Shown in pieces: positions 1 through 64,000 of a stretch of DNA of 64,000 bases (the stretch's first letter is position 1; every line of letters starts with the position of its first letter). The stretch is from NCBI GenBank assembly GCA_964461915.1, contig CAYWVD010000002.1, positions 47,789-111,788 on the forward strand, written 5' to 3'. Made by a program: the position numbers and the translations under genes. Below the pieces are notes generated by a model. That model searched no databases, was not told where the DNA came from, and saw only the letters and a program-made list of their open reading frames with translations. Source of the DNA: an uncultured Candidatus Saccharibacteria bacterium. GTDB lineage: Bacteria; Patescibacteriota; Dojkabacteria; B142; OLB20.

Positions 1-1
1 A

Positions 2-265
2 GAATCATTAAGAGAAGAAGCAATTGCAACTGCAAAAGCCAAGGCCGAAAAGATTGCAAAAGAATCAGGTCTAACATTAGGTAAACTCTTAAATGTTTAT
101 GAGGGCAGTGATTATTCATATAATAACTACAAGGTTAATTCATATTCTCCTATTGCAATAGATTCAATGGCAGTCTCCGGTAATGCCGAAAGATCGTCCG
201 AAAGTTTTAATCCAGGAGAAACTGAAATGCAGATGGAGGTAACATTGGTTTATGAAGTCAGATAA
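2..265 (+). CDS. C-terminal fragment of a SIMPL/DUF541-like periplasmic protein (5' end is outside the window)
   Basis: The frame is open from the window edge to the TAA at 263-265. The translation ends ...GETEMQMEVTLVYEVR, which resembles the C-terminus of the SIMPL/BP26 family. Confidence 0.45.
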   Translation, partial: ESLREEAIATAKAKAEKIAKESGLTLGKLLNVYEGSDYSYNNYKVNSYSPIAIDSMAVSGNAERSSESFNPGETEMQMEVTLVYEVR

Positions 266-305
266 TTTAAATAGATTTTTGGCTTACTTAAGAAATCTAA
301 TAATT

Positions 306-929
306 TTAGTAGCTTTTTCGGCGATTCCATAATAAACTGATGGCTATCATTCCTCCTGCTAGGACGAAGAAGCCCACTGAAGTAATTACAGCCTCAAATA
401 TTTGCGGTGAAAGGTTTCCTAAGTAACCACCTAAAAGGCCAAATCCTGCAGTAGAAATACTCATAACTGTTTCGTAAATTCCATATTGATAACCCTCTTT
501 ATTTTTATCAAGGTTTTTTGCAAAAAGCTTTCGCCAATTATTCAGATTCATTGAAGCCCCAAGACCACCTATGCCCATTAAGACATAATACTGATATTGA
601 TCAGTCACGACTGAATACAAAAGATAAGGAATTCCCATTAATATGCAGCCAAGCATCAAAAAGAAGATTTCATCTTTATCGTGCTTGATTCTGTCAGTGA
701 GCATTCCTATCGGAAGTTGAACTAAACTTCGTACAGCAAAATAAATTGCTGTTCCAATACCTATGTATTCAACAGTATTTCCGCCAAATTTCCCTGAAAG
801 ATATATCGCAAGCAGGGGACTTGCAATAGTTGAAGTTCCCCAAACAAGAATATCACTCAGAGTGAGTAAGAAAATGACTTTATTACTTCCGTTTTTGCCT
901 TTAAGGGTAGTTAGTTTTTTTGCTTGCAT
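306..929 (-). CDS. Half-size MFS-like membrane transporter
   Basis: 207 aa with about 6 predicted TM helices. LPIGMLTDRIKHDK resembles MFS motif A (GxLaDrxGrk). Confidence 0.4.
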   Translation of the reverse strand: MQAKKLTTLKGKNGSNKVIFLLTLSDILVWGTSTIASPLLAIYLSGKFGGNTVEYIGIGTAIYFAVRSLVQLPIGMLTDRIKHDKDEIFFLMLGCILMGIPYLLYSVVTDQYQYYVLMGIGGLGASMNLNNWRKLFAKNLDKNKEGYQYGIYETVMSISTAGFGLLGGYLGNLSPQIFEAVITSVGFFVLAGGMIAISLLWNRRKSY

Positions 930-938
930 GAAATATTT

Positions 939-3557
939 TTAAAATCCGAAATCTATTTTTTTCTTTTTTCGCCCCCTCTTTTTCATTTTAGTAATTTGGA
1001 GTAATTCTAAATCCGATATCTGAAGCTTTTGCTCAACCATCATTGTTGCTTCTGTAATGAATTGGGTAAGGCCGGCATCTAAAAATGATTTAATAAAATC
1101 ATTATTAAGTTTTTCTCCCCTATAAAGGACAAATGGCATAGCCATATTTGAATTTGAAAGTTCAATAATATATCTCACAAAACTCACGATATTTTTATCA
1201 AGTCCAGTATTGAATTTTCCGGTGATAGAAAATAACAATTCGTTTAAGTCAATTAATAATCCATCTAGTGAGTTATTTTCCACCAAACTTTTAGCATTTA
1301 GGGCTGAATATGAATTATTCACAACTCCAAGCAATTTGAAAGTGCTGGATCTTCGAATACCTTTGGCAGTAACCTCTTTTTTTAATTCTATTAGTTCGGA
1401 CTCTGTGCAGACATCACCAAAAGCTAGCCAGACAGACCTAAAATTATCTTTATTCCTCAAATTAAGCACTAATTCGATATCAAGATTCAATAATTCTATA
1501 GTCTTATCCTGTAATGAATATTGTTCTTTGACTTGTTTGGAGAACGATTGAATAATAATGTGATTTAAATGTGAGAGATTGAAAATATTACGGATCAAAG
1601 CCATAGCCTCTTGAATGTATAATTCTTGTAGATTTTTATTTATCAAGAGGTCTCTTGGATCGTAGCCTAAAGACTTCATAAGATCTGAAGTAACCAAGAA
1701 ATATCCTTGTGAATTTCTATGATCGATTAAAAGATTTGAAAAATCTAAATATTGCCAAAAATCTGAAGTCGTTTTGATTGGAACATTAGCCGGATCATCA
1801 TATAATTTAAGTGGCAACTTCGCAGATAATCTGTCCTGAGCTTTTTCAGCATTCTTATCAACCATACCTCTTCGATCAACCTTTAGCTCTGTCAGATCTT
1901 TGACTCCAGCTCCTAATAGGACATCACCATTTTCAGGATCCAAAGTTATTACCTCTTTATCGTGTAGCACTTCGAAAGCATTTTTAATACCATGAATAAC
2001 CGGTACTCTAACATTTTCTAACGAAGCTTCACTAATCGCCGATTCAATTACGGCTCCTTTTACGGAATTAATATAATGTGAATCGGCCGATTTGAAAGTT
2101 TTTAATATCAAAATTTCATCACCTGTTAAATCTTCCATGTCATAATCGGCAAAAACAAAGTGGGCTAATCCAAATTTCACTTTATTCTTATGCCCCTTAC
2201 CTTTTAAAATCTTTGTTAACTTATCAATTGGTTCAACATCAACAACGATCTTATCTTCAACAATCGGTTCATTCTCTTTAATTTTTTCAATTACTTTATC
2301 CTCGTATTCAACTGGATTTTCAAATTCTTCAGATTCCACATCAGGGAGATCTTTCTCTAATGGCTCAATTTTTGGAACTTCTAACTCAATTTCTGACTTT
2401 TTATCTTCTGAATCTTCTTCTGCAACAGGCTCTTTGGACATATTCTCGTTAACCTCTTTTACATAATCTTCGATTTTTAATTTGATATCTTGCTGTTTAT
2501 TGCCGTCTTCATCAGTTGATAAAATTGAATCAAGTTTTTCTTGAACTTTAAATGATTTTAATGGGAACATTTTTGCCACATCAACATTGGTTTCATAATC
2601 GTTGCTTTCCATAAAGAATACCCGCCCCGATTCAATACACCAAGAGATTTCTTGAGGGCTACCTGTTATTTCAATTATTCTCGAGGCATAGTCGAACAGC
2701 AAATACAGATGCCTATCATCTAGCTTTGATCTTTTTTGCCAAACTGGAGAGATATTAACTTTCATGTAAGGCTCTTTTGCATCTGATCTACTTTTAACGA
2801 CATACATAAAGTCCTGACTGATAACTCTTTTTTCAATAACTTCACCAGTCCTTTTGTCGATTAAATAACTATCGGGAATTACTTCGTTGAAAATATTTCC
2901 ATTATCTAATCCCCAAATAGCTTGTATTTCAATAACTGTAGGGTCGTGATCTGTTGTATTTACTGTATAGATTTTACCCGAAATTTCTGCGTGAACGAGT
3001 TTTTGAACAACAACTGCTTCGGTTAAATAACCTTCATAGCCGATCTTTCCACGATACATTAAGGCATTAGGACTGAAAAAATCAGCCCAAATTTCTTTGA
3101 TACTTTCTAATAGATTTTCAAAGCCTGATATGCCAATAATACTCTCAATCCCACCTTTTATGGAAAGCTTAAGTTCATTATTAATTGACGATACTCTTGC
3201 ATTTACCGACCCTTCAGAGAATCCAACAAATCCTGAATATGCCTTTTTTAAAGGTTGTTTGATTAAATCCGGAAAAACTGATTTTTTAAATGCCTCATGA
3301 ATCGATTCACTAGCAATTTGGATTTGATCGATATCCTGATAATCCAACGAATTTATTATTGATCCGATTTTATCTACCAAATCATTAGCTATCAAAAAAT
3401 CATCAAAAGCTTTTGTAGTTAAAACGAATCCGACCGGTAATGTTATGCCTTTTTCAAGCGCAGATTTTATAAAAAAAGCCAATTGCCCAACTGATTCTTG
3501 GTTTGAATTTACTAAATTAGCCAAATTGACTATGTATTGTTTTTGAGAGTCGGGCAT
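939..3557 (-). CDS. PEP-utilising enzyme family protein (PEP synthase / pyruvate phosphate dikinase-like)
   Basis: The N-terminus matches the PPDK_N PEP/pyruvate-binding domain (LPVGFVLTTKAFDDFL). The centre has a mobile phospho-His domain-like segment (ADSHYINSVKGAVIESA...VIHG...DPENGDV). A long acidic insert (EEDSEDKKSEIELE...) separates the two. Confidence 0.6.
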   Translation of the reverse strand: MPDSQKQYIVNLANLVNSNQESVGQLAFFIKSALEKGITLPVGFVLTTKAFDDFLIANDLVDKIGSIINSLDYQDIDQIQIASESIHEAFKKSVFPDLIKQPLKKAYSGFVGFSEGSVNARVSSINNELKLSIKGGIESIIGISGFENLLESIKEIWADFFSPNALMYRGKIGYEGYLTEAVVVQKLVHAEISGKIYTVNTTDHDPTVIEIQAIWGLDNGNIFNEVIPDSYLIDKRTGEVIEKRVISQDFMYVVKSRSDAKEPYMKVNISPVWQKRSKLDDRHLYLLFDYASRIIEITGSPQEISWCIESGRVFFMESNDYETNVDVAKMFPLKSFKVQEKLDSILSTDEDGNKQQDIKLKIEDYVKEVNENMSKEPVAEEDSEDKKSEIELEVPKIEPLEKDLPDVESEEFENPVEYEDKVIEKIKENEPIVEDKIVVDVEPIDKLTKILKGKGHKNKVKFGLAHFVFADYDMEDLTGDEILILKTFKSADSHYINSVKGAVIESAISEASLENVRVPVIHGIKNAFEVLHDKEVITLDPENGDVLLGAGVKDLTELKVDRRGMVDKNAEKAQDRLSAKLPLKLYDDPANVPIKTTSDFWQYLDFSNLLIDHRNSQGYFLVTSDLMKSLGYDPRDLLINKNLQELYIQEAMALIRNIFNLSHLNHIIIQSFSKQVKEQYSLQDKTIELLNLDIELVLNLRNKDNFRSVWLAFGDVCTESELIELKKEVTAKGIRRSSTFKLLGVVNNSYSALNAKSLVENNSLDGLLIDLNELLFSITGKFNTGLDKNIVSFVRYIIELSNSNMAMPFVLYRGEKLNNDFIKSFLDAGLTQFITEATMMVEQKLQISDLELLQITKMKKRGRKKKKIDFGF

Positions 3558-3589
3558 AAAATTACACGCTACGATTCTATTATATCAAT

Positions 3590-5305
3590 TCACTTTCGTG
3601 AAAGGGAGTAAAAATATTTTTTAATATAATGAAAATTTCTTCTTATTAAAAATATTATACCAACCAAAAATATGTATAGGCTTACAAAAAAAGCGATATA
3701 CACAATATATGCATAAACTTTCACTTTATTTGTTTCAAGACTAAAAGTACCATTATCATTAATAAAATCCACAGTTGCATTAATGTCGCCTAAATTTTTT
3801 ACAAGCAATTCCCCTGGAATATCCTTTTCAAAAGAAATAATTTTCGCAGTCTTGGGTAGAACTCCTACATTACTATGGTTGCCGGTTATATCATATTCTC
3901 CATTCAATAAAATTTTCGAAATATATACAACTTCATCACCTTCATTTTTAATTACCAATTCAGTTTTCTTAGAAAGGTCTTTTGGTTTATTCAAGAATGC
4001 GCTAAGTAACATTGAAGCTCCTTTAACATCGCCACCCTTATTTTGCTCAGTAAAAGTAATCAATTCTTTGGAATTCTTAATATTGTGTATTGCTTCCGGT
4101 AGAAATTTAATATCAATATTATAAATTCCCCAAACATATCTATGATTTGTAACTTTTTCGTAAGAATAATATCCCATTAAATCCTGTATGAAAGGGTCGT
4201 ATGGCAAAACCTCAGCTTGAGAATCATCATAAACCCCAACCCAATAATGCCACACAATTTCTTCACTAATCGGTAACTGCAATAGACCGTAATACATTTG
4301 GGCTTTATAGCCATACTTTTCAAGAAGATTTAAGAATGTGTATGAATATTCAGATGCCTCTTGTTCATCTTTTTGGGCGATTTCAGGAATTGATTTAATA
4401 GAGGATGAACCTCTTTTCAAAACAGGATTAAATTTTTCTAAAACTGCATCATAAATTTCGCGAATGGTGGGTTTTTCGGACAATTCAAACATACTGGTAT
4501 CATCGATAAACCCAGAGAGTCCAACATAATTAGCAATTCCTTCATCCTTTGGACTAACACTTATTGAATATCTTGATAGATAATCTAATCCAGCGGTAAC
4601 ATTTAAAAACTCATTATTAAACCTATCTTTAAAGAAAACGGCGCTTGAGGGGATTTCATATACACTTGTGTCTGAGAATGTTCCGCTTGGTATCGGAATA
4701 TATGTCCCATAATTAACAAGTAATTCTGCGTTTACAACATATGAATTTGATTTGCCCCAACTTAAATAAATATCTTTGTTGTGTGTAAATTTTATCGTAT
4801 TTTCGTCAATAATTTCATAACTTGGAACATTGACATATGCTAGATCGGTGGCCCTTATTGGGAGCCTTACTTCAAAAGTGGAATCTTTACCATTACAATA
4901 TTCAAACTCAGGTAAATAAAATGAGCTTACACCACCCCTCATTTTAAAAAGATCATTAGAGATGTAGTTTATTTTTAAATCCTTTTCGCCATTAGGTATT
5001 AGATAATACCTAAACATATTAATTTGAATTGAATTTTGATTTTCCTCAACATTCAGCTTTTCATCCCCAATAAATGCTTCTACCCCATAAATCGAATATG
5101 GATATCGAAAATTTAATTCATCTATAATATATTTATCGCTTTTATTAACAAGATGAATACTTTCAGTTACCTTTGGATTTTCCGTGTCCGAAATATCAAT
5201 AAAGGCATTGATATTACAATCATAGGATGTTTCAGCAAAGGCAACCTTATTAAAAATCAGGCTGATTATGAAAATTGAAAGTATGGTTAGGCAGGTCTTT
5301 CTCAT
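3590..5305 (-). CDS. Secreted, C-terminally membrane-anchored transglutaminase-like protein
   Basis: It has an N-terminal signal peptide and a C-terminal TM plus basic tail. YGYKAQMYYGLL...WHYWVGVY...LPYDPF resembles the transglutaminase-like core (GIPARxVxGY...HaWxEvy...pfDpT), but the catalytic Cys position is not conserved. Confidence 0.4.
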   Translation of the reverse strand: MRKTCLTILSIFIISLIFNKVAFAETSYDCNINAFIDISDTENPKVTESIHLVNKSDKYIIDELNFRYPYSIYGVEAFIGDEKLNVEENQNSIQINMFRYYLIPNGEKDLKINYISNDLFKMRGGVSSFYLPEFEYCNGKDSTFEVRLPIRATDLAYVNVPSYEIIDENTIKFTHNKDIYLSWGKSNSYVVNAELLVNYGTYIPIPSGTFSDTSVYEIPSSAVFFKDRFNNEFLNVTAGLDYLSRYSISVSPKDEGIANYVGLSGFIDDTSMFELSEKPTIREIYDAVLEKFNPVLKRGSSSIKSIPEIAQKDEQEASEYSYTFLNLLEKYGYKAQMYYGLLQLPISEEIVWHYWVGVYDDSQAEVLPYDPFIQDLMGYYSYEKVTNHRYVWGIYNIDIKFLPEAIHNIKNSKELITFTEQNKGGDVKGASMLLSAFLNKPKDLSKKTELVIKNEGDEVVYISKILLNGEYDITGNHSNVGVLPKTAKIISFEKDIPGELLVKNLGDINATVDFINDNGTFSLETNKVKVYAYIVYIAFFVSLYIFLVGIIFLIRRNFHYIKKYFYSLSRK

Positions 5306-5308
5306 TTA

Positions 5309-6766
5309 TTAAAAATATTTTTTAAGTCTATTTAAAACTTCATTCTTCCCCAAAACTTTCATGACATCAAATAATGGTGGCGAAAATGGAGTTTCTAATA
5401 TAGCCAATCTAACGGACATAAATAGCGCGCCTGCTTTTTGGTCTTTTTCCTCAGCATATTTCCTAATAAAATCTTCCCATTGTTCATGTTCGATATTTAA
5501 GAGATCTTCTTTCTCAAAAAAAGAATAGACGGATTTTAACAAGTCTTTAATAGTATCTTCTGACAGCTTTTTCGTCTGCTTACTATCCATTAAATTGAAA
5601 TCCCCCTTATGGAAATAAAAAGGTTTAAGGACCTCTAAAAGATCCGACCAAATATGAATCCTCTCTTGTTCCAATAATAGAGCTTTTTGTAAATAATCAG
5701 GACCCGCATTAATTATTGAAGATTTCAATTCAGTATCATCTGAGTATTTGTTCAACCAGTATAAAAATTTATTAGTTAAATGATCGGGACTAAGTGCCTG
5801 TATATACTTATGATTAAACCATAATAATTTGTCTCTATTAAAAACAGGACTATGTTTATTAATGTCAGAAATTGAAAATTCTTCTACAAAATCTTGAAGA
5901 GTAAATAATTCTTTTTCTTTCTCGCCATGTTCGTATTTTGTTGGAGAAGACCATCCTAATAACATTAAAAAGTTTAACATTGCTTCGGGTAAATATCCTT
6001 CCACTAAAAACCCTCTAGCCGAAACTGAACCCTTTCTTTTAGAAAGCTTTCCTCCATCAGGATCAAGAATTAACGGTAAATGTGAAATTACCGGCATCTC
6101 AATACCAAGTGCCTTGTATAAAAGGACGTGCTTCGGAACGCTAGGGAGCCATTCTACCCCTCTAAAAACATGTGTAACCCCCATTAGAGTATCATCGACA
6201 ACGACTGCTAGATGATAGGTAGGGAAACCATCACTTTTTAATAGGACAGTTTCATCAATGTCATTTGTATTAAAAGACATTGTCCCTTGGACTCCATCAT
6301 CAAATACAACAACATGGTTTTCTGGAAGTTTTTGCCTAATAACATATTTTTCACCCTTGGCTATTTTTTTCTCAGCTTCTGCAAGAGGTAGGTCTCTATA
6401 TGGCGACCTGAAAACGAAAGTCCTTTTTTCTTCATTCGCCTTTTTCCTCATTTCAGCAATTTCTTCTACTGTACTGAAGCAGTAATAAGCATCTCCACTT
6501 TTAATCAATTTTTCTGCATATTCTTTATAATATCCCAATCTTTCGGATTGTTTGAATTTCTCTTCGTATGGTAATCCATATTCTGTTAACATCGCTTCAA
6601 TATCTTCCTCAGCACCCTCTACAAAACGCTTTTGATCAGTATCTTCAATCCTGAGAAAGAATTTCCCATTTTCATGTTTAGCCATTGCATAAGCAAATAG
6701 AGCTGTTCGGATTCCACCAATATGCATTAAACCTGTCGGACTGGGGGCAAAACGAGTAATAACCAT
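5309..6766 (-). CDS. gltX: Glutamyl-tRNA synthetase
   Basis: It carries the HIGH motif region (RFAPSPTGLMHIGGIRTALFAY) and the KMSKS-type motif (GGKLSKRKG). Confidence 0.95.
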   Translation of the reverse strand: MVITRFAPSPTGLMHIGGIRTALFAYAMAKHENGKFFLRIEDTDQKRFVEGAEEDIEAMLTEYGLPYEEKFKQSERLGYYKEYAEKLIKSGDAYYCFSTVEEIAEMRKKANEEKRTFVFRSPYRDLPLAEAEKKIAKGEKYVIRQKLPENHVVVFDDGVQGTMSFNTNDIDETVLLKSDGFPTYHLAVVVDDTLMGVTHVFRGVEWLPSVPKHVLLYKALGIEMPVISHLPLILDPDGGKLSKRKGSVSARGFLVEGYLPEAMLNFLMLLGWSSPTKYEHGEKEKELFTLQDFVEEFSISDINKHSPVFNRDKLLWFNHKYIQALSPDHLTNKFLYWLNKYSDDTELKSSIINAGPDYLQKALLLEQERIHIWSDLLEVLKPFYFHKGDFNLMDSKQTKKLSEDTIKDLLKSVYSFFEKEDLLNIEHEQWEDFIRKYAEEKDQKAGALFMSVRLAILETPFSPPLFDVMKVLGKNEVLNRLKKYF

Positions 6767-6831
6767 AATTAGAAACGTTAAACTAAAGGTATTTTAACAC
6801 CTAAGTGAGTACTTGATAATACCTAGATCTT

Positions 6832-9800
6832 TTAAAAAGCTGATTCTGCCATTACGGGCATAACTTCTTTCTTGTTTAGAGCAATAGATAAATCTGAGAT
6901 ACTGCCATCTCCAATATCCATTACTTTAGTACCATCAGCTAAGGTTATTAAAGAAGATGAATCAACCAGCTCATAGCCAGGCACTGCTACAGCAAGATAA
7001 TATGAACCTTTTGCTAGTCTAAACCCGAACCTTCCTTTTTCATCGCTTAATTGAAGTTCAATTTGCCTGCTTTGCTCTTTATTAAATATTCTTAAAAAGC
7101 CTCCCTTAATCCTTTCTCCAGTTTGCTGATCAAAAATATATCCCCAATTTCTTATCGGTTTTACAAAAATTAGTATTCCCAGATGAATAATATAAAAAGC
7201 TAAAACAATTAGATTAAAGGCTGAGAAATTAAATACTAGAGCAATCACACTCAATGTCAAACCAACAATCCCAATAACCCAGCCTAATCCTGTTAACATT
7301 TTTTGAGCTAATTTTTTTATATTGAAAGCCGCAGGTTTCCAATTTCTTTGTAAAGGTACATCTAGAGTTAATTGATCTTCTTTATTAATTACCTTTACCT
7401 CTTTATTGTATTTCGAGTAGTCAGAATGCAGTACTTCCATTTGGTAATTACCTTTATCTAAAATGAATGAGTATTTTCCTTCCAGATCAGTAACACTTTG
7501 CTTAATGAGCTTACCATCAGAAAATATTCTAATTATTGCAAAAGCCACAGGAACATGATTTTGAGCATCATAGACAATTCCCCAAGGCTTTTTCTTCTTT
7601 CTGGGCAAGAACCAGATAAACCCATAAATTAAAAATTTTGGGCTTGTAAAAAGCACAGGTATAAAGACCATGCTTAATCCAATCAAAGCTAAAGCAATAG
7701 AAAAAGTCCCGATCAAAACTCTGTTTTGATTAGAGAATAATCCAACCTCTTCAAGCATTGGTGCTAAAGTCTTGGCAGAAATGACATCTGAAGCGCTACA
7801 TTGATTCACAACAGATACACAGCTCACCTTATAATAAACATCGAGCGCATTATTAAAACCAATATCCATTAAGGCTTTAAATGAGGAAGCGTAGGGAGTA
7901 ATTTTTCCAAAGGCATCCATTCTTTGGGGATCATTTCCATAATTAAGAGTGCAATAGGTAGTGTTATCTGTACTAAAAGTAAATGAAACATTACCTTCAG
8001 GATCCAAAGCATAATCACGATTTAAATAGACATGACATTGTGAGTAATATTCGATATGATTGATCTCGAAATTGCCAAAGTAACTATCAAGATATTCTCC
8101 ATATTTAATGTTTATCTCAAAGTCGTAAGGGGTGTCATACTCAGCATCACTAATTAAAATACAATGATCAAGCAACTTTGCTTCGGTTTCAGGTAAAGTA
8201 ATTTTATCCATCATTCCTCTTTTGCCATATTTGATAACACCTTTGGAAGGGGCGTTGCTATCCCAACAAATCTCAATATTGCCATCATCTGTACTAGTTC
8301 TTACATTAATTATTTCCAGTTCGAAAATACATTCACCATCATCAGAAACATATATGCACTTTTGATCTGGGGTGGGAGTAGGTACGGGAGTAGATGGTAC
8401 TGCCGAACCGGTAACGGAAGGACTTATTGTTATAGTCGCCGGTGGGGTTGCTGTGGGGGAAATTGATGGTGCAACGTAACTACACTGGCCCACATCATAA
8501 TTACAACTCTCATAACAGCTTAGATCTCCAGAATTGTATCCGGGGAAACTACTACACTCAAATCCACCCAAATTAATTCCATCGCATTGTTCACCTTCAT
8601 CAATGATTTCATTTCCGCAAGCTGGCGTATAGGGAAAGGTATAGTTCATCGCTCCCATACTTTGGGTTAATCCCTCCACCATCCAATAATCATTGCCATC
8701 ACTTCCAGTAACAATAGAAACTTTAGGATCCAGATCAGAAACTATTTTTGCTCCAGCACAAGTCTCTGATACATCTAGAATGCTTTCAGCTAAAGGACAA
8801 AGTAGTAGATAGTCTGAAGGATCACTTTCTAATATCGGTACCATTAGATTATAAGCACCAAGAGCCCCAGGCTCTGCACTAGGATCGTCAATAAATACTT
8901 TTCCTTCTACCATATCTACTTCTCCACTTAGATTTGTCCAGTCATGATTAGCATTAAAAAGCACTTCAACTTTGGCCATTATCATAGAATCGTCATCATC
9001 TATTACATATATCCCTCTTTCTCCTACCTGTTTAAATCTCGTGACATCCATATCTAAATTCGAGATTAGAGTAGCTCTTAAATCATCATCTAGGCTTAAT
9101 AAATACCCATCAGCCTCTCCTACATATGATCCCATAGGATGATGCCAACCTTCATTAGGCTCGACCCATTCACAATTATTCATCCCACCAACTGGACTAC
9201 GAACTAACCAGCACGCCCTTGAAGAGTCTCCATTATTCTGACAGATGGAGTATTCCTCATTCATATTTGCCTGACACCAAGCCCAGCATACTTGCCAATC
9301 TTCAAATATCCCTAAACCAGGCATTCCATAGGGAATCGTTCGGGCAATATCTCCATGATTAGAACACCAAAAATCTCCCGAAGGAGTATCATCTTTTATT
9401 GAATAAATAATTGGTCTATTACGGAAAGTAATATTCATATTTACATTTCTATTACTAATATCTAACACCCTGAAGTAATACGTTGTATTAGGAAGAGCTT
9501 GAAAGGTAAGGAAACTAGTTTGATCTTGCCAATTACAAGACCAGTTAGCATCTGAACCATTTGTTGCCCAATCATCGTTTTCGGCTAGCAAGATTAAATC
9601 ATTAACAGAAGAGCCAGTATAAACACTTAAAACAGTATCTACTCGCCAACCAAACTTATTACATGTATCTATCCATACTTCACGCGATATTGAATCATTC
9701 GTCCACTTCCACCATAAGGTTCTGGGATCCATTGCATATTTAGATGCATCTGGTTCACCATCCTCCATAGTAGCATTCCTAGTTGTGTTTATAATATAAG

Positions 9801-11283
9801 GTTTATAGTCACCATACTCATCAAGCATATCCAATTCTATCTCAGTAGAATCGATAAAATTATCATTCTCAGGAGGCCCTTCATAAGGCACTTCCTCATA
9901 TAAATCTAGCTTAAACCATAGTGGTAATAGGTCATTATATTCAATAAGGTTTCTGATAGATACTTGAATATAGTAGATGGAATTTTCAGTGACAGACATA
10001 AAAAGCTTAGCTCCCTCATTATGACAGCCTAGTTGGTTATCAATAACTTTTGTTAGATTAGTCAACTGCGATCCCATATAGACTGCAATTACAGTATCCA
10101 TATCGTCAAACTCCATATCACAAGTCCCAATTGAGATGTCTGTATCATAGGGAGCTGTAAACTTCCACCAGACGGAATTAGTAGATGAATATTTATCATA
10201 TATTAAAGAGGTCGGTTCATCTATTTGAATTGTGGAGTTTTCCAAAATCCCATTACTATAACTGCTTTCATTAAGTCCAATCTCTATAGCATTCTCAAAA
10301 TCATCATTGTTAATTGAAGGCTCATCTGTTGGAGTTACTGTTGGAGTTACTGTTGGAGTTACTGTTGGTTCTGTATTATATAGGTAAGTATAAAAAGCAG
10401 CAGCTCTATTCTGTGTTCCAGTTAGCATTAAATAGATCCTATCGGTATCAAATATAACATCACTTACTGTTTCGGATACTGTAAGACTATCAACATAGTT
10501 AAAGGTATCATCATAAATTTTTAGGCCAGGCACATAAAGATCTAGGACATAAACATAACCGGAGCTATCCACTGCCAATTTCCAAGGATATTCTATTTCA
10601 TCTGCAAAGCTACCTTCACTTGCGGCACAATCATTCAGGTTACAATAAAAGACCTGAGACACACCAAAAGAGGATTCCATATTTAAAACAAATAATCTTG
10701 GCTCAGCACCTGAAGTATCTATCTCAACATCAACAGGATTTGAAATTAACGAGGAGTTGGAATAAATTGAGACAGTACTATTAGATAGATCAACCCTATA
10801 TATTGTATTGGAATTTTTTCCAACCACATAAACAAATCCATCGTAATATGTTAATCCCCGGATTCTAATATTCGCTCCAACAGGAGCGATATCATAGGTA
10901 TCTATAATATTTAAATTACTATCAAAATGCATGACGCTATCTGATTCTGACCCAATAACAGAAGCAAAGACATCACCACTATCTGATACTGCTAAGCCAT
11001 TAAGTTCAGGAATAAGAGTATCCGTAGATACCTGAAAAACACCACCACTATCGAATTTATCGATTTTAGAATAGTCATAATTGAAAATATAAAGATTACC
11101 TGATGCATCCCTATCAAATTCCTTGAAATAAGAGCTATTATCTTCTAATACAACTGTTCTATCTAAATCTGAAACTATCTCCGCCTCTATCTGTTTATAA
11201 CTAGTAAATGTTAAGACTAGAATAGAATAGATAGGTAGAATGATTAACAATATGCTTATCACATTATGGGGTTTGAACTGCAT
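6832..11283 (-). CDS. Giant (1483 aa) membrane-anchored surface protein with beta-propeller-like repeats, a TPTV linker, a Cys-rich module and CarboxypepD_reg-like domains
   Basis: It has an N-terminal TM and a (TPTV)n linker encoded by 15-nt tandem repeats near 10321-10380. There are Cys-rich segments and two prealbumin/CarboxypepD_reg-like domains (GIVYDAQNHVPVAFAIIRIF..., GYIFDQQTGERIKGGFLRIF...) interleaved with TM helices. Confidence 0.75.
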   Translation of the reverse strand: MQFKPHNVISILLIILPIYSILVLTFTSYKQIEAEIVSDLDRTVVLEDNSSYFKEFDRDASGNLYIFNYDYSKIDKFDSGGVFQVSTDTLIPELNGLAVSDSGDVFASVIGSESDSVMHFDSNLNIIDTYDIAPVGANIRIRGLTYYDGFVYVVGKNSNTIYRVDLSNSTVSIYSNSSLISNPVDVEIDTSGAEPRLFVLNMESSFGVSQVFYCNLNDCAASEGSFADEIEYPWKLAVDSSGYVYVLDLYVPGLKIYDDTFNYVDSLTVSETVSDVIFDTDRIYLMLTGTQNRAAAFYTYLYNTEPTVTPTVTPTVTPTDEPSINNDDFENAIEIGLNESSYSNGILENSTIQIDEPTSLIYDKYSSTNSVWWKFTAPYDTDISIGTCDMEFDDMDTVIAVYMGSQLTNLTKVIDNQLGCHNEGAKLFMSVTENSIYYIQVSIRNLIEYNDLLPLWFKLDLYEEVPYEGPPENDNFIDSTEIELDMLDEYGDYKPYIINTTRNATMEDGEPDASKYAMDPRTLWWKWTNDSISREVWIDTCNKFGWRVDTVLSVYTGSSVNDLILLAENDDWATNGSDANWSCNWQDQTSFLTFQALPNTTYYFRVLDISNRNVNMNITFRNRPIIYSIKDDTPSGDFWCSNHGDIARTIPYGMPGLGIFEDWQVCWAWCQANMNEEYSICQNNGDSSRACWLVRSPVGGMNNCEWVEPNEGWHHPMGSYVGEADGYLLSLDDDLRATLISNLDMDVTRFKQVGERGIYVIDDDDSMIMAKVEVLFNANHDWTNLSGEVDMVEGKVFIDDPSAEPGALGAYNLMVPILESDPSDYLLLCPLAESILDVSETCAGAKIVSDLDPKVSIVTGSDGNDYWMVEGLTQSMGAMNYTFPYTPACGNEIIDEGEQCDGINLGGFECSSFPGYNSGDLSCYESCNYDVGQCSYVAPSISPTATPPATITISPSVTGSAVPSTPVPTPTPDQKCIYVSDDGECIFELEIINVRTSTDDGNIEICWDSNAPSKGVIKYGKRGMMDKITLPETEAKLLDHCILISDAEYDTPYDFEINIKYGEYLDSYFGNFEINHIEYYSQCHVYLNRDYALDPEGNVSFTFSTDNTTYCTLNYGNDPQRMDAFGKITPYASSFKALMDIGFNNALDVYYKVSCVSVVNQCSASDVISAKTLAPMLEEVGLFSNQNRVLIGTFSIALALIGLSMVFIPVLFTSPKFLIYGFIWFLPRKKKKPWGIVYDAQNHVPVAFAIIRIFSDGKLIKQSVTDLEGKYSFILDKGNYQMEVLHSDYSKYNKEVKVINKEDQLTLDVPLQRNWKPAAFNIKKLAQKMLTGLGWVIGIVGLTLSVIALVFNFSAFNLIVLAFYIIHLGILIFVKPIRNWGYIFDQQTGERIKGGFLRIFNKEQSRQIELQLSDEKGRFGFRLAKGSYYLAVAVPGYELVDSSSLITLADGTKVMDIGDGSISDLSIALNKKEVMPVMAESAF
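10321..10380 (-). repeat. 15-nt tandem coding repeat (actgttggagttact x ~4) encoding the TPTVTPTV linker inside the giant surface protein gene
   Basis: The repeat is visible directly in the sequence. Confidence 0.8.
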
Positions 11284-11352
11284 TTTGAGATAGTTTAAAA
11301 GTTTTCATATATATTAATAGTACATAAATTTGAAAATATTTCAATAAAATCC

Positions 11353-12384
11353 CTATTTATACCCTTTTCTTTTTCTCTCCAACATCTCAAAAAAATGAGT
11401 TAACCAATATCTTCTTTTTAAAGGCAGATCTAGGGCATGTACCCATTCCCTCTGATAGCCCCCAAAACCCTTCTTAAAAAGAGTAAAACCAAACCATGGA
11501 TTTCTAGGATCATTGTCTCTAGCGATACCAAAGAAATTATATATAAGAAAGCCTTTTTTCTTAGCATACTTTATTGATTCCCAATGTAATAAATACATTG
11601 CAGGAATATTTCGAAATTCTGTGAGACTTCCTGAATGATGATAAAAAACTTGATTTTTATAATTTATAAAAAGAGAGGCAGCAATAAACTTACCTTTGTA
11701 TTTAGCTAAAATTAGTGATATTTCATCATTTTTTAGATATTCAATATATTCCTCTTTTATATATTCGTAAGAATATGGCTTCCATTTTTGTCTTGCAACA
11801 GTATCTTGATAAATATCCCAAAAATTTTCGAAATATTTTAATTCTTTAGTTTGAATAATTTTTAGATCGGGATTTTTTAAAGCTTTTTTAATTAGATATC
11901 TTGTTGAATCACGCATACCTTTTAAAATATCTTCTTCAGTTTGTGATAGATCTAATACCCAAGTGACTTCTGCATCAACATCATGCATTTGGCAATACTT
12001 AAAACCTAGATCCATTAGTTTTTTAATTTTCTGATCGTCTTCTTTGAAAATATTTGGACTTATTCTTAAAAAATCGCACTTTTTTGATTCAGTAAATTCA
12101 ATTAATTTTTTGTATACTTCTTTTATATCAATGTCCGAATTGAAATTTATTACAGGACCTCCGCGTATGTGTAAAAAGCGCCCCCTTTTTGCATTTACTA
12201 AGACTGACAGAGCCACACCAACAAGTTGATTTTCTTTATAAATCCCAATATTAAAAACTTCCTTACCCCTCGATCTTTCGAGCTCTCCCCAAGTCCAGCC
12301 CTGGAAAAAAATAGGTTCAATAATTGACTGATCTAAAAAAGATTCCCAAATATTTATATCTGAGATATTTTCAATTTTAATCAT
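11353..12384 (-). CDS. FemAB-family peptidyltransferase (peptidoglycan interpeptide bridge formation)
   Basis: The C-terminal half matches the FemAB family (FINYKNQVFYHHSGS...YLLHWESIKYAKKKGFLIYNFFGI). The start is taken at the internal MIKIENI, because the longer ORF (to 12453) would overlap the upstream gene by 77 nt. Confidence 0.6.
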   Translation of the reverse strand: MIKIENISDINIWESFLDQSIIEPIFFQGWTWGELERSRGKEVFNIGIYKENQLVGVALSVLVNAKRGRFLHIRGGPVINFNSDIDIKEVYKKLIEFTESKKCDFLRISPNIFKEDDQKIKKLMDLGFKYCQMHDVDAEVTWVLDLSQTEEDILKGMRDSTRYLIKKALKNPDLKIIQTKELKYFENFWDIYQDTVARQKWKPYSYEYIKEEYIEYLKNDEISLILAKYKGKFIAASLFINYKNQVFYHHSGSLTEFRNIPAMYLLHWESIKYAKKKGFLIYNFFGIARDNDPRNPWFGFTLFKKGFGGYQREWVHALDLPLKRRYWLTHFFEMLERKRKGYK

Positions 12385-14203
12385 GGACTTTTTTTGAATA
12401 TATTTTATCAAGTACAGATCTCGGAAAAGGTCCTTCAATAAGTAATAGATCACCTTCTGAGATCATAGATTTATAATAAATTGCGAAGTCAAAAACAGAA
12501 TCTATGTATTTAATTAATTTATTACTTTTTCTATCTAATAAAGCAAAATACAAATCTTTATCATTAGTGAATACCCCATCTGAATTATTTAAAATATGTT
12601 TACTCAATTCGTGATAAGATTTCTCCCTCTCTTGGCCTAGTTCAATTATTCCCTGAGTGAAAACAAATTTTTTGCCTGAGGTTTTTAAATTTTTTAAATG
12701 ATCAAGGGCAGCTATAAATCCAGTAAAATTTGCATTATACCCGTCATCAAGAACTTTAACTCCCTTAATACCTTCAACAATGTTTAAATAAGGTACCTGG
12801 AATTCAGTTTTGTTGATGATATCGACAATATCTTTGATATCAAGCCCCAATTCAATAGCCACTAATATAGCAGCCATTAAATTTGAAATGTTGTATTGAA
12901 CTTTTAAATTCGTTTTAAGTAAATATTCCTTTGTATCGTACTGGAGTTTAAATACCAAACCCCTTCTAGATTCTTTAATGTCCGAAACAGAAATGCTGTG
13001 GGAAATTCCTTTGCGAGATTTAGAATCATCTTTATCATCAAAATCAAATTTGTGTGATACCATTTTTTCAACATTAGATGCTGAAAAATAAAATTGTTTT
13101 CTAGTTTTTGTTTTTTCAGCTAATTTTATACAATACTCATTATCTCCATTAAATATGGATAATCCACCCGGGCTTAAACATTCAATTACTTCGTAGGAAG
13201 AATCTAAAATTGATTTTATTGATCCATACAGACTAAGATGCTGTTGATCAATGCCTGTAATTATAGCGATATTCGGCCTAGTAACTTTACAACAATCTTC
13301 AATTTCACCTATTTTATATGCGCCCATTTCCGCAACAAATACTTCAGTATCTTTTTTAAGCTTCCTTAAAATTGTTAATGCAATTCCAACATCAGTATTA
13401 TTATTTTTGTCTGTTTTTATAGTATTAAACCTCTGTGAAATTATTTGAAAAATTATTTCTTTAGTTGTGCTCTTTCCGTAGCTCCCAGTAACAGAAACAA
13501 CTCGGACTTTGGGAAGCTTCTCCATTTTTTCTATGGCTTTAGAAATTAAAGATTTCCTTTTTAAATAGGCAATAGGCCTTGTAATTAAAACAAATAGAGC
13601 AATAAAAAACGGAGAGAATAAATCCATTCCAATGCCTATTATCGTGGAAAAGAATAAAATCAAATATTCCGGTCTGTAAATTTCAAGATCTTGACTAATA
13701 ACCGGCGTTAGTTCATTGACAACTTCAGATACAGAAACAATATTGTCCGAATAAATGACTTTCTCTCCTTGGTAATTTGCCGGTATAGATAGACTGACCC
13801 ATAAATACGGAAGAATAAACAGAACAAGCATTAAAATAATAATTATAATATTCCTTAGGCTACGAATATTTGGTCTAAAAAACTTTTTTGTAATAAGTTT
13901 GGGTAAGAAAATAAAAGCTTCATTCCAATATATAAAAAAGGAAATAACGATAAGAATTAATTGATTTTGAATATTCCCAACTAAAAAGAAAACGAATATA
14001 AGAGTAAATAGTCCTATTGAGAAGTATGTGATCAATGGATTCCGGACACCTTTAACTTTCTCAAATGATATTTCCGAGATCAATCTGTCAAATCGATATT
14101 CCTTGACTTGCCAAAAATATAGATCCCAAATTAAATTTCTTATACAAACCAAAAAATATGGTAACGAAAGGAAAATCAATAAAAATAATAATACTTCAGT
14201 CAT
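12377..14203 (-). CDS. Mur-ligase family protein (MurF-like) with an N-terminal polytopic membrane domain
   Basis: It has the P-loop VTGSYGKSTTKEI (Mur ligase GxxGKT/S) and Mur ligase central and C-terminal domains. The first ~230 aa are strongly hydrophobic with multiple TM helices. Confidence 0.65.
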   Translation of the reverse strand: MTEVLLFLLIFLSLPYFLVCIRNLIWDLYFWQVKEYRFDRLISEISFEKVKGVRNPLITYFSIGLFTLIFVFFLVGNIQNQLILIVISFFIYWNEAFIFLPKLITKKFFRPNIRSLRNIIIIILMLVLFILPYLWVSLSIPANYQGEKVIYSDNIVSVSEVVNELTPVISQDLEIYRPEYLILFFSTIIGIGMDLFSPFFIALFVLITRPIAYLKRKSLISKAIEKMEKLPKVRVVSVTGSYGKSTTKEIIFQIISQRFNTIKTDKNNNTDVGIALTILRKLKKDTEVFVAEMGAYKIGEIEDCCKVTRPNIAIITGIDQQHLSLYGSIKSILDSSYEVIECLSPGGLSIFNGDNEYCIKLAEKTKTRKQFYFSASNVEKMVSHKFDFDDKDDSKSRKGISHSISVSDIKESRRGLVFKLQYDTKEYLLKTNLKVQYNISNLMAAILVAIELGLDIKDIVDIINKTEFQVPYLNIVEGIKGVKVLDDGYNANFTGFIAALDHLKNLKTSGKKFVFTQGIIELGQEREKSYHELSKHILNNSDGVFTNDKDLYFALLDRKSNKLIKYIDSVFDFAIYYKSMISEGDLLLIEGPFPRSVLDKIYSKKVHD

Positions 14204-14206
14204 GTT

Positions 14207-14950
14207 TTAATTTTTTATAAAATTTGAAATAGACTGAGCAACATCATCAGGATTAACTAGGGGTAATCCATGACCAAATCCTCTAAATATTTTAATTTCA
14301 GAATTTGTTATTAGTTTTTTAATTTTTTCACCCATCCATAAAGGTGTCATGCGATCATTGTCACCCCAAATTATCAAAGTATCTACTTTAATTTTATTAA
14401 TTTCCTCATCTAGAGATTCATCCAGTATGTTTTTGAAGGTTTCCCTAAGCTTCTCGGATCTATAGTAATCCATTTCTCTAACTATGTATTTATAATAGCT
14501 ATACCTGAGCTTATCTTCGACTTTATTTAAAACGGGTAATGCTGTTATTTTTTTTGCGCCAGTTGAAATCTTTTTAAACACAGCTTTTTTAAGTGAATTA
14601 TTAGGTTTGATCCCAGATGCAGCAATCAAAACCATTTTTTTAAAAACACCGGGATACATCAAAGCTGTTTTCAAAATTACTTTTCCGCCAAATGAATGAC
14701 CAACAAAAACGGGATCAACTAACTTTAGCTCAACTATTGTTTCAATTAGTAAATTTGCATAATCCTTTAAATACATAGAATTCTTGGGGATTGGTGTTTC
14801 GAGAGACCCTGGCCAATCGATACTAATTACCCTAAAACCCTGATTAGATAAGCTAGTAGCAAGGGGTTCAATTGTTTTAGAACTGCCACCCCAACCATGA
14901 AGTAAAACAAGATCTCTTCCTCTCCCTTTAATAGAATAGGTCAATTTCAT
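14207..14950 (-). CDS. Alpha/beta-hydrolase fold protein
   Basis: LVLLHGWGGS and the nucleophile elbow GHSFGG are present. The start is set at the internal MKLTYSI to avoid a divergent overlap with the next gene. Confidence 0.75.
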   Translation of the reverse strand: MKLTYSIKGRGRDLVLLHGWGGSSKTIEPLATSLSNQGFRVISIDWPGSLETPIPKNSMYLKDYANLLIETIVELKLVDPVFVGHSFGGKVILKTALMYPGVFKKMVLIAASGIKPNNSLKKAVFKKISTGAKKITALPVLNKVEDKLRYSYYKYIVREMDYYRSEKLRETFKNILDESLDEEINKIKVDTLIIWGDNDRMTPLWMGEKIKKLITNSEIKIFRGFGHGLPLVNPDDVAQSISNFIKN

Positions 14951-14991
14951 TTTAAAAAGATCAAATTTATGTAATGATATCTTAATAAATA

Positions 14992-16554
14992 TTGCAGAAT
15001 ATGCAAAAAAGAACAAGTGAAACTTTTTTCAAGCGCATTTTAACAATTATTTTAATAATTACTTTTCTTGTAATTATTATAAATCTTCTCTTAACTATTC
15101 CTCAAACAATTCAAAAAGAAAATCTTAATAAAAATATCCAAAACAACTTAGCGGTGCTGAAAGAAGTCGGAATTGATCTCGAAATCGAAACTAACACATC
15201 CTATAAATTTAACAAAAAGGTTGCCGATCAAGAATTAGACATTCTTAAACAGATCGATAATTCTATCAATTCAATAATTAATAATGAAATTAAAGCATTA
15301 GATATCGAAATCTCTTTTCTAGAAAAAGACTTGGAGGATCTTAAAACGCATATTGAGGGACTTGGAATCAAAGATATCCCTATAATTGAAATACTACAAA
15401 TTCCGGATGGGACTACAAAGTCTCAGGTCTTGAAAATTAAACATCAAAATTATTTATCCTTAGAAAATTCTACACAATCAATTATTAATTCAATTAAAGC
15501 ATTTGGAGAGGAAAGGGTTACTAATAAAGAATTTTTTAATCCGTTATGGTCTTTAAAGAAAAGTGAAGTTGAATCCAATGTAAAAGCAATGCCAATAGAA
15601 GAAAAAATCGGGCAACTTTTTATTTGGACAATAAATGGTAGCTCATTATCAAATTCAGAAAAAGAACAATTCAAAAAAACACCGCCCTCAGGTGTTATTT
15701 TAATGGGATACAATATTTCGAGTGAATCTCAACTTAAAAATTTAACAAAAGATATTCAACTAACAAATACTTCTATTCCACTTTTTATTACTACTGACCA
15801 AGAAGGCGGCGTAGTAAAAAGAGTTGGATGGGATTATACAGCCGGTCAAAAACAATGGGCCTCATTAAGTAATGACGAAATATGTTCACTTGCAAAAAGC
15901 CGTTCGGATGTGCTTTTAAAATCAGGAATCAATGTTAACTTTTCCCCCGTTGTTGATCTATCATATTCCGGCTCAGGCTTTATAAACAATCGGACAATCG
16001 ACTCAAACTCAGTAGTTGTATCCGAAAAAGCCAACCAATATGTAAAATGCTCACAAGAAAAGGGTATTATTACAACTTTAAAACATTTCCCAGGACATGG
16101 TTCTACCGCCGTTGATTCACATTATTATTTACCAATTATCAATAAATCCAAAGAGGATTGGTTATCGAGTGACGCTATTCCATTTATAAACAATTTTGAA
16201 TCAAAATTCATAATGGTCGGCCATCTAAAGTTCTCAAGCATAGATAATAATAACCCCGCGACAACCTCATCGATCCTTCTCAACGATATTTTGCGAAAAG
16301 AATTGGGCTATAAGGGGATTGTAATTACAGACGATATGAATCAGCTTCATAGAAGTACCGGAATCTCAAAAAAGGACGCCATCATAAAATCTTTAAATGC
16401 AGGAGTCGATATAATCCTCTATGTTGGTTTGCCCGATTCTCCCGAAAAAATAATTCAGATTGTTAAAGATGGAATTATAAATGGAGAAATATCTCAAGAC
16501 TTAATTGATGAAAAAGTAACGCGAATACTTCTAACCAAAAGGGCAATCAAGTAG
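14992..16554 (+). CDS. Glycoside hydrolase family 3 (beta-N-acetylhexosaminidase, NagZ-like) with an N-terminal TM and coiled coil
   Basis: GH3 N-domain motifs are present: TTDQEGGVVKRV and KHFPGHGSTAVDSHYYLP. Confidence 0.8.
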   Translation: MQNMQKRTSETFFKRILTIILIITFLVIIINLLLTIPQTIQKENLNKNIQNNLAVLKEVGIDLEIETNTSYKFNKKVADQELDILKQIDNSINSIINNEIKALDIEISFLEKDLEDLKTHIEGLGIKDIPIIEILQIPDGTTKSQVLKIKHQNYLSLENSTQSIINSIKAFGEERVTNKEFFNPLWSLKKSEVESNVKAMPIEEKIGQLFIWTINGSSLSNSEKEQFKKTPPSGVILMGYNISSESQLKNLTKDIQLTNTSIPLFITTDQEGGVVKRVGWDYTAGQKQWASLSNDEICSLAKSRSDVLLKSGINVNFSPVVDLSYSGSGFINNRTIDSNSVVVSEKANQYVKCSQEKGIITTLKHFPGHGSTAVDSHYYLPIINKSKEDWLSSDAIPFINNFESKFIMVGHLKFSSIDNNNPATTSSILLNDILRKELGYKGIVITDDMNQLHRSTGISKKDAIIKSLNAGVDIILYVGLPDSPEKIIQIVKDGIINGEISQDLIDEKVTRILLTKRAIK

Positions 16555-16906
16555 TATATTTTTTTTCTTTTTTTCGAAAGTCGATAAAGAAGATTATCAA
16601 GGCTATAAGTCCAATAGTAAAGAGAATTGAACCAAATAAAAAACTTAAAGTGCTTGGGTCTCTCAATTCAGTATCAAAAGGAAAACCTAAAATCGGAATA
16701 TTGACAAACCTTCCTGAATTATCAGTAGTAATACCCAATACACTAGGGGAAGACAATTGCTGAAGCTTGTCCGGATTGCTAACAATTTCGATAATCTGAA
16801 TCGGGAAAACAAAAAGTAATAAAAACATGATGCCCACGACAAACCAAACTCGCAAATCCCCAGCAATTTGAATTGATTCAATTTTATTAGAATTCTTTTT
16901 TTCCAT
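16547..16906 (-). CDS. Small hypothetical membrane protein
   Basis: 119 aa with two hydrophobic helices and no recognisable motif. Confidence 0.35.
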   Translation of the reverse strand: MEKKNSNKIESIQIAGDLRVWFVVGIMFLLLFVFPIQIIEIVSNPDKLQQLSSPSVLGITTDNSGRFVNIPILGFPFDTELRDPSTLSFLFGSILFTIGLIALIIFFIDFRKKEKKYTT

Positions 16907-16924
16907 TCGGACAGTTTTTCTTTT

Positions 16925-17983
16925 TTACAGATACTTATTAATATTACTCAAATGTTCACTATATGTCTTCCCAAAATGAATTTTTCCTGAACTATCGTGT
17001 AGGTAATAATAATATTCATTAGCTTCAGGATTAAGTGCTGCTCTAATAGCATGAATGCCAGGATTACAAATTGGGCCAGGGGGCAATCCAGGATATTTAT
17101 ATGTATTGTATAAACTTTCGGAATTCTTTAATAAATATGCATTCGCTTTCCAGTCTTTAGCTGGGTATAAAAGTGAGGCATCTATCTGTAAAAGCTTCAC
17201 GCCATTAATCCCCTTTTCTAATCTTTTCATAATGATATCGGCAATCATTGGTTCTTCGCCAACAGCAAGAGCCTCTCTTTCGATTAATGAAGCTATTATT
17301 AGATAATCATAAAAAGAATATGTTGATGAATTAAATTTTGAAAAATCTTGCGGATCTAACTTCTCAAACAATGTTGTTACCATCTTTTCCAGGACTTGAA
17401 AAGATGTTGATTCCTTGGCAAAGAAGTAAGTATCTGGGTATAAAAATCCTTCAAGGTTTTTACCAGCCGGTTTATATAAACTTAAATATTCATTGACCTT
17501 CGATGAGAACTTATAATTGTCAGGATTTTCAACAATATCTAAAAATTCCTGCTTATTAAATTTTGATTCGGGAACTCCCTTAAATCCTTTTTCTAAAGCA
17601 TCGGCTACTTCATCATATCTTAATCCCTCGACTATGGTTATTTTAATATCCTCCTTATTTTTTGCCTTCTGAAAAATTTCAAAGATTTCAACTATTGTTG
17701 AATTTTGTGGAATTTCAAAATATCCAGCTTGAAAACCCGAAACTTTGTCCGAATTCAATTTCGCATAAATAATAAAGGGATTAGAATCTTTTATAAGCTC
17801 GGCTTTTAGTAAGTTTTGAGCAATAAATTCAACACTTTCTCCGGGGGTTATTTCAAAAACAACTTTGCTGGAACTCGTAGAATTACTACTCGTAATTGCA
17901 TTGTTATACCAATAATATCCGGCAAAAAAAGCTCCGCCAATAATCAATATGATAACTAATATAAAAGTAAATGTTTTTTTCAT
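16925..17983 (-). CDS. mltG: Endolytic murein transglycosylase MltG (YceG family)
   Basis: It has an N-terminal TM and the YceG C-terminal signature GLPPGPICNPG...YYYYLHDSSGKIHFGKTYSEH. Confidence 0.85.
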   Translation of the reverse strand: MKKTFTFILVIILIIGGAFFAGYYWYNNAITSSNSTSSSKVVFEITPGESVEFIAQNLLKAELIKDSNPFIIYAKLNSDKVSGFQAGYFEIPQNSTIVEIFEIFQKAKNKEDIKITIVEGLRYDEVADALEKGFKGVPESKFNKQEFLDIVENPDNYKFSSKVNEYLSLYKPAGKNLEGFLYPDTYFFAKESTSFQVLEKMVTTLFEKLDPQDFSKFNSSTYSFYDYLIIASLIEREALAVGEEPMIADIIMKRLEKGINGVKLLQIDASLLYPAKDWKANAYLLKNSESLYNTYKYPGLPPGPICNPGIHAIRAALNPEANEYYYYLHDSSGKIHFGKTYSEHLSNINKYL

Positions 17984-18390
17984 TTGTTCATTTGTTGATA
18001 AAAATCTAAATACTCTTGTAATACAAGTCTGGCAGCTCTGGAATCCGAAGTTTTTCTTCTTTTGCCTCTTAGTCCCGATTCTGCATTCTTGCTACTATAC
18101 GATTCATCCCAAAAAATTACATCTTTTAGTGTAAGATTTTTAATATGATCAGCAAAATCCCTAATTTTTTTTGTTATTTCATTTTCTCTTTCAAGCCCCG
18201 GTAAACCAATAATTATTTGTTTAATATTCCTAGATTCGATTACTTTTAATATTTCAGAATCTATTGTTTTTGGGTTATTTCGTAAAGCGGGTATATCTAT
18301 GGCAAACTTGCCATCTTCATCAGAGACGGCTAATCCAATGTTTTTTGTACCAAAATCAATACCTAAATGAATCATATTGAAATTATACAT
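17980..18390 (-). CDS. ruvX: Holliday-junction resolvase-like nuclease RuvX/YqgF
   Basis: MIHLGIDFGTKNIGLAVSD at the N-terminus is typical of YqgF. Confidence 0.85.
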   Translation of the reverse strand: MYNFNMIHLGIDFGTKNIGLAVSDEDGKFAIDIPALRNNPKTIDSEILKVIESRNIKQIIIGLPGLERENEITKKIRDFADHIKNLTLKDVIFWDESYSSKNAESGLRGKRRKTSDSRAARLVLQEYLDFYQQMNK

Positions 18391-18687
18391 GAACGAAACA
18401 TCAATTCACAATGAAATTTGATGTTTAATGTAGATGGATTTACGCAACTATTCTCCCCTAGGCTATTCATAACTTTTTATTTAAGAACTACATTTTTCCA
18501 TATAACCTGTTATAATTATTCAGGTGTTTTTTAAAGGTGAGTAGTAGAAGGAATTTCAAGAGAATTCATTCTTATCCCTTAAAAACGTAAGAATGTAACA
18601 ATAATTATTTATAATGAGTCCTCTTGCCAATTTCTTCAAAGCCTCTTTTAAAAACTACCGACAATTTAATATTTTAAGGTTTTAAAA

Positions 18688-20790
18688 ATGCAAACCAAGG
18701 AACTTACAACATCCATTCAAGTAAATGGAGTTGATATGGTATTTAAATTTGGTAAATTAGCTCCTCGTGCTGAGGCAGCTGTTACCGCACAATTAGGAGA
18801 AACAGTTGTTTTAACAGTTGTTTCGATGAGTCAAAAGGAAACAACCCTAGATTACTTTCCATTAACAGTAGAATACATTGAAAAATTCTATGCCGGTGGA
18901 ATAATATCCGGTTCAAGATTTCTTAAAAGAGAAATGAGACCATCAGATTCGGCTACTTTAAAAGCCAGGCAAATCGATCATTCGATCCGATCACTTTTCC
19001 CAAAGACTTTTAAGCGAGATGTTAATGTCATAGTAACAGTATTGTCTTACGATGGAATAAATGATCCAGAGCTATTAGCAGTCAACTCTGCATCAATGGC
19101 ATTGATGCTTTCATCTCTTCCATTCCTAGGCCCATCTGCCAGCGTCAGAATTGGTGTCAAAGGAACCGAAGTCTTAGTTAATCCCGGTAATGACAAAGAA
19201 TCCGAACTTGATGCAGAATTTATGGTTTCTGTCAGAGAAGATAGAGTCTTAAACATCGAAGGATGGGGAGATCAAGTTTCAGAAGATGTTATGGATCAGA
19301 TTTTGGACAAAGCCGTTGAAGCTTGCCAACCAATTTTGAAGGCTCAAACAGAATTTGCCAAAGAAAACGGCAAACCTAAACTCGAAGTACCAGAAGATAA
19401 AGCAATTGAAGCTCTTATTGAAAAGACAAAATCAGAATATTTATCGGACATTACTTCAGCTCTTTATGATAAAGAGAACAGAAATCTTTTATTTGATGGA
19501 ATTAAGAATAAAATTTTCGAAGGATTAGGCGAAACCGAAGATGATATCACACTAGGTGATGTATCAGAGGCTGTCGAATATGTTGCTAAAAAAGTAATGC
19601 GTGAAGGTGTTATAAAGAACGAGAAAAGAACAAGCGGCAGAAAAATCGATGAAATCAGAGAATTAGAAATAGAAACAGGCATTCTTCCTAGAGTCCATGG
19701 ATCAGCCCTATTTAGAAGAGGCAAAACCCAAGCACTTTCAATTACAACTCTAGGTTCTACTAGATTAGTTCAAACTCTAGAAAGTTTTGAAGGTGAAGAA
19801 GAAAAACCATTCATGCATCACTACAATGGCCCAAGTTATTCAATAGGTGAAGCCGGTAGATTCTCATATTATCCAGGGCGACGAGAAATTGGTCATGGAC
19901 ACATTGCAGAGAATGCTTTAAAAAAGCTTTTACCTACCGTAGAGGAATTCCCATATACAATTAGAGTAGTATCTGAAATACTTTCTCAACAAGGTTCAAG
20001 CTCAATGGCAGCAACTTGCGGTACATCATTATCTTTAATGCATGCTGGCGTTCCAATCAAAGCTCAAGTGGCAGGAATTTCAGTAGGCTTGGTAACAGAA
20101 GACAATAATCTAGAAAATTATAAACTTTTAACCGACATTGAAGATGTTGAAGATTTTTATGGTGATATGGACTTCAAAGTAACAGGAACTGAAAAAGGTG
20201 TTACAGCAATTCAACTTGATAATAAATTAATGGGAGTCCCAGTAAAGATTCTTAAAGAAGCATTCAGACGATCAAGAGAAGCTCGTGTTAAAATCCTTGC
20301 CGAAATGAATCAAGTTATCTCAAAGCCTAATGCCGAACTCAGCAAATATGCTCCAAGAGTAAAGGTCTTAAAGATCAATACCGAAAAGATCGGAGAATTA
20401 ATCGGACCAGGCGGTAAAAACATCAAAGGCATTCTTGAAAAATGTCAGAATTTAGTTGATATTGATATAAAGGACGATGGCTCAGTGTTCATTTCATCTA
20501 TTTCAGCCGAAATGAGCAAATTAGCAGAAGATTTGATTAACTCAGTGGTCGAAGAACCAGAAATTGGAAAAACCTATAATGGAATTGTCGATAAAGTTAT
20601 GCCTTATGGCGCCTTTGTTGATGTTTCTGCCGGAATTTCAGGATTACTACATGTATCCGAAATGTCCGAGCAGTTTGTAAAAGATCCATCTACAATAGTT
20701 AAAGAGGGACAAAAATTAACAGTTAAGATCATTAAGATCGAAAATGGTAAAGTCTCGTTTACATTGAAAGGTGTAGAACAACAAAAATAA
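18688..20790 (+). CDS. pnp: Polynucleotide phosphorylase
   Basis: 700 aa with two RNase PH domains, a KH domain and an S1 domain (GKTYNGIVDKVMPYGAFVD). Confidence 0.95.
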   Translation: MQTKELTTSIQVNGVDMVFKFGKLAPRAEAAVTAQLGETVVLTVVSMSQKETTLDYFPLTVEYIEKFYAGGIISGSRFLKREMRPSDSATLKARQIDHSIRSLFPKTFKRDVNVIVTVLSYDGINDPELLAVNSASMALMLSSLPFLGPSASVRIGVKGTEVLVNPGNDKESELDAEFMVSVREDRVLNIEGWGDQVSEDVMDQILDKAVEACQPILKAQTEFAKENGKPKLEVPEDKAIEALIEKTKSEYLSDITSALYDKENRNLLFDGIKNKIFEGLGETEDDITLGDVSEAVEYVAKKVMREGVIKNEKRTSGRKIDEIRELEIETGILPRVHGSALFRRGKTQALSITTLGSTRLVQTLESFEGEEEKPFMHHYNGPSYSIGEAGRFSYYPGRREIGHGHIAENALKKLLPTVEEFPYTIRVVSEILSQQGSSSMAATCGTSLSLMHAGVPIKAQVAGISVGLVTEDNNLENYKLLTDIEDVEDFYGDMDFKVTGTEKGVTAIQLDNKLMGVPVKILKEAFRRSREARVKILAEMNQVISKPNAELSKYAPRVKVLKINTEKIGELIGPGGKNIKGILEKCQNLVDIDIKDDGSVFISSISAEMSKLAEDLINSVVEEPEIGKTYNGIVDKVMPYGAFVDVSAGISGLLHVSEMSEQFVKDPSTIVKEGQKLTVKIIKIENGKVSFTLKGVEQQK

Positions 20791-20805
20791 ATAACTGCTC
20801 TTTAG

Positions 20806-22581
20806 TTGTCTTTAATGAAGAAAATAAGGGATATTCTACAACTGATCAAAAAGTTTGCTAGCGCCGAACAGAACGAGATTGTTCAGGCAGCAGGAATTTT
20901 GATAGTTGTTTCTTTTGCCACTAAGATTTTAGGGATGCTTTTCCTTAGTCTTGTGGCAAAGGAATTTGGAGCATCTACTCAAACCGACCTTTTTTATCTT
21001 GCCTCTGTTCTACCCGAAACTATTACCAATATTATACTTTTGGGCGTAATCTCAGGATCAATTATCCCAATCTTTATCAATATTAAAGAACAAGAGGGGG
21101 ACGATAAATTTTGGCATTCATTCAATTCAACTCTCAATATTAGTATGCTATTGTTCGCTATTTTAGCTGCAATTGCTGCAATTTTTTCCAGACAGCTGAT
21201 TCCGCTTGCTATTCAATTAACCAATAATTCGCAGAATCTTACTGATATGCAGATCAACGAAGTAGTTTGGATGATGCGAATTATGTTGATTCCACAAATT
21301 TTCTTGGGTTTAAGCGCCTTCTTTTCAACATGGTTGAACATATATAATAGGTTCCTAGTTCCTCAACTAGCTCCTTTTTTCTTCAATATAGGTAAGATCA
21401 TTGGAGTAATAGTTTTAGTTCCCTTAATGGGTGGAAGCATTTGGGGTTTAGTCTGGGGCAGTCTTTTAGGTTCACTATTACATTTAGCAATACAGATACC
21501 TCTTCTACGAAGACTGAATTTCAACTTTCACTTCTTTTTAATTGATTTTAAAGATGGCAACTTAAAAAAGGTATTAAAGCTTGGACTACCAAGGGTTTTA
21601 AGCCTCAGCCTTGAACAGATGGCGGTGATTGTTGATAGCGTAATCACTTTGGGATTGACCGCAGGGTCTTTAACTGCATATCAATTAGCGGTTAGACTAA
21701 TTTCATTACCAATGGGACTTTTTGGGACTAATTATGCAATAGCCTCATATCCGACCTTTGCCAAGCTTTATGCCAAAGGTGAAAGACAAAAATTTTCTGA
21801 ATTATTTTTCAAAATTATTAATCAGATTTTATATCTAACCTTACCAGTTGCAGTTGTCTTTATTGTCATGAGGGTTCCTATCGTTCGTTTAATCTACGGA
21901 ATCTTTGGAGGTAATTTCACTTGGGATAATACAATACTGGTCGCCGGAATAGTTTTGTTCTTCTCTTTAGGGATAATATTTGAAAGTTTGAGAACCGCAA
22001 TGTTTAGAGTTTATTTTGCTATCCATAATTCGATTATTCCATTAATGGCCAGTATATTTGTTGTTGTAGGGGGAATTGTTACCGGAATTCTTTTAAGTAA
22101 TTATTTCAGTCATTTCGACACTATCAATATTCAGTCTTTTGTTTATAATCCTGAATATTTTGTAACAAAGGGTGAGGGTACAGCAGGTGCAGCTGGACTC
22201 GCTTTAAGCTCTAGCATTATATTTACTCTTGAATTTTTATTCTTGTTTATCATTCTTTACAAAAAGAAAGTAGTATTTGGTTTACGAAAATTCCTAAAAG
22301 GACTCTTAATAAAACTATTTGCAGCATTATTGATGTTTATCGCCTGTTACTTAATGGCAAAATTATGGGAAGAAATCTTAAATACCTCAAAGACTATTCA
22401 ACTTATGTTCTTAAGTATTTCTACAATAATTTCATCTTTCATGATTTATCTTTGGAGTAGTTATGTTTTAAGGCTTGAAGAAGCTGATTTATTTGTCACA
22501 TTGATTTTCGAAAATCTTCAAAAGCTTTTTAATAAGCTAAGTTTCAAAAAAGATGTTAAAAAAATTACAAACTTATCTTAA
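20806..22581 (+). CDS. murJ: Lipid II flippase MurJ (MviN family)
   Basis: 591 aa polytopic membrane protein. The N-terminus has the typical MurJ pattern (AAGILIVVSFATKILGMLFLSLVAKEFGAS...DLFYLASVLPE). Confidence 0.8.
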   Translation: MSLMKKIRDILQLIKKFASAEQNEIVQAAGILIVVSFATKILGMLFLSLVAKEFGASTQTDLFYLASVLPETITNIILLGVISGSIIPIFINIKEQEGDDKFWHSFNSTLNISMLLFAILAAIAAIFSRQLIPLAIQLTNNSQNLTDMQINEVVWMMRIMLIPQIFLGLSAFFSTWLNIYNRFLVPQLAPFFFNIGKIIGVIVLVPLMGGSIWGLVWGSLLGSLLHLAIQIPLLRRLNFNFHFFLIDFKDGNLKKVLKLGLPRVLSLSLEQMAVIVDSVITLGLTAGSLTAYQLAVRLISLPMGLFGTNYAIASYPTFAKLYAKGERQKFSELFFKIINQILYLTLPVAVVFIVMRVPIVRLIYGIFGGNFTWDNTILVAGIVLFFSLGIIFESLRTAMFRVYFAIHNSIIPLMASIFVVVGGIVTGILLSNYFSHFDTINIQSFVYNPEYFVTKGEGTAGAAGLALSSSIIFTLEFLFLFIILYKKKVVFGLRKFLKGLLIKLFAALLMFIACYLMAKLWEEILNTSKTIQLMFLSISTIISSFMIYLWSSYVLRLEEADLFVTLIFENLQKLFNKLSFKKDVKKITNLS

Positions 22582-22819
22582 AAACGAATATAAACAGTTT
22601 TTATTGGCTACTATTGTAGCCATATTAATAATTGTCTCGTTTATGGTGTATTTGAAATTTCTTGGGATCCCAATGACTAGAGCTCGAAACCTTTACAATA
22701 AGGCGGTCATCTCATCCGAAAATGGAGACATTAACAAATCAAAAGAATATTTGATTGAGTCACTTCATTACTGGGAAGACCCAAAAGCTAGAGAATTACT
22801 AAATCAAATTAGTCAGTAA
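22553..22819 (+). CDS. Small hypothetical membrane protein
   Basis: 88 aa with one TM. The start overlaps the end of murJ. Confidence 0.3.
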   Translation: MLKKLQTYLKNEYKQFLLATIVAILIIVSFMVYLKFLGIPMTRARNLYNKAVISSENGDINKSKEYLIESLHYWEDPKARELLNQISQ

Positions 22820-24113
22820 AATATTCATCCGGATCTCTAAGCCTATTCTTATACACAGTCTTTTTGGGGAATAAGAAATCAAATGATCTTCTTCCGAATC
22901 TGATCAGTAAAATTATTACTAAAACAACAAATAGAGCGATAGAAAACAATGCTAGCAATACATTGCCACGAGAATCGTTCCAATCAAAAGAATTTTGATT
23001 ATTAAAGTCTTTAGGGACAGCAAACGAAACTTCCTTTGATGAATTTGAAACCTCACTACCATACATTGTTTTCACTTTGTAGTAATAGGTTACACCCGGA
23101 TCAATATCAGTATCAAAATAATTAAATGTCTGCTTATCAAGTTGAACAATTTCTTGAAAATCACTTTCCGAGTGAGCCCTTCTAAAAACAACATACCCAC
23201 CTACATTTTCGCTTTCTGAAGGTAAAAATGAGAGCATCAGTCCCTTTTTAGTATCTGTGGAACTTATTTCAACTATGAGTTCAGTTGGCGCAAGCAAATC
23301 AGGATTATTAACAAGGCCCTGCTCGATTGGGTTTAACAGATTAAGGCCGGTAATAAAGCTAGAATCTGGTGTAGTTAAAATATTACCGGCCTTATCTTTA
23401 ATAACAAGCTGGTAATGATAGCTATAACCTACATCAAGAAAATACAAATCAAATTTGTGATAAGTATTATCGGTTGTAAGGTATCTATGTTCAGTGTATT
23501 GCGAGGTTTTACCATAGTTTAAATCAACCTTTGTTGGTTCGTCGGTTTCAAGCTCTATTATGTAATTGTCGTTAGATCCCCCCTTCATTATTTTTTGAGA
23601 AATTATTTGGGGAGGTATGTTATCCACAACTTTATAGGATATGTCTAAACTAATTGCGGATATATTAACTCTGGAAGAAGGGGATAAATTATTCGATTTA
23701 AAAGTTAGCCCTTTATTTTCTTCCGGATGCATGAGCCAATTGGCAATAATATCTTTATAAGTTCTTAGATAAGTAATTCCAACAGAATTCAAAGGGTGAG
23801 TATTTAAAACTTCATTATCAAAGTTATCCACAATTTGAAGATCACTGGAAATGGCGTTACCAACAAAAAAAGAGAGGCTTACATTGTCAATTATTGACAG
23901 ATTATCAGTAAATTTCGAAAGATCAAATTGAACAGAAAACGAATTTTGATTCCCGACACTTTCTCCATTTAAAACACCACCTAGCGGATTTCCCAATATA
24001 GTGTCACTTAGGCTTACCCATTCCAGAGCTTTAACATTCTGGACTCCCACAAAAGAAAATGAGAGGAATAAAGAAAATAAAACAGCAAAGATTTTTGCAA
24101 AGAATTCTTTCAT
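22809..24113 (-). CDS. Secreted, membrane-anchored protein with a fibronectin-III-like module
   Basis: It has a signal peptide and a C-terminal TM plus basic tail. The region around GYVVFRRAH...VTYYYKVKTMYG looks like an FN3 fold. Confidence 0.45.
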   Translation of the reverse strand: MKEFFAKIFAVLFSLFLSFSFVGVQNVKALEWVSLSDTILGNPLGGVLNGESVGNQNSFSVQFDLSKFTDNLSIIDNVSLSFFVGNAISSDLQIVDNFDNEVLNTHPLNSVGITYLRTYKDIIANWLMHPEENKGLTFKSNNLSPSSRVNISAISLDISYKVVDNIPPQIISQKIMKGGSNDNYIIELETDEPTKVDLNYGKTSQYTEHRYLTTDNTYHKFDLYFLDVGYSYHYQLVIKDKAGNILTTPDSSFITGLNLLNPIEQGLVNNPDLLAPTELIVEISSTDTKKGLMLSFLPSESENVGGYVVFRRAHSESDFQEIVQLDKQTFNYFDTDIDPGVTYYYKVKTMYGSEVSNSSKEVSFAVPKDFNNQNSFDWNDSRGNVLLALFSIALFVVLVIILLIRFGRRSFDFLFPKKTVYKNRLRDPDEYFTD

Positions 24114-24148
24114 AAAACCATTATACCGATTTATGAAAAAGATTTCCT

Positions 24149-25258
24149 TTATTTTAGATAATCCATCAAAGCTTGAGCGATCTCGTCGTTCTTAAGCCTT
24201 TTTAATGCTTTAGCTTCGATTTGTCTGATTCTTTCTCGAGTGACTTTGAATTCATGACCGACTTCTTCGAGAGTTCTTGAGACTCCATCTTTTAAGCCAA
24301 ATCTTAATTCTAAGACTTTTCTCTCACGATCAGTTAAGCCACTTAGTATCTCATCTATTTGTTTCTTTAATGATGCCCAAGTTGCAATTTCTGTAGGAGA
24401 AGCCGAATATTCATCTGGAATAATATCGCTCAATTTACTATCTTTTTCTTCTCCAATAGGAGCTTCAAGAGACGCTGGCCTTTGTGCTATACGAATAATC
24501 TCATTCACCTTATCAGAATCAATTCCCATTTCTTTTGCAATTTCACTAATCTTTGGCCTTCGGCCTAGTTTTGAAGCTAATTGACTAGATACCTTACTCA
24601 ATTTATTAATGGTTTCGATCATGTGGACAGGAACACGAATTGTTCGAGCCTGATCAGCAATTGCTCTTGTAATTGCCTGTCTGATCCACCAGGTAGCGTA
24701 TGTAGAAAATTTAAAACCTTTTCGATATTCAAATTTTTCTACTGCTCTCATTAAACCGATATTACCTTCTTGTATAAGATCCAATAAATCTAGACCTCTT
24801 TTTGCATATTTTTTAGCAATGGACACAACCAACCTCAAATTGGCTGTGGTCAAGAGTTCACGGGATTCTTTATCACCGGCCTCTATGTTTTTAGCTAAAA
24901 TTACTTCTTCTTCGGCGGTCAATAAAGGGATTCTACCAATCTCATGCAAATATGCGCGGATTGGATCGGTCGATACATGCGATCTTATCTTTCTTAAAAT
25001 GCTGATTTTTTGTTCAAAGGTCATACCCTTTCCACTTGCAGGAACTACAGGGACTATTTCTTCAACTTCTTCTACAGGTTCAATGATTTCGATTTCATGC
25101 TCCTGAAGGACATTAATTAGATATTCCAAGAAATTCATATCTTCCTCGATTTCTGGGAAATATTCCAGAACATCATCTTGAGAAAGATATCCTTGTTTTT
25201 TACCAAGTTCAACAATCTCGTTAACTAACTTTTTTTGTTTAGAGTCTAAAGACGACAT
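24149..25258 (-). CDS. rpoD: RNA polymerase sigma factor RpoD (sigma-70)
   Basis: Regions 1.2 to 4 are present, including [17 protein letters not shown] and [24 protein letters not shown]. Confidence 0.95.
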
Positions 25259-25456
25259 AATATATTAGAAATTATAAATATGGAAAATATTGTTGGGTGT
25301 ATGTTTTTCGAGGGCACCATTCGCCTCGCTAAGGTGAGCCTTTCAATTTAAGGTCACTCTTGTAAAATCGTTGTAAATATAACACAATATTATATTAATT
25401 TAAATACCTAAAAGGGTTATATCTAATAACGATAAATCTTATATATATTACACTCT

Positions 25457-26317
25457 ATGGCTATTTTTAGTTACAAAAAGGCAAAAATCGAACCCCAAGA
25501 AGAACCAAATGAATATATAAAAATTGCTTCGCCCAAAAAAGATCCGTTAACTTTAGGGCAAGTTCTATCCTCATTTAAAAATGATGTGGTAAATTTGATG
25601 GTTAAATCAAAAGTGGCTGGCTTTTTAGTCCCATTGATAATGATTCTTTTTGGAATAAATATAATTTTCAAACAAGTTTGGCCAGAAGTTGAACAACAGA
25701 TCAGATTATACTTTGGTGGATACAATACAGAATCTCTGGCACTAGTCGAAGGAGAATATATCTCAAGAGAAAAATATTTATCAAATCCGGGCAGTGAATT
25801 TTTTAAAAGCATTTCAGAACAAACCGAAACCAAAAATATTCTACTAAGTGACCCTGAAAGTGCAAAATACAAAGGGAAGTTTTCCATAAGCATTCCCTCT
25901 CTTGATTTAAACAATCTCCCTGTAACAGGTAATGTAGATAGCGGAGACGAGAAGAGCTACCAAACTGCTCTTGCGAAGGGTCTGGCCCATTTCAAGGGTA
26001 CTGGGCTGCCATTTTCACCCATAAATAATAACATAGTCATCTATGGGCATAGTTCGTCTGGTGATTATTATGAAAGGACAAAAGATGTTGCCGGAGCATT
26101 CTCAAGATTAAATAAAATCAAAATTGGAGACATGATTGAAATCAAAATGAATGGCCAAATCTATAAATTTAGAGTTACAAAAAGCAAAATTGTTAATCCA
26201 GACGAAACTGATATCATTACTGGGACGACAAATAAAAGGACTTTAACACTCTTCACTTGTTTTCCAAATGGAAATAGCGCTCAAAGATTTGTAGCAATAG
26301 CTAATCCGGTTATGTAA
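25457..26317 (+). CDS. Sortase family transpeptidase
   Basis: It has an N-terminal TM, a catalytic His region (IYGHSS), the TLTLFTC Cys motif (sortase TLxTC) and a conserved Arg (QRFVAIA). Confidence 0.75.
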   Translation: MAIFSYKKAKIEPQEEPNEYIKIASPKKDPLTLGQVLSSFKNDVVNLMVKSKVAGFLVPLIMILFGINIIFKQVWPEVEQQIRLYFGGYNTESLALVEGEYISREKYLSNPGSEFFKSISEQTETKNILLSDPESAKYKGKFSISIPSLDLNNLPVTGNVDSGDEKSYQTALAKGLAHFKGTGLPFSPINNNIVIYGHSSSGDYYERTKDVAGAFSRLNKIKIGDMIEIKMNGQIYKFRVTKSKIVNPDETDIITGTTNKRTLTLFTCFPNGNSAQRFVAIANPVM

Positions 26318-26334
26318 TATCTCTAGAAGTTTCG

Positions 26335-27579
26335 TTAATAATTCTTTTTTCTTCTCAAAAAAGCTGGAGTTGTATCCAAATCATCGTCAAAGTCCAAGTC
26401 ATCATCCAAATTTAATTTCTTTTTGGTTGGTGTTGATGATGTTTTGGGTTCTTCGTCAATTATTGCTTGAGTTGGAGCAGGTTTAACCTCTTCATACGAA
26501 GTTTTCGGCTGCTGTTGTTGAATATATGAAGAATTTTGTACAGGCTGAGAATAACTAGTAGTTCCAGAAACCTTAGGTTGATAGAAATTTCCTTCGGGAG
26601 ATCGTAAAGCAGTTTCGATTCTTTGTTCTGGATCAAATCCCGTTGCAATAACTGTAACTCGAATCGAATCGTTCATCTCTGGATCGATATTTGCTCCAAA
26701 GACGATGTTGCAATCTTCATGAACTTCTTCTTGTATCACTTGTGCAGCTTGAGAAACCTCATTAATTCCAAGATCTTTACCACCAATAATATTAAAAACA
26801 ACACCTTTTGCACCTTTAATTGAGAATTCTAGTAAAGGACTATGTATCGCCATTCTGGTAGCCTCAATAGCCTTGTTTGAGCCCTCTGCTTCACCGATTC
26901 CCATAAGGGAAGTGCCTGCATTAGACATTATTGATTTAATATCTGCAAAATCTAAATTTATTAATCCAGTATGATTTATTAATTGTGAAATACTTTTTAC
27001 GGCTTGTGCTAAGACATCATCGACCTTCTTTAAAGCATCTAAAAATGGAAGATTTTTTTCTCCCATATCCAATAGCTTTTGATTAGGGATAACGATCAAA
27101 GTATCAACCTTTTCTTTGATTTCTGATATACCCTGAATAGCTGTTTCCATTCTTCTTTTTCCTTCAAAAAGGAATGGTTTTTCGACGATGGCAATAGTTA
27201 AAGCACCCAAATTCTTAGCAATACCAGCAATGATTGGTGAAGCGCCAGTACCCGTACCGCCCCCCATTCCTGCAGTAATGAAAACCATATCAGCCCCTGC
27301 TAGATTCTCATGGATCATATCAACACTTTCTTCTGCTGCCTTTTTACCAATGGAAGGATTTCCACCACTACCCAGTCCTCTCGTAATTTCGGCTCCTATT
27401 GGAAGTTTAACTTCAGCACTACTTGTTGAAAGAGCCTGAGCATCTGTGTTCACTGCTATAAATTCAACCCCCTCAATATCATAATTGCGGATCATATTAT
27501 TAATTGCGTTTCCGCCCGCTCCTCCGACTCCGATTACTTTAATTTTGGCAAGATTTGATGGTTGAGATTTAACTAGCAT
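26335..27579 (-). CDS. ftsZ: Cell division GTPase FtsZ
   Basis: GVGGAGGNA and the tubulin signature GGGTGTG are present, with a C-terminal tail. Confidence 0.95.
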   Translation of the reverse strand: MLVKSQPSNLAKIKVIGVGGAGGNAINNMIRNYDIEGVEFIAVNTDAQALSTSSAEVKLPIGAEITRGLGSGGNPSIGKKAAEESVDMIHENLAGADMVFITAGMGGGTGTGASPIIAGIAKNLGALTIAIVEKPFLFEGKRRMETAIQGISEIKEKVDTLIVIPNQKLLDMGEKNLPFLDALKKVDDVLAQAVKSISQLINHTGLINLDFADIKSIMSNAGTSLMGIGEAEGSNKAIEATRMAIHSPLLEFSIKGAKGVVFNIIGGKDLGINEVSQAAQVIQEEVHEDCNIVFGANIDPEMNDSIRVTVIATGFDPEQRIETALRSPEGNFYQPKVSGTTSYSQPVQNSSYIQQQQPKTSYEEVKPAPTQAIIDEEPKTSSTPTKKKLNLDDDLDFDDDLDTTPAFLRRKKNY

Positions 27580-27677
27580 GTTTTTGTTATTAAAATATTA
27601 ATAGAAAACTAGAGCCTACTAAAGAAGCAATTGCAGTAATGTGTATAGTTTAGTTTATTACAGTTGCAAATTCAAGT

Positions 27678-29027
27678 TTAGGGCATTAGATTCTTGAAAA
27701 ATCCCTTTACCTTATCGAAGATACCCTCGCCAGAAGCCACTTTTGTAGTAGCCACTTTTCTAGAGCCTCGATAACCTTCGTTAGCAGCAGCATATTGGAC
27801 CAATCCCGAAACTACGGAATATGCTGGACCAGAGATTTCATCTACAAGACCAGTCAAACCTTTCGGTGTTCCAACGCGGGCAGGTACTCCAAATACTTTC
27901 TTAGCAATATTTGTGATACCAGGAATCATTGCAGTACCACCGGTAATAACAACACCGGCAGGTAATTTTGAATTATTACCAGATTCTTCTACTTGCCTTA
28001 TTACCATATCAAATATTTCACTTAACCTGGCTTCAATAATCTCTTCAAACATTTTCCTCGAAATGGTTTTTACACCATTGATTTCGAGGCTTGAAACATC
28101 AATTATATCTTTGATTTTTTTATTTTCTTTTTCTTCTTGTTCTTCGATTTCATCAAGAGCAGCATCTTTTTCACTATATTTTGCTAGGATTTTTTCTCGC
28201 TTTTTTGTCATCTCGTTAACATTCATCTTACCAGAACCTGATCTCATCAATTCTTCTGCGTTAATTTTAATTTTTTCTGCATCTTCTAAAGAGACTCGAA
28301 GACCAATAGCAAGATCAGATGTGATATTTGCCCCACCTAGAGGCACGGATGAACTATGAGTGATCGCATCTTCTTCGAAAGTATTTATTGTAGTTGTACC
28401 CCCACCGATGTCTAATAGCATTACTCCAAGCTCTTTTTCTGTAGCCGTCAGGACACTTGTGCTAGAAGCCCATCCCGCGAATACTACATCTTCGATTTTT
28501 AATCCGATTGCAGTAACACATTTCATCAAATTGTGAAGAGCAGAGCTAGTTGCAGAAATAATATGAGTATTAACTTCGAGCCTTGTACCAGTCATTCCTA
28601 TTGGATCTTTAATATCACCTTGAGCATCAACTATAAATTCTTTTGGAATAACATGAATGATTTCTCTTGATGGAGGAATCGAAATTGTTCTTGCACTTTC
28701 GATCGCTCTTAAAATATCTTCAGATTTAATCTCGACTTCAGCAACCGCAACAACACCCTTGTTATTTGTACTAGTTATATGTTTACCATTGATTGAAATA
28801 TAGACTGAAGGAGAAGTAAGACCAGCCATCCTTTCGGCGGCCTCTAAGGATCCGGCAATTGCAGTAATTGCTTCGTCAATATTGACAACAACTCCCTTTT
28901 TCATACCTTTACTTGGGAATGTGGCGACCCCAATTACAGTTGGAGATTCAGATTCATTGATGCTTGCAATCACAGTAGCAATTTTTGTAGACCCGATATC
29001 GATTGCAGAAATTGTTCTATTTGGCAT
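27678..29027 (-). CDS. ftsA: Cell division protein FtsA
   Basis: Actin-like ATPase with SAIDIGSTKIATVI at the N-terminus, placed between ftsQ and ftsZ. The start is taken at MPNRT, because the ORF track extends 18 codons further. Confidence 0.9.
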   Translation of the reverse strand: MPNRTISAIDIGSTKIATVIASINESESPTVIGVATFPSKGMKKGVVVNIDEAITAIAGSLEAAERMAGLTSPSVYISINGKHITSTNNKGVVAVAEVEIKSEDILRAIESARTISIPPSREIIHVIPKEFIVDAQGDIKDPIGMTGTRLEVNTHIISATSSALHNLMKCVTAIGLKIEDVVFAGWASSTSVLTATEKELGVMLLDIGGGTTTINTFEEDAITHSSSVPLGGANITSDLAIGLRVSLEDAEKIKINAEELMRSGSGKMNVNEMTKKREKILAKYSEKDAALDEIEEQEEKENKKIKDIIDVSSLEINGVKTISRKMFEEIIEARLSEIFDMVIRQVEESGNNSKLPAGVVITGGTAMIPGITNIAKKVFGVPARVGTPKGLTGLVDEISGPAYSVVSGLVQYAAANEGYRGSRKVATTKVASGEGIFDKVKGFFKNLMP

Positions 29028-29098
29028 ACCTTTATTTAAATATCTATAAAGTATTCTAAAACAAATCTTAACTGGATTCAAATTATAAATAACGAATT

Positions 29099-30229
29099 TT
29101 ATTGAACCACTAAAACTTTTGTAGCCGAAACATCAATCAGTTTATAGTCTTTCCCTCTTTTTGAAAGGTCGGCAAAGATTATCAACAAATCCTCAAATTG
29201 GATTGAAGATTTTCGATTTAATCCAAAAATAATATATTTGCCATTATTTGATTCGAATCTTACCAACAATTCCCCCTCCCAATAGATCTCTTCAATTGGG
29301 ACATTCCTTTTATTTAAAAAACTTGAGGCCTCAAGGGTTAAATTTAATCTATCAATATCAATATCTTCATTTTCAGTGTAATTTGAATTGTTCAAAATTT
29401 TAACTTGCGGGAAAGCCTTGTATTTTGTGCCATCTACTATACTTTCGTTTAACTTCCAATATCCTTTTGCTTCAGAAATGTATAAATCTTTTAATGAATT
29501 TAATACGCGTTCCTTTTCATTAATATTGATCAGATCAAAAACAAATTGCTCACTTAGAGCCTTTTGTTGCTCCTCAGGAGTAACATCGTCGAGTCCCATT
29601 TTGATTAGGAATTCATTTTGAAGGACAGCCTTAACAAGTGGGTCCTCTGGGCTACCAAAGCCTCTTCCGATAATAATTTTATTATCAGAAAAATCCACTT
29701 CATTTTTAATTATTGTTGTTAGAATTCGGCCACTTTCATCAATTAAATATGCGCCGTTCAGATTAATCAATACAGCCTTAGGTTCTCGTTCAGATATTTT
29801 GATAAATAATTTATCTGGCCATATCTTATCAACAACGACACCATCAACTATTGGGAAAGATTTGAGAATTTGCTCTTCTACACTTTCGTTATTAGCTAAA
29901 TAAATATGAAGCCCATTATACCTATAGAGGCTTTCAATTATCTCGTTGTCAGTAATATTTTGATTACCGATGATTTGAAAGTTTTTTATCAAGAAGTAAG
30001 GATGCCTAACAAATTGATAGATTAAAGTGACAATAGTAGTCACTAAAATTATAAACAAAGCGCCAAAAAGGATTTTTTTGTATGGAAAATTTGAAAAAGC
30101 TCTTGCTCCACTTCTTTTTAACCCACCCGTTAAATTTTTAGGTTTATACAAGACTTTGGGCTCAAATTTATAATTGGCTTCAAAATTATCGGTTTTCTTT
30201 TTTCTGCGTTTAAAAAGGTTCCAGCCCAT
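29099..30229 (-). CDS. FtsQ/DivIB-like cell division protein (POTRA domain)
   Basis: It has a single N-terminal TM and a POTRA-like segment (FLIKNFQIIGNQNITDNEII) and sits upstream of ftsA-ftsZ. Confidence 0.55.
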   Translation of the reverse strand: MGWNLFKRRKKKTDNFEANYKFEPKVLYKPKNLTGGLKRSGARAFSNFPYKKILFGALFIILVTTIVTLIYQFVRHPYFLIKNFQIIGNQNITDNEIIESLYRYNGLHIYLANNESVEEQILKSFPIVDGVVVDKIWPDKLFIKISEREPKAVLINLNGAYLIDESGRILTTIIKNEVDFSDNKIIIGRGFGSPEDPLVKAVLQNEFLIKMGLDDVTPEEQQKALSEQFVFDLININEKERVLNSLKDLYISEAKGYWKLNESIVDGTKYKAFPQVKILNNSNYTENEDIDIDRLNLTLEASSFLNKRNVPIEEIYWEGELLVRFESNNGKYIIFGLNRKSSIQFEDLLIIFADLSKRGKDYKLIDVSATKVLVVQ

Positions 30230-30298
30230 AAAAGAACTTAATATAAGTAATTCTTATTTTACACAAGAACTGGAAATGTTTGTATTGAATTTACGAAA

Positions 30299-30568
30299 TT
30301 ATCCTAATTTGAGTTCTCTCTTTAGTTTTTTTACTTCTTCTTCGTTAGTCGAATCAAGTAAATATTTCATTAAGCGAGATCTTTTACCGACCATTCCAAG
30401 TAAACCTCTTCTGGAGTGTTTATCTTTTTTATGAGTCTTTAAATGCTCGGATAATTCGTTGATTTGATAGGTTAATAGAGCGATCTGAACTTGTGGAGAA
30501 CCTGTATCGGTTTCATTAGTTCTGAATTTCTCAACTATCTGTTGCTTTACTTCTTTGGTAAGAGCCAT
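30299..30568 (-). CDS. rpsO: 30S ribosomal protein S15
   Basis: 89 aa with [36 protein letters not shown]. Confidence 0.95.
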
Positions 30569-30692
30569 TGTGTTTTTTTAATAAATAAACTAGATACCTT
30601 CGCTTAAGAATTTCACTACAAGCCAAAGTATAAGTCGCGCCTTTATTTTTTATATAAAGACAATACAATTATAATAAATAATGGCGATATAA

Positions 30693-31022
30693 TCAACTAT
30701 TTATATAGTAGTTGAGCTTATCCATTAAGTCTTGTTCTGATCTTAAACCAACAATTGTTTCTTGAGCCTGACCATCTTTAAAAATCACAATAGTCGGAAT
30801 ACTCATGATATGAAAGGCCATGGCCGTTTGTCCATTCTCATCCACATCGAGCTTACCGACTTTTACAGCTTGGTTGTTAGCTAATTTTGTTGCAATTGAA
30901 TCAACAATTGGGCCTTGAATTCTGCATGGACCACACCATGTAGCCCAAAAATCAACCAAGGCAACTCCTTTAAATTCTGCTATTTCCTTTTGAAAGGACG
31001 CATCAGTTAGTACTAAAGCCAT
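30693..31022 (-). CDS. trxA: Thioredoxin
   Basis: The WCGPC active site is present (FWATWCGPCR). Confidence 0.95.
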   Translation of the reverse strand: MALVLTDASFQKEIAEFKGVALVDFWATWCGPCRIQGPIVDSIATKLANNQAVKVGKLDVDENGQTAMAFHIMSIPTIVIFKDGQAQETIVGLRSEQDLMDKLNYYINS

Positions 31023-31048
31023 TTTTAAAAAACTATAAATTTAAATAA

Positions 31049-31345
31049 TTATTTTTTACTAGGTTCAACTCTCTTTTCAGTTTGAGGTTGAAATCTTCCA
31101 GTTATTTCTTTAATTTTTGGTTCCACTTCTTTTCTGATCTTTGTGATCTGAGGCATAACCTCTTTCTTTTGAAAGTCATCGACCGCATCAAGAGAGTTTT
31201 TGATTACTTTTTCGCCACCCTTTTTAAGTTTTTGAATTGTCTTATCACCACTCTCAGGAGCAACTAAAATACCTACACCTGCGCCAACCAATCCGCCTAA
31301 TAACAATCCGGCTAGAAAATATATTGTCCCGTCTTTATTTTCCAT
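31049..31345 (-). CDS. YtxH-like (DUF948) small membrane protein
   Basis: FLAGLLLGGLVGAGVGILVAPESGDKT matches the YtxH glycine-zipper motif. Confidence 0.5.
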   Translation of the reverse strand: MENKDGTIYFLAGLLLGGLVGAGVGILVAPESGDKTIQKLKKGGEKVIKNSLDAVDDFQKKEVMPQITKIRKEVEPKIKEITGRFQPQTEKRVEPSKK

Positions 31346-31378
31346 TGTTAAAATTTTTTAAAAAATAATATAAATTGA

Positions 31379-31711
31379 TTAATCGTTAGATTCTTTTGTT
31401 GATTTCCCTATGAACCCCATACCTGGTATGTTTTTAAGAAATCCCACCAATTTAGTTAATGGTACAAAAACACCTCGAGTAAATCCACTTACCGACTCTA
31501 ATATTGATTTTACCTGTTCGATAATATAGTCATAATCGCCAGTGAATTTTTCCATCACTTCACTAACCAAATGCAATATAAAATTTGATTCCTTAACAGT
31601 ATCAACAAGCCCACCTAGGATTCGCATCATTTGAACAGACAAGCCAACCAGACTAAAAGCAATTGATAACACCAAAATGAGTTTGACTAAATCGTCGATA
31701 GTAATCGTCAT
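31379..31711 (-). CDS. Hypothetical small membrane protein
   Basis: 110 aa with one N-terminal TM. Confidence 0.35.
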   Translation of the reverse strand: MTITIDDLVKLILVLSIAFSLVGLSVQMMRILGGLVDTVKESNFILHLVSEVMEKFTGDYDYIIEQVKSILESVSGFTRGVFVPLTKLVGFLKNIPGMGFIGKSTKESND

Positions 31712-31787
31712 AATAATAGAAAAATAATATATATTTAATTATTCCACAAGTTTATATTTTAAGCAATTACAGGGCCAAATGAGCAAG

Positions 31788-32630
31788 CTAGTTTTTTGAA
31801 TTTTCAATTTTTATTAGTTCGAGCCCACCAAAAATTGCAGAAAGATCTTTGTGTTTAGCGATTAAAAATTTTGGGGCTTTAACAATTTTCAAACCATTTT
31901 CGACTTTTTTGGAAATCAATTCAACTATTTCTGGCTGATTGATCGAAACACCGCCTCCCATAACAACATAGTCTGTAGAAGAGATACTTAATATATTTAT
32001 TAATCCTTGCACCATAAATGGGACAATACTCTTCCATTCAGACAGGATCAAATTTGAAGGATGAGTATTGAATTTTTTCTGAATGGCCTTGCCACTTGCT
32101 AAAGAATCCCAACAGCCCACTTGACCGCATCTACACCCAGGATAGGTCGAACCCATTGAATGATGTCCGATTTCAGATGCCAATACAAGTCTGTAACCAT
32201 TATTTACCTTTACTAAAGCGCCTCCTATTCCGCTACCCCAATTCACATACCAAAAGGACTTATCTTTTTGCAGGCCTGAAACCTCTCCAAGAGCAGCCAT
32301 ATAAGTATCGTTCTGGATAAATACAGGACAAGAAAATTCTTTTTCAAAAAGATCTTTTAAATTTATATTTTCCCAAGACTTTAAATTTATAGCATTAATA
32401 AGCTTAAATTTTTCTAAATCTAAAGAACCAGCCATTGCCATTGCTATCCCCTCGATTTTATCTTCTTTTATATTTCGAATCTCTTTGATTTTTTTAAAGA
32501 TTTCAAACCGATCTTCCTTAAAATTATTGTTCAATTTTAAATACTCGACATTAAATGGTTTAGTCGATTTAAGACTGTCAAAAAATCCAAGCCTACAGTT
32601 TGTACCACCAATATCTAAAATTACGAACAT
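31788..32630 (-). CDS. ROK-family sugar kinase (glucokinase-like)
   Basis: ILDIGGTNCRLG at the start and the ROK Zn motif GHHSMGSTYPGCRCGQVGCWDS. The start is set at the internal MFVILDIGG, because the longer ORF would overlap rpmH. Confidence 0.75.
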   Translation of the reverse strand: MFVILDIGGTNCRLGFFDSLKSTKPFNVEYLKLNNNFKEDRFEIFKKIKEIRNIKEDKIEGIAMAMAGSLDLEKFKLINAINLKSWENINLKDLFEKEFSCPVFIQNDTYMAALGEVSGLQKDKSFWYVNWGSGIGGALVKVNNGYRLVLASEIGHHSMGSTYPGCRCGQVGCWDSLASGKAIQKKFNTHPSNLILSEWKSIVPFMVQGLINILSISSTDYVVMGGGVSINQPEIVELISKKVENGLKIVKAPKFLIAKHKDLSAIFGGLELIKIENSKN

Positions 32631-32723
32631 TTTGAACAAATAATATGATTTTACTCTATAATTAAGTTCCTTAAAAAACAAGTTTATGTTAAAATACATC
32701 GTGCTATTTAGATTATTAAAGTT

Positions 32724-32915
32724 ATGGCTAAAACTAGAAGAACATATCAACCGCATAAAACAAAGAGGATTAACACTCATGGATTTATGTCCAGAAATGC
32801 TACTCCCGGCGGACAAAATGTTTTAAAAAATAGAAGAAGCAAAGGCAGACATGAACTTACCGTTTCTGACGAAGTAAGACCAAACAAAGCCAAACGCTTT
32901 AAAAGATTAAAATAA
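32724..32915 (+). CDS. rpmH: 50S ribosomal protein L34 (with C-terminal extension)
   Basis: The L34 core is [47 protein letters not shown], immediately followed by rnpA. Confidence 0.9.
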
Positions 32916-33272
32916 ATGCTTTCCAAAAAAAACAGACTTAAAGGAACAGCTAATTTTGAAAAGATTTTTAAATATGGAGAAAAGTTTTTTTCTCCATATT
33001 TTGTTGCATACCGATTAAAACATGAAATTGAAGAATCTGAAAGCATTGAGGGCCTAAAATTGGAGCCCTACACGCCCAGGATCGGCTTTATCGCCAGCAA
33101 AAAGGTTGGTGGCGCTGTACAAAGAAACCGGGCCCGCAGAATGTTAAGCGAAGCAATTAGACTCAATATAATCGAAGAAGCACACCCCGCTGATTATATT
33201 TTCATTATAAAAAAAGAGCTTCTAGCTTCCTCAGTTGAGATACTCAAGGAAGAGACTAAAAAATATTTATAG
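32916..33272 (+). CDS. rnpA: RNase P protein component
   Basis: RIGFIASKKVGGAVQRNRARRMLSEAIR is present, in the classic rpmH-rnpA arrangement. Confidence 0.9.
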   Translation: MLSKKNRLKGTANFEKIFKYGEKFFSPYFVAYRLKHEIEESESIEGLKLEPYTPRIGFIASKKVGGAVQRNRARRMLSEAIRLNIIEEAHPADYIFIIKKELLASSVEILKEETKKYL

Positions 33273-33304
33273 ATTTTCCAAAAAGGTATAAAAATAATTA
33301 TAAA

Positions 33305-33329
33305 AAAGCCCTCCTTAGAAAGGAGGGCT
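33305..33329. terminator. Bidirectional intrinsic terminator hairpin between convergent rnpA and rpsG
   Basis: A perfect 11-bp stem (AAGCCCTCCTT / AAGGAGGGCTT) with a 3-4 nt loop, flanked by A/T runs on both sides. Confidence 0.6.
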
Positions 33330-33349
33330 TAATTAATTCTATTAAAAGA

Positions 33350-33820
33350 TTACCAGTTCAAATGACTGAAAGCCTTGTTAGCTTCGGCCATCTTATGAAC
33401 TTCTTCTCTCTTTTTATATGCAGAGCCTTCTTTGTTGAAAGCGCTGAATAATTGATTTGTAAGACTTTCGATTGAATCTTTACCACCACGACCCTCTTTT
33501 GCAGCCTTCAAGATCCATCTCATTGCTAATGAAAGCTGTCTGCTCTCCGTTACTGGGACTGGAACTTGATAGTTTGCACCACCAACTCTTCGCGATCTAA
33601 GTTCAATTTTTGGTCTAACATTTTCTAGAGCTTTCATAAAAGCTTCTAGTTCGCCTAGTTTTGTTTTTTCTGCAAGTTTTGACATTGCACTATAAACTAT
33701 TTTTTCGGCGATTGTTTTTTTACCATCAATCATTAAATAATTGATGAATTGAGCAACAACTGGACTATTAAATTTTGTGTCCGGTTGTACTTTTTTGATT
33801 TTGGCTTGATGACCTCTCAT
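33350..33820 (-). CDS. rpsG: 30S ribosomal protein S7
   Basis: 156 aa with the S7 family pattern (KKTIAEKIVYSAM...ELRSRRVGGANYQVP). Confidence 0.95.
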   Translation of the reverse strand: MRGHQAKIKKVQPDTKFNSPVVAQFINYLMIDGKKTIAEKIVYSAMSKLAEKTKLGELEAFMKALENVRPKIELRSRRVGGANYQVPVPVTESRQLSLAMRWILKAAKEGRGGKDSIESLTNQLFSAFNKEGSAYKKREEVHKMAEANKAFSHLNW

Positions 33821-33842
33821 GTTTCGTTTCTTTTATTCAAAA

Positions 33843-34301
33843 TTAATTATTTGCTGTCTTTTTAGGTCGTTTGGTACCGTATCTTGATCTTCCTTGTCTT
33901 CTTTTATCGATTCCGGCTGTATCATAGATACCTCTAACAACCTCGTATTTAACTCCAGGAAGATCAGGTGTTCTTCCGGCTTTCACGAGAACGACAGAGT
34001 GCTCTTGTAGATTATGGCCTTCTCCTGGGATATAGGCGATGATCTCCTGCTTATTTGATAAACGCACCTTTGCAACTTTTCGAAGTGCAGAGTTTGGTTT
34101 TTTAGGAGTCCTTGTGTAGACAGCTAAACAAACACCCCTTCTAAAAGGATTATTTGCTCTAGTGAATTTATTTTGCAAACTGTTGTAGTTGAACTGCAAC
34201 TGTTTGTATTTTACTATTTCATTAAATTCTAGCCCTTTGTAAAAGACAGTACCCTTTTTAGGTGATCTTGCCTTATGGACTAATTGTGATATTCTTGGCA
34301 T
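33843..34301 (-). CDS. rpsL: 30S ribosomal protein S12 (with an ~30-aa N-terminal insertion)
   Basis: It has the conserved [16 protein letters not shown]...[29 protein letters not shown], plus an extra segment [29 protein letters not shown] after the N-terminal KKG. Confidence 0.95.
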
Positions 34302-34391
34302 TTTTTTTAAAACAATTACTTAAATAATTTTCAAATAAGCCTTTGATCTATCCTCGTGAGTGAAAGATCCAGCATTTAGGCTTTAAATAAA

Positions 34392-37300
34392 TTAACGAAC
34401 TTCGTCCCCTAGTGGAACAGTCCTACCGATTATAACATTTTCTTTCAATCCTCTCAATTCATCGACCTTTCCTGTAATGGCTGCTTCACTCAAAACTCTT
34501 ACCTGTTGTTCAAATGAAGAAGCAGATAAGAAACTCTCAGTCTTGATTGCGGCCATTGTAATACCGACTAATTGTCTTTCATATTTTGCAGGTTTGAGAT
34601 CTTTTTCTTTTAAGACTCTATTTTCTTCATCGATCATGTTCCTATCAATAAAGTTTCCTGGCAAGTATTGTGAATCGCCTGGTTCGGTTACTTTACAGAA
34701 TCTGGACATTTGTCTAACGATACATTCGACATGTTTGTCATCGATTGCAATACCCTGGATTCCGTAGGTCTCTTGGATATTATCAATCAAATACCTTTGT
34801 GATGATAATATATCTGTCTTATCCATCAATTCCTTTGGATCGATTGAACCATCAGTTAATTTGGTACCTTTGATGACACTTGCATGATCCTCAACTAGAA
34901 GTGCGTCTTTTTCAGTGATTTCATAATCTTCTTCGAAGACTTTTTCCATTGTAACGACTAAGTCGTCGCCTTCTCGGACGGCTTTACCGGCTCCGACTGC
35001 TGTTATATTATCCCCATTTGCTTTGGTGTAGATAACATCTCCAGCCTTTAAGGTCTTGGTTTTTTGGATCTTAGTAATATCTTTTTCTTCTAGAGTGAAT
35101 CTCTTAGTTACTAACTCTTTGTTGAGTAATTTGATTCCAACAATTTGACCTGCATCATCTTTGGTTAATGAAACTTCGCCATCAATTCCAGCAATGATTG
35201 CCTTTGATTTTGGAGTTCTTGCTTCGAACAATTCTTCGACTCTAGGTAAACCTTGTGTGATATCAGTTCCAGCTCTACCCGAAAGATGCTTGGTGTTTAA
35301 AGTAAGCTGAGTTGCAGCTTCACCCATGGATTGTGCAGCGATTATACCTACTGCAGTTCCTTTATTTACCAACTTCTTGGTTGAAAGGCTGTATCCATAA
35401 CACTTTTGACATACTCCGTAGTTAAGTTGGCAAGTTAGGACTGATCTGATCTTTGCAGATTCGACACCAGCATCCTCGATTGTTTTTGCGATTTCTGGAG
35501 TGATGATTTCTTGAGCTTTAATCAAGATTTCACCAGTCTTTGGATCTGCAATTTTTTCTGCGGCGACTCTTCCTGCTAATCTATCAGCAAAACTAATTCT
35601 TCTATTTTGAGATTTGAAAATGGTGATCCCGTCTTTTGTTCCGCAATCATCTTCTTTAGTGATCAAATCTTGAGCAACATCGCAAAGTCTTCTGGTTAAA
35701 TAACCTGATTCAGCAGTTTTAAGTGCGGTATCAGCCAAACCCTTTCTTGTACCTCTTGCTGCGACAAAGTATTCAAGAGCCGACAATCCTTCTTTGTAGT
35801 TGGATCTAAGTGGCAATTGTACAATGTGGCCCGATGGATCAAGGATCAAACCTCTAACACCTGAGATTTGTCTCAATGGATTTTCTACTGGAATTGCACC
35901 TGATTGTTGCAATTTTACTAGGTTGTTATCTGGTTTTGATAAATAATTCTCCCAGTTGTCTTTTGCAATCTTTTCAATGATGTCCATCCAGATTTTTTCA
36001 AACAATCTCTTTCTTTCATCTTCGGTGATTAAACCGTTGTAATAATCATTGGTTAATTGGTCTTCCTTCTTTTCAATTTCTTCCAAGAATTTATTCTTGT
36101 TAGGACTGATCATGAAGTCATCCATACCTACTGTTAAGGCTGATTCAGTTGCATATTTGAATCCTAGCGCTTCGATATTGTTCAAAAATTCGATTGTGGC
36201 CTCAGATCCAAGTTTGTTGAAAATAGAACTTGAAAGTTTTGCAATTTCACTTTTATTGAATGATTTATTCAAAAACCCGAATGCTTTTTGAGCTTCTAAC
36301 GGTAAGTTTTGGTTGAAGATAAGTCTTCCGACTGATGTATCTGTGATTTTTCCATCAACAATAACTTTTATCTGTTCTCTTAATTTTAATTCGTCATTTT
36401 GGTATCTTCCGATTGCTTCGTCGATACTACCGAAATATTTGGGTTTTTCAACTTCTTCTAATCCTGTTAAGTGGAAAACTCCAAGTGCCATGTCTTTTTC
36501 AACATTGATTACTGGATTTCCATCGGCATTTAGAAGAATGTTTGATTTTGCAAACATTTTTTCTATAGCTTCTTCGATTGCTGCGGTTGATAAAGGTACA
36601 TGAACTGCCATTTGATCTCCATCAAAGTCAGCATTAAAACCTCTACAAACCATTGGATGCAATCTTATTGCGTTTCCTTCGATCAAGGTTGGGAAGAATG
36701 CCTGAATACCTTGTTTATGCAAGGTAGGAGCTCTATTTAATAGGACTGGTCTACCTTGAATAACTTTTTCGAGTAAGTCCCAAACCTCTGGTGCTTTTGA
36801 TTCAAAGAACAACTTTGCACTTTTAATATTTGGAGCTAATCCTTCAACAATAATTTGTCTTAAAACAAATGGTTTAAATAACTCTAATGCCATAGTTTTT
36901 GGAAGACCACACTCACTGATCTTTAATTCTGGACCAGATACAATGACAGATCTACCCGAATAATCGACTCGTTTACCAAGCAAGTTTTGTCTAAATCTAC
37001 CTTGTTTACCTCTTAACATATCTGATAATGATTTGTATGGTAAGCCTCTTGAGTTTAGTACAGGATTCCCTGGTCTATGATCATTATCGACTAATGCATC
37101 AACAGATTCTTGAAGCATTCTCTTTTCATTTCTTAAAATGATTTCAGGAGCTCCGAGGGTCATCAATCTTTTTAAACGATTGTTTCTGTTGATCACTCTT
37201 CTATAAAGATCATTTAGATCGCTAGTAGCAAATCTTCCACCTGGCAATTGAATAATAGGTCTTAAATCTGGTGGGATTACGGGCAAATTATCCATTACTA

Positions 37301-38252
37301 TCCATGATGGAAGAATAGCAGCATTTAACATGCCTTCGAGTACTCTTAATCTTTGAATTAGTTTTCTTCTCTTTGGAATTGATCTTGTTTCAAGCATATC
37401 TTTATCGATTTGGTCTAATTCAGATTTGATATCGATTTTCTCTAATACTTTTTTGATAGCTTCTGCGCCCATTTCGGCAGTAAAGAATACTGCATCAAAA
37501 TCTCTCAGTAATGACATATCATCTTCTGAAAGAGTTGCGCATTCTTCGATTTGTTCGACCAATTCTAGAATATCTTTGTATTTATTTATTAAATTTGTCT
37601 CTTTTTGGCTATAAACAGATTTAACTTTTGCAAGTTCTTTTCTAAGATCGTTATTGATCTTGTCGAGTTTGAAGTTCAACTTCTTTTTATCCTCTTCTTC
37701 TTTTTTGGCTGTTGCAATAACTTCTCCAAAAGAGGTTTCTGTTTCTTTTAACTTCTCATTTAATTCGTCAGTATTTGCTTTAAGGTCAGATTCTTTTCTT
37801 TCTTTAATATTTTCGATGACACTTGCTTTCTTTTCAGCATCGAATTCTGTGACTAAGTAACGAGCGAAGTATATTACAGTTTCGAGTTTTTTCTGGGTAA
37901 TCCCTAAAATTATTGCTAATTTATTAGGTACGCCATGAGCAAACCACACATGTGTAACAGGTGAAGCCAATTTGATATGGCCCATTCTTTCTCTACGGAC
38001 TCTTTTATGGGTGACTTCAACACCGCACTTATCGCAGATTATCCCTTTGTATCGGATCTTTTTATATTTTCCACAATAACATTCAAAGTTTTTGGTAGGA
38101 CCGAAAATCTTTTCGTCCATTAAGCCATCTACTTCGGGCCTATGGGTCCTGTAGTTAATGGTTTCAGCTTTTCTAACTTCTCCAAAACTCCAATTAAGGA
38201 TCTGTTCTGGTGAAGCTATACTTAACTTTAGAGCTTTAAAATCTTTAATCAT
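34392..38252 (-). CDS. rpoC: DNA-directed RNA polymerase beta' subunit
   Basis: 1286 aa with the Zn finger (CYCGKYKKIRYKGIICDKCGV) and NADFDGDQMAVH at the catalytic site. Confidence 0.97.
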   Translation of the reverse strand: MIKDFKALKLSIASPEQILNWSFGEVRKAETINYRTHRPEVDGLMDEKIFGPTKNFECYCGKYKKIRYKGIICDKCGVEVTHKRVRRERMGHIKLASPVTHVWFAHGVPNKLAIILGITQKKLETVIYFARYLVTEFDAEKKASVIENIKERKESDLKANTDELNEKLKETETSFGEVIATAKKEEEDKKKLNFKLDKINNDLRKELAKVKSVYSQKETNLINKYKDILELVEQIEECATLSEDDMSLLRDFDAVFFTAEMGAEAIKKVLEKIDIKSELDQIDKDMLETRSIPKRRKLIQRLRVLEGMLNAAILPSWIVMDNLPVIPPDLRPIIQLPGGRFATSDLNDLYRRVINRNNRLKRLMTLGAPEIILRNEKRMLQESVDALVDNDHRPGNPVLNSRGLPYKSLSDMLRGKQGRFRQNLLGKRVDYSGRSVIVSGPELKISECGLPKTMALELFKPFVLRQIIVEGLAPNIKSAKLFFESKAPEVWDLLEKVIQGRPVLLNRAPTLHKQGIQAFFPTLIEGNAIRLHPMVCRGFNADFDGDQMAVHVPLSTAAIEEAIEKMFAKSNILLNADGNPVINVEKDMALGVFHLTGLEEVEKPKYFGSIDEAIGRYQNDELKLREQIKVIVDGKITDTSVGRLIFNQNLPLEAQKAFGFLNKSFNKSEIAKLSSSIFNKLGSEATIEFLNNIEALGFKYATESALTVGMDDFMISPNKNKFLEEIEKKEDQLTNDYYNGLITEDERKRLFEKIWMDIIEKIAKDNWENYLSKPDNNLVKLQQSGAIPVENPLRQISGVRGLILDPSGHIVQLPLRSNYKEGLSALEYFVAARGTRKGLADTALKTAESGYLTRRLCDVAQDLITKEDDCGTKDGITIFKSQNRRISFADRLAGRVAAEKIADPKTGEILIKAQEIITPEIAKTIEDAGVESAKIRSVLTCQLNYGVCQKCYGYSLSTKKLVNKGTAVGIIAAQSMGEAATQLTLNTKHLSGRAGTDITQGLPRVEELFEARTPKSKAIIAGIDGEVSLTKDDAGQIVGIKLLNKELVTKRFTLEEKDITKIQKTKTLKAGDVIYTKANGDNITAVGAGKAVREGDDLVVTMEKVFEEDYEITEKDALLVEDHASVIKGTKLTDGSIDPKELMDKTDILSSQRYLIDNIQETYGIQGIAIDDKHVECIVRQMSRFCKVTEPGDSQYLPGNFIDRNMIDEENRVLKEKDLKPAKYERQLVGITMAAIKTESFLSASSFEQQVRVLSEAAITGKVDELRGLKENVIIGRTVPLGDEVR

Positions 38253-38284
38253 AAGTATTAATTAATAAATGGTTAATAAATTAC

Positions 38285-41200
38285 TTATTCAACAATTTGA
38301 TCGTTGACATCAAGCACGCCTTCGACAATTTCTGCTTCGTCTACATCGTCTTGATCAGGTTCGATCATATCCAAACTCAAGCCTAAAGCTCTAAGTTCAG
38401 ATGTTAAAACCTTAAATGATTCAGGGATATTTGGGGCTTCGATTGGGGTACCCTGAATAATTGATTTGTATGCAGCAGCTCTTCCAACGACATCATCTGA
38501 TTTAATTGTTAACAATTCTTGTAAGTTATGGACTGCAGAATGTGCTTCTAGGGCCCAAACTTCCATTTCTCCGAATCTCTGACCTCCAAATTGAGCTTTA
38601 CCGCCTAATGGTTGCTGTGTAACCAATGTATATGATCCTGTAGATCTTGCATGAATCTTATCTGAAGATAAGTGGTTCAATTTCAAAATGTATCTAGGAC
38701 CGACTAAAATTGGTTTTTCAAATGGTTTACCTGTTTTTCCATCATAAAGTGTTACTTTTTGATCTAATGAAATACCTTTTTCTTTTGCTAATTTTGTAAT
38801 CTTGTCAAAATTTAGTTCTGTGAAAGGAGGGACTACTACTTTAATTCCCAATTTTGAAGCTAAAGCAGCTGTTTCCATTTCTCTAATCTGACCCAAGTTC
38901 ATACGTTTTACAAACATTGGAGACAAAATGATATCGATTGGGGTACCATCTTCTAGATAAGGCATATCTTCAACGGGAACGATTCTTGAAATTACACCTT
39001 TATCTCCATGAACTCCTGTCAATTTATCACCGACCGAGATTTTATGAGTAGATGCAACCCAGACTTTTACTTGTTTTAATACACCTGGATTTAATTTATC
39101 ACCTTTGGTTTTGTCGAGCATTTGAACTGCGATTACGATACCTTTATCTCCGTGAGGCATTCTAAGAGAGTTATCTCTAACATCTCTTGCATATTCTCCG
39201 AAGATTGCTCTTAAAAGTTTTTCTTCTGCCGTTAGTTCGGATTCTCCTTTGGGAGCAATGATACCAACAAGAATATCTTGTGCGTCAACGCTGGCTCCGA
39301 TTCTAACGATTCCATCTTCATCAAGGTTTCTTAATAGGTATTCACCGATATTTGGAATATCTCGTGTGATTAATTCATCACCAAGTTTTGTTTCTCTAAT
39401 ATCTTGGACATATTCTTTAACATGAATAGATGTAAGAATATCGTCTTGAACAACTTTTTCGGATAAAATAATTGAATCTTCATAGTTTGAACCTTCATAA
39501 GTCATGTAAGCTGCAGTTAGGTTTCGGCCTAATGCTAATTCACCATGATCCATTGATGGTCCATCAACTAAGATATCACCTTTATTAAATTTTTCACCCA
39601 CCATAACTCTTGGGATTTGTGTAAAAGAAGTGTTCTGGTTAGTTTTTACAAACTTTTCTAATTCATAAGTTGTTTTTGTTTTATCTGAGTATTTGACAGT
39701 AACATGAAGTGAATCACTCTCGATCACTTCTCCGTCTTTTTCTGCAATTACAACTCTACCGCTTGATCTTCCGATTAATTCTTCAGCGCCGGTTGCTACA
39801 ATTGGAGCTTTAGGATTAATTAATGGGACAGCCTGCCTCTGCATATTCGAAGCCATAAGGGTTCTGGTGGGATCGTCATTGAAACTGAAAGGTACTAATG
39901 ACAAACCTAAACCTGCAATTTGGCCAGGATTGATGTCTATAAAGTCAATTTCTGTATGTGGGACTCGATTAAATCCTCCATTAAATCTAACAAAGAATGA
40001 ACCTTCTTTAATGTATCCATCTTTATCGATGTCTACCGCAGCTGGGCCGATCTTGTATCTCAACTCATTGTCTGCTTGTAGGTAATCGATTTCATCTGTA
40101 ACGAAAGGCTTGATTTTTATTGTTTCGATTTTTGCCTTTTCGATTTTATCGAGATTTTCTTTTGTTAAGGTTGCTCCCGTCTTTACTAAGACTTTTCCTT
40201 TTTCATCAACAACATCTTCTCTTAAAATTTTATTTAATAAGAGTTTTGGAGCGACTTCTTTTAATTTAACATTGCTCAATACTCTAAAATATGGGGTCTC
40301 TAAAAAGCCAAAGCTATTGATTCTGGCATAAATTGCCATGTGTGAAACAATACCGATTGATGGACCTTCTGGTGTGGCGACTGGACATAGTTTTCCATAA
40401 TGTGAACTATGCACATCTCTAACTGAGAAAGTTGCTCTTTCTTTTGTCAAACCTTTTGGACCACCCGCTGTGATTCTTCGTTTGGTTTCGAGCTCTGAGA
40501 GGATGTTTTCCTGATCCATATATCTTGATACTGCGGAACTTCCGAAGAACTGATTAATTGAAGCAATTATTGGTTTAGTATTTACGATAACTGATGGAAC
40601 TACTAAATCTTCTGTGGAATAAGTGGACATTCTGTCTCGAATGTTCTTTTCCATTCTTAAAATTCCAACTCTTAGTTTTTCAGCAACTAATTCACCGACA
40701 CCTCTAATTCTTCTATTTGCTAGACTATCGATATCATCGACCGGGATAGATTTTTGGTTTAATTGAATCAATGCTCTTACAATGTTGACTAAGTCTTTTG
40801 ATTTTAATAGGTAATCATCAGGTGTGATTTCGGCATCAATATCAAACTTCTTATTCATTTGATATCTTCCAACTTTACCTAAGTAGAATCTTCGTTTATC
40901 GAAGAATAATTTTTCAATAAAGTCTTTTGCATTTTCTAAATTGATAGAATCTTCTGGTCTTAATTTCTTGAAGATTTCAATTAGGGCTTCTTCCTGGTTT
41001 GATGTAGGATCTTTTGCTAAAGTTCTGTCTACATAACTAATTGGGCCTTTATCAACATCATCTAACAATCTGTGAATTTCGGCATCAGAACTGTATCCTA
41101 ATGCTCTTAATAATGTGGTTAAAAATATTTTTGGTCGTTTGTCGAGTAATTTGGTCAACATTACTCCATTTTTATTAACTTCAAAATCAAACCATTTTCC

Positions 41201-41686
41201 TCTTAAAGGCATAAGTTTAACCATGAATGTTGTAATGTTGCTCCCCGGGATTTTATTCTCTAAATATATTACACCTTCTGCTCTAACGATTTGCATTACG
41301 ACTACTCTTTCGTTACCGTTTACAACAAATGATGCTCTATTACTCATCATTGGAATGTCGGCTACGAATATCTTTTCCTTTTTAATTTCTCCAGTCTTTT
41401 TGTTAATTAACTTAACATTTATATATAGTGGTTTATCAAAAGATAAACTTAACTTTTGTGCTTGTCGCATTGACATATTCTCTGGACCCCATTCAACATC
41501 TTCGAATCTTAATTCCCATGATTCTCCGGTATAGTCCGAGATTGGATTGACCTCATCAAAAAGCTCAAAGATACCTCCTTCGAGGAAATCTTGATAAGAA
41601 AGTAACTGAGCTTCGATCAAGTTATTCTGCAACTTAGGAAATTCTTGTGCAGCAAGATTAATTCTTTCGTTTTTTTTCTGGCTCAT
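38285..41686 (-). CDS. rpoB: DNA-directed RNA polymerase beta subunit
   Basis: 1133 aa with conserved beta-subunit blocks (GDKLTGVHGDKGVIS and ...GGQRFGEMEVWALEAH). Confidence 0.97.
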   Translation of the reverse strand: MSQKKNERINLAAQEFPKLQNNLIEAQLLSYQDFLEGGIFELFDEVNPISDYTGESWELRFEDVEWGPENMSMRQAQKLSLSFDKPLYINVKLINKKTGEIKKEKIFVADIPMMSNRASFVVNGNERVVVMQIVRAEGVIYLENKIPGSNITTFMVKLMPLRGKWFDFEVNKNGVMLTKLLDKRPKIFLTTLLRALGYSSDAEIHRLLDDVDKGPISYVDRTLAKDPTSNQEEALIEIFKKLRPEDSINLENAKDFIEKLFFDKRRFYLGKVGRYQMNKKFDIDAEITPDDYLLKSKDLVNIVRALIQLNQKSIPVDDIDSLANRRIRGVGELVAEKLRVGILRMEKNIRDRMSTYSTEDLVVPSVIVNTKPIIASINQFFGSSAVSRYMDQENILSELETKRRITAGGPKGLTKERATFSVRDVHSSHYGKLCPVATPEGPSIGIVSHMAIYARINSFGFLETPYFRVLSNVKLKEVAPKLLLNKILREDVVDEKGKVLVKTGATLTKENLDKIEKAKIETIKIKPFVTDEIDYLQADNELRYKIGPAAVDIDKDGYIKEGSFFVRFNGGFNRVPHTEIDFIDINPGQIAGLGLSLVPFSFNDDPTRTLMASNMQRQAVPLINPKAPIVATGAEELIGRSSGRVVIAEKDGEVIESDSLHVTVKYSDKTKTTYELEKFVKTNQNTSFTQIPRVMVGEKFNKGDILVDGPSMDHGELALGRNLTAAYMTYEGSNYEDSIILSEKVVQDDILTSIHVKEYVQDIRETKLGDELITRDIPNIGEYLLRNLDEDGIVRIGASVDAQDILVGIIAPKGESELTAEEKLLRAIFGEYARDVRDNSLRMPHGDKGIVIAVQMLDKTKGDKLNPGVLKQVKVWVASTHKISVGDKLTGVHGDKGVISRIVPVEDMPYLEDGTPIDIILSPMFVKRMNLGQIREMETAALASKLGIKVVVPPFTELNFDKITKLAKEKGISLDQKVTLYDGKTGKPFEKPILVGPRYILKLNHLSSDKIHARSTGSYTLVTQQPLGGKAQFGGQRFGEMEVWALEAHSAVHNLQELLTIKSDDVVGRAAAYKSIIQGTPIEAPNIPESFKVLTSELRALGLSLDMIEPDQDDVDEAEIVEGVLDVNDQIVE

Positions 41687-41715
41687 ATATTTAGTAAGTA
41701 AAAATGAAGTTTAAT

Positions 41716-41750
41716 TAAAAAACAAAAAACGCACGGCTAGGAATGTGCGT
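41716..41750 (-). terminator. Hairpin plus U-run (intrinsic terminator or attenuator) between rarA and rpoB, about 30 nt upstream of the rpoB start
   Basis: Minus strand reads ACGCAC-ATTCCTAGCC-GTGCGT followed by TTTTTGTTTTTT. A possible promoter, TTGACA-17nt-TATACC, lies upstream of it at about 41800-41830. Confidence 0.45.
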
Positions 41751-41913
41751 ATTAAAATACTAATATAAATTTTTATCGGAATTAAATAACATTGGCGCCC
41801 TTTATCCTCCCATATTTAATTTTCGTTGGTAAGGTATATCATAGGTGTATTTCATTGTCAATGAAAACCGACCCCAATTTTAACGGAAAATTTTACAAAA
41901 TATTACAAAATTT

Positions 41914-43116
41914 TTACCAATCTTGAAGATAATATTTTTTACCCTTTAGGTTGTCTGGCATATACTCTTGATTGACGTGCTTTCCCGTCATTTTTTCTAC
42001 CTGCCAAGGATACCTAATATGCCCCTTTCCATAACCAAAATTTTTCATTAATTTTGTTGGAGCATTTCGTAAATGTAGGGGGATTGGGTCTAGCTTTTTT
42101 TCTTCAATATCTTTTAAAGCCATAAAGATGCCGTCGGTAGAGGCAATTGACTTTGGACATGTTGCCAAATAAGTAGCCGTTTGAGCCAAAATGAGCTTTG
42201 ATTCGGGCATTCCTATTAATTTTACTGCCTGCAAGCAGGTTGTAGCCAAAACTAAAGCATTAACACGGGCGTTCCCAATGTCTTCCGAGGCAAATATAAC
42301 CATCCTTCTTGCAATAAACACAGGATCTTCGCCAGCCATTATCATCCTTGCTAAATAATGCAAGGTTGCATCTGGATTTCCACCACGCATACTCTTAATA
42401 AAGGCAGAAATTGTATCAAAATGAGAATCTGCATTCTTATCATAGTATAAAGACTTCTTTTGGAGAGCCTGCTCCATTACCTTTATAGTGACATTCTTCG
42501 ATAGTGAGGCTGCCATTTCTATGGCGTTAATTGTTGCCCTTGCATCACCGGCTGTAAAATATGCAACCATTTTTAAAGCATCATCTGAAAACTTTATTTT
42601 TGGATACTCGCTTACTGCCCTTTTTATTATTTCGTATATCGCATCCTCTTCGAGGTTTTCCAATTTAAAGACTCTGCATCTGGATATAAGTGGCGCATTA
42701 ATCGAGAAAGAAGGATTTTCGGTTGTAGCTCCAATTAAAATAAGTGATCCATCCTCGACATAAGGTAAGAACGCATCTTGTTGAGCTTTATTAAATCTGT
42801 GGATCTCATCAATAAAGAGAATAGTTTTTCGCTGCATAAGCTGTTCATACTCTTTTGCCTGTTTAACTATCTTCAAAACATCAGCCTTTCCCGAATTAAC
42901 AGCGGAAAGTGTAACAAAATAGGCTTTAGCATAACTAGCGATTAGCTTTGCAAGAGTAGTTTTCCCTGTGCCAGGGGGCCCCCAAAGGATCATCGAAATT
43001 ATCCTGCCCGATTCGAGCATTTTGGTTAAAGCTTTTCCTTTACCTACTAAATGTTTCTGACCAACAAATTCATCTAGCGATTTAGGGCGTAGTTTTTCAG
43101 CAAGGGGGATATCCAT
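41914..43116 (-). CDS. rarA: Replication-associated recombination protein RarA/MgsA (AAA+ ATPase)
   Basis: Walker A ILWGPPGTGKTTLAKLIA, Walker B LFIDEIHRFNK, and the RarA C-terminal domain. Confidence 0.9.
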   Translation of the reverse strand: MDIPLAEKLRPKSLDEFVGQKHLVGKGKALTKMLESGRIISMILWGPPGTGKTTLAKLIASYAKAYFVTLSAVNSGKADVLKIVKQAKEYEQLMQRKTILFIDEIHRFNKAQQDAFLPYVEDGSLILIGATTENPSFSINAPLISRCRVFKLENLEEDAIYEIIKRAVSEYPKIKFSDDALKMVAYFTAGDARATINAIEMAASLSKNVTIKVMEQALQKKSLYYDKNADSHFDTISAFIKSMRGGNPDATLHYLARMIMAGEDPVFIARRMVIFASEDIGNARVNALVLATTCLQAVKLIGMPESKLILAQTATYLATCPKSIASTDGIFMALKDIEEKKLDPIPLHLRNAPTKLMKNFGYGKGHIRYPWQVEKMTGKHVNQEYMPDNLKGKKYYLQDW

Positions 43117-43233
43117 ATCTGAATCATATCATATTTCAGCCGAATAATTTGAGACTAAATTTATAAGCTAATTATTTTGTCTATTGCTAACTAAACGAGA
43201 TCTAATTACAATATAATTAATTATTGTAATAAA

Positions 43234-43911
43234 ATGAACGATCAAAAAAACACGGCCCCCTTGGACGCCGAAAACGATTTGCTAGACAGAGAAATCAAAA
43301 TTCAAAAACAGCTTCAAAAAGTGATTGAAAACGAAAGAAAAGAACTAGAGACAGTTTATGAATGGAAGGCCCCCGAAAGGATATTTAATGCAAAAAATCG
43401 AAGGTGGTTTGCAATTATCGGCATAGTTGCCTTAGTAATCATTGCTTTTTCAGCATTAACAAATAACTTTATTCTGATTTTTGCGATAATAGCCTTGGTA
43501 CTAGTTCTCTATACTATTTACTCAGTGCCACCGGGAAAAACTACTCACAAAATCACCAACAAAGGCCTTTACACATTAAACACCCTTTATTTATGGAAAA
43601 ATATTTTGACTTTTTGGGTTACTGAAAGGGACAACGAAAAAATCATCCACTTTGAATACAAAGGCAGGTCTACCGATAATTATTATCGACAAATGGTACT
43701 TTTACTTGGTAACGGAAACATCAAGACTATTGTCGCTTACCTAGTTCAATATGTTGATTATCTTGGCCCGGAGGAGATCGATAGAGGTATGCTCACAACT
43801 TTAGCTCAAGGCAAATATGTTTCGCTGATAGAAATTGTTGGTGATACAGATATCGCTACAAAGGATCCAAAGGATTCGCCTACACTGGTTAGGATTTCTG
43901 AAGGCCGTTAA
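43234..43911 (+). CDS. Hypothetical membrane protein (2 TM)
   Basis: 225 aa with an N-terminal coiled-coil segment and two adjacent TM helices. No recognised motif. Confidence 0.4.
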   Translation: MNDQKNTAPLDAENDLLDREIKIQKQLQKVIENERKELETVYEWKAPERIFNAKNRRWFAIIGIVALVIIAFSALTNNFILIFAIIALVLVLYTIYSVPPGKTTHKITNKGLYTLNTLYLWKNILTFWVTERDNEKIIHFEYKGRSTDNYYRQMVLLLGNGNIKTIVAYLVQYVDYLGPEEIDRGMLTTLAQGKYVSLIEIVGDTDIATKDPKDSPTLVRISEGR

Positions 43912-44429
43912 AATACCAATTCCATTACAAGAAGGTCATCATAGGAATCTTTTTCAGGCTGATAAAGTTCGCCTTTTTCAGTTCCTACTTCGATAAACCC
44001 ATGTTTTTTATATAAATTAATTGCAGGGATTTCACTTATTACTACCTCTAGTGAAGCTTTTTTTAACTGAGGGATAGCTTTTAGTTTTGATAAAAGGTGC
44101 GAAAACAGAATTGACCCCACACCTTTCCCCCTATACTCCGGGTCAACAAACACACCGAATATATGCGCCACATGCTTTGTTTTGATTTTGTCATCCCAAA
44201 AGGCGCCAACTATCCCGACCACTTTTTCGCCCTCAAGAGTATCGTCTACGGCGAAGAACATAACCTCTCCATCCTGAGATATGGATTTACTTAAATAGTT
44301 TTGCCATTTTTCATCAGGATCTTTTAAAACATCATTTTCGGTTGAGGCAAAGGCCTCAGGGTTTGTTTTTATTGATTTAATTCTGATGTCTTTATAAGCC
44401 TGCCAAGGGATGTCTTTTGTGATTCTCAT
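43908..44429 (-). CDS. GNAT-family N-acetyltransferase
   Basis: The acetyl-CoA binding motif is GVFVDPEYRGKGVGSILFSHLL. Confidence 0.8.
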   Translation of the reverse strand: MRITKDIPWQAYKDIRIKSIKTNPEAFASTENDVLKDPDEKWQNYLSKSISQDGEVMFFAVDDTLEGEKVVGIVGAFWDDKIKTKHVAHIFGVFVDPEYRGKGVGSILFSHLLSKLKAIPQLKKASLEVVISEIPAINLYKKHGFIEVGTEKGELYQPEKDSYDDLLVMELVF

Positions 44430-44447
44430 AATTTTAATTTAAAAATT

Positions 44448-46886
44448 TTAATTTTTTTCTTTTGGTGGCCTTCGTTTTTTCCTGTGGGACATTTCTTTAA
44501 GAACCCCTAAAATCCCTTCGGGATCTTTTTTATAGGCCTCTTTAATCATTCGCAAATTTAATGCATTTTTTTCAATCGATGGATGAAGATAGCTCTGGGA
44601 AGGCTCAACTCGCTCCCCATTATTTGGATCAACAGAGAAATACTTATCTAGCATAGCTAGTAATTCCTCATCAGTATTCATTACCCACAATTCAGTATTT
44701 ACTCCAGTTTCTTCTGTAATTCTACGGGCAACTATCTGCCTTTGCCTTAAATACTCTTCTGGATCGTCATCAAAGAGGTTGAAATGGGGTTCTAACACAA
44801 GACACTTAACAGCTCCTTGAGCGGTATCGATTATTTTGCCCTCCTTATCAAGATAAACTAAAAAATCTACTCGACGATGTTTTGGATTCCCATCTCCCAA
44901 ATCGACAGTGACATCAACTTCCATATTGCCATTCCGTTGAATTCGCCCTTCATTATTTGGTTTAAATCCAAATTCCATTAACCTTATCATTAAGGCAAGA
45001 TTTGTGGTAGAAATTGTCTTTGGTACACTGTTTAATGCTCGGCCTAAAGCTTCAGGCAATTCTCTAAATATATACCTAGACATATTTCCATCTAATGTGT
45101 CATAAACCATAATTTTTTTCCTAGCTGCCAATATTTGTCTATCTCTTTCTTGTTGATCTAAAGTTTGCCATGGAATTTTATTTCCTTCTAATATATTCAC
45201 AGCTCTTCTTGTAATAGCCGACTCGGTTTTCCAAAATTCATATTCCTCAGGGGTTAAAGAATTTCTTAAATACCTATCCAGTTGCCAATAGGATTTCCTT
45301 TTACTACTATCTGTACCCGTTTCAAGGAACATGATTTTGGCATGTGGTAAATATCCATCACTCGTCTCTGGATTTTTAAAATGATCTTTGATCAATTCAA
45401 CATAGCGCCCAAAAGATTTTTGCATATTTCTCATCATTTCATCATTAAAGCCTTCTGCCTTTCTTATTTGAGCTTTTGATACATTTTCCACTGAAGTAAC
45501 ATGCGTCCAGTGTGCAAATTCTTCGGGAGACATAACACTTTTTACTGCATCAATAATTGTCGTTCGTTTAGAATTAAAAATTTCTCTCATTTTATCGGCA
45601 GTTATTTTGTATTTTTTCCATCTAATATAGTCAACAATATCCTGAGGTATCCATTCGTGAGGGTTTAGTAAATTACGAGCGACTTCTGGAGGGAAATTAT
45701 CTTCAATAATACTCCTTACAGTCATAGCTCGTAATCTTGTTTCGTTGGGAGATAAAGACGAGACAAATGAATACATATTTCGATAATATGAGAGTGGCAA
45801 GCCGGATCGGTTTCCGCTAGCTATCCACGAATTAATGTCCGCAACCATATACTTTACTCTTTCTTCTGGCCCCAAACACTTAACGAAGGCCGAATATTCT
45901 TCTTCACTTAATGATTGTTTTAATACTTCGAAATAATTATATTCACCATATTTACTAGCTAGTTGCGACCACCCCAAATTAATCAAACTTGCACGCCTTG
46001 ACTTAGGATCTGTTATTGATAGCCCTTCCCTAATCAACCCCAAGATTTCTTTCCTAATGATCGGGTTTAGCTCTTGGGGTTTTTCTGCTTCCATAGGCTT
46101 AGGGAGAAGCCCCGCAATTTCTGGCCCAGGACTTATTAGTCCAGCGACATTTGAGCCAACACCTAAAAGTGGAACTTCAACAATAGGTGGAGCAACTTCT
46201 GGTAAAACCCTTACTCGCCAATCCAGTTGAGTCAAATCTATCACAAACTCAAGGACATCCCTTGTGACTATACCCGCAGTTCTTTTTTCTACGAAATCAA
46301 AAAAATCGGGGCATTCTTTTTCGATTGGATCTGTTACTTGATTGGAATTATAAATATAAAGAAGTGCCTGCACGCTATTCAGGATACCAAATCCTGTAAA
46401 GTGTTTGAACATATTGTCTACTAGGTTCCAATCTAAATTTGAAAAACGATTTTGTAATAGAGCTATTTTTTCGGCATTATCCTCTTCGGTATCAGTCGAA
46501 AAGCCTGAATATTCATGTATAGCCACCTTTCCAAGCGAACCTTGTCCCGGAATTATAAACTTATTCCAAATTTTTTGAAGTCCCACTCTTTCATCAGTAA
46601 TGAAACCTCCTTTGGGCAATATCGGGAAACAACTCGCATTAGGCCCAACAGATCTGACAGTCGAATAACAGGCATTTGGTAGTTGGGTAAAAAGATTGAT
46701 GCTTTGATCTTTTAGGATGGAAAACAATGCTGGAGATCCTTCCTGGATTTTACTTAAAAATTCTGAAAAGTCATTTTGTTCAACCTGGATTACTCCTACA
46801 GTTTCAGTAACTCCTTGAACCACAACTAGGTTTTTTGGGAGGGCTAATATTTCTGATGTTTGAATCGTTGCGGCCAAATTATTCAA
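44448..46886 (-). CDS. Large (812 aa) hypothetical protein with no recognisable domains
   Basis: A long uninterrupted ORF with a basic C-terminus (HRKKRRPPKEKN). It is soluble, with no TM or signal peptide. Confidence 0.55.
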   Translation of the reverse strand: MNNLAATIQTSEILALPKNLVVVQGVTETVGVIQVEQNDFSEFLSKIQEGSPALFSILKDQSINLFTQLPNACYSTVRSVGPNASCFPILPKGGFITDERVGLQKIWNKFIIPGQGSLGKVAIHEYSGFSTDTEEDNAEKIALLQNRFSNLDWNLVDNMFKHFTGFGILNSVQALLYIYNSNQVTDPIEKECPDFFDFVEKRTAGIVTRDVLEFVIDLTQLDWRVRVLPEVAPPIVEVPLLGVGSNVAGLISPGPEIAGLLPKPMEAEKPQELNPIIRKEILGLIREGLSITDPKSRRASLINLGWSQLASKYGEYNYFEVLKQSLSEEEYSAFVKCLGPEERVKYMVADINSWIASGNRSGLPLSYYRNMYSFVSSLSPNETRLRAMTVRSIIEDNFPPEVARNLLNPHEWIPQDIVDYIRWKKYKITADKMREIFNSKRTTIIDAVKSVMSPEEFAHWTHVTSVENVSKAQIRKAEGFNDEMMRNMQKSFGRYVELIKDHFKNPETSDGYLPHAKIMFLETGTDSSKRKSYWQLDRYLRNSLTPEEYEFWKTESAITRRAVNILEGNKIPWQTLDQQERDRQILAARKKIMVYDTLDGNMSRYIFRELPEALGRALNSVPKTISTTNLALMIRLMEFGFKPNNEGRIQRNGNMEVDVTVDLGDGNPKHRRVDFLVYLDKEGKIIDTAQGAVKCLVLEPHFNLFDDDPEEYLRQRQIVARRITEETGVNTELWVMNTDEELLAMLDKYFSVDPNNGERVEPSQSYLHPSIEKNALNLRMIKEAYKKDPEGILGVLKEMSHRKKRRPPKEKN

Positions 46887-47064
46887 TGCTTAACAAATAT
46901 ATACTAAGGGATTTTGTACACCCTTTACTACTATTAATATATGAGAAATTTAAAATTAATAAAAGGATATAGAAACATTAATAGAGACTACTTGATAGCT
47001 TTAAGTGGCCTTACCATCTTGTCTATAGCACTTACGGTGGGATTGGTATTTTTTCTGTAAATAT

Positions 47065-48120
47065 TTATTGAATATAAAAACCCTCAGCAATTTTTATTCC
47101 ATTCGCCAAATCGTTTAATCTTCCCCCATAAACTAGACTTTCTAATGTGGTAGTATTTGGATCAACTCCCAGATAATTACTGATTGTCTGTTTATACCCT
47201 GCAGGGGGATTATTAGCCCATTTATTCATAAAAAATGTTAATGAACAATTGCCACAAACACCTTTTATACTCCCATCATCATTATATTCGGTATACGATG
47301 TATGCATACCTGCATTAATGGCGCTAATGTATGCTTTCAAGGAATTAACCCCTGTTGTGTAATCTGTAAAAACCATATAGCTTCCACCTGTTCCTGTTCG
47401 GATTCCACACGATGGAGTCCCGCCCATAGCCTTAATCAAACGATTCCTAAAATCATTTGTATCGTTATAGTTATTAATCGGCCTAATATTCCCCGGATTG
47501 TTGTTCTGGCATGCCCAGCCTCTAAAACCCCTAGTTTCTCCCGTTTCAATTCTGCATAAACTGTCTCCTAGATAACAAGGAACACAATTCTGCGTTGAAG
47601 AAGGACAATTTGGGGCAACTTGCCATGGCTTAGAATAATCCTTAGCTGAAATCGTTGTTGGGATAATAGTAGGGATAATTGTAGGTATATTTGTCAGCGT
47701 ATTTGTCGGTGTATTATAGGGCCTTTTTGTCGGAGCTACCGTACTTTTAGGCGTCCCCGTAGTAGTGATACTAGGCTTATTTGTTGAAGTTGGACTCACC
47801 ACCACATTTGTCATATCCGGTATAGTAGTGACCTCAAAATGCGCCATCAAAACCATTTCCCCAGTCCTAGGCAAATCCATATTATCTGTGGAGTATTGAT
47901 AGTAAAGATCATCAGGGAATAAACCATTCAAGTCTTCAACCTCGGGAATAGATAATTTATTTGGATACTTTATGCTACTAGTGCCATTCACAAAGGCCTC
48001 TACCCTCCCTAACAAATCCGAATAATTTATGGATAAGATTAAAGAAATTGTGATTATTATTCCTAAAGAGGCAATAGCTAAATATTCTTTGGCAGTTTTA
48101 TGTGTTTTATCACTTTTCAT
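47065..48120 (-). CDS. Membrane-anchored secreted protein with a Thr/Pro-rich linker and a Cys-rich C-terminal domain (possible lytic-transglycosylase-like fold)
   Basis: It has an N-terminal TM, a PT-rich linker (TNTLTNIPTIIPTIIPTT), and a C-terminal domain with 8 or more Cys. AYISAINAGMH weakly resembles the SLT AYNAG motif. Confidence 0.5.
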   Translation of the reverse strand: MKSDKTHKTAKEYLAIASLGIIITISLILSINYSDLLGRVEAFVNGTSSIKYPNKLSIPEVEDLNGLFPDDLYYQYSTDNMDLPRTGEMVLMAHFEVTTIPDMTNVVVSPTSTNKPSITTTGTPKSTVAPTKRPYNTPTNTLTNIPTIIPTIIPTTISAKDYSKPWQVAPNCPSSTQNCVPCYLGDSLCRIETGETRGFRGWACQNNNPGNIRPINNYNDTNDFRNRLIKAMGGTPSCGIRTGTGGSYMVFTDYTTGVNSLKAYISAINAGMHTSYTEYNDDGSIKGVCGNCSLTFFMNKWANNPPAGYKQTISNYLGVDPNTTTLESLVYGGRLNDLANGIKIAEGFYIQ

Positions 48121-48286
48121 TAAAAAATTATAGCAGATAGTTTTTGCGCTGATAAACTTTTTGAAGAGAGTTCAATTAAATATTAAAAGAATCTGATCAC
48201 AAAACCAATATATTTTAGTTGAAAATTCAAAAATCTAAGGTATAATTATCAATCCTTAGGGATATATTAATTATATATTTTGATTT

Positions 48287-48775
48287 ATGTCTGGAAACCA
48301 ACTTTGTGGGGAGATACCTAGCCACACAAAAATTAAATTGTTAAGGCTCTCGAACCCCCAACTACCCTTGGGACTCCCAGATATGGATTTACTGAGAGTA
48401 TTAAACTATCGGCTCGAAGTCACACAATCAAAATCGAGTGAAACTTTGGACAGACTACCTAAAGACCTAATATTACCATATGAAGATGAATACCGTCCTT
48501 TTTTCTTATTAAAATTTCCATTAAGAAAAAAGTTGTTAACCCATGGGCCAACAATTGAATTAGTGCAAGCTTTCGGGGATATTATGAAATTTTACAAGCG
48601 AAAAGAAACGACAGCAGAATTAACGCCAGAATTAAAGTTGGAGTTATTATCAGCTCTATACCCATGCATGCATTGCGAATCAATAGTGTCATGTAGCCGT
48701 AGTATAATTAGTTTTTTCCAGAGAACGGATCCTTTAAAACCAGATTATATTTCAATTGGCCATCAAGATGTATAG
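48287..48775 (+). CDS. Hypothetical protein
   Basis: 162 aa ORF with no motif. Local GC looks higher than the window average. Confidence 0.4.
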   Translation: MSGNQLCGEIPSHTKIKLLRLSNPQLPLGLPDMDLLRVLNYRLEVTQSKSSETLDRLPKDLILPYEDEYRPFFLLKFPLRKKLLTHGPTIELVQAFGDIMKFYKRKETTAELTPELKLELLSALYPCMHCESIVSCSRSIISFFQRTDPLKPDYISIGHQDV

Positions 48776-49235
48776 ATACGAATCACCAAGATTATTAGCT
48801 GCACAGGCTTTACTAAATGGTGTATTATCCCCGAAAGTTTTCGATCTAATTCTAATTGGCTTTCCAGAGTATAATGAAGAAACTACATTGGCTAATTATT
48901 ATGATTTAGTTTTCGGGCAATGTATCGTCCCATATATTTTAAATAACAGCTTAAGAGCTAGAAGTGTTGAGGATTCGATTTGTTTTAGACCTAAAATATT
49001 GGCTGGTAAGTATTGGGGAATCAAAATTTCTCCACCGATGTCTCAGGATTTTGATCTTTATAAGACGGCCTCAGATTTTATCAAGGCTCTAAGTTTTCCA
49101 TTTAAGACTTACTTAGCAAACCCCTTGCCCTTAAGTGAAGCCAGAAAAAGCCTTTTTAATATTTCAGTAGTAGACCCTTATATAAGTCCAGCTGAACTTC
49201 AATTCTATCTTTCGAGTTTAAGAAAACCCCATTGA
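48756..49235 (+). CDS. Hypothetical protein (overlaps the previous ORF by 20 nt in another frame; possibly one frameshifted gene)
   Basis: 159 aa ORF with no motif. Confidence 0.4.
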   Translation: MAIKMYRYESPRLLAAQALLNGVLSPKVFDLILIGFPEYNEETTLANYYDLVFGQCIVPYILNNSLRARSVEDSICFRPKILAGKYWGIKISPPMSQDFDLYKTASDFIKALSFPFKTYLANPLPLSEARKSLFNISVVDPYISPAELQFYLSSLRKPH

Positions 49236-49964
49236 GGGTACTTTAGCTATTGTTAAAGCTCTTCTTACCATTCGGGCCAAATCACCCAACAAATTTAACG
49301 GCCTAACAACTAGGGCCTGAAGTGGCATTTTTCCCTGGTCCCAACTTTCAAAAATTGCCTGTAGGTCTTTTGGTCCTTTTCTGCTCGCAGAATAAGTATT
49401 TAAACAGGCCAATGCATATGAAGAATTTTTTCCATATTCTTTTTCATATTCAGGAACATAAATACCTGCAAAAAGAGGTGTAAGGACACTCATATCTCCA
49501 TTTGGGCGGACGATTACCCCGGTTATTTCCCCGATAGTTTTATATAACACCTTTTGGAAGCCCATAGATTTAAATTCACCCCGGCTATATTCTAAGACAT
49601 CGCATTCCATTTGAGCTAAAACAGGAGCGATAACATCTGATGTATTTATTCGTCTAGCAAAATATTCAACATCAAGAAGTGTGTCATTAATCCCTAACGC
49701 CTTTGCAGTTGGTTTTATTGCAATATTTTGCCATGTTTTTTCAGCAACAGGACAATATGGATCTTTTCCCAGATTATTACCCGGAAAATCCGGAGTAAAA
49801 TATCTAGCTACAGAATCCCCGACAATACTATCCGCTAGCTGTAAGTCTCTTACTCGTTCAGGATCTAATACTTTCAATCCTTTTATATTAATTTGTCCGG
49901 ATTCTATTAATCCCATAATACTTCGTAACCGGAAATTACTGCAACATTTGAACAAAATATCCAA
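49218..49964 (-). CDS. Hypothetical protein
   Basis: 248 aa with no TM and no recognised motif. It is convergent with the two previous ORFs. Confidence 0.45.
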   Translation of the reverse strand: MDILFKCCSNFRLRSIMGLIESGQINIKGLKVLDPERVRDLQLADSIVGDSVARYFTPDFPGNNLGKDPYCPVAEKTWQNIAIKPTAKALGINDTLLDVEYFARRINTSDVIAPVLAQMECDVLEYSRGEFKSMGFQKVLYKTIGEITGVIVRPNGDMSVLTPLFAGIYVPEYEKEYGKNSSYALACLNTYSASRKGPKDLQAIFESWDQGKMPLQALVVRPLNLLGDLARMVRRALTIAKVPSMGFS

Positions 49965-50680
49965 ATTATCAAATCATCTAATGGGTATATATGTCCAGCC
50001 ATATTTAATGGCAATAGGTAATTTCCCGGCCACCACCAATGCCCAATATACATTGAAACGACTTCATGTATTAAATACATACTCCCAAAAATTAATGCGG
50101 GGACTATAAGTCTTTTGAGGATATGCGTCTTAAATTTGATCACCAAAATCATGATGGGTAATATTATAGCCAGCCCAATAATCCAATAATCTAGCTTCAA
50201 TAAATTCTTGTCTATAAAAAACAGCCCAAAAGTTATCCCGAACAAGGCTATGTATATTCCAATCAATATCTTATATCTATTTGAAATCTTCCAATTCCTA
50301 TCCAGATCATAAAAATATTCATAGAATGCCAGCGGGAAAATGATATTCACAAGTCCATACAAAACATTTTCTATAGGAGCGATTTCAAGGATCCTTGGGA
50401 AATCCGAAGCAACATCCCAGCTATTCGTTAATCGAGCTAAAACCTCAACCGGCAAAATGAATAAAATCGATGTCACCCCAAATATTAGTATCTTCTTTGT
50501 TGAATTTTTAAGTCTAGTTAGTGTGAAGATGAGCCCGGGGACATAGACAAGAATAATATTTAACAAATATCCGGGCCTGAATATTAATACCATTAATAAG
50601 CCTAGGATATATAGAGAAATAATTATTAATAAATCTTTATTCTTGCTTTTCTCGAATAAAATTTTGCTTTTATGCTTCAA
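49907..50680 (-). CDS. Polytopic membrane protein with lycopene-cyclase-domain-like motifs
   Basis: About 7 TM helices. Paired PxE/D-type motifs (FILPVEVLARL and IYPLDDLIIW) resemble the CrtYcd lycopene cyclase domain. Confidence 0.35.
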   Translation of the reverse strand: MKHKSKILFEKSKNKDLLIIISLYILGLLMVLIFRPGYLLNIILVYVPGLIFTLTRLKNSTKKILIFGVTSILFILPVEVLARLTNSWDVASDFPRILEIAPIENVLYGLVNIIFPLAFYEYFYDLDRNWKISNRYKILIGIYIALFGITFGLFFIDKNLLKLDYWIIGLAIILPIMILVIKFKTHILKRLIVPALIFGSMYLIHEVVSMYIGHWWWPGNYLLPLNMAGHIYPLDDLIIWIFCSNVAVISGYEVLWD

Positions 50681-50717
50681 TGGGCAGGATTAATATATTG
50701 ATATTAAAGCATATTTT

Positions 50718-51368
50718 TTATGCTTCTAATAGAATAGGATTACCAATAAATTCTAATTTATTACCATTAACAATTACTGCCTCCCCATCTTCTGCCAAAT
50801 ACATTTTTCTTCCCTGTCCTTTATATCTCTCAGTAAAGATATTTTTAATTTTTTCAAAATCCTCTTCCAGAAAATGCGGATAAAATTCGAAATCGACCAA
50901 GTCCAGTCCCGGTATAACCGAAGCCCCCGGCTCTTCTTCGCCAAGATACCATTCGGCTAAATCTGAATATCTCGAAGTTACCATAGATCCGGCACTGGAC
51001 CCAACATAAAGTATATCGGAATTTAAAACATCTTTGATATTTTGATCGATCTTAGTTCTTCGAAGCCAGTAAAGAAGATATCCCGGCATTCCGCCACCCA
51101 TCCAAATAATATCCGAAGATTTTAAAATTCTTAGGACTTCGTCCGAATCATTCTTGTAATCTTCCAACTGCAAAGTAGTCAAATCCACACCCAGTCCTTG
51201 CAAAACCGGGAGAGTTTCGCTTTGAGTCTTCCACAAACCATAATCTATTTCTCCATTTGATGCAGTGGGGATAAAAACAACTTTCTTACCATTAAATCCG
51301 CCGACCATTTTACTTATTGCCTCAATCATCAATGGATGTCTGCCAGTTGAAGCTAAGAATATTTTCAT
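50718..51368 (-). CDS. Peptidase E / S51-family dipeptidase
   Basis: KIFLASTG...KKVVFIPTAS...WMGGG...YVGSSAGSMV, with the Ser nucleophile in a GSSAG context. The start is taken at MKIFL. Confidence 0.7.
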   Translation of the reverse strand: MKIFLASTGRHPLMIEAISKMVGGFNGKKVVFIPTASNGEIDYGLWKTQSETLPVLQGLGVDLTTLQLEDYKNDSDEVLRILKSSDIIWMGGGMPGYLLYWLRRTKIDQNIKDVLNSDILYVGSSAGSMVTSRYSDLAEWYLGEEEPGASVIPGLDLVDFEFYPHFLEEDFEKIKNIFTERYKGQGRKMYLAEDGEAVIVNGNKLEFIGNPILLEA

Positions 51369-51474
51369 AATTGTATTTTGAAAAGTATAATCACAATATA
51401 TCAATAATACCGCAAAAAGGGCAAAGACTTAATGTCTTTGCCCTTGATGATCTTTGGTTAAAACTTTTAACCCC

Positions 51475-52857
51475 CTAGCTCTTTAAAAGCTTTATCCTTG
51501 TCTGAATCGCGATAGCGATCAATGCTACTACCCCAACTAACATTAACAATACTGAATATTCAGGGATTGTAACGACTAGCGGGAAGAATCCCAGGAATAA
51601 AATAAGCATAGGAATACCAATTTTGTTGGCAAATTTGAAATCTGTTAGCTTACCGATCAAGTAGTACATCAATGCTCCAACTATGATCCATGCAATTAAA
51701 AAAGCTAAGTATAGAGGCATTGAATAAAAGCCTACATTGGCTACGGATGCGAACACTTCCATAGTTGGGTCAATTGTGAATCCGGAAATGTAATGCATTA
51801 AAGGGAAGAATACTGTAAATAAAACAGAAATCAATCCAATGTCGAAAATGGTAAATCTCTTTGAGAATTTATATGCCAAGTAGCAAAGGATCGACATAAA
51901 GACAAAGTAAACCGGAGTCATTACAAAATAGACTCTGGACACTTGTTCTGATGGATTTAATTTGTCTCCAATACTGACATTTATTGCTGGTTTTGAATAA
52001 AGATTTTCTTTATCCCATAATAGTTGGACTGAATTATCACCGAAAACTCTTTCGCTGACTGATAAGCCATTAACTACATTGTAGGCTCTAGTTCCGTTTA
52101 TTGTTAGGTCAAATTTGAAATCCTGCGATCTCTTTGAATTTTCGATACCATCATATTGGAAATATGACAATCCTACAGTATCGTAACTGACCTCGACAGT
52201 AAATTCTTTTTTAGGTTCAACTTTTCCTGTCCATAGAAGGACATTGGTTACTTCTTCGATATAGGTATAGCTATTTGTAGCCGAACTTGTTGATTTCGCG
52301 TCTGTAATTTCTTTTCCATCAACAATCAACTTGGCATTAGAAATTTCCCCGATACCATAATTTGATGGTAAGGGAAATTCAAATTTCACAAAAGATTCTA
52401 CATCACTTGAATTCTCAAGAATAAATTTCCCTGCGAATGCAGTTTTATAGCTGGGTTGATACACTAGCCCCTTTTTAACATAATCTGTTGTAAGAACCAC
52501 TTTGGCATCAGTTGCTTTTAAAAAGGTATTATCAAGGGACTTCCTAATAATGTCGGGAGTTAGACTATTATTGATGTAAAAACTGTCGCTCGCATCAATT
52601 TCTTTTAAAATTGGCGAACTTTGTTTTAATGGCCCTCTATAGATTTGAGAAACTTCACTGTAATTTTGTTCTGAAATGTCGTCCCTAAAATTTACAACAC
52701 CGAGCATAAAGAGTGAAAAAACTCCAATTAGAACTGTAAATAGAATTATCGAGACGAGGTACTGAACAAAAATTGCGGTCTTGGATTGGGGCCCTTTTGC
52801 AGTTTCACCAGGTTTGGATTTTGAAGCATCCTCTGGTTTTACTTCACTTTCTTTCAT
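51475..52857 (-). CDS. Hypothetical membrane protein (N-terminal TM, ~250-aa extracytoplasmic domain, C-terminal 4-5 TM bundle)
   Basis: Based on the hydropathy pattern. No recognised motif. Confidence 0.5.
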   Translation of the reverse strand: MKESEVKPEDASKSKPGETAKGPQSKTAIFVQYLVSIILFTVLIGVFSLFMLGVVNFRDDISEQNYSEVSQIYRGPLKQSSPILKEIDASDSFYINNSLTPDIIRKSLDNTFLKATDAKVVLTTDYVKKGLVYQPSYKTAFAGKFILENSSDVESFVKFEFPLPSNYGIGEISNAKLIVDGKEITDAKSTSSATNSYTYIEEVTNVLLWTGKVEPKKEFTVEVSYDTVGLSYFQYDGIENSKRSQDFKFDLTINGTRAYNVVNGLSVSERVFGDNSVQLLWDKENLYSKPAINVSIGDKLNPSEQVSRVYFVMTPVYFVFMSILCYLAYKFSKRFTIFDIGLISVLFTVFFPLMHYISGFTIDPTMEVFASVANVGFYSMPLYLAFLIAWIIVGALMYYLIGKLTDFKFANKIGIPMLILFLGFFPLVVTIPEYSVLLMLVGVVALIAIAIQTRIKLLKS

Positions 52858-52950
52858 AAAAGTGCGAATAAAAAATAATATACAATATATGTTTCAAACG
52901 GTGTACATGTGGGGAATATTACATTTTAGAGCCAAAGCTAGTAAGAAGTT

Positions 52951-53694
52951 TTAAGGGCCAAACATATAAACATGCTTGTTGGGAAAGACTCTTCCCCATA
53001 ATTTTAGATTATATATACCGGTAGGGTTAGGATACCATTCGGAGTGCAAGTTTGTTTCAATATGATTAAATCGCAAACCTGCTTCTACGATTTTTTCCCC
53101 AAATATTTTTGCTTCAAGATCGCTATATGTAGTAACTAAAGCATGTCCCCCATTTCCTGTCACCTGACCCGTGAGGTTCAAAAGTGCGTCTATTAATGGG
53201 TAATTAATTTGTAATGGGACACCTTTTACAACCTCATCGATAGCATCAGGCGGCATTAATGAAGGCGAACCCTCTACCTTCATTTCCGCAATAAATACAT
53301 CTAAAGCGACTACTAAATCTGGGACGACATGATTTCCTTGTAGATATCCCTGAAGACTATCGCTAAATAATTCAGTACGGGAATAATGTTTTGGGAATGC
53401 TATAGTATTTTCACTTGGGGCTGGATCAACTACGGTAAGATTTGGAAGCAATCCATTATCTACCCTGCTTGATTTATCACGATCTAGAAGTTTTCGCAAG
53501 TGAAGCAACTCATAAGCCTGACCTGGACCGACATCTAAAACATTTTTATTTGGAAAATCTCTTTTCTGTATACTAAAACCCTGTCTATCGTAAAAGAAAA
53601 CTTGTTCAAAAAGGCTTTCAATCCAACGAGTACCGGCGGCAATTTTTCCTGTGTGCGTATCATTTCCCACCCAAATTGGTTGTTGCTTTTCCAC
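52951..53694 (-). CDS. Hypothetical protein, possibly a SAM-dependent methyltransferase-like fold
   Basis: VLDVGPGQAY resembles methyltransferase motif I. Local GC appears elevated. Confidence 0.4.
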   Translation of the reverse strand: MEKQQPIWVGNDTHTGKIAAGTRWIESLFEQVFFYDRQGFSIQKRDFPNKNVLDVGPGQAYELLHLRKLLDRDKSSRVDNGLLPNLTVVDPAPSENTIAFPKHYSRTELFSDSLQGYLQGNHVVPDLVVALDVFIAEMKVEGSPSLMPPDAIDEVVKGVPLQINYPLIDALLNLTGQVTGNGGHALVTTYSDLEAKIFGEKIVEAGLRFNHIETNLHSEWYPNPTGIYNLKLWGRVFPNKHVYMFGP

Positions 53695-53749
53695 GCACCG
53701 ATTATATCATGGCAATATACTTTTTGGGGATAAATTTCGCTTTTTATAC

Positions 53750-54121
53750 CTAATTACCCTTAGGTAATGCTTCGCAGGCTTCTCCATCGTTGTCGCCGTC
53801 TAGACCATTAGTGTCTTGGCTAGGGCCACCGGCATTTTTAAAGAAAGTTTGTGCTTGTTCTTTGGTTGTGAAGTCATCACAGTTATATTCGTCAGTATAC
53901 TTTCCGCCACTTTCTACAACGTTTCCATTGATGTCTCGCATTACTTTAGAATTCTCCCATGATTCACCGCTTAATAGCTTACCGATATCCCAATCGTTGT
54001 TTGTAGATTCCAATCCAAGGGCCGCTAAAAGGATGACTAAAATACCGCCAAAAACCCAAGTTAAGATTTTTTTAACTTTAGGGCTAGAATTAGCTAATTG
54101 TTTTAGTTTTGGAATTGCCAT
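53750..54121 (-). CDS. Secreted Excalibur (extracellular Ca-binding) domain protein
   Basis: It has an N-terminal signal/TM and the C-terminal Excalibur signature DGDNDGEACE (DxDxDGxxCE). Confidence 0.65.
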   Translation of the reverse strand: MAIPKLKQLANSSPKVKKILTWVFGGILVILLAALGLESTNNDWDIGKLLSGESWENSKVMRDINGNVVESGGKYTDEYNCDDFTTKEQAQTFFKNAGGPSQDTNGLDGDNDGEACEALPKGN

Positions 54122-54336
54122 AATTATTTATAAAACAGAATAAAATAAATAAGCTACAACTAAGATCAGTAAGATGATTACCACCAATCTGACTATTTTA
54201 TTTCCTGTAATTTTATTCATTTATTAAACTATAATAGTTAATTTTATAATGCCCTTTGAGTATTTAAAAGTCAAGGGAACCAATATATTCACAGGACAAG
54301 TTTTCACTTGAAGTGTTGGTACTTAAACTGTAAAAT

Positions 54337-54609
54337 TTGAGTATGAAAATTTTGAAATATTTATTAGCAATATCATTAGGTTTGTTGGGAAATATTGCCC
54401 CCATTTCGGCCATGGGCGTTTCTACCTTTGTCTCCCTATATGGTATGGCTCCTATTCGTGTGGCCTCTGATTTAGATTTTATTCATGAATTAATTTTAAA
54501 GATAGTGTTGTTTCTGTTCTTTATTGCTGCATTTATTACCGGTATAATAGTTTTAATAAAGCGCAGATCAAAGAAACCAGTCTCAAAAAATACTAAAATT
54601 AAAAAGTAA
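54337..54609 (+). CDS. Small membrane-anchored peptide, paralog A (signal peptide, LYGMxP motif, TM, KK-rich tail)
   Basis: 90 aa. It is paralogous to the next ORF. Both share LYGM.P and LFFIAxxITGxxV. Confidence 0.5.
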   Translation: MSMKILKYLLAISLGLLGNIAPISAMGVSTFVSLYGMAPIRVASDLDFIHELILKIVLFLFFIAAFITGIIVLIKRRSKKPVSKNTKIKK

Positions 54610-54616
54610 TTTCTTT

Positions 54617-54895
54617 ATGAAAAAGAAAAATCTTATTAAATACTTAGTTGCCTTTGTCTTAGTGTTTATCTCTAACTTTGGAGTTGTTTCAGCTGGCAGC
54701 GCTTTGCCAACAATGATCCTTCTGTATGGAATGCAACCAACTTATGTACCGGTTAACGAAGGCATACTACAACTAGTTCAATTTAGATTATTTATCTTCT
54801 TATTCTTTATAGCCTCACTCATCACGGGAGTAGTTGTTTTCTTTACGCGTAAATACAAAAGTAACAATAAAAAGAATGCTAAAAAAAATCCTTAA
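54617..54895 (+). CDS. Small membrane-anchored peptide, paralog B
   Basis: 92 aa with the same architecture as 54337..54609 (LLYGMQPTYVPV, FLFFIASLITGVVVFF, and a KK tail). Confidence 0.5.
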   Translation: MKKKNLIKYLVAFVLVFISNFGVVSAGSALPTMILLYGMQPTYVPVNEGILQLVQFRLFIFLFFIASLITGVVVFFTRKYKSNNKKNAKKNP

Positions 54896-55949
54896 ACTCG
54901 GGAGACAAAAACTCTGGACAGTCCACAGAGACTTAATAATTGACAAACACGATTTAAGTTATCTGTTTTGGGAAGCTACCCTTAATTGTAACTTCCGTTG
55001 TAAACATTGTGGAAGTCGCGCAGGAGAAAAAGTTTTCAAAGAAGTCGTTTCAACTGAAAAAATTAAGGAAGCATTTTTGGATGTCTCAAAGAACTTTGAA
55101 GCCAAAACAATAAATATTGCTGTAACTGGCGGTGAACCGCTTTTAAGAAAGGATCTTTTCGAAGTCATGAAATATGCAAGATCCCTTGGATTCCACTGGG
55201 GAATGGTTTCTAATGGCTTTCTTTGGACCGAAGAATTTATTGAAAAAGCTAAAGACGCAGGAATGGAAACAATTGATATAAGTATTGACGGGATTGGTCA
55301 AATACATGATGAATTCAGAAATACAAAAGACGCTTATAAAAGAGCGATTAATGCCGTTAAACTATTAGCAAAAGGCCAATTCTTAAAACACCTTCGGATC
55401 TCTACGACTGTTCACAAAAAAAATATCGATTCTTTAGAATATATGTACAATGAATTTAAAAATTTAGGAATTACCGGCTGGAGACTCATCCATGTTGATC
55501 CAATAGGCAGAGGTTTTTGCAATAAAGAAATTCTATTATCAAAGGACGAAACTATCAAAATGCTTGATTTTATTGTAAAAAAAAGAAAAGAAAAATCGCC
55601 CGTCAAATTAAGCACAAGCTGTGCGCACTTTCTTGGAGAAGACTACGAAGACGAAGTAAGAGATCATTTCTTTTTTTGCGCAACAGGAATAAATGTTGGA
55701 AGCATCCTACATAATGGAGACATTTTTGTTTGTCCGAATGTTCCAAGACGTAAAGAATATATCCAAGGCAATATATTAAAAGATTCTTTCTCTGAAATTT
55801 GGAATAACAAATTTCAAATTTTCCGGGATAAAAATCGTTTATTAAATGATAAATGTAAAGACTGTGAGCACTGGGAAGAGTGTTTAGGTGGAGCTTTCCA
55901 CACCTTTGACCCCGACGATAAAAAACAACAAGTTTGCTTGATGGATTAG
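54876..55949 (+). CDS. Radical SAM enzyme with a C-terminal SPASM domain
   Basis: CNFRCKHCGS is the Cx3Cx2C motif near the N-terminus. The C-terminal Cys cluster (CAHF...FFFCATG...FVCPN...CKDCEHWEECLGGAFH) is typical of SPASM/twitch auxiliary clusters. The start is taken at MLKKIL. Confidence 0.8.
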   Translation: MLKKILKLGRQKLWTVHRDLIIDKHDLSYLFWEATLNCNFRCKHCGSRAGEKVFKEVVSTEKIKEAFLDVSKNFEAKTINIAVTGGEPLLRKDLFEVMKYARSLGFHWGMVSNGFLWTEEFIEKAKDAGMETIDISIDGIGQIHDEFRNTKDAYKRAINAVKLLAKGQFLKHLRISTTVHKKNIDSLEYMYNEFKNLGITGWRLIHVDPIGRGFCNKEILLSKDETIKMLDFIVKKRKEKSPVKLSTSCAHFLGEDYEDEVRDHFFFCATGINVGSILHNGDIFVCPNVPRRKEYIQGNILKDSFSEIWNNKFQIFRDKNRLLNDKCKDCEHWEECLGGAFHTFDPDDKKQQVCLMD

Positions 55950-55951
55950 TT

Positions 55952-57373
55952 CTAATTAGATTTAGATTTTTTTGCATCGATGCGTTGATCGGTAGTTATT
56001 TTTTGAGTAAAGAATCTTTGTTGAGGGTCTAGATTAGGAGGCTTCCCCATTGATAAAAGAGCCTCGTCAGTTAAATAATATGTAACAGAAAAACTCTGTG
56101 GAGATTCTAAAAATACTTTAAGATCGTTAACTAATTTTTGCAACCTTTCTATACCCAAACTTGTTCCTGCTAGTTCAAAGGTATTAGAAAAATTAGCGAC
56201 TGGAATAACATCTTCACCCTGTTTCGATGGCAAAGAAATCTGAAAATAACTTAGGGTTACACTCTCATTATCAATATTATTTAAGCGTTCAGTTCTTTCT
56301 ACAAACTTGATATAAAACGACGGCTTTTCAGGATCTTTGCTTGGTACTTCAATTGTCATTATTCCACGCATATTAGGGATACTCTCTTGAATTTTACTTT
56401 TTAATATACTCAGTAGATCCATCACTTCAAAATTTATTTCAGCAGGAATTACAGAAAAATTTTTTCCTTCTCTTCCTGGAATACCAACTTCAATTCCTTC
56501 TGTCACATCAACTATTTTTTTGTCAGCAAAAACCCTTCCCATTAATAAAAATCCTAACCTATCACTTAATCGATAATCTTCTATTGGTGGCTTTCTATCA
56601 GACACTGCTTCATTTACCGGTATTGGACTTGCTGAAAGTTTAATTTTATTCGTACCATTTATACCTGTTAATGTTCCCGAATATCTACTCAAAACAAACG
56701 GTTTCTTACCAGGGGAGATAGCTTGTACTGATAATGTGACCTCATTACTAGCACTTTCAGTAATCACAACCTCGGTAGCACTAAACTCAACTAACAAATC
56801 ATCATGAAATTGTAAATGTGAATTTGGAATAAAAAAACGACTTTCATACTTCTCTGGTTCTTTTGTATTTGGATTGATGTTCATTACCTGTCTAATTGAG
56901 AAGCCATCGCCTAGGTCGGTATCTCTGACAATAGATAGTATCGGCCTTTTCCTTACAGGCCCAACTAAATTAAATGTTATCGATTCCAAATTGGGGTCTT
57001 CTGGAACTAATGTTATCCCATAACCATTGTTTGTAAGATAGCGTTTATATTTTATATCACCAATATCAACCACGCTGACCTCTTGGACATTACCATTAGG
57101 GCTATTTCCATCCTGAAATTCCTTTACTCCAAAACCATTTTCCAAATAAGAAAAGTTAGCAAGTAATTGTCCACTTGTATCTATAGACTCAAACAATCCT
57201 TTATATTGAGTAATATCTCTTCTAAATAAACCTCCTGGGACAGTGGGAATTATATCACCCAGGGGTTTTCCACTTACTAAATCTATTAAAGGTAAATTAT
57301 CCTGAATAGGAGAAACATACTCTGTTGAAAGTCTTGCATCAACTACACCTTCAATATTTATTGGTTGAATCAT
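55952..57373 (-). CDS. Hypothetical soluble 473-aa protein
   Basis: A long ORF with no TM, no signal peptide and no motif I can name. Confidence 0.5.
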   Translation of the reverse strand: MIQPINIEGVVDARLSTEYVSPIQDNLPLIDLVSGKPLGDIIPTVPGGLFRRDITQYKGLFESIDTSGQLLANFSYLENGFGVKEFQDGNSPNGNVQEVSVVDIGDIKYKRYLTNNGYGITLVPEDPNLESITFNLVGPVRKRPILSIVRDTDLGDGFSIRQVMNINPNTKEPEKYESRFFIPNSHLQFHDDLLVEFSATEVVITESASNEVTLSVQAISPGKKPFVLSRYSGTLTGINGTNKIKLSASPIPVNEAVSDRKPPIEDYRLSDRLGFLLMGRVFADKKIVDVTEGIEVGIPGREGKNFSVIPAEINFEVMDLLSILKSKIQESIPNMRGIMTIEVPSKDPEKPSFYIKFVERTERLNNIDNESVTLSYFQISLPSKQGEDVIPVANFSNTFELAGTSLGIERLQKLVNDLKVFLESPQSFSVTYYLTDEALLSMGKPPNLDPQQRFFTQKITTDQRIDAKKSKSN

Positions 57374-57413
57374 GTTTTCTGTATTGCGTTTTTAAACCAA
57401 TCTGATTGATTTA

Positions 57414-57941
57414 CTACCACAATTGGGGCCAAATTATCGCATCTAGTACCAATGTATGAAAGGTAAACCAAATCATAGAAATCAATGCTGAATAATAGAA
57501 AAAGCCCTTTGTCTTTGGAGCTGTCTTCCATAAAACAATTGCAACACCAAATGAAGCAAGCCCAACTATGGCAAGTACTAGCCTAATTGCTACCCACAAC
57601 AATGGTGATGGATTTGCGACCATCAGATTTACTAATGGCATCCAAAGAGCCGATGCTCCAAGGATTAAGGAAAATAATATCAATATCATCTTTTCGCTAT
57701 ACTTGAATTCTCTTGAAAACCTTTTTCCGGTAAGATTTGACATTATATAGCCAAAAAAGACGAAATATCCAACTGCGCAAACCAACATTGACATTGTATA
57801 TACTGGACGGATATTCTCAGGAACCCCACCCCATAAGACTTCTACTCCACTACCACCCTGGAGCCCAAGATAGTAACTACCTAGTACCAAAATTCCACCG
57901 ACAATATTTATTGCCAAGAAAATCTTTTGATTTAACTTCAT
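57414..57941 (-). CDS. Hypothetical 4-5 TM membrane protein
   Basis: 175 aa, hydrophobic. Confidence 0.5.
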   Translation of the reverse strand: MKLNQKIFLAINIVGGILVLGSYYLGLQGGSGVEVLWGGVPENIRPVYTMSMLVCAVGYFVFFGYIMSNLTGKRFSREFKYSEKMILILFSLILGASALWMPLVNLMVANPSPLLWVAIRLVLAIVGLASFGVAIVLWKTAPKTKGFFYYSALISMIWFTFHTLVLDAIIWPQLW

Positions 57942-58006
57942 TTTTAAATTGTTTAAAAATTTAAGGTCTTAGAGTTCCTCCAAAAACCTGCCATGCTAGC
58001 AAAGAT

Positions 58007-58190
58007 TTAGCGACCAAACTTAAGATTATATAAACACGTTCTCCAAAAAGGTAGTCCTTCCAGGGACCAATCTTTTTGTACTGAAGAACCATATTTACGG
58101 CAAATATAAATTCCAGATGCATTATTATTCACATATTCACCCGTAAAAGGCGCTTCAGTGCCTTTATCAATTATTACTCTTTTTTCTTCC
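58007..58190 (-). pseudogene. msrB: Truncated N-terminal remnant of a methionine sulfoxide reductase B (MsrB/SelR) gene
   Basis: [33 protein letters not shown]...KDWSLEGLPFW matches the MsrB N-terminus (LTPEEY.VtrekGTErpFtGey...GiYvC...KFdSGtGWPSF). It stops about 70 aa short of the catalytic C-terminal Cys. The upstream part of the listed ORF runs into a GC-rich, non-coding-looking element. Confidence 0.45.
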
Positions 58191-58235
58191 GGAGTTAGTT
58201 GATTCATTAATTTTATTGTTAAATCTACGGAACAC

Positions 58236-58392
58236 CCGTCCGGGTTCCAGCCACTCTCGTGCCTTTTCGACTGCACTTCGTTTGTCTCAAAGACAAGATC
58301 GGAAGGGCGCCTTAGCAGGCATCCCTCCGTGTAACGCTCAACTTCGTTACACTCGTTTCGCTAACACGGGACAGCTGGGTCTGGAACCCAGA
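58236..58392. ncRNA. GC-rich, highly structured ~160-nt element (candidate ncRNA or riboswitch; strand undetermined)
   Basis: Its GC stands out from the AT-rich flanks. A terminal 9-bp helix (GGGTTCCAG at 58241-58249 pairs with CTGGAACCC at 58380-58388), then CCAGC/GCTGG and CGTG/CACG extensions. Internal hairpins include GTGTAACG-CTCAACTT-CGTTACAC, TTGTCT-CAA-AGACAA and CGGAAGGG...CCCTCCG. The ORFs overlapping it on both strands look spurious. Confidence 0.35.
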
Positions 58393-58498
58393 TGCCACTA
58401 GACAAATTATACTATCAGCGGGAAAATGAGACAAATGAGACAGTATAAAAAAGGATAAGTTTATGTCTCATTTTATTAACAACGTCCTGTAATGTTTA

Positions 58499-59110
58499 AT
58501 GATGAAAACCATATTATTTGCAACTACAAATAAGAATAAAATTGCTAGACTTAAGAACTTTATCCAAAACGATAAGTTAAACATAATTTCTTTGGATGAG
58601 CTAGGTTATCATATTAATGAACCAGAGGAATCTGGAAGTACCCCTAGTCAAATAGCTGCAAATAAAGCGCTTTACTATTGGAGCAAACTTAAAGTAAAAA
58701 TACCAGTTTTGGCGCAGGACGACACAATCGAATTCCTGGGTGTTAAGGAATTGGCAGGCAAGAGGCTGAGTATAAAGACCCCAGTTGTAAAAGAATATGG
58801 GGAATTTAATGATGAAAACGCAATAAAGTTTTATACATCAATCGCGAATAAATATGGAGGAGAGATAAAAATGAGGTTTAATTATGGGTTTGCGATATGT
58901 GTTGATGGAAAGGCGAAGTCCAGAAAAGCAGTTTTGAATTGCAAATTGGTAAATCAAGTAAGCAAAATCATCGATCCGGGATATTTCTTAACATCAATTA
59001 TGAGAGTAGAAATTGATAATAAGATAGTTTTTTATAGTGAACTCAGCCTGGATCAACAAGCTAGAATAGACAATAGCCTAGCACGAGCTGTCTCATTTCT
59101 TCTTAAGTAG
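58499..59110 (+). CDS. Ham1/RdgB-family non-canonical NTP pyrophosphatase-like protein
   Basis: ILFATTNKNKIARL matches Ham1 (vfaTgNkgKlrEf), and PSQIAANKALYYW...PVLAQDDTIEF matches the Ham1 substrate-binding block. Confidence 0.55.
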   Translation: MMKTILFATTNKNKIARLKNFIQNDKLNIISLDELGYHINEPEESGSTPSQIAANKALYYWSKLKVKIPVLAQDDTIEFLGVKELAGKRLSIKTPVVKEYGEFNDENAIKFYTSIANKYGGEIKMRFNYGFAICVDGKAKSRKAVLNCKLVNQVSKIIDPGYFLTSIMRVEIDNKIVFYSELSLDQQARIDNSLARAVSFLLK

Positions 59111-59206
59111 ATATCCTCAATAATGACTAATTGTATTCAAATACAATGCGATCCATTAACAATATGGTATTAATGTAGTACAATTCCTGCAATTTATTAC
59201 ATATCG

Positions 59207-59653
59207 ATGAGTATGGAAAACAACAAGATTTATTCGGTAATTGTAAACGCCGTTGTTGAAAAAGATGGCAAAATATTGTTATCACAACGTAGTTTGAGTG
59301 AGGCTCATGAACCGGGGAAATGGACAATCCCGGGTGGTAAAGTAGAAAATTCACCAAATGAAGAGGAAATAAAAAATATTATCGAGAAAACCTGTGCCAG
59401 AGAAGTTATAGAAGAAGTTGGAGTAGAAATTGAGGATGATATTAAGTTAATAGCAAATAACACATTTAAAAGATCAAACGGACAAATGGTTCTTGCACTT
59501 GTATTTTTATGTAAATATAAATCAGGAGAAGCAAAAGCTCTGGAAGACACAAATGCAGTTGCATGGGTAATACGAAGTGAATTAGACAATTATGATTTCC
59601 CACCAAATGTTAAAGAATATGTTGAATCTGGTTTTGCTGAATTAACAAAATGA
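59207..59653 (+). CDS. NUDIX hydrolase
   Basis: The Nudix box is GGKVENSPNEEEIKNIIEKTCAREVIEEVGV (GX5EX7REUXEEXGU). Confidence 0.85.
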   Translation: MSMENNKIYSVIVNAVVEKDGKILLSQRSLSEAHEPGKWTIPGGKVENSPNEEEIKNIIEKTCAREVIEEVGVEIEDDIKLIANNTFKRSNGQMVLALVFLCKYKSGEAKALEDTNAVAWVIRSELDNYDFPPNVKEYVESGFAELTK

Positions 59654-59772
59654 GTGGAGCATATACTGGTGAAAATGCCCAAAATTATCATCAAACAAAT
59701 GGGAAGTTGATATTTTTGAATCCGGCGATAGAAAGGGCTATACCAAATATCGGACACGGTAAGGAGAGGGAT

Positions 59773-59802
59773 GGGTCTTGCAGGACTTTCGATGATTTGG
59801 CG
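59773..59802. repeat. 30-nt exact direct repeat, copy 1 (GGGTCTTGCAGGACTTTCGATGATTTGGCG), with ~20 nt of further imperfect similarity upstream
   Basis: Identical to 61601..61630. Directly beside it (59803-59835, minus strand) is a degenerate tRNA 3'-end-like segment GGTTCCAGACTCGGGTATCCCGCCA. Confidence 0.7.
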
Positions 59803-59847
59803 GGATACCCGAGTCTGGAACCGTAGTTACTTCAAATATTATTTGAA

Positions 59848-61443
59848 ATGGGTTATCTTTATTATATCTATCTATTATACCTTTTTAAAATGGATGTTCA
59901 TAATTTTATAAAAAATCCTCTAAACAGGAAGTGGCTTATTGCAGGAGGGGTCCTCGTGGGATTAATTATAATATTAGTTATAGTAGTTATTACTCTGAAC
60001 ATAGTAAATAGAAATAGTAGTAATAGTAATACTAGCGGGTCATTACCCCTTGAAGGATTAGGGGATGATTCTGATTCAGCCTTAACAAGGCTAACTCAAA
60101 AATATGACCTTTTGGAAAATGAACCAACTTATGATCTTTACGGGGAAGTTGGTTATCAGGGAACAGATGCTTCTTATGCTGCTGTACAAACACAATCAGA
60201 CTTTAGTCCGGAATCTGAGGATTGTTATCCCTCACATGTTGCAACCTGCCTCAATTTAGGTAGAGAAAAGACAGTTATGCCAAATCATTCGACAGTAAAC
60301 ATTAACGCTTCCAGTTATGTAAAAAGTTTTGATGAAAAATCAGGCTTACCTGATGGGCTTCCCATGGAGCTTAATGCTTATGCGCTTCTGCCGGAGGGAT
60401 CATTGGTTGCGTTATCAGGCACCAAAGCTCAGTTTAATTTTTATGATAATGAAACAAGGGTAGTACAAATGTCGGGATCGGCATATTATCGTGTAAAACC
60501 TCAGGAAAAAGGAAAGGTGTTTACCATTCAAGCCGGAGACAGGCTGATAGAGGTAGATAATGCGGAAGTGTATATTGAAGTGTCTTATAACAAAGAAGAT
60601 ACTCTTGCCCAAACCACTATATTTAACAATCAAAAAGTCGGAGTTGATATTAGCAAGGAGGAATATGAACAAAAAGCAGGAGAATCAAGATCCAAAATCT
60701 ATGATGTGCTTATTTACGTAACTTCGGGCAGCTCGAAGCTTTATTCAAGGGCGGATAAAAATACTGTTTTAACTGAGCTCACTGAAGGAAACCCCTACTC
60801 AATGTTTAAATTTAAAGACTATGGTAAAAGAGGTGCGTTTGAGTCTTCACAAGAGGAATCTGACGGATCTAGAAAAGGCCTGGCAAGTAATGACAGTTTC
60901 TTGAATCATTTAAACTTTTCAATGGTAAATTATGGCTTGGGAAACTTTAGTAATGTATCCCAGGAAGACCTGGTCAAAATGCTATTAATTAATTTCGATA
61001 CTGTTGAACTGCAAGCGACTAGATATGCTTTATGGTACAGGAAAGATTTGGAGGACTTGTCGCAGCAGTGGAATACTCTGGTCCAAAAGATGAGTTCCTG
61101 CAACCCCGGCTGGTATAAAACTTCCACCGGAGGATGCTGTCCGGATGGATTTGCCAGTGATCCCACAACCAAAACCTGTACTAAAACAACATATTATTAT
61201 TATTGTGATGCAGGCTACACCTTAGGCTCTGATAATAAATGTTATTCCCAGGATAAATCAAGGACACAAACCCCAACATATAATCCGGGAACAGGAGCTG
61301 GTGGCGGACTCTGTGTCGATAAGAGTAAACCCGCTTCATTCCAGTTATGCAAAATGGGAACCAGTGTTGGGACAGCAAAGATGAGCGGTTCTAAATGTTG
61401 TTTTAATGAGGTAGCATCGCCTACTTTAGAATCTATTAAGTAG
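59848..61443 (+). CDS. Membrane-anchored (type II) protein with a Cys-rich C-terminal region; the only gene between the two direct repeats
   Basis: It has an N-terminal TM (WLIAGGVLVGLIIILVIVVITL) and a C-terminal ~110 aa with 14 or more Cys (CCPDGF...YYYYCDAGY...CKMG...CCFNE). Local GC is slightly above the window average. Confidence 0.55.
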   Translation: MGYLYYIYLLYLFKMDVHNFIKNPLNRKWLIAGGVLVGLIIILVIVVITLNIVNRNSSNSNTSGSLPLEGLGDDSDSALTRLTQKYDLLENEPTYDLYGEVGYQGTDASYAAVQTQSDFSPESEDCYPSHVATCLNLGREKTVMPNHSTVNINASSYVKSFDEKSGLPDGLPMELNAYALLPEGSLVALSGTKAQFNFYDNETRVVQMSGSAYYRVKPQEKGKVFTIQAGDRLIEVDNAEVYIEVSYNKEDTLAQTTIFNNQKVGVDISKEEYEQKAGESRSKIYDVLIYVTSGSSKLYSRADKNTVLTELTEGNPYSMFKFKDYGKRGAFESSQEESDGSRKGLASNDSFLNHLNFSMVNYGLGNFSNVSQEDLVKMLLINFDTVELQATRYALWYRKDLEDLSQQWNTLVQKMSSCNPGWYKTSTGGCCPDGFASDPTTKTCTKTTYYYYCDAGYTLGSDNKCYSQDKSRTQTPTYNPGTGAGGGLCVDKSKPASFQLCKMGTSVGTAKMSGSKCCFNEVASPTLESIK

Positions 61444-61600
61444 TTGAGGGAAATAAGAATATCCTTTTATTAGATACAGGATAATGATCCCTTGGGTGGA
61501 TTTTGATGTTTTTCACCTCTCCAGGCTATAGTTTGAGTTATGGGGTAATTCGAGTCCCCAATCCGCCAGGGACTTAAGCATTCTCACGGAAGGGGGACGG

Positions 61601-61630
61601 GGGTCTTGCAGGACTTTCGATGATTTGGCG
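61601..61630. repeat. 30-nt exact direct repeat, copy 2, forming the immediate 3' flank of tRNA-Ser on the minus strand
   Basis: Identical to 59773..59802. Its last 5 nt overlap the tRNA 3' end (GCCA). Confidence 0.7.
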
Positions 61631-61715
61631 GAAGGGACAGGATTCGAACCTGCGACCCGATTTCTCGGGTACCGCTTTTCGAGAGCGGCTCTTTCGACCA
61701 CTCAGACACCCTTCC
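61626..61715 (-). tRNA. tRNA-Ser (anticodon CGA), type II with a long variable arm; CCA is encoded
   Basis: Minus strand folds as a cloverleaf: GGAAGGG-TG-TCT-GAGTGGTCGAA-AGA-G-CCGCT-CTCGAAA-AGCGG-[TACCCGAGAAATCGGGT]-CGCAGG-TTCGAAT-CCTGT-CCCTTCC-G-CCA. It has a 7-bp acceptor stem, a TTCGAAT T-loop and anticodon loop CT-CGA-AA. The ORF 61513..61701 overlapping it looks spurious. Confidence 0.85.
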
Positions 61716-61760
61716 TCGTCGTGGCTTTTTAATTATACTATAGAATTATGGGAACTTTAA

Positions 61761-62273
61761 TTATTCTTTGACGAGTTCTTCCACTACTTCTGGTGGTAGT
61801 TCTTCCTCAATAACAGCAGGTAATTCTACAATTGGAATTTCTTTTGCATGCTCGTCAGGTTCTTCGATCTTGTTTCTTATTGGCCCAAACTTTAATCCAT
61901 AGTGAATTATTCCTTTATCTCCATCAACATAAATTCGTCTAAAACAAGCCTGAAGGCGCATTCCATATTTTAAATCTTTGAAGTCAATGTTAACTATTTG
62001 AGTAGTAAGTCTTTCGCCATCGCTTAATTCGATTATTCCAATGATGTATGGAGCATATTCTTCAAATCCTTTATTAGGAGCATACACATTTGTCCAAGTA
62101 ACTAATTTGCCAATTGGGCTATATTCATAAACCTCAAAATCTTCTTGGTGGCATTTGATGCAAGATTTTACTGGGGGATAACTTGTTATCCCGCAATGGA
62201 CGCATTTTGACCCTATTAGTCTGTATCTGTTTTGAAATTTTCGCCAAATTTTTATCGGGCTAGATTGAACCAT
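61761..62273 (-). CDS. DUF35 OB-fold / Zn-ribbon protein (thiolase/HMG-CoA synthase partner) with an acidic C-terminal tail
   Basis: Zn-ribbon CVHCG...CIKCH is followed by an OB-fold segment (GKLVTWTNVYAP...APYIIGIIELSDGERL). The 3' end overlaps the thiolase start in an operon. Confidence 0.8.
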   Translation of the reverse strand: MVQSSPIKIWRKFQNRYRLIGSKCVHCGITSYPPVKSCIKCHQEDFEVYEYSPIGKLVTWTNVYAPNKGFEEYAPYIIGIIELSDGERLTTQIVNIDFKDLKYGMRLQACFRRIYVDGDKGIIHYGLKFGPIRNKIEEPDEHAKEIPIVELPAVIEEELPPEVVEELVKE

Positions 62274-62275
62274 TT

Positions 62276-63418
62276 TTAATTCGAAAATAAATTTATTACT
62301 GTAGTGGCACCACTACCTCCAACATTGTGCGTAAGCCCCCTATGAAGTCTTTTTTTGACCTGTCTTGCGCCAGCAGTCCCAGATAGTTGCATACATATTT
62401 CAATTGCTTGCTTGATACCTGTTGCACCAACTGGATGACCGCATGCTTTTAATCCGCCAGAGACATTTACAGGGAGTTCACCATCTTTATTGAATCTTCC
62501 GTTCCTTAAATCATTTACTGCTTTACCTTGAAGCGAAAATCCAAGATCTTCGTATGCCACAAGTTCAGCAATAGAAAAACAGTCATGAACTTCCGCAATA
62601 TCAATTAGTTTTGGTGTAATATTCAGTTTTCTATAGACTTCTTTACTTGCGATTTTGGCCGAATAAATTGAGGCAATATCTGCTCTATCGTGAAGGGCAA
62701 TTGTGCCAGTGCCAATTTCGGAAGCAACTAATTCGACTGAATGATCGTTTATCTTTTCGCTACTTAGCATGACCGCAGCAGCCCCATCACTTAATGGAGA
62801 GCAATCTAGAAGGCCAAGAGGATCAGATACCATTGTTGCATTTAATACATCTTCAACAGATATTTGTTTTTGAAACTGTGCAATAGGATTAAGCATTGCA
62901 TTTTTATGATTTTTTACACTAATTAAAGCTAAATCTTCCCTTTTAGTTTTAAATCTTCGCATATGGAACCTTGCCATCATTGCGTAAAGGCTTGGGAATG
63001 TGACTCCGTAAAAACCCTCCCATTCTTCGTCTGCCGCCGCAGATAATGCTTGAGTAGCCTGGATTGCATCAAGATCAGTCATTTTCTCAACCCCTATAAC
63101 TAGGACATTTTTATATAATCCGGACACAATTGCATTGAATCCTGCGTTTATTGCTAATGATCCGGATGCACAAGCGCCTTCTACACGAAAAGCAGGTTTG
63201 AAAATTTGAAGTTCAGAAGCTATTAAAGCCCCTAAGTGCTCTTGATTAGTGAATAGTGAACTATTCATATTGGCAACATAGATTGCATCGATCTTTTCGG
63301 GATCGATTCCGGAAGATTTAATGGCTTCAATACCTGCCTTAACCGCGAGTGATCGAAGGTCTTGATCCCATAATTCTCCGAATTTTGTAATTCCCCAACC
63401 TGTAACAAATGTGTTCAT
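62276..63418 (-). CDS. Thiolase (acetyl-CoA C-acetyltransferase, archaeal/SCP-x-like type)
   Basis: The active-site Cys context is VEGACASGSLAIN, and the C-terminus has NVSGGLKACGHPVGATG (thiolase signature). Confidence 0.85.
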   Translation of the reverse strand: MNTFVTGWGITKFGELWDQDLRSLAVKAGIEAIKSSGIDPEKIDAIYVANMNSSLFTNQEHLGALIASELQIFKPAFRVEGACASGSLAINAGFNAIVSGLYKNVLVIGVEKMTDLDAIQATQALSAAADEEWEGFYGVTFPSLYAMMARFHMRRFKTKREDLALISVKNHKNAMLNPIAQFQKQISVEDVLNATMVSDPLGLLDCSPLSDGAAAVMLSSEKINDHSVELVASEIGTGTIALHDRADIASIYSAKIASKEVYRKLNITPKLIDIAEVHDCFSIAELVAYEDLGFSLQGKAVNDLRNGRFNKDGELPVNVSGGLKACGHPVGATGIKQAIEICMQLSGTAGARQVKKRLHRGLTHNVGGSGATTVINLFSN

Positions 63419-63420
63419 GT

Positions 63421-64000
63421 TTAATCGGTATTAATATTGCGCATTAATTTAAGATATTCTGCATAGCTGATGTATTTTTTAAAGCTAAGGAGATCCTCAA
63501 CCTTGTTTAGCTTTGGCAAACTTGTTATATTTTTATTTACTTTAAAAATGAAGGCATCACTACCGGAGCCCGATCCATAAGAACATAATAATATTTTGTC
63601 ATTGGATTTTGCCGAATCAAGTACCGAGGCTAACCCAGTTAATGAACAAGCCGAATATGTATTCCCTAATTCTGGAACAGTAAAGCCTAATTTTAATTGC
63701 TTTGAAGAAACACCTAGCATTTCAGCCACTTTTTTAGGGAAAGCAGCATTAGGCATATGAAATATTACATGGTCAAAATCCTTGATCTTCATTTTGCTTT
63801 CTTCCAGAATCAAATTTACAGCATTAATTATATGTTTGAAATATGCCGGCCCACCGGTAAATCTACCTGCATGTACTGGATAATGTTGAAATTCTCGTCT
63901 CCAAAAATCTGGAGTATCTGATGTGTATGTGGAGGTGAATATTAGTTCTGCAATAATTTCTTTTGGATTACTACCAAGAATAAAAGAAGCGGCCGAAGCA
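63421..64000 (-). CDS. HMG-CoA synthase, archaeal/UPF0219 type (N-terminus beyond the window edge)
   Basis: The frame stays open on the minus strand to position 64000 (...TSDTPDFWRREFQHYPVHAGRFTGGPAYFKHIINAVNLILEESKMKIKDFDHVIFHMPNAAFPKK...). The C-terminus has LLCSYGSGSGSDAF, typical of HMGCS. The ORF-track start at 63813 is an internal TTG. Confidence 0.8.
   Translation of the reverse strand, partial: ASAASFILGSNPKEIIAELIFTSTYTSDTPDFWRREFQHYPVHAGRFTGGPAYFKHIINAVNLILEESKMKIKDFDHVIFHMPNAAFPKKVAEMLGVSSKQLKLGFTVPELGNTYSACSLTGLASVLDSAKSNDKILLCSYGSGSGSDAFIFKVNKNITSLPKLNKVEDLLSFKKYISYAEYLKLMRNINTD

Follow-up and report, generated by a model that had tools for sequence, protein, structure and literature searches.

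The genome of a Dojkabacteria (CPR) bacterium contains an operon encoding HMG-CoA reductase (HMGR), HMG-CoA synthase (HMGCS), a thiolase and a DUF35 protein. Very probably, this HMGR-HMGCS-thiolase-DUF35 operon converts acetyl-CoA to mevalonate and was inherited within the CPR, rather than imported recently from archaea. The analyzed stretch of DNA (hereafter, the window) is 64,000 nucleotides long, and the operon lies at its end. The gene order, the family identity of the encoded proteins, their intact catalytic motifs, their phylogenetic placement and their host-like composition were all observed directly and are described below.

Organization of the gene cluster

The HMGCS, thiolase and DUF35 genes are co-oriented and are separated by intergenic gaps of 2 nt (Table 1). 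A tRNA-Ser(CGA) gene is located directly downstream of the DUF35 gene. The initial annotation, which was made from the sequence of the window, had described a minus-strand trio of a truncated HMGCS, a thiolase and a DUF35 gene beside a tRNA-Ser gene. The ORFs, the family matches and the results from ARAGORN and Rfam agree with this description.

Table 1 Features of the operon and its surroundings. Positions are those of the window.
Feature	Position	Strand	Basis and remarks
DUF35 gene	61761-62273	minus	ORF, 170 aa
Zinc-ribbon cysteines of DUF35, CVHC...CIKC	62151-62204 (codons 24-41)	minus	motif search: C24, C27, C38, C41
Acidic tail of DUF35, 37 residues, NKIEEPDEHAKEIPIVELPAVIEEELPPEVVEELVKE	61764-61874 (codons 134-170)	minus	12 Glu, net charge -10
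Thiolase gene	62276-63418	minus	ORF, 380 aa
HMGCS gene, 3' part	63421-64000	minus	frame 2 open to the window edge; residues 160-351 and stop codon (192 codons)
Full HMGCS gene	63421-64476 if the window is extended	minus	351 aa
tRNA-Ser(CGA)	61626-61715	minus	ARAGORN and Rfam; neighbour of the operon, not a functional part

The complete HMGCS gene is supplied by Logan contig L001, which is 100% identical to the window over a 2399-nt overlap at the window's end. On this contig, an HMGR ORF (412 aa) is located directly upstream of HMGCS and overlaps the HMGCS start by 4 nt. Therefore, the full operon comprises four genes in the order HMGR-HMGCS-thiolase-DUF35, of which the last three are those of the window; it should make mevalonate. 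The initial annotation had proposed a mevalonate-type route and had recommended a search for further pathway genes past position 64000. The search supported the proposal, with an HMGR, by relative score of class I, present directly upstream in the same operon.

The same set of four genes is found in L082-L084, L090, L093, L004 and L033, which include sister strains as well as members of other CPR lineages. The order HMGCS-thiolase-DUF35 is found in the majority of the archaeal and bacterial loci examined. Furthermore, tRNA-Ser(CGA) is located 3' of the DUF35 gene in the sister strains L082, L084 and L085 and in a 74%-identical relative (L093). When the operon was scanned for a promoter and a terminator, nothing exceeded the shuffled expectation.

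Family identity and catalytic residues

The truncated HMGCS ORF gave 235 bits with PRK04262 from half a protein, and scored 198 bits with the archaeal model versus 70 bits with the bacterial model. The full-length HMGCS exceeds the cutoffs of PRK04262 (472 bits versus 244) and of the archaeal equivalog TIGR00748 (414 versus 353), and stays below that of the bacterial model TIGR01835 (137 versus 360). Its best match in PDB is chain I of 6ESQ (383 bits), and PhlA gave 189 bits. The E-C-H-N tetrad of HMGCS (E84, C116, H240 and N272) is intact within the motifs GSESH, EFACK, FHMPN and LGNTYS, and is invariant in an alignment of 18 sequences. The reference for this tetrad is E82/C114/H238/N270 in the numbering of the Methanothermococcus thermolithotrophicus enzyme (PMC12960953). 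H240 and N272 are encoded inside the window, and E84 and C116 just past its edge. In the archaeal complex, HMG-CoA formation is abolished by mutation of the tetrad or of the histidine in the HDxF motif of the thiolase (PMC12960953).

Pfam detects Thiolase_N and Thiolase_C_1 in the 380-aa protein, which also exceeds the cutoff of NCBIfam PRK06064 (487 bits versus 420). Its score with NF053570, the equivalog for M. thermolithotrophicus acetyl-CoA acetyltransferase, was 470 bits and is under the cutoff of 600, a strict value that is set for close archaeal relatives. The thiolase II model TIGR01930 gave 95 bits (cutoff, 241). The best match in PDB is chain A of 6ESQ (332 bits), and PhlC gave 82 bits. 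The motifs ACASGS (C83; CxS), HDCF (H278; HDxF) and GHP (H328; GHx) are kept and align with those of 6ESQ chain A. Judged by these matches, the protein is an archaeal-type (SCP-x-related) acetoacetyl-CoA thiolase.

The 170-aa protein matches the Pfam domains zf-ChsH2 and OB_ChsH2_C and is thus a DUF35 protein. Its best match in PDB is chain E of 6ESQ (101 bits, E = 6e-28, aa 7-133), and PhlB gave 40 bits. The four cysteines of its zinc ribbon align with the CxxC...CxxC of the DUF35 protein in 6ESQ. In an AF2 model, the core has a pLDDT of about 90, and the best Foldseek matches of the model are chains F and E of 6ESQ, with target-normalised TM-scores of 0.84-0.85 and rmsd values of 2.3-2.5 Å. 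Each of the three proteins therefore has a separate chain of 6ESQ as its best PDB match, in keeping with the archaeal-type thiolase/HMGCS/DUF35 module named in the initial annotation.

HMGR and the later steps of the pathway

The HMGR ORF matches Pfam HMG-CoA_red over its full length (392 bits). By relative score, it is a class-I enzyme: the class-I NADPH model TIGR00533 gave 397 bits, just under the cutoff of 442, and the class-II model gave 61 bits. In about 73 kb of the 124.5-kb contig (the 64-kb window and 9.4 kb past it), we found no gene for mevalonate kinase, phosphomevalonate kinase, decarboxylase, IPP isomerase, IP kinase or prenyl diphosphate synthase. A Nudix protein (59207-59653) was considered as a type-1 IPP isomerase and was rejected, as it matches MutT-like models best and scored only 18.6 bits with the IDI model (cutoff, 127).

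The Dojkabacteria relative L092 has three late-step genes about 5-7 kb from its trio: one for a mevalonate kinase, which scores 206 bits with TIGR00549 (cutoff, 163), one for an MVD-like decarboxylase and one for an IDI-like Nudix protein. In CPR bacteria, the genes for the late steps have the same distribution as those for the early steps and are syntenic with cis-prenyl diphosphate synthase (Hoshino & Gaucher 2018, PMC6107057). We infer that the late steps are present in this genome as well. Most likely, the pathway would supply the isopentenyl diphosphate from which undecaprenyl phosphate, the carrier lipid in peptidoglycan synthesis, is built. On the demand side, the window encodes MurJ, a Mur ligase, FemAB, MltG and sortase.

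The probable mechanism can be drawn from the solved Methanothermococcus complex. The thiolase would condense two acetyl-CoA to acetoacetyl-CoA, a thermodynamically unfavourable reaction. The DUF35 protein would hold the thiolase and HMGCS together, and HMGCS would add a third acetyl-CoA at once; this step is favourable and would draw the thiolase reaction forward, with channelling of the intermediate. The co-transcribed class-I HMGR would then convert HMG-CoA to mevalonate. Formation of the complex and channelling are predicted here from identities of 40-55%.

Genomic context and phylogenetic placement

The surroundings of the operon are bacterial. The window encodes RpoB, RpoC, S7, S12, FtsZ, FtsA, FtsQ, MurJ, sigma-70, sortase, FemAB and a Mur ligase, and these proteins confirm the bacterial context (rpoB/rpoC, ftsZ and sortase) reported in the initial annotation. 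Apart from one record labelled only 'bacterium', every named best match of RpoB is from Candidatus Dojkabacteria or candidate division WS6 (58-72% identity), so the host, which had been called CPR-like, can now be placed in Dojkabacteria/WS6. A comparison of GC content and codon usage had been suggested as a check for foreign origin of the operon. In GC, GC3 and codon usage, the operon is indistinguishable from 40 other genes of the window: its GC3 z-scores are -0.2 to -0.9, and the codon-usage distances of the three enzyme genes are 0.157-0.167 within a background range of 0.113-0.233. Thus, the operon is host-like on all three measures.

We constructed NJ trees, which are unrooted and contain sequences from among the matches listed; their deep nodes are weak (bootstrap 27-66). 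The closest (Dojkabacteria) genomes were added through the contigs encoding the proteins, beyond the matches listed in the genome-contig scan. In the tree of concatenated HMGCS and thiolase, the window sequences group with L093 (bootstrap 100), then with Dojkabacteria L090 (100) and then with Dojkabacteria L092 (92). In another NJ tree, the Dojkabacteria clade containing the window genes has a bootstrap value of 75. The bootstrap value for the wider CPR-containing group is 65. HMGCS and thiolase both branch inside the Dojkabacteria clade.

Discussion

The three subunits raise the question of whether the trio makes mevalonate or has been put to another use. Bacterial HMGS/ACAT/DUF35 complexes have been repurposed as Friedel-Crafts C-acyltransferases, such as PhlABC of Pseudomonas protegens (5M3K) and MucABC/SmaATase of Streptococcus (9VBO), or as a degenerate acetoacetyl-CoA-cleaving complex in Pseudomonas fluorescens. 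About 1,030 co-localised HMGS/ACAT/DUF35 clusters are present in bacteria, and all those characterised have lost HMG-CoA synthesis (PMC12960953). The window proteins resemble PhlABC and MucABC in their HMGS-like, ACAT-like and DUF35 subunits, with matches in both sequence and fold, and PhlA, PhlB and PhlC are detectable homologues. It is nevertheless extremely improbable that the trio is a complex of this kind and not a mevalonate enzyme. The repurposed complexes are without the E-C-H-N tetrad, the acyltransferases have also lost the HDxF histidine of the thiolase, and PhlABC and MucABC sit in PKS/NRPS clusters (PMC12960953). In contrast, the window genes keep all of these motifs, and the intact catalytic motifs argue against a repurposed Friedel-Crafts acyltransferase. 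Furthermore, HMGR is translationally coupled upstream, no PKS/NRPS domains are found among the window proteins, and the archaeal complex scores 2-4 times as high as PhlABC, with MucABC likewise far lower. A degradative operon, in which mevalonate, HMG-CoA or acetoacetate is broken down to acetyl-CoA and host carbon is harvested, seems no more probable. The thiolase and HMGR reactions are reversible, and CPR bacteria are scavengers with reduced metabolism. However, the HMGCS reaction is effectively irreversible, and this HMGR fits the biosynthetic NADPH class-I model over the degradative class-II model (397 and 61 bits, respectively). Degradation would also require an HMG-CoA lyase, which was not seen in the sequence read, and the relative L092 has forward late-pathway genes near the trio. 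The synthesis of mevalonate is thus the very probable function of the operon.

With respect to origin, the initial annotation had raised the possibility of horizontal acquisition from archaea. Such a transfer into this bacterium or its recent ancestors is very unlikely. The enzymes are archaeal-type by HMM (for HMGCS, 414 bits with TIGR00748 versus 137 bits with the bacterial model), archaeal HMGCS homologues (53-58% identity) are barely more distant than those of named Dojkabacteria (57-63%), and the CPR clade joins DPANN archaea in the NJ tree with a bootstrap value of 84. However, the window genes are nested within Dojkabacteria (bootstrap 92-100 in the concatenated tree; 75 in the other), and the four-gene order is common to Daviesbacteria and other Patescibacteria. 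Among named relatives, those from Dojkabacteria are closest in HMGCS and in RpoB alike, the GC, GC3 and codon usage are host-like, and the published trees of the early steps are congruent with the CPR species tree (PMC6107057). Thus, there is no sign of a recent transfer from archaea. A different proposal is that the module did not descend vertically from the last universal common ancestor but passed long ago between the ancestor of CPR bacteria and archaea, possibly DPANN-like ones; it concerns the origin only and would leave the function unchanged. We consider this proposal possible, if somewhat unlikely. In the tree, Woesearchaeota, Aenigmatarchaeota and other DPANN archaea join the CPR clade (bootstrap 65-84), and a separate bacterial clade (Ignavibacteria, Bacteroidota, WOR-3 and Gemmatimonadetes; bootstrap 100) shows that the module crossed domains at least once. 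In the published analysis, CPR sequences cluster together, adjoining archaea, and this was read as ancient inheritance (PMC6107057). Our NJ tree is too weak at its deep nodes to decide between ancient transfer and vertical descent. An inherited CPR trait, whatever its deep source, is the reading that we prefer.

Among known systems, the closest is the M. thermolithotrophicus complex (6ESQ/6ET9). Both have three subunits and the gene order HMGCS-thiolase-DUF35, and the E-C-H-N tetrad, CxS, HDxF, GHx and the four zinc-ribbon cysteines are all present in the window genes too. Unlike the archaeal system, the window genes belong to a bacterial host (Dojkabacteria), have HMGR in the operon and encode a DUF35 protein with an extra 37-residue tail. 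Moreover, the identity is only about 40-55%, and the thiolase is under the strict equivalog cutoff. The Gram-positive upper mevalonate pathway (MvaS-type HMGCS, thiolase II and class-II HMGR) has the same chemistry from acetyl-CoA to mevalonate. In contrast to that pathway, the HMGCS here fails TIGR01835, the thiolase is of the SCP-x/archaeal type, HMGR is class I by relative score and a DUF35 protein is present. In the BbsAB benzoylsuccinyl-CoA thiolase (7PXP) and the Ltp2-ChsH2 steroid aldolase (6OK1), a DUF35 partner also binds an SCP-x-type thiolase fold, and both gave weak but significant matches. However, their scores are far lower (thiolase, 172 and 93 bits; DUF35, 26-41 bits), and these pairs are without an HMGCS partner and act on other substrates.

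Hoshino and Gaucher (2018, Mol Biol Evol, PMC6107057) reported an archaeal-type AACT replacing thiolase II, an archaeal-like HMGS and a class-I HMGR in most Microgenomates and basal Parcubacteria, and Dojkabacteria are named. Our trees and HMM scores reproduce this pattern, and the DUF35 subunit, which is unmentioned in that paper, is a difference. Because archaeal-type versions of these enzymes in CPR bacteria, including Dojkabacteria, were published in 2018, our finding is correct but ordinary and already known, and it raises no new question. This Dojkabacteria genome fits the published CPR pattern, in which isoprenoid precursors start from an archaeal-type thiolase/HMGCS module and a class-I HMGR and not from the MEP pathway or the Gram-positive MvaS/MvaE enzymes. 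It is one more case that bears on the debated question of whether the mevalonate pathway arose before bacteria and archaea diverged. The DUF35 gene can be annotated as that of a complex scaffold and the thiolase gene as that of an acetoacetyl-CoA thiolase.

The initial annotation had also pointed to a lycopene-cyclase-domain-like membrane protein at 49907-50680. Direct scans of this ORF with Pfam and NCBIfam were negative for the domain, even at E <= 5. The resemblance appeared only through homologues, with PF18916 in 15 of the 62 and TIGR03462 in 17 of them. The link with lycopene cyclase, which runs via homologues only, is weak. CrtB, CrtI and prenyltransferase genes were absent near the ORF, an HMM of its family detected no copy near mevalonate-pathway genes in any fetched locus, and a literature search on CPR and the lycopene cyclase domain found nothing.

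Two details of the DUF35 protein are new, and both are small: patchy loss of the zinc ribbon among CPR relatives and a lineage-specific acidic tail. Several other CPR homologues have lost the four cysteines of the ribbon or the ribbon as a whole. This patchy loss suggests that the ribbon is dispensable for scaffolding. Because several CPR relatives have lost it, the scaffold architecture in CPR bacteria may differ from the archaeal one. The acidic C-terminal tail (aa 134-170), which the initial annotation had pointed out as unusual, is indeed present, and it is limited to one species-level cluster at 90% identity. It is C-terminal to the region that aligns with the 130-aa archaeal DUF35 protein, and is absent from 65 other homologues in the fetched loci. 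Likewise, in a search of 5.8 billion proteins, it was absent from every match outside the query's own cluster. In the AF2 model, the tail is a low-confidence coil followed by a short helix at 161-168. A flexible linker with a short helix (...PE[IV]VEEL[VE]KE) could form a functional docking arm, which would tether, for example, the co-translated class-I HMGR or another partner to the thiolase and HMGCS and extend channelling to mevalonate. Together with the loss of the ribbon, such an arm would imply a metabolon that is conserved in its other parts but has a scaffold subunit under remodelling in CPR bacteria. We regard this reading as a whole, docking arm included, as very unlikely. Within its own 90%-identity cluster, the length of the tail is kept in the full-length members and its sequence is variable.

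Gene layout and identity of the operon

Three genes on the minus strand at the window end, encoding HMG-CoA synthase (HMGCS), a thiolase and a DUF35 protein, had been recognized beside a tRNA-Ser in the initial annotation, and the analysis reproduced these positions and the tRNA. The intergenic spacing within the trio is 2 nt. L001, a Logan contig found by exact-protein look-up, covers the final 2399 nt of the window at 100% identity and reaches 9.4 kb past its end. On this contig HMGCS is completed to 351 aa, and an HMG-CoA reductase (HMGR) of 412 aa lies directly upstream, its stop overlapping the HMGCS start by 4 nt. Because of this overlap and the 2-nt gaps, HMGR-HMGCS-thiolase-DUF35 is a four-gene translationally coupled operon. 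Sister-strain contigs from several metagenomes carry the same set, as do a Dojkabacteria MAG (L090), a 74%-identical relative (L093) and loci of Daviesbacteria and other Patescibacteria. A P-type cation ATPase (~800 aa) is encoded within a few kb of the operon in both L001 and L090, on opposite operon sides; this is probably leftover synteny, not a functional link.

Features of the window and of related contigs
Feature	Position	Strand	Basis or remark
DUF35 gene, 170 aa	61761-62273	minus	ORF listing; Pfam zf-ChsH2 + OB_ChsH2_C
Thiolase gene, 380 aa	62276-63418	minus	ORF listing; NCBIfam PRK06064, 487 bits (cutoff 420)
HMGCS C-terminal half, 192 codons	63421 to window edge	minus	frame open throughout
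tRNA-Ser(CGA)	61626-61715	minus	same strand as trio
Variable segment, 1,797 bp	59804-61600		single gene
ORF of variable segment, 531 aa	59848-61443		no Pfam match
31-nt direct repeats	59773-59803; 61601-61631		perfect; flank variable segment
Nudix protein	59207-59653		MutT-like
Membrane protein, 257 aa	49907-50680	minus	about six TM-like segments
ORF, 812 aa	44448-46886		no Pfam family (E <= 0.001)
ORF, 571 aa	3590-5305		no Pfam family (E <= 0.001)
ORF, 434 aa	22809-24113		no Pfam family (E <= 0.001)
ORF, 473 aa	55952-57373		no Pfam family (E <= 0.001)
ORF, 460 aa	51475-52857		no Pfam family (E <= 0.001)
P-type ATPase	L001 1940-4363		
P-type ATPase	L090 13334-15733		
DUF35, ribbon cysteines replaced	L092 13508-13906		
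DUF35, ribbon deleted	L090 11647-11949		~100 aa, OB-fold only
DUF35, ribbon deleted	L004 8343-8642		~100 aa, OB-fold only
DUF35, ribbon deleted	L033 8265-8567		~100 aa, OB-fold only

The names given to the trio agree with the Pfam and NCBIfam matches and with solved structures. The best structural match of each protein is a different chain of one entry, 6ESQ/6ET9 (HMGCS 383, thiolase 332, DUF35 101 bits), the complex of Methanothermococcus thermolithotrophicus with the same three subunits. With the truncated HMGCS, the archaeal model gave 198 bits and the bacterial one 70; the full-length protein clears the cutoff of the archaeal equivalog TIGR00748 (414 vs 353 bits), and its 137 bits on the bacterial model are below the cutoff of 360. 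The thiolase, at 470 bits, falls short of the strict cutoff (600) for the M. thermolithotrophicus equivalog. The class-I NADPH model gave HMGR 397 bits, slightly under the cutoff of 442, and the class-II model 61 bits. The AF2 model of DUF35 (core pLDDT ~90) superposed best on the 6ESQ DUF35 chains, with a target-normalised TM-score of 0.84-0.85.

Proposed function

According to a 2026 paper, complexes that truly form HMG-CoA are told apart from repurposed bacterial ones by two sets of residues, the E-C-H-N tetrad of HMGS and the CxS, HDxF and GHx motifs of the thiolase. Mutation of the tetrad or of the HDxF histidine abolished HMG-CoA formation (PMC12960953). In the present proteins, the tetrad is complete (E84, C116, H240, N272) and the thiolase catalytic residues (C83, H278, H328) are all kept. 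The trio does match subunits of a Friedel-Crafts acyltransferase (PhlA, PhlC and PhlB at 189, 82 and 40 bits), but these scores are low relative to those for 6ESQ/6ET9, the catalytic motifs are intact and the trio is coupled to HMGR, which together exclude a complex of the Friedel-Crafts or degenerate type. The class-I HMGR and the HMGCS chemistry make a degradative role unlikely. The mevalonate-type route first proposed is upheld by the archaeal-type trio, its intact motifs and the coupled HMGR.

In the archaeal complex, unfavourable acetoacetyl-CoA condensation and favourable HMG-CoA synthesis are linked by a channelled intermediate (summarised in PMC12960953). By analogy, DUF35 would scaffold thiolase and HMGCS, and HMG-CoA synthesis would pull the condensation forward with channelling of the intermediate; HMGR is then predicted to make mevalonate from HMG-CoA. 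Beyond position 64000, where the initial annotation proposed to look for downstream genes, HMGR was found, but no late-pathway gene was detected in the ~73 kb covered of the 124.5-kb contig (window and L001 extension). The Nudix protein was considered as IDI and rejected. In L092, a Dojkabacteria relative, a mevalonate kinase (206 bits, cutoff 163), an MVD-like decarboxylase and an IDI-like Nudix protein are encoded ~5-7 kb from the trio. Because the window encodes peptidoglycan genes, the pathway would most plausibly feed undecaprenyl phosphate.

Host genome and origin of the operon

The host was confirmed as a CPR-like bacterium. A Pfam scan of 46 ORFs revealed an ordinary bacterial core (RpoB, RpoC, S7, S12, RnpA, sigma-70, PNPase and GltX; FtsZ, FtsA, FtsQ, MurJ, Mur ligase, FemAB, MltG, RuvX and sortase) and many ORFs without a family match, including five large ones; on L001, a Thr/Pro-rich ORF of 1008 aa immediately upstream of HMGR is likewise without a Pfam family. 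The named top RpoB matches are all Candidatus Dojkabacteria or candidate division WS6 (58-72% identity), the sole exception being recorded only as 'bacterium'. The genome uses the standard code, because ORFs of >1000 aa stay intact under table 11.

Horizontal gain from archaea had been suggested for the trio. The nearest HMGCS homologues are metagenomic proteins (72-74% identity), followed by Dojkabacteria, WS6 and Parcubacteria sequences (57-63%) and then archaeal ones (53-58%). An NJ tree built from 98 HMGCS sequences places the window within a Dojkabacteria/WS6 clade (bootstrap 75). In a concatenated HMGCS and thiolase NJ tree (65 taxa, 731 columns), it joins L093 (100), then Dojkabacteria L090 (100) and L092 (92), then other CPR sequences (65) and then DPANN archaea (84). 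Operon GC (0.357-0.394) was compared with the background (0.350 +/- 0.027); GC3 z-scores are -0.2 to -0.9, and the codon-usage distances of the three enzyme genes (0.157-0.167) lie within the span of host genes >= 1 kb (0.113-0.233). Neither the phylogeny nor GC, GC3 or codon usage of the operon shows a sign of recent import. A recent archaeal transfer is therefore disfavoured by the position inside Dojkabacteria and the host-like composition, and the suggested gain from archaea is unsupported. Judged from these unrooted NJ trees, sampled from among the matches listed, the CPR ancestor may have either inherited or acquired the module.

Among the matches listed, MAGs of Ignavibacteria/Melioribacter, Bacteroidota, WOR-3 and Gemmatimonadetes also carry archaeal-type HMGCS-thiolase-DUF35 trios (loci L008, L014, L015, L021, L026, L028, L029, L034, L048, L049, L054 and L078). 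These trios form their own clade (bootstrap 100) apart from the CPR clade; therefore, bacteria have gained or retained the module at least twice. Two MAG contigs labelled Methanoperedens sp. (L005) and uncultured Gammaproteobacteria (L060) have HMGR-HMGCS-thiolase with a ribbon-less DUF35, the CPR arrangement, and group at bootstrap 100 with L033 (Patescibacteria) and L004 (Daviesbacteria). Either mis-binning of CPR contigs or transfer may account for them.

In CPR, an archaeal-type AACT was reported to replace thiolase II alongside HMGS and HMGR-I, in CPR clades that lie near archaea and agree with the CPR species tree; early-step and late-step genes have the same distribution, and the mevalonate genes show synteny with cis-prenyl diphosphate synthase (Hoshino & Gaucher 2018, PMC6107057). 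The DUF35 subunit goes unmentioned there. Bacterial co-localised HMGS/ACAT/DUF35 loci have been mined since 2018 (PMC12960953). The initial observation of the trio is correct and its functional reading right, and the headline phenomenon had already been published.

DUF35 tail and zinc ribbon

The C-terminal tail noted initially is real and young. Residues 134-170 run past the end of the archaeal (6ESQ) DUF35; the tail is missing in 65 other homologues from the fetched loci and, in a search of 5.8 billion proteins, in every match outside the query's own 90% cluster. Within that cluster, full-length members are all 170 aa and the tail is more variable than the core. AF2 models it as a low-confidence coil, then a short helix (161-168).

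All four zinc-ribbon cysteines (CxxC...CxxC) are retained in the DUF35 proteins of the window and L093. The ribbon is lost in many CPR homologues: L092 and proteins P0305-P0311 keep the segment with all four cysteines replaced, and in L090, L004 and L033 it is deleted. Judging from these sequences, the CPR scaffold may not require the ribbon.

Possible lycopene-cyclase-like protein and variable segment

The lycopene-cyclase likeness ascribed to the membrane protein at 49907-50680 is supported indirectly, through homologues; the protein itself has no direct Pfam or NCBIfam match. Its family has 352 representatives (E <= 1e-3), with members of ~250-270 aa, and includes matches to Pfam Lycopene_cyc in 15 of 62 aligned members (best E = 7e-7) and to TIGR03462 in 17 of 62 (best E = 6e-9). 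The consensus has two PxE(E/D)...YExFxD motifs, resembling fused CrtYc/Yd. The window holds no carotenoid or prenyltransferase genes, and no homologue lies near mevalonate genes in the other fetched loci.

The protein of the variable segment has one N-terminal TM-like segment and a Cys-rich C-terminus. The second flanking repeat overlaps the 3' end of tRNA-Ser(CGA), and the repeats resemble an att-type duplication caused by insertion at this tRNA, but the insert contains no integrase. The segment is missing from sister-strain contigs L082 and L085, and a third, L084, carries a different deletion there. Therefore, the region 3' of the tRNA differs between strains.
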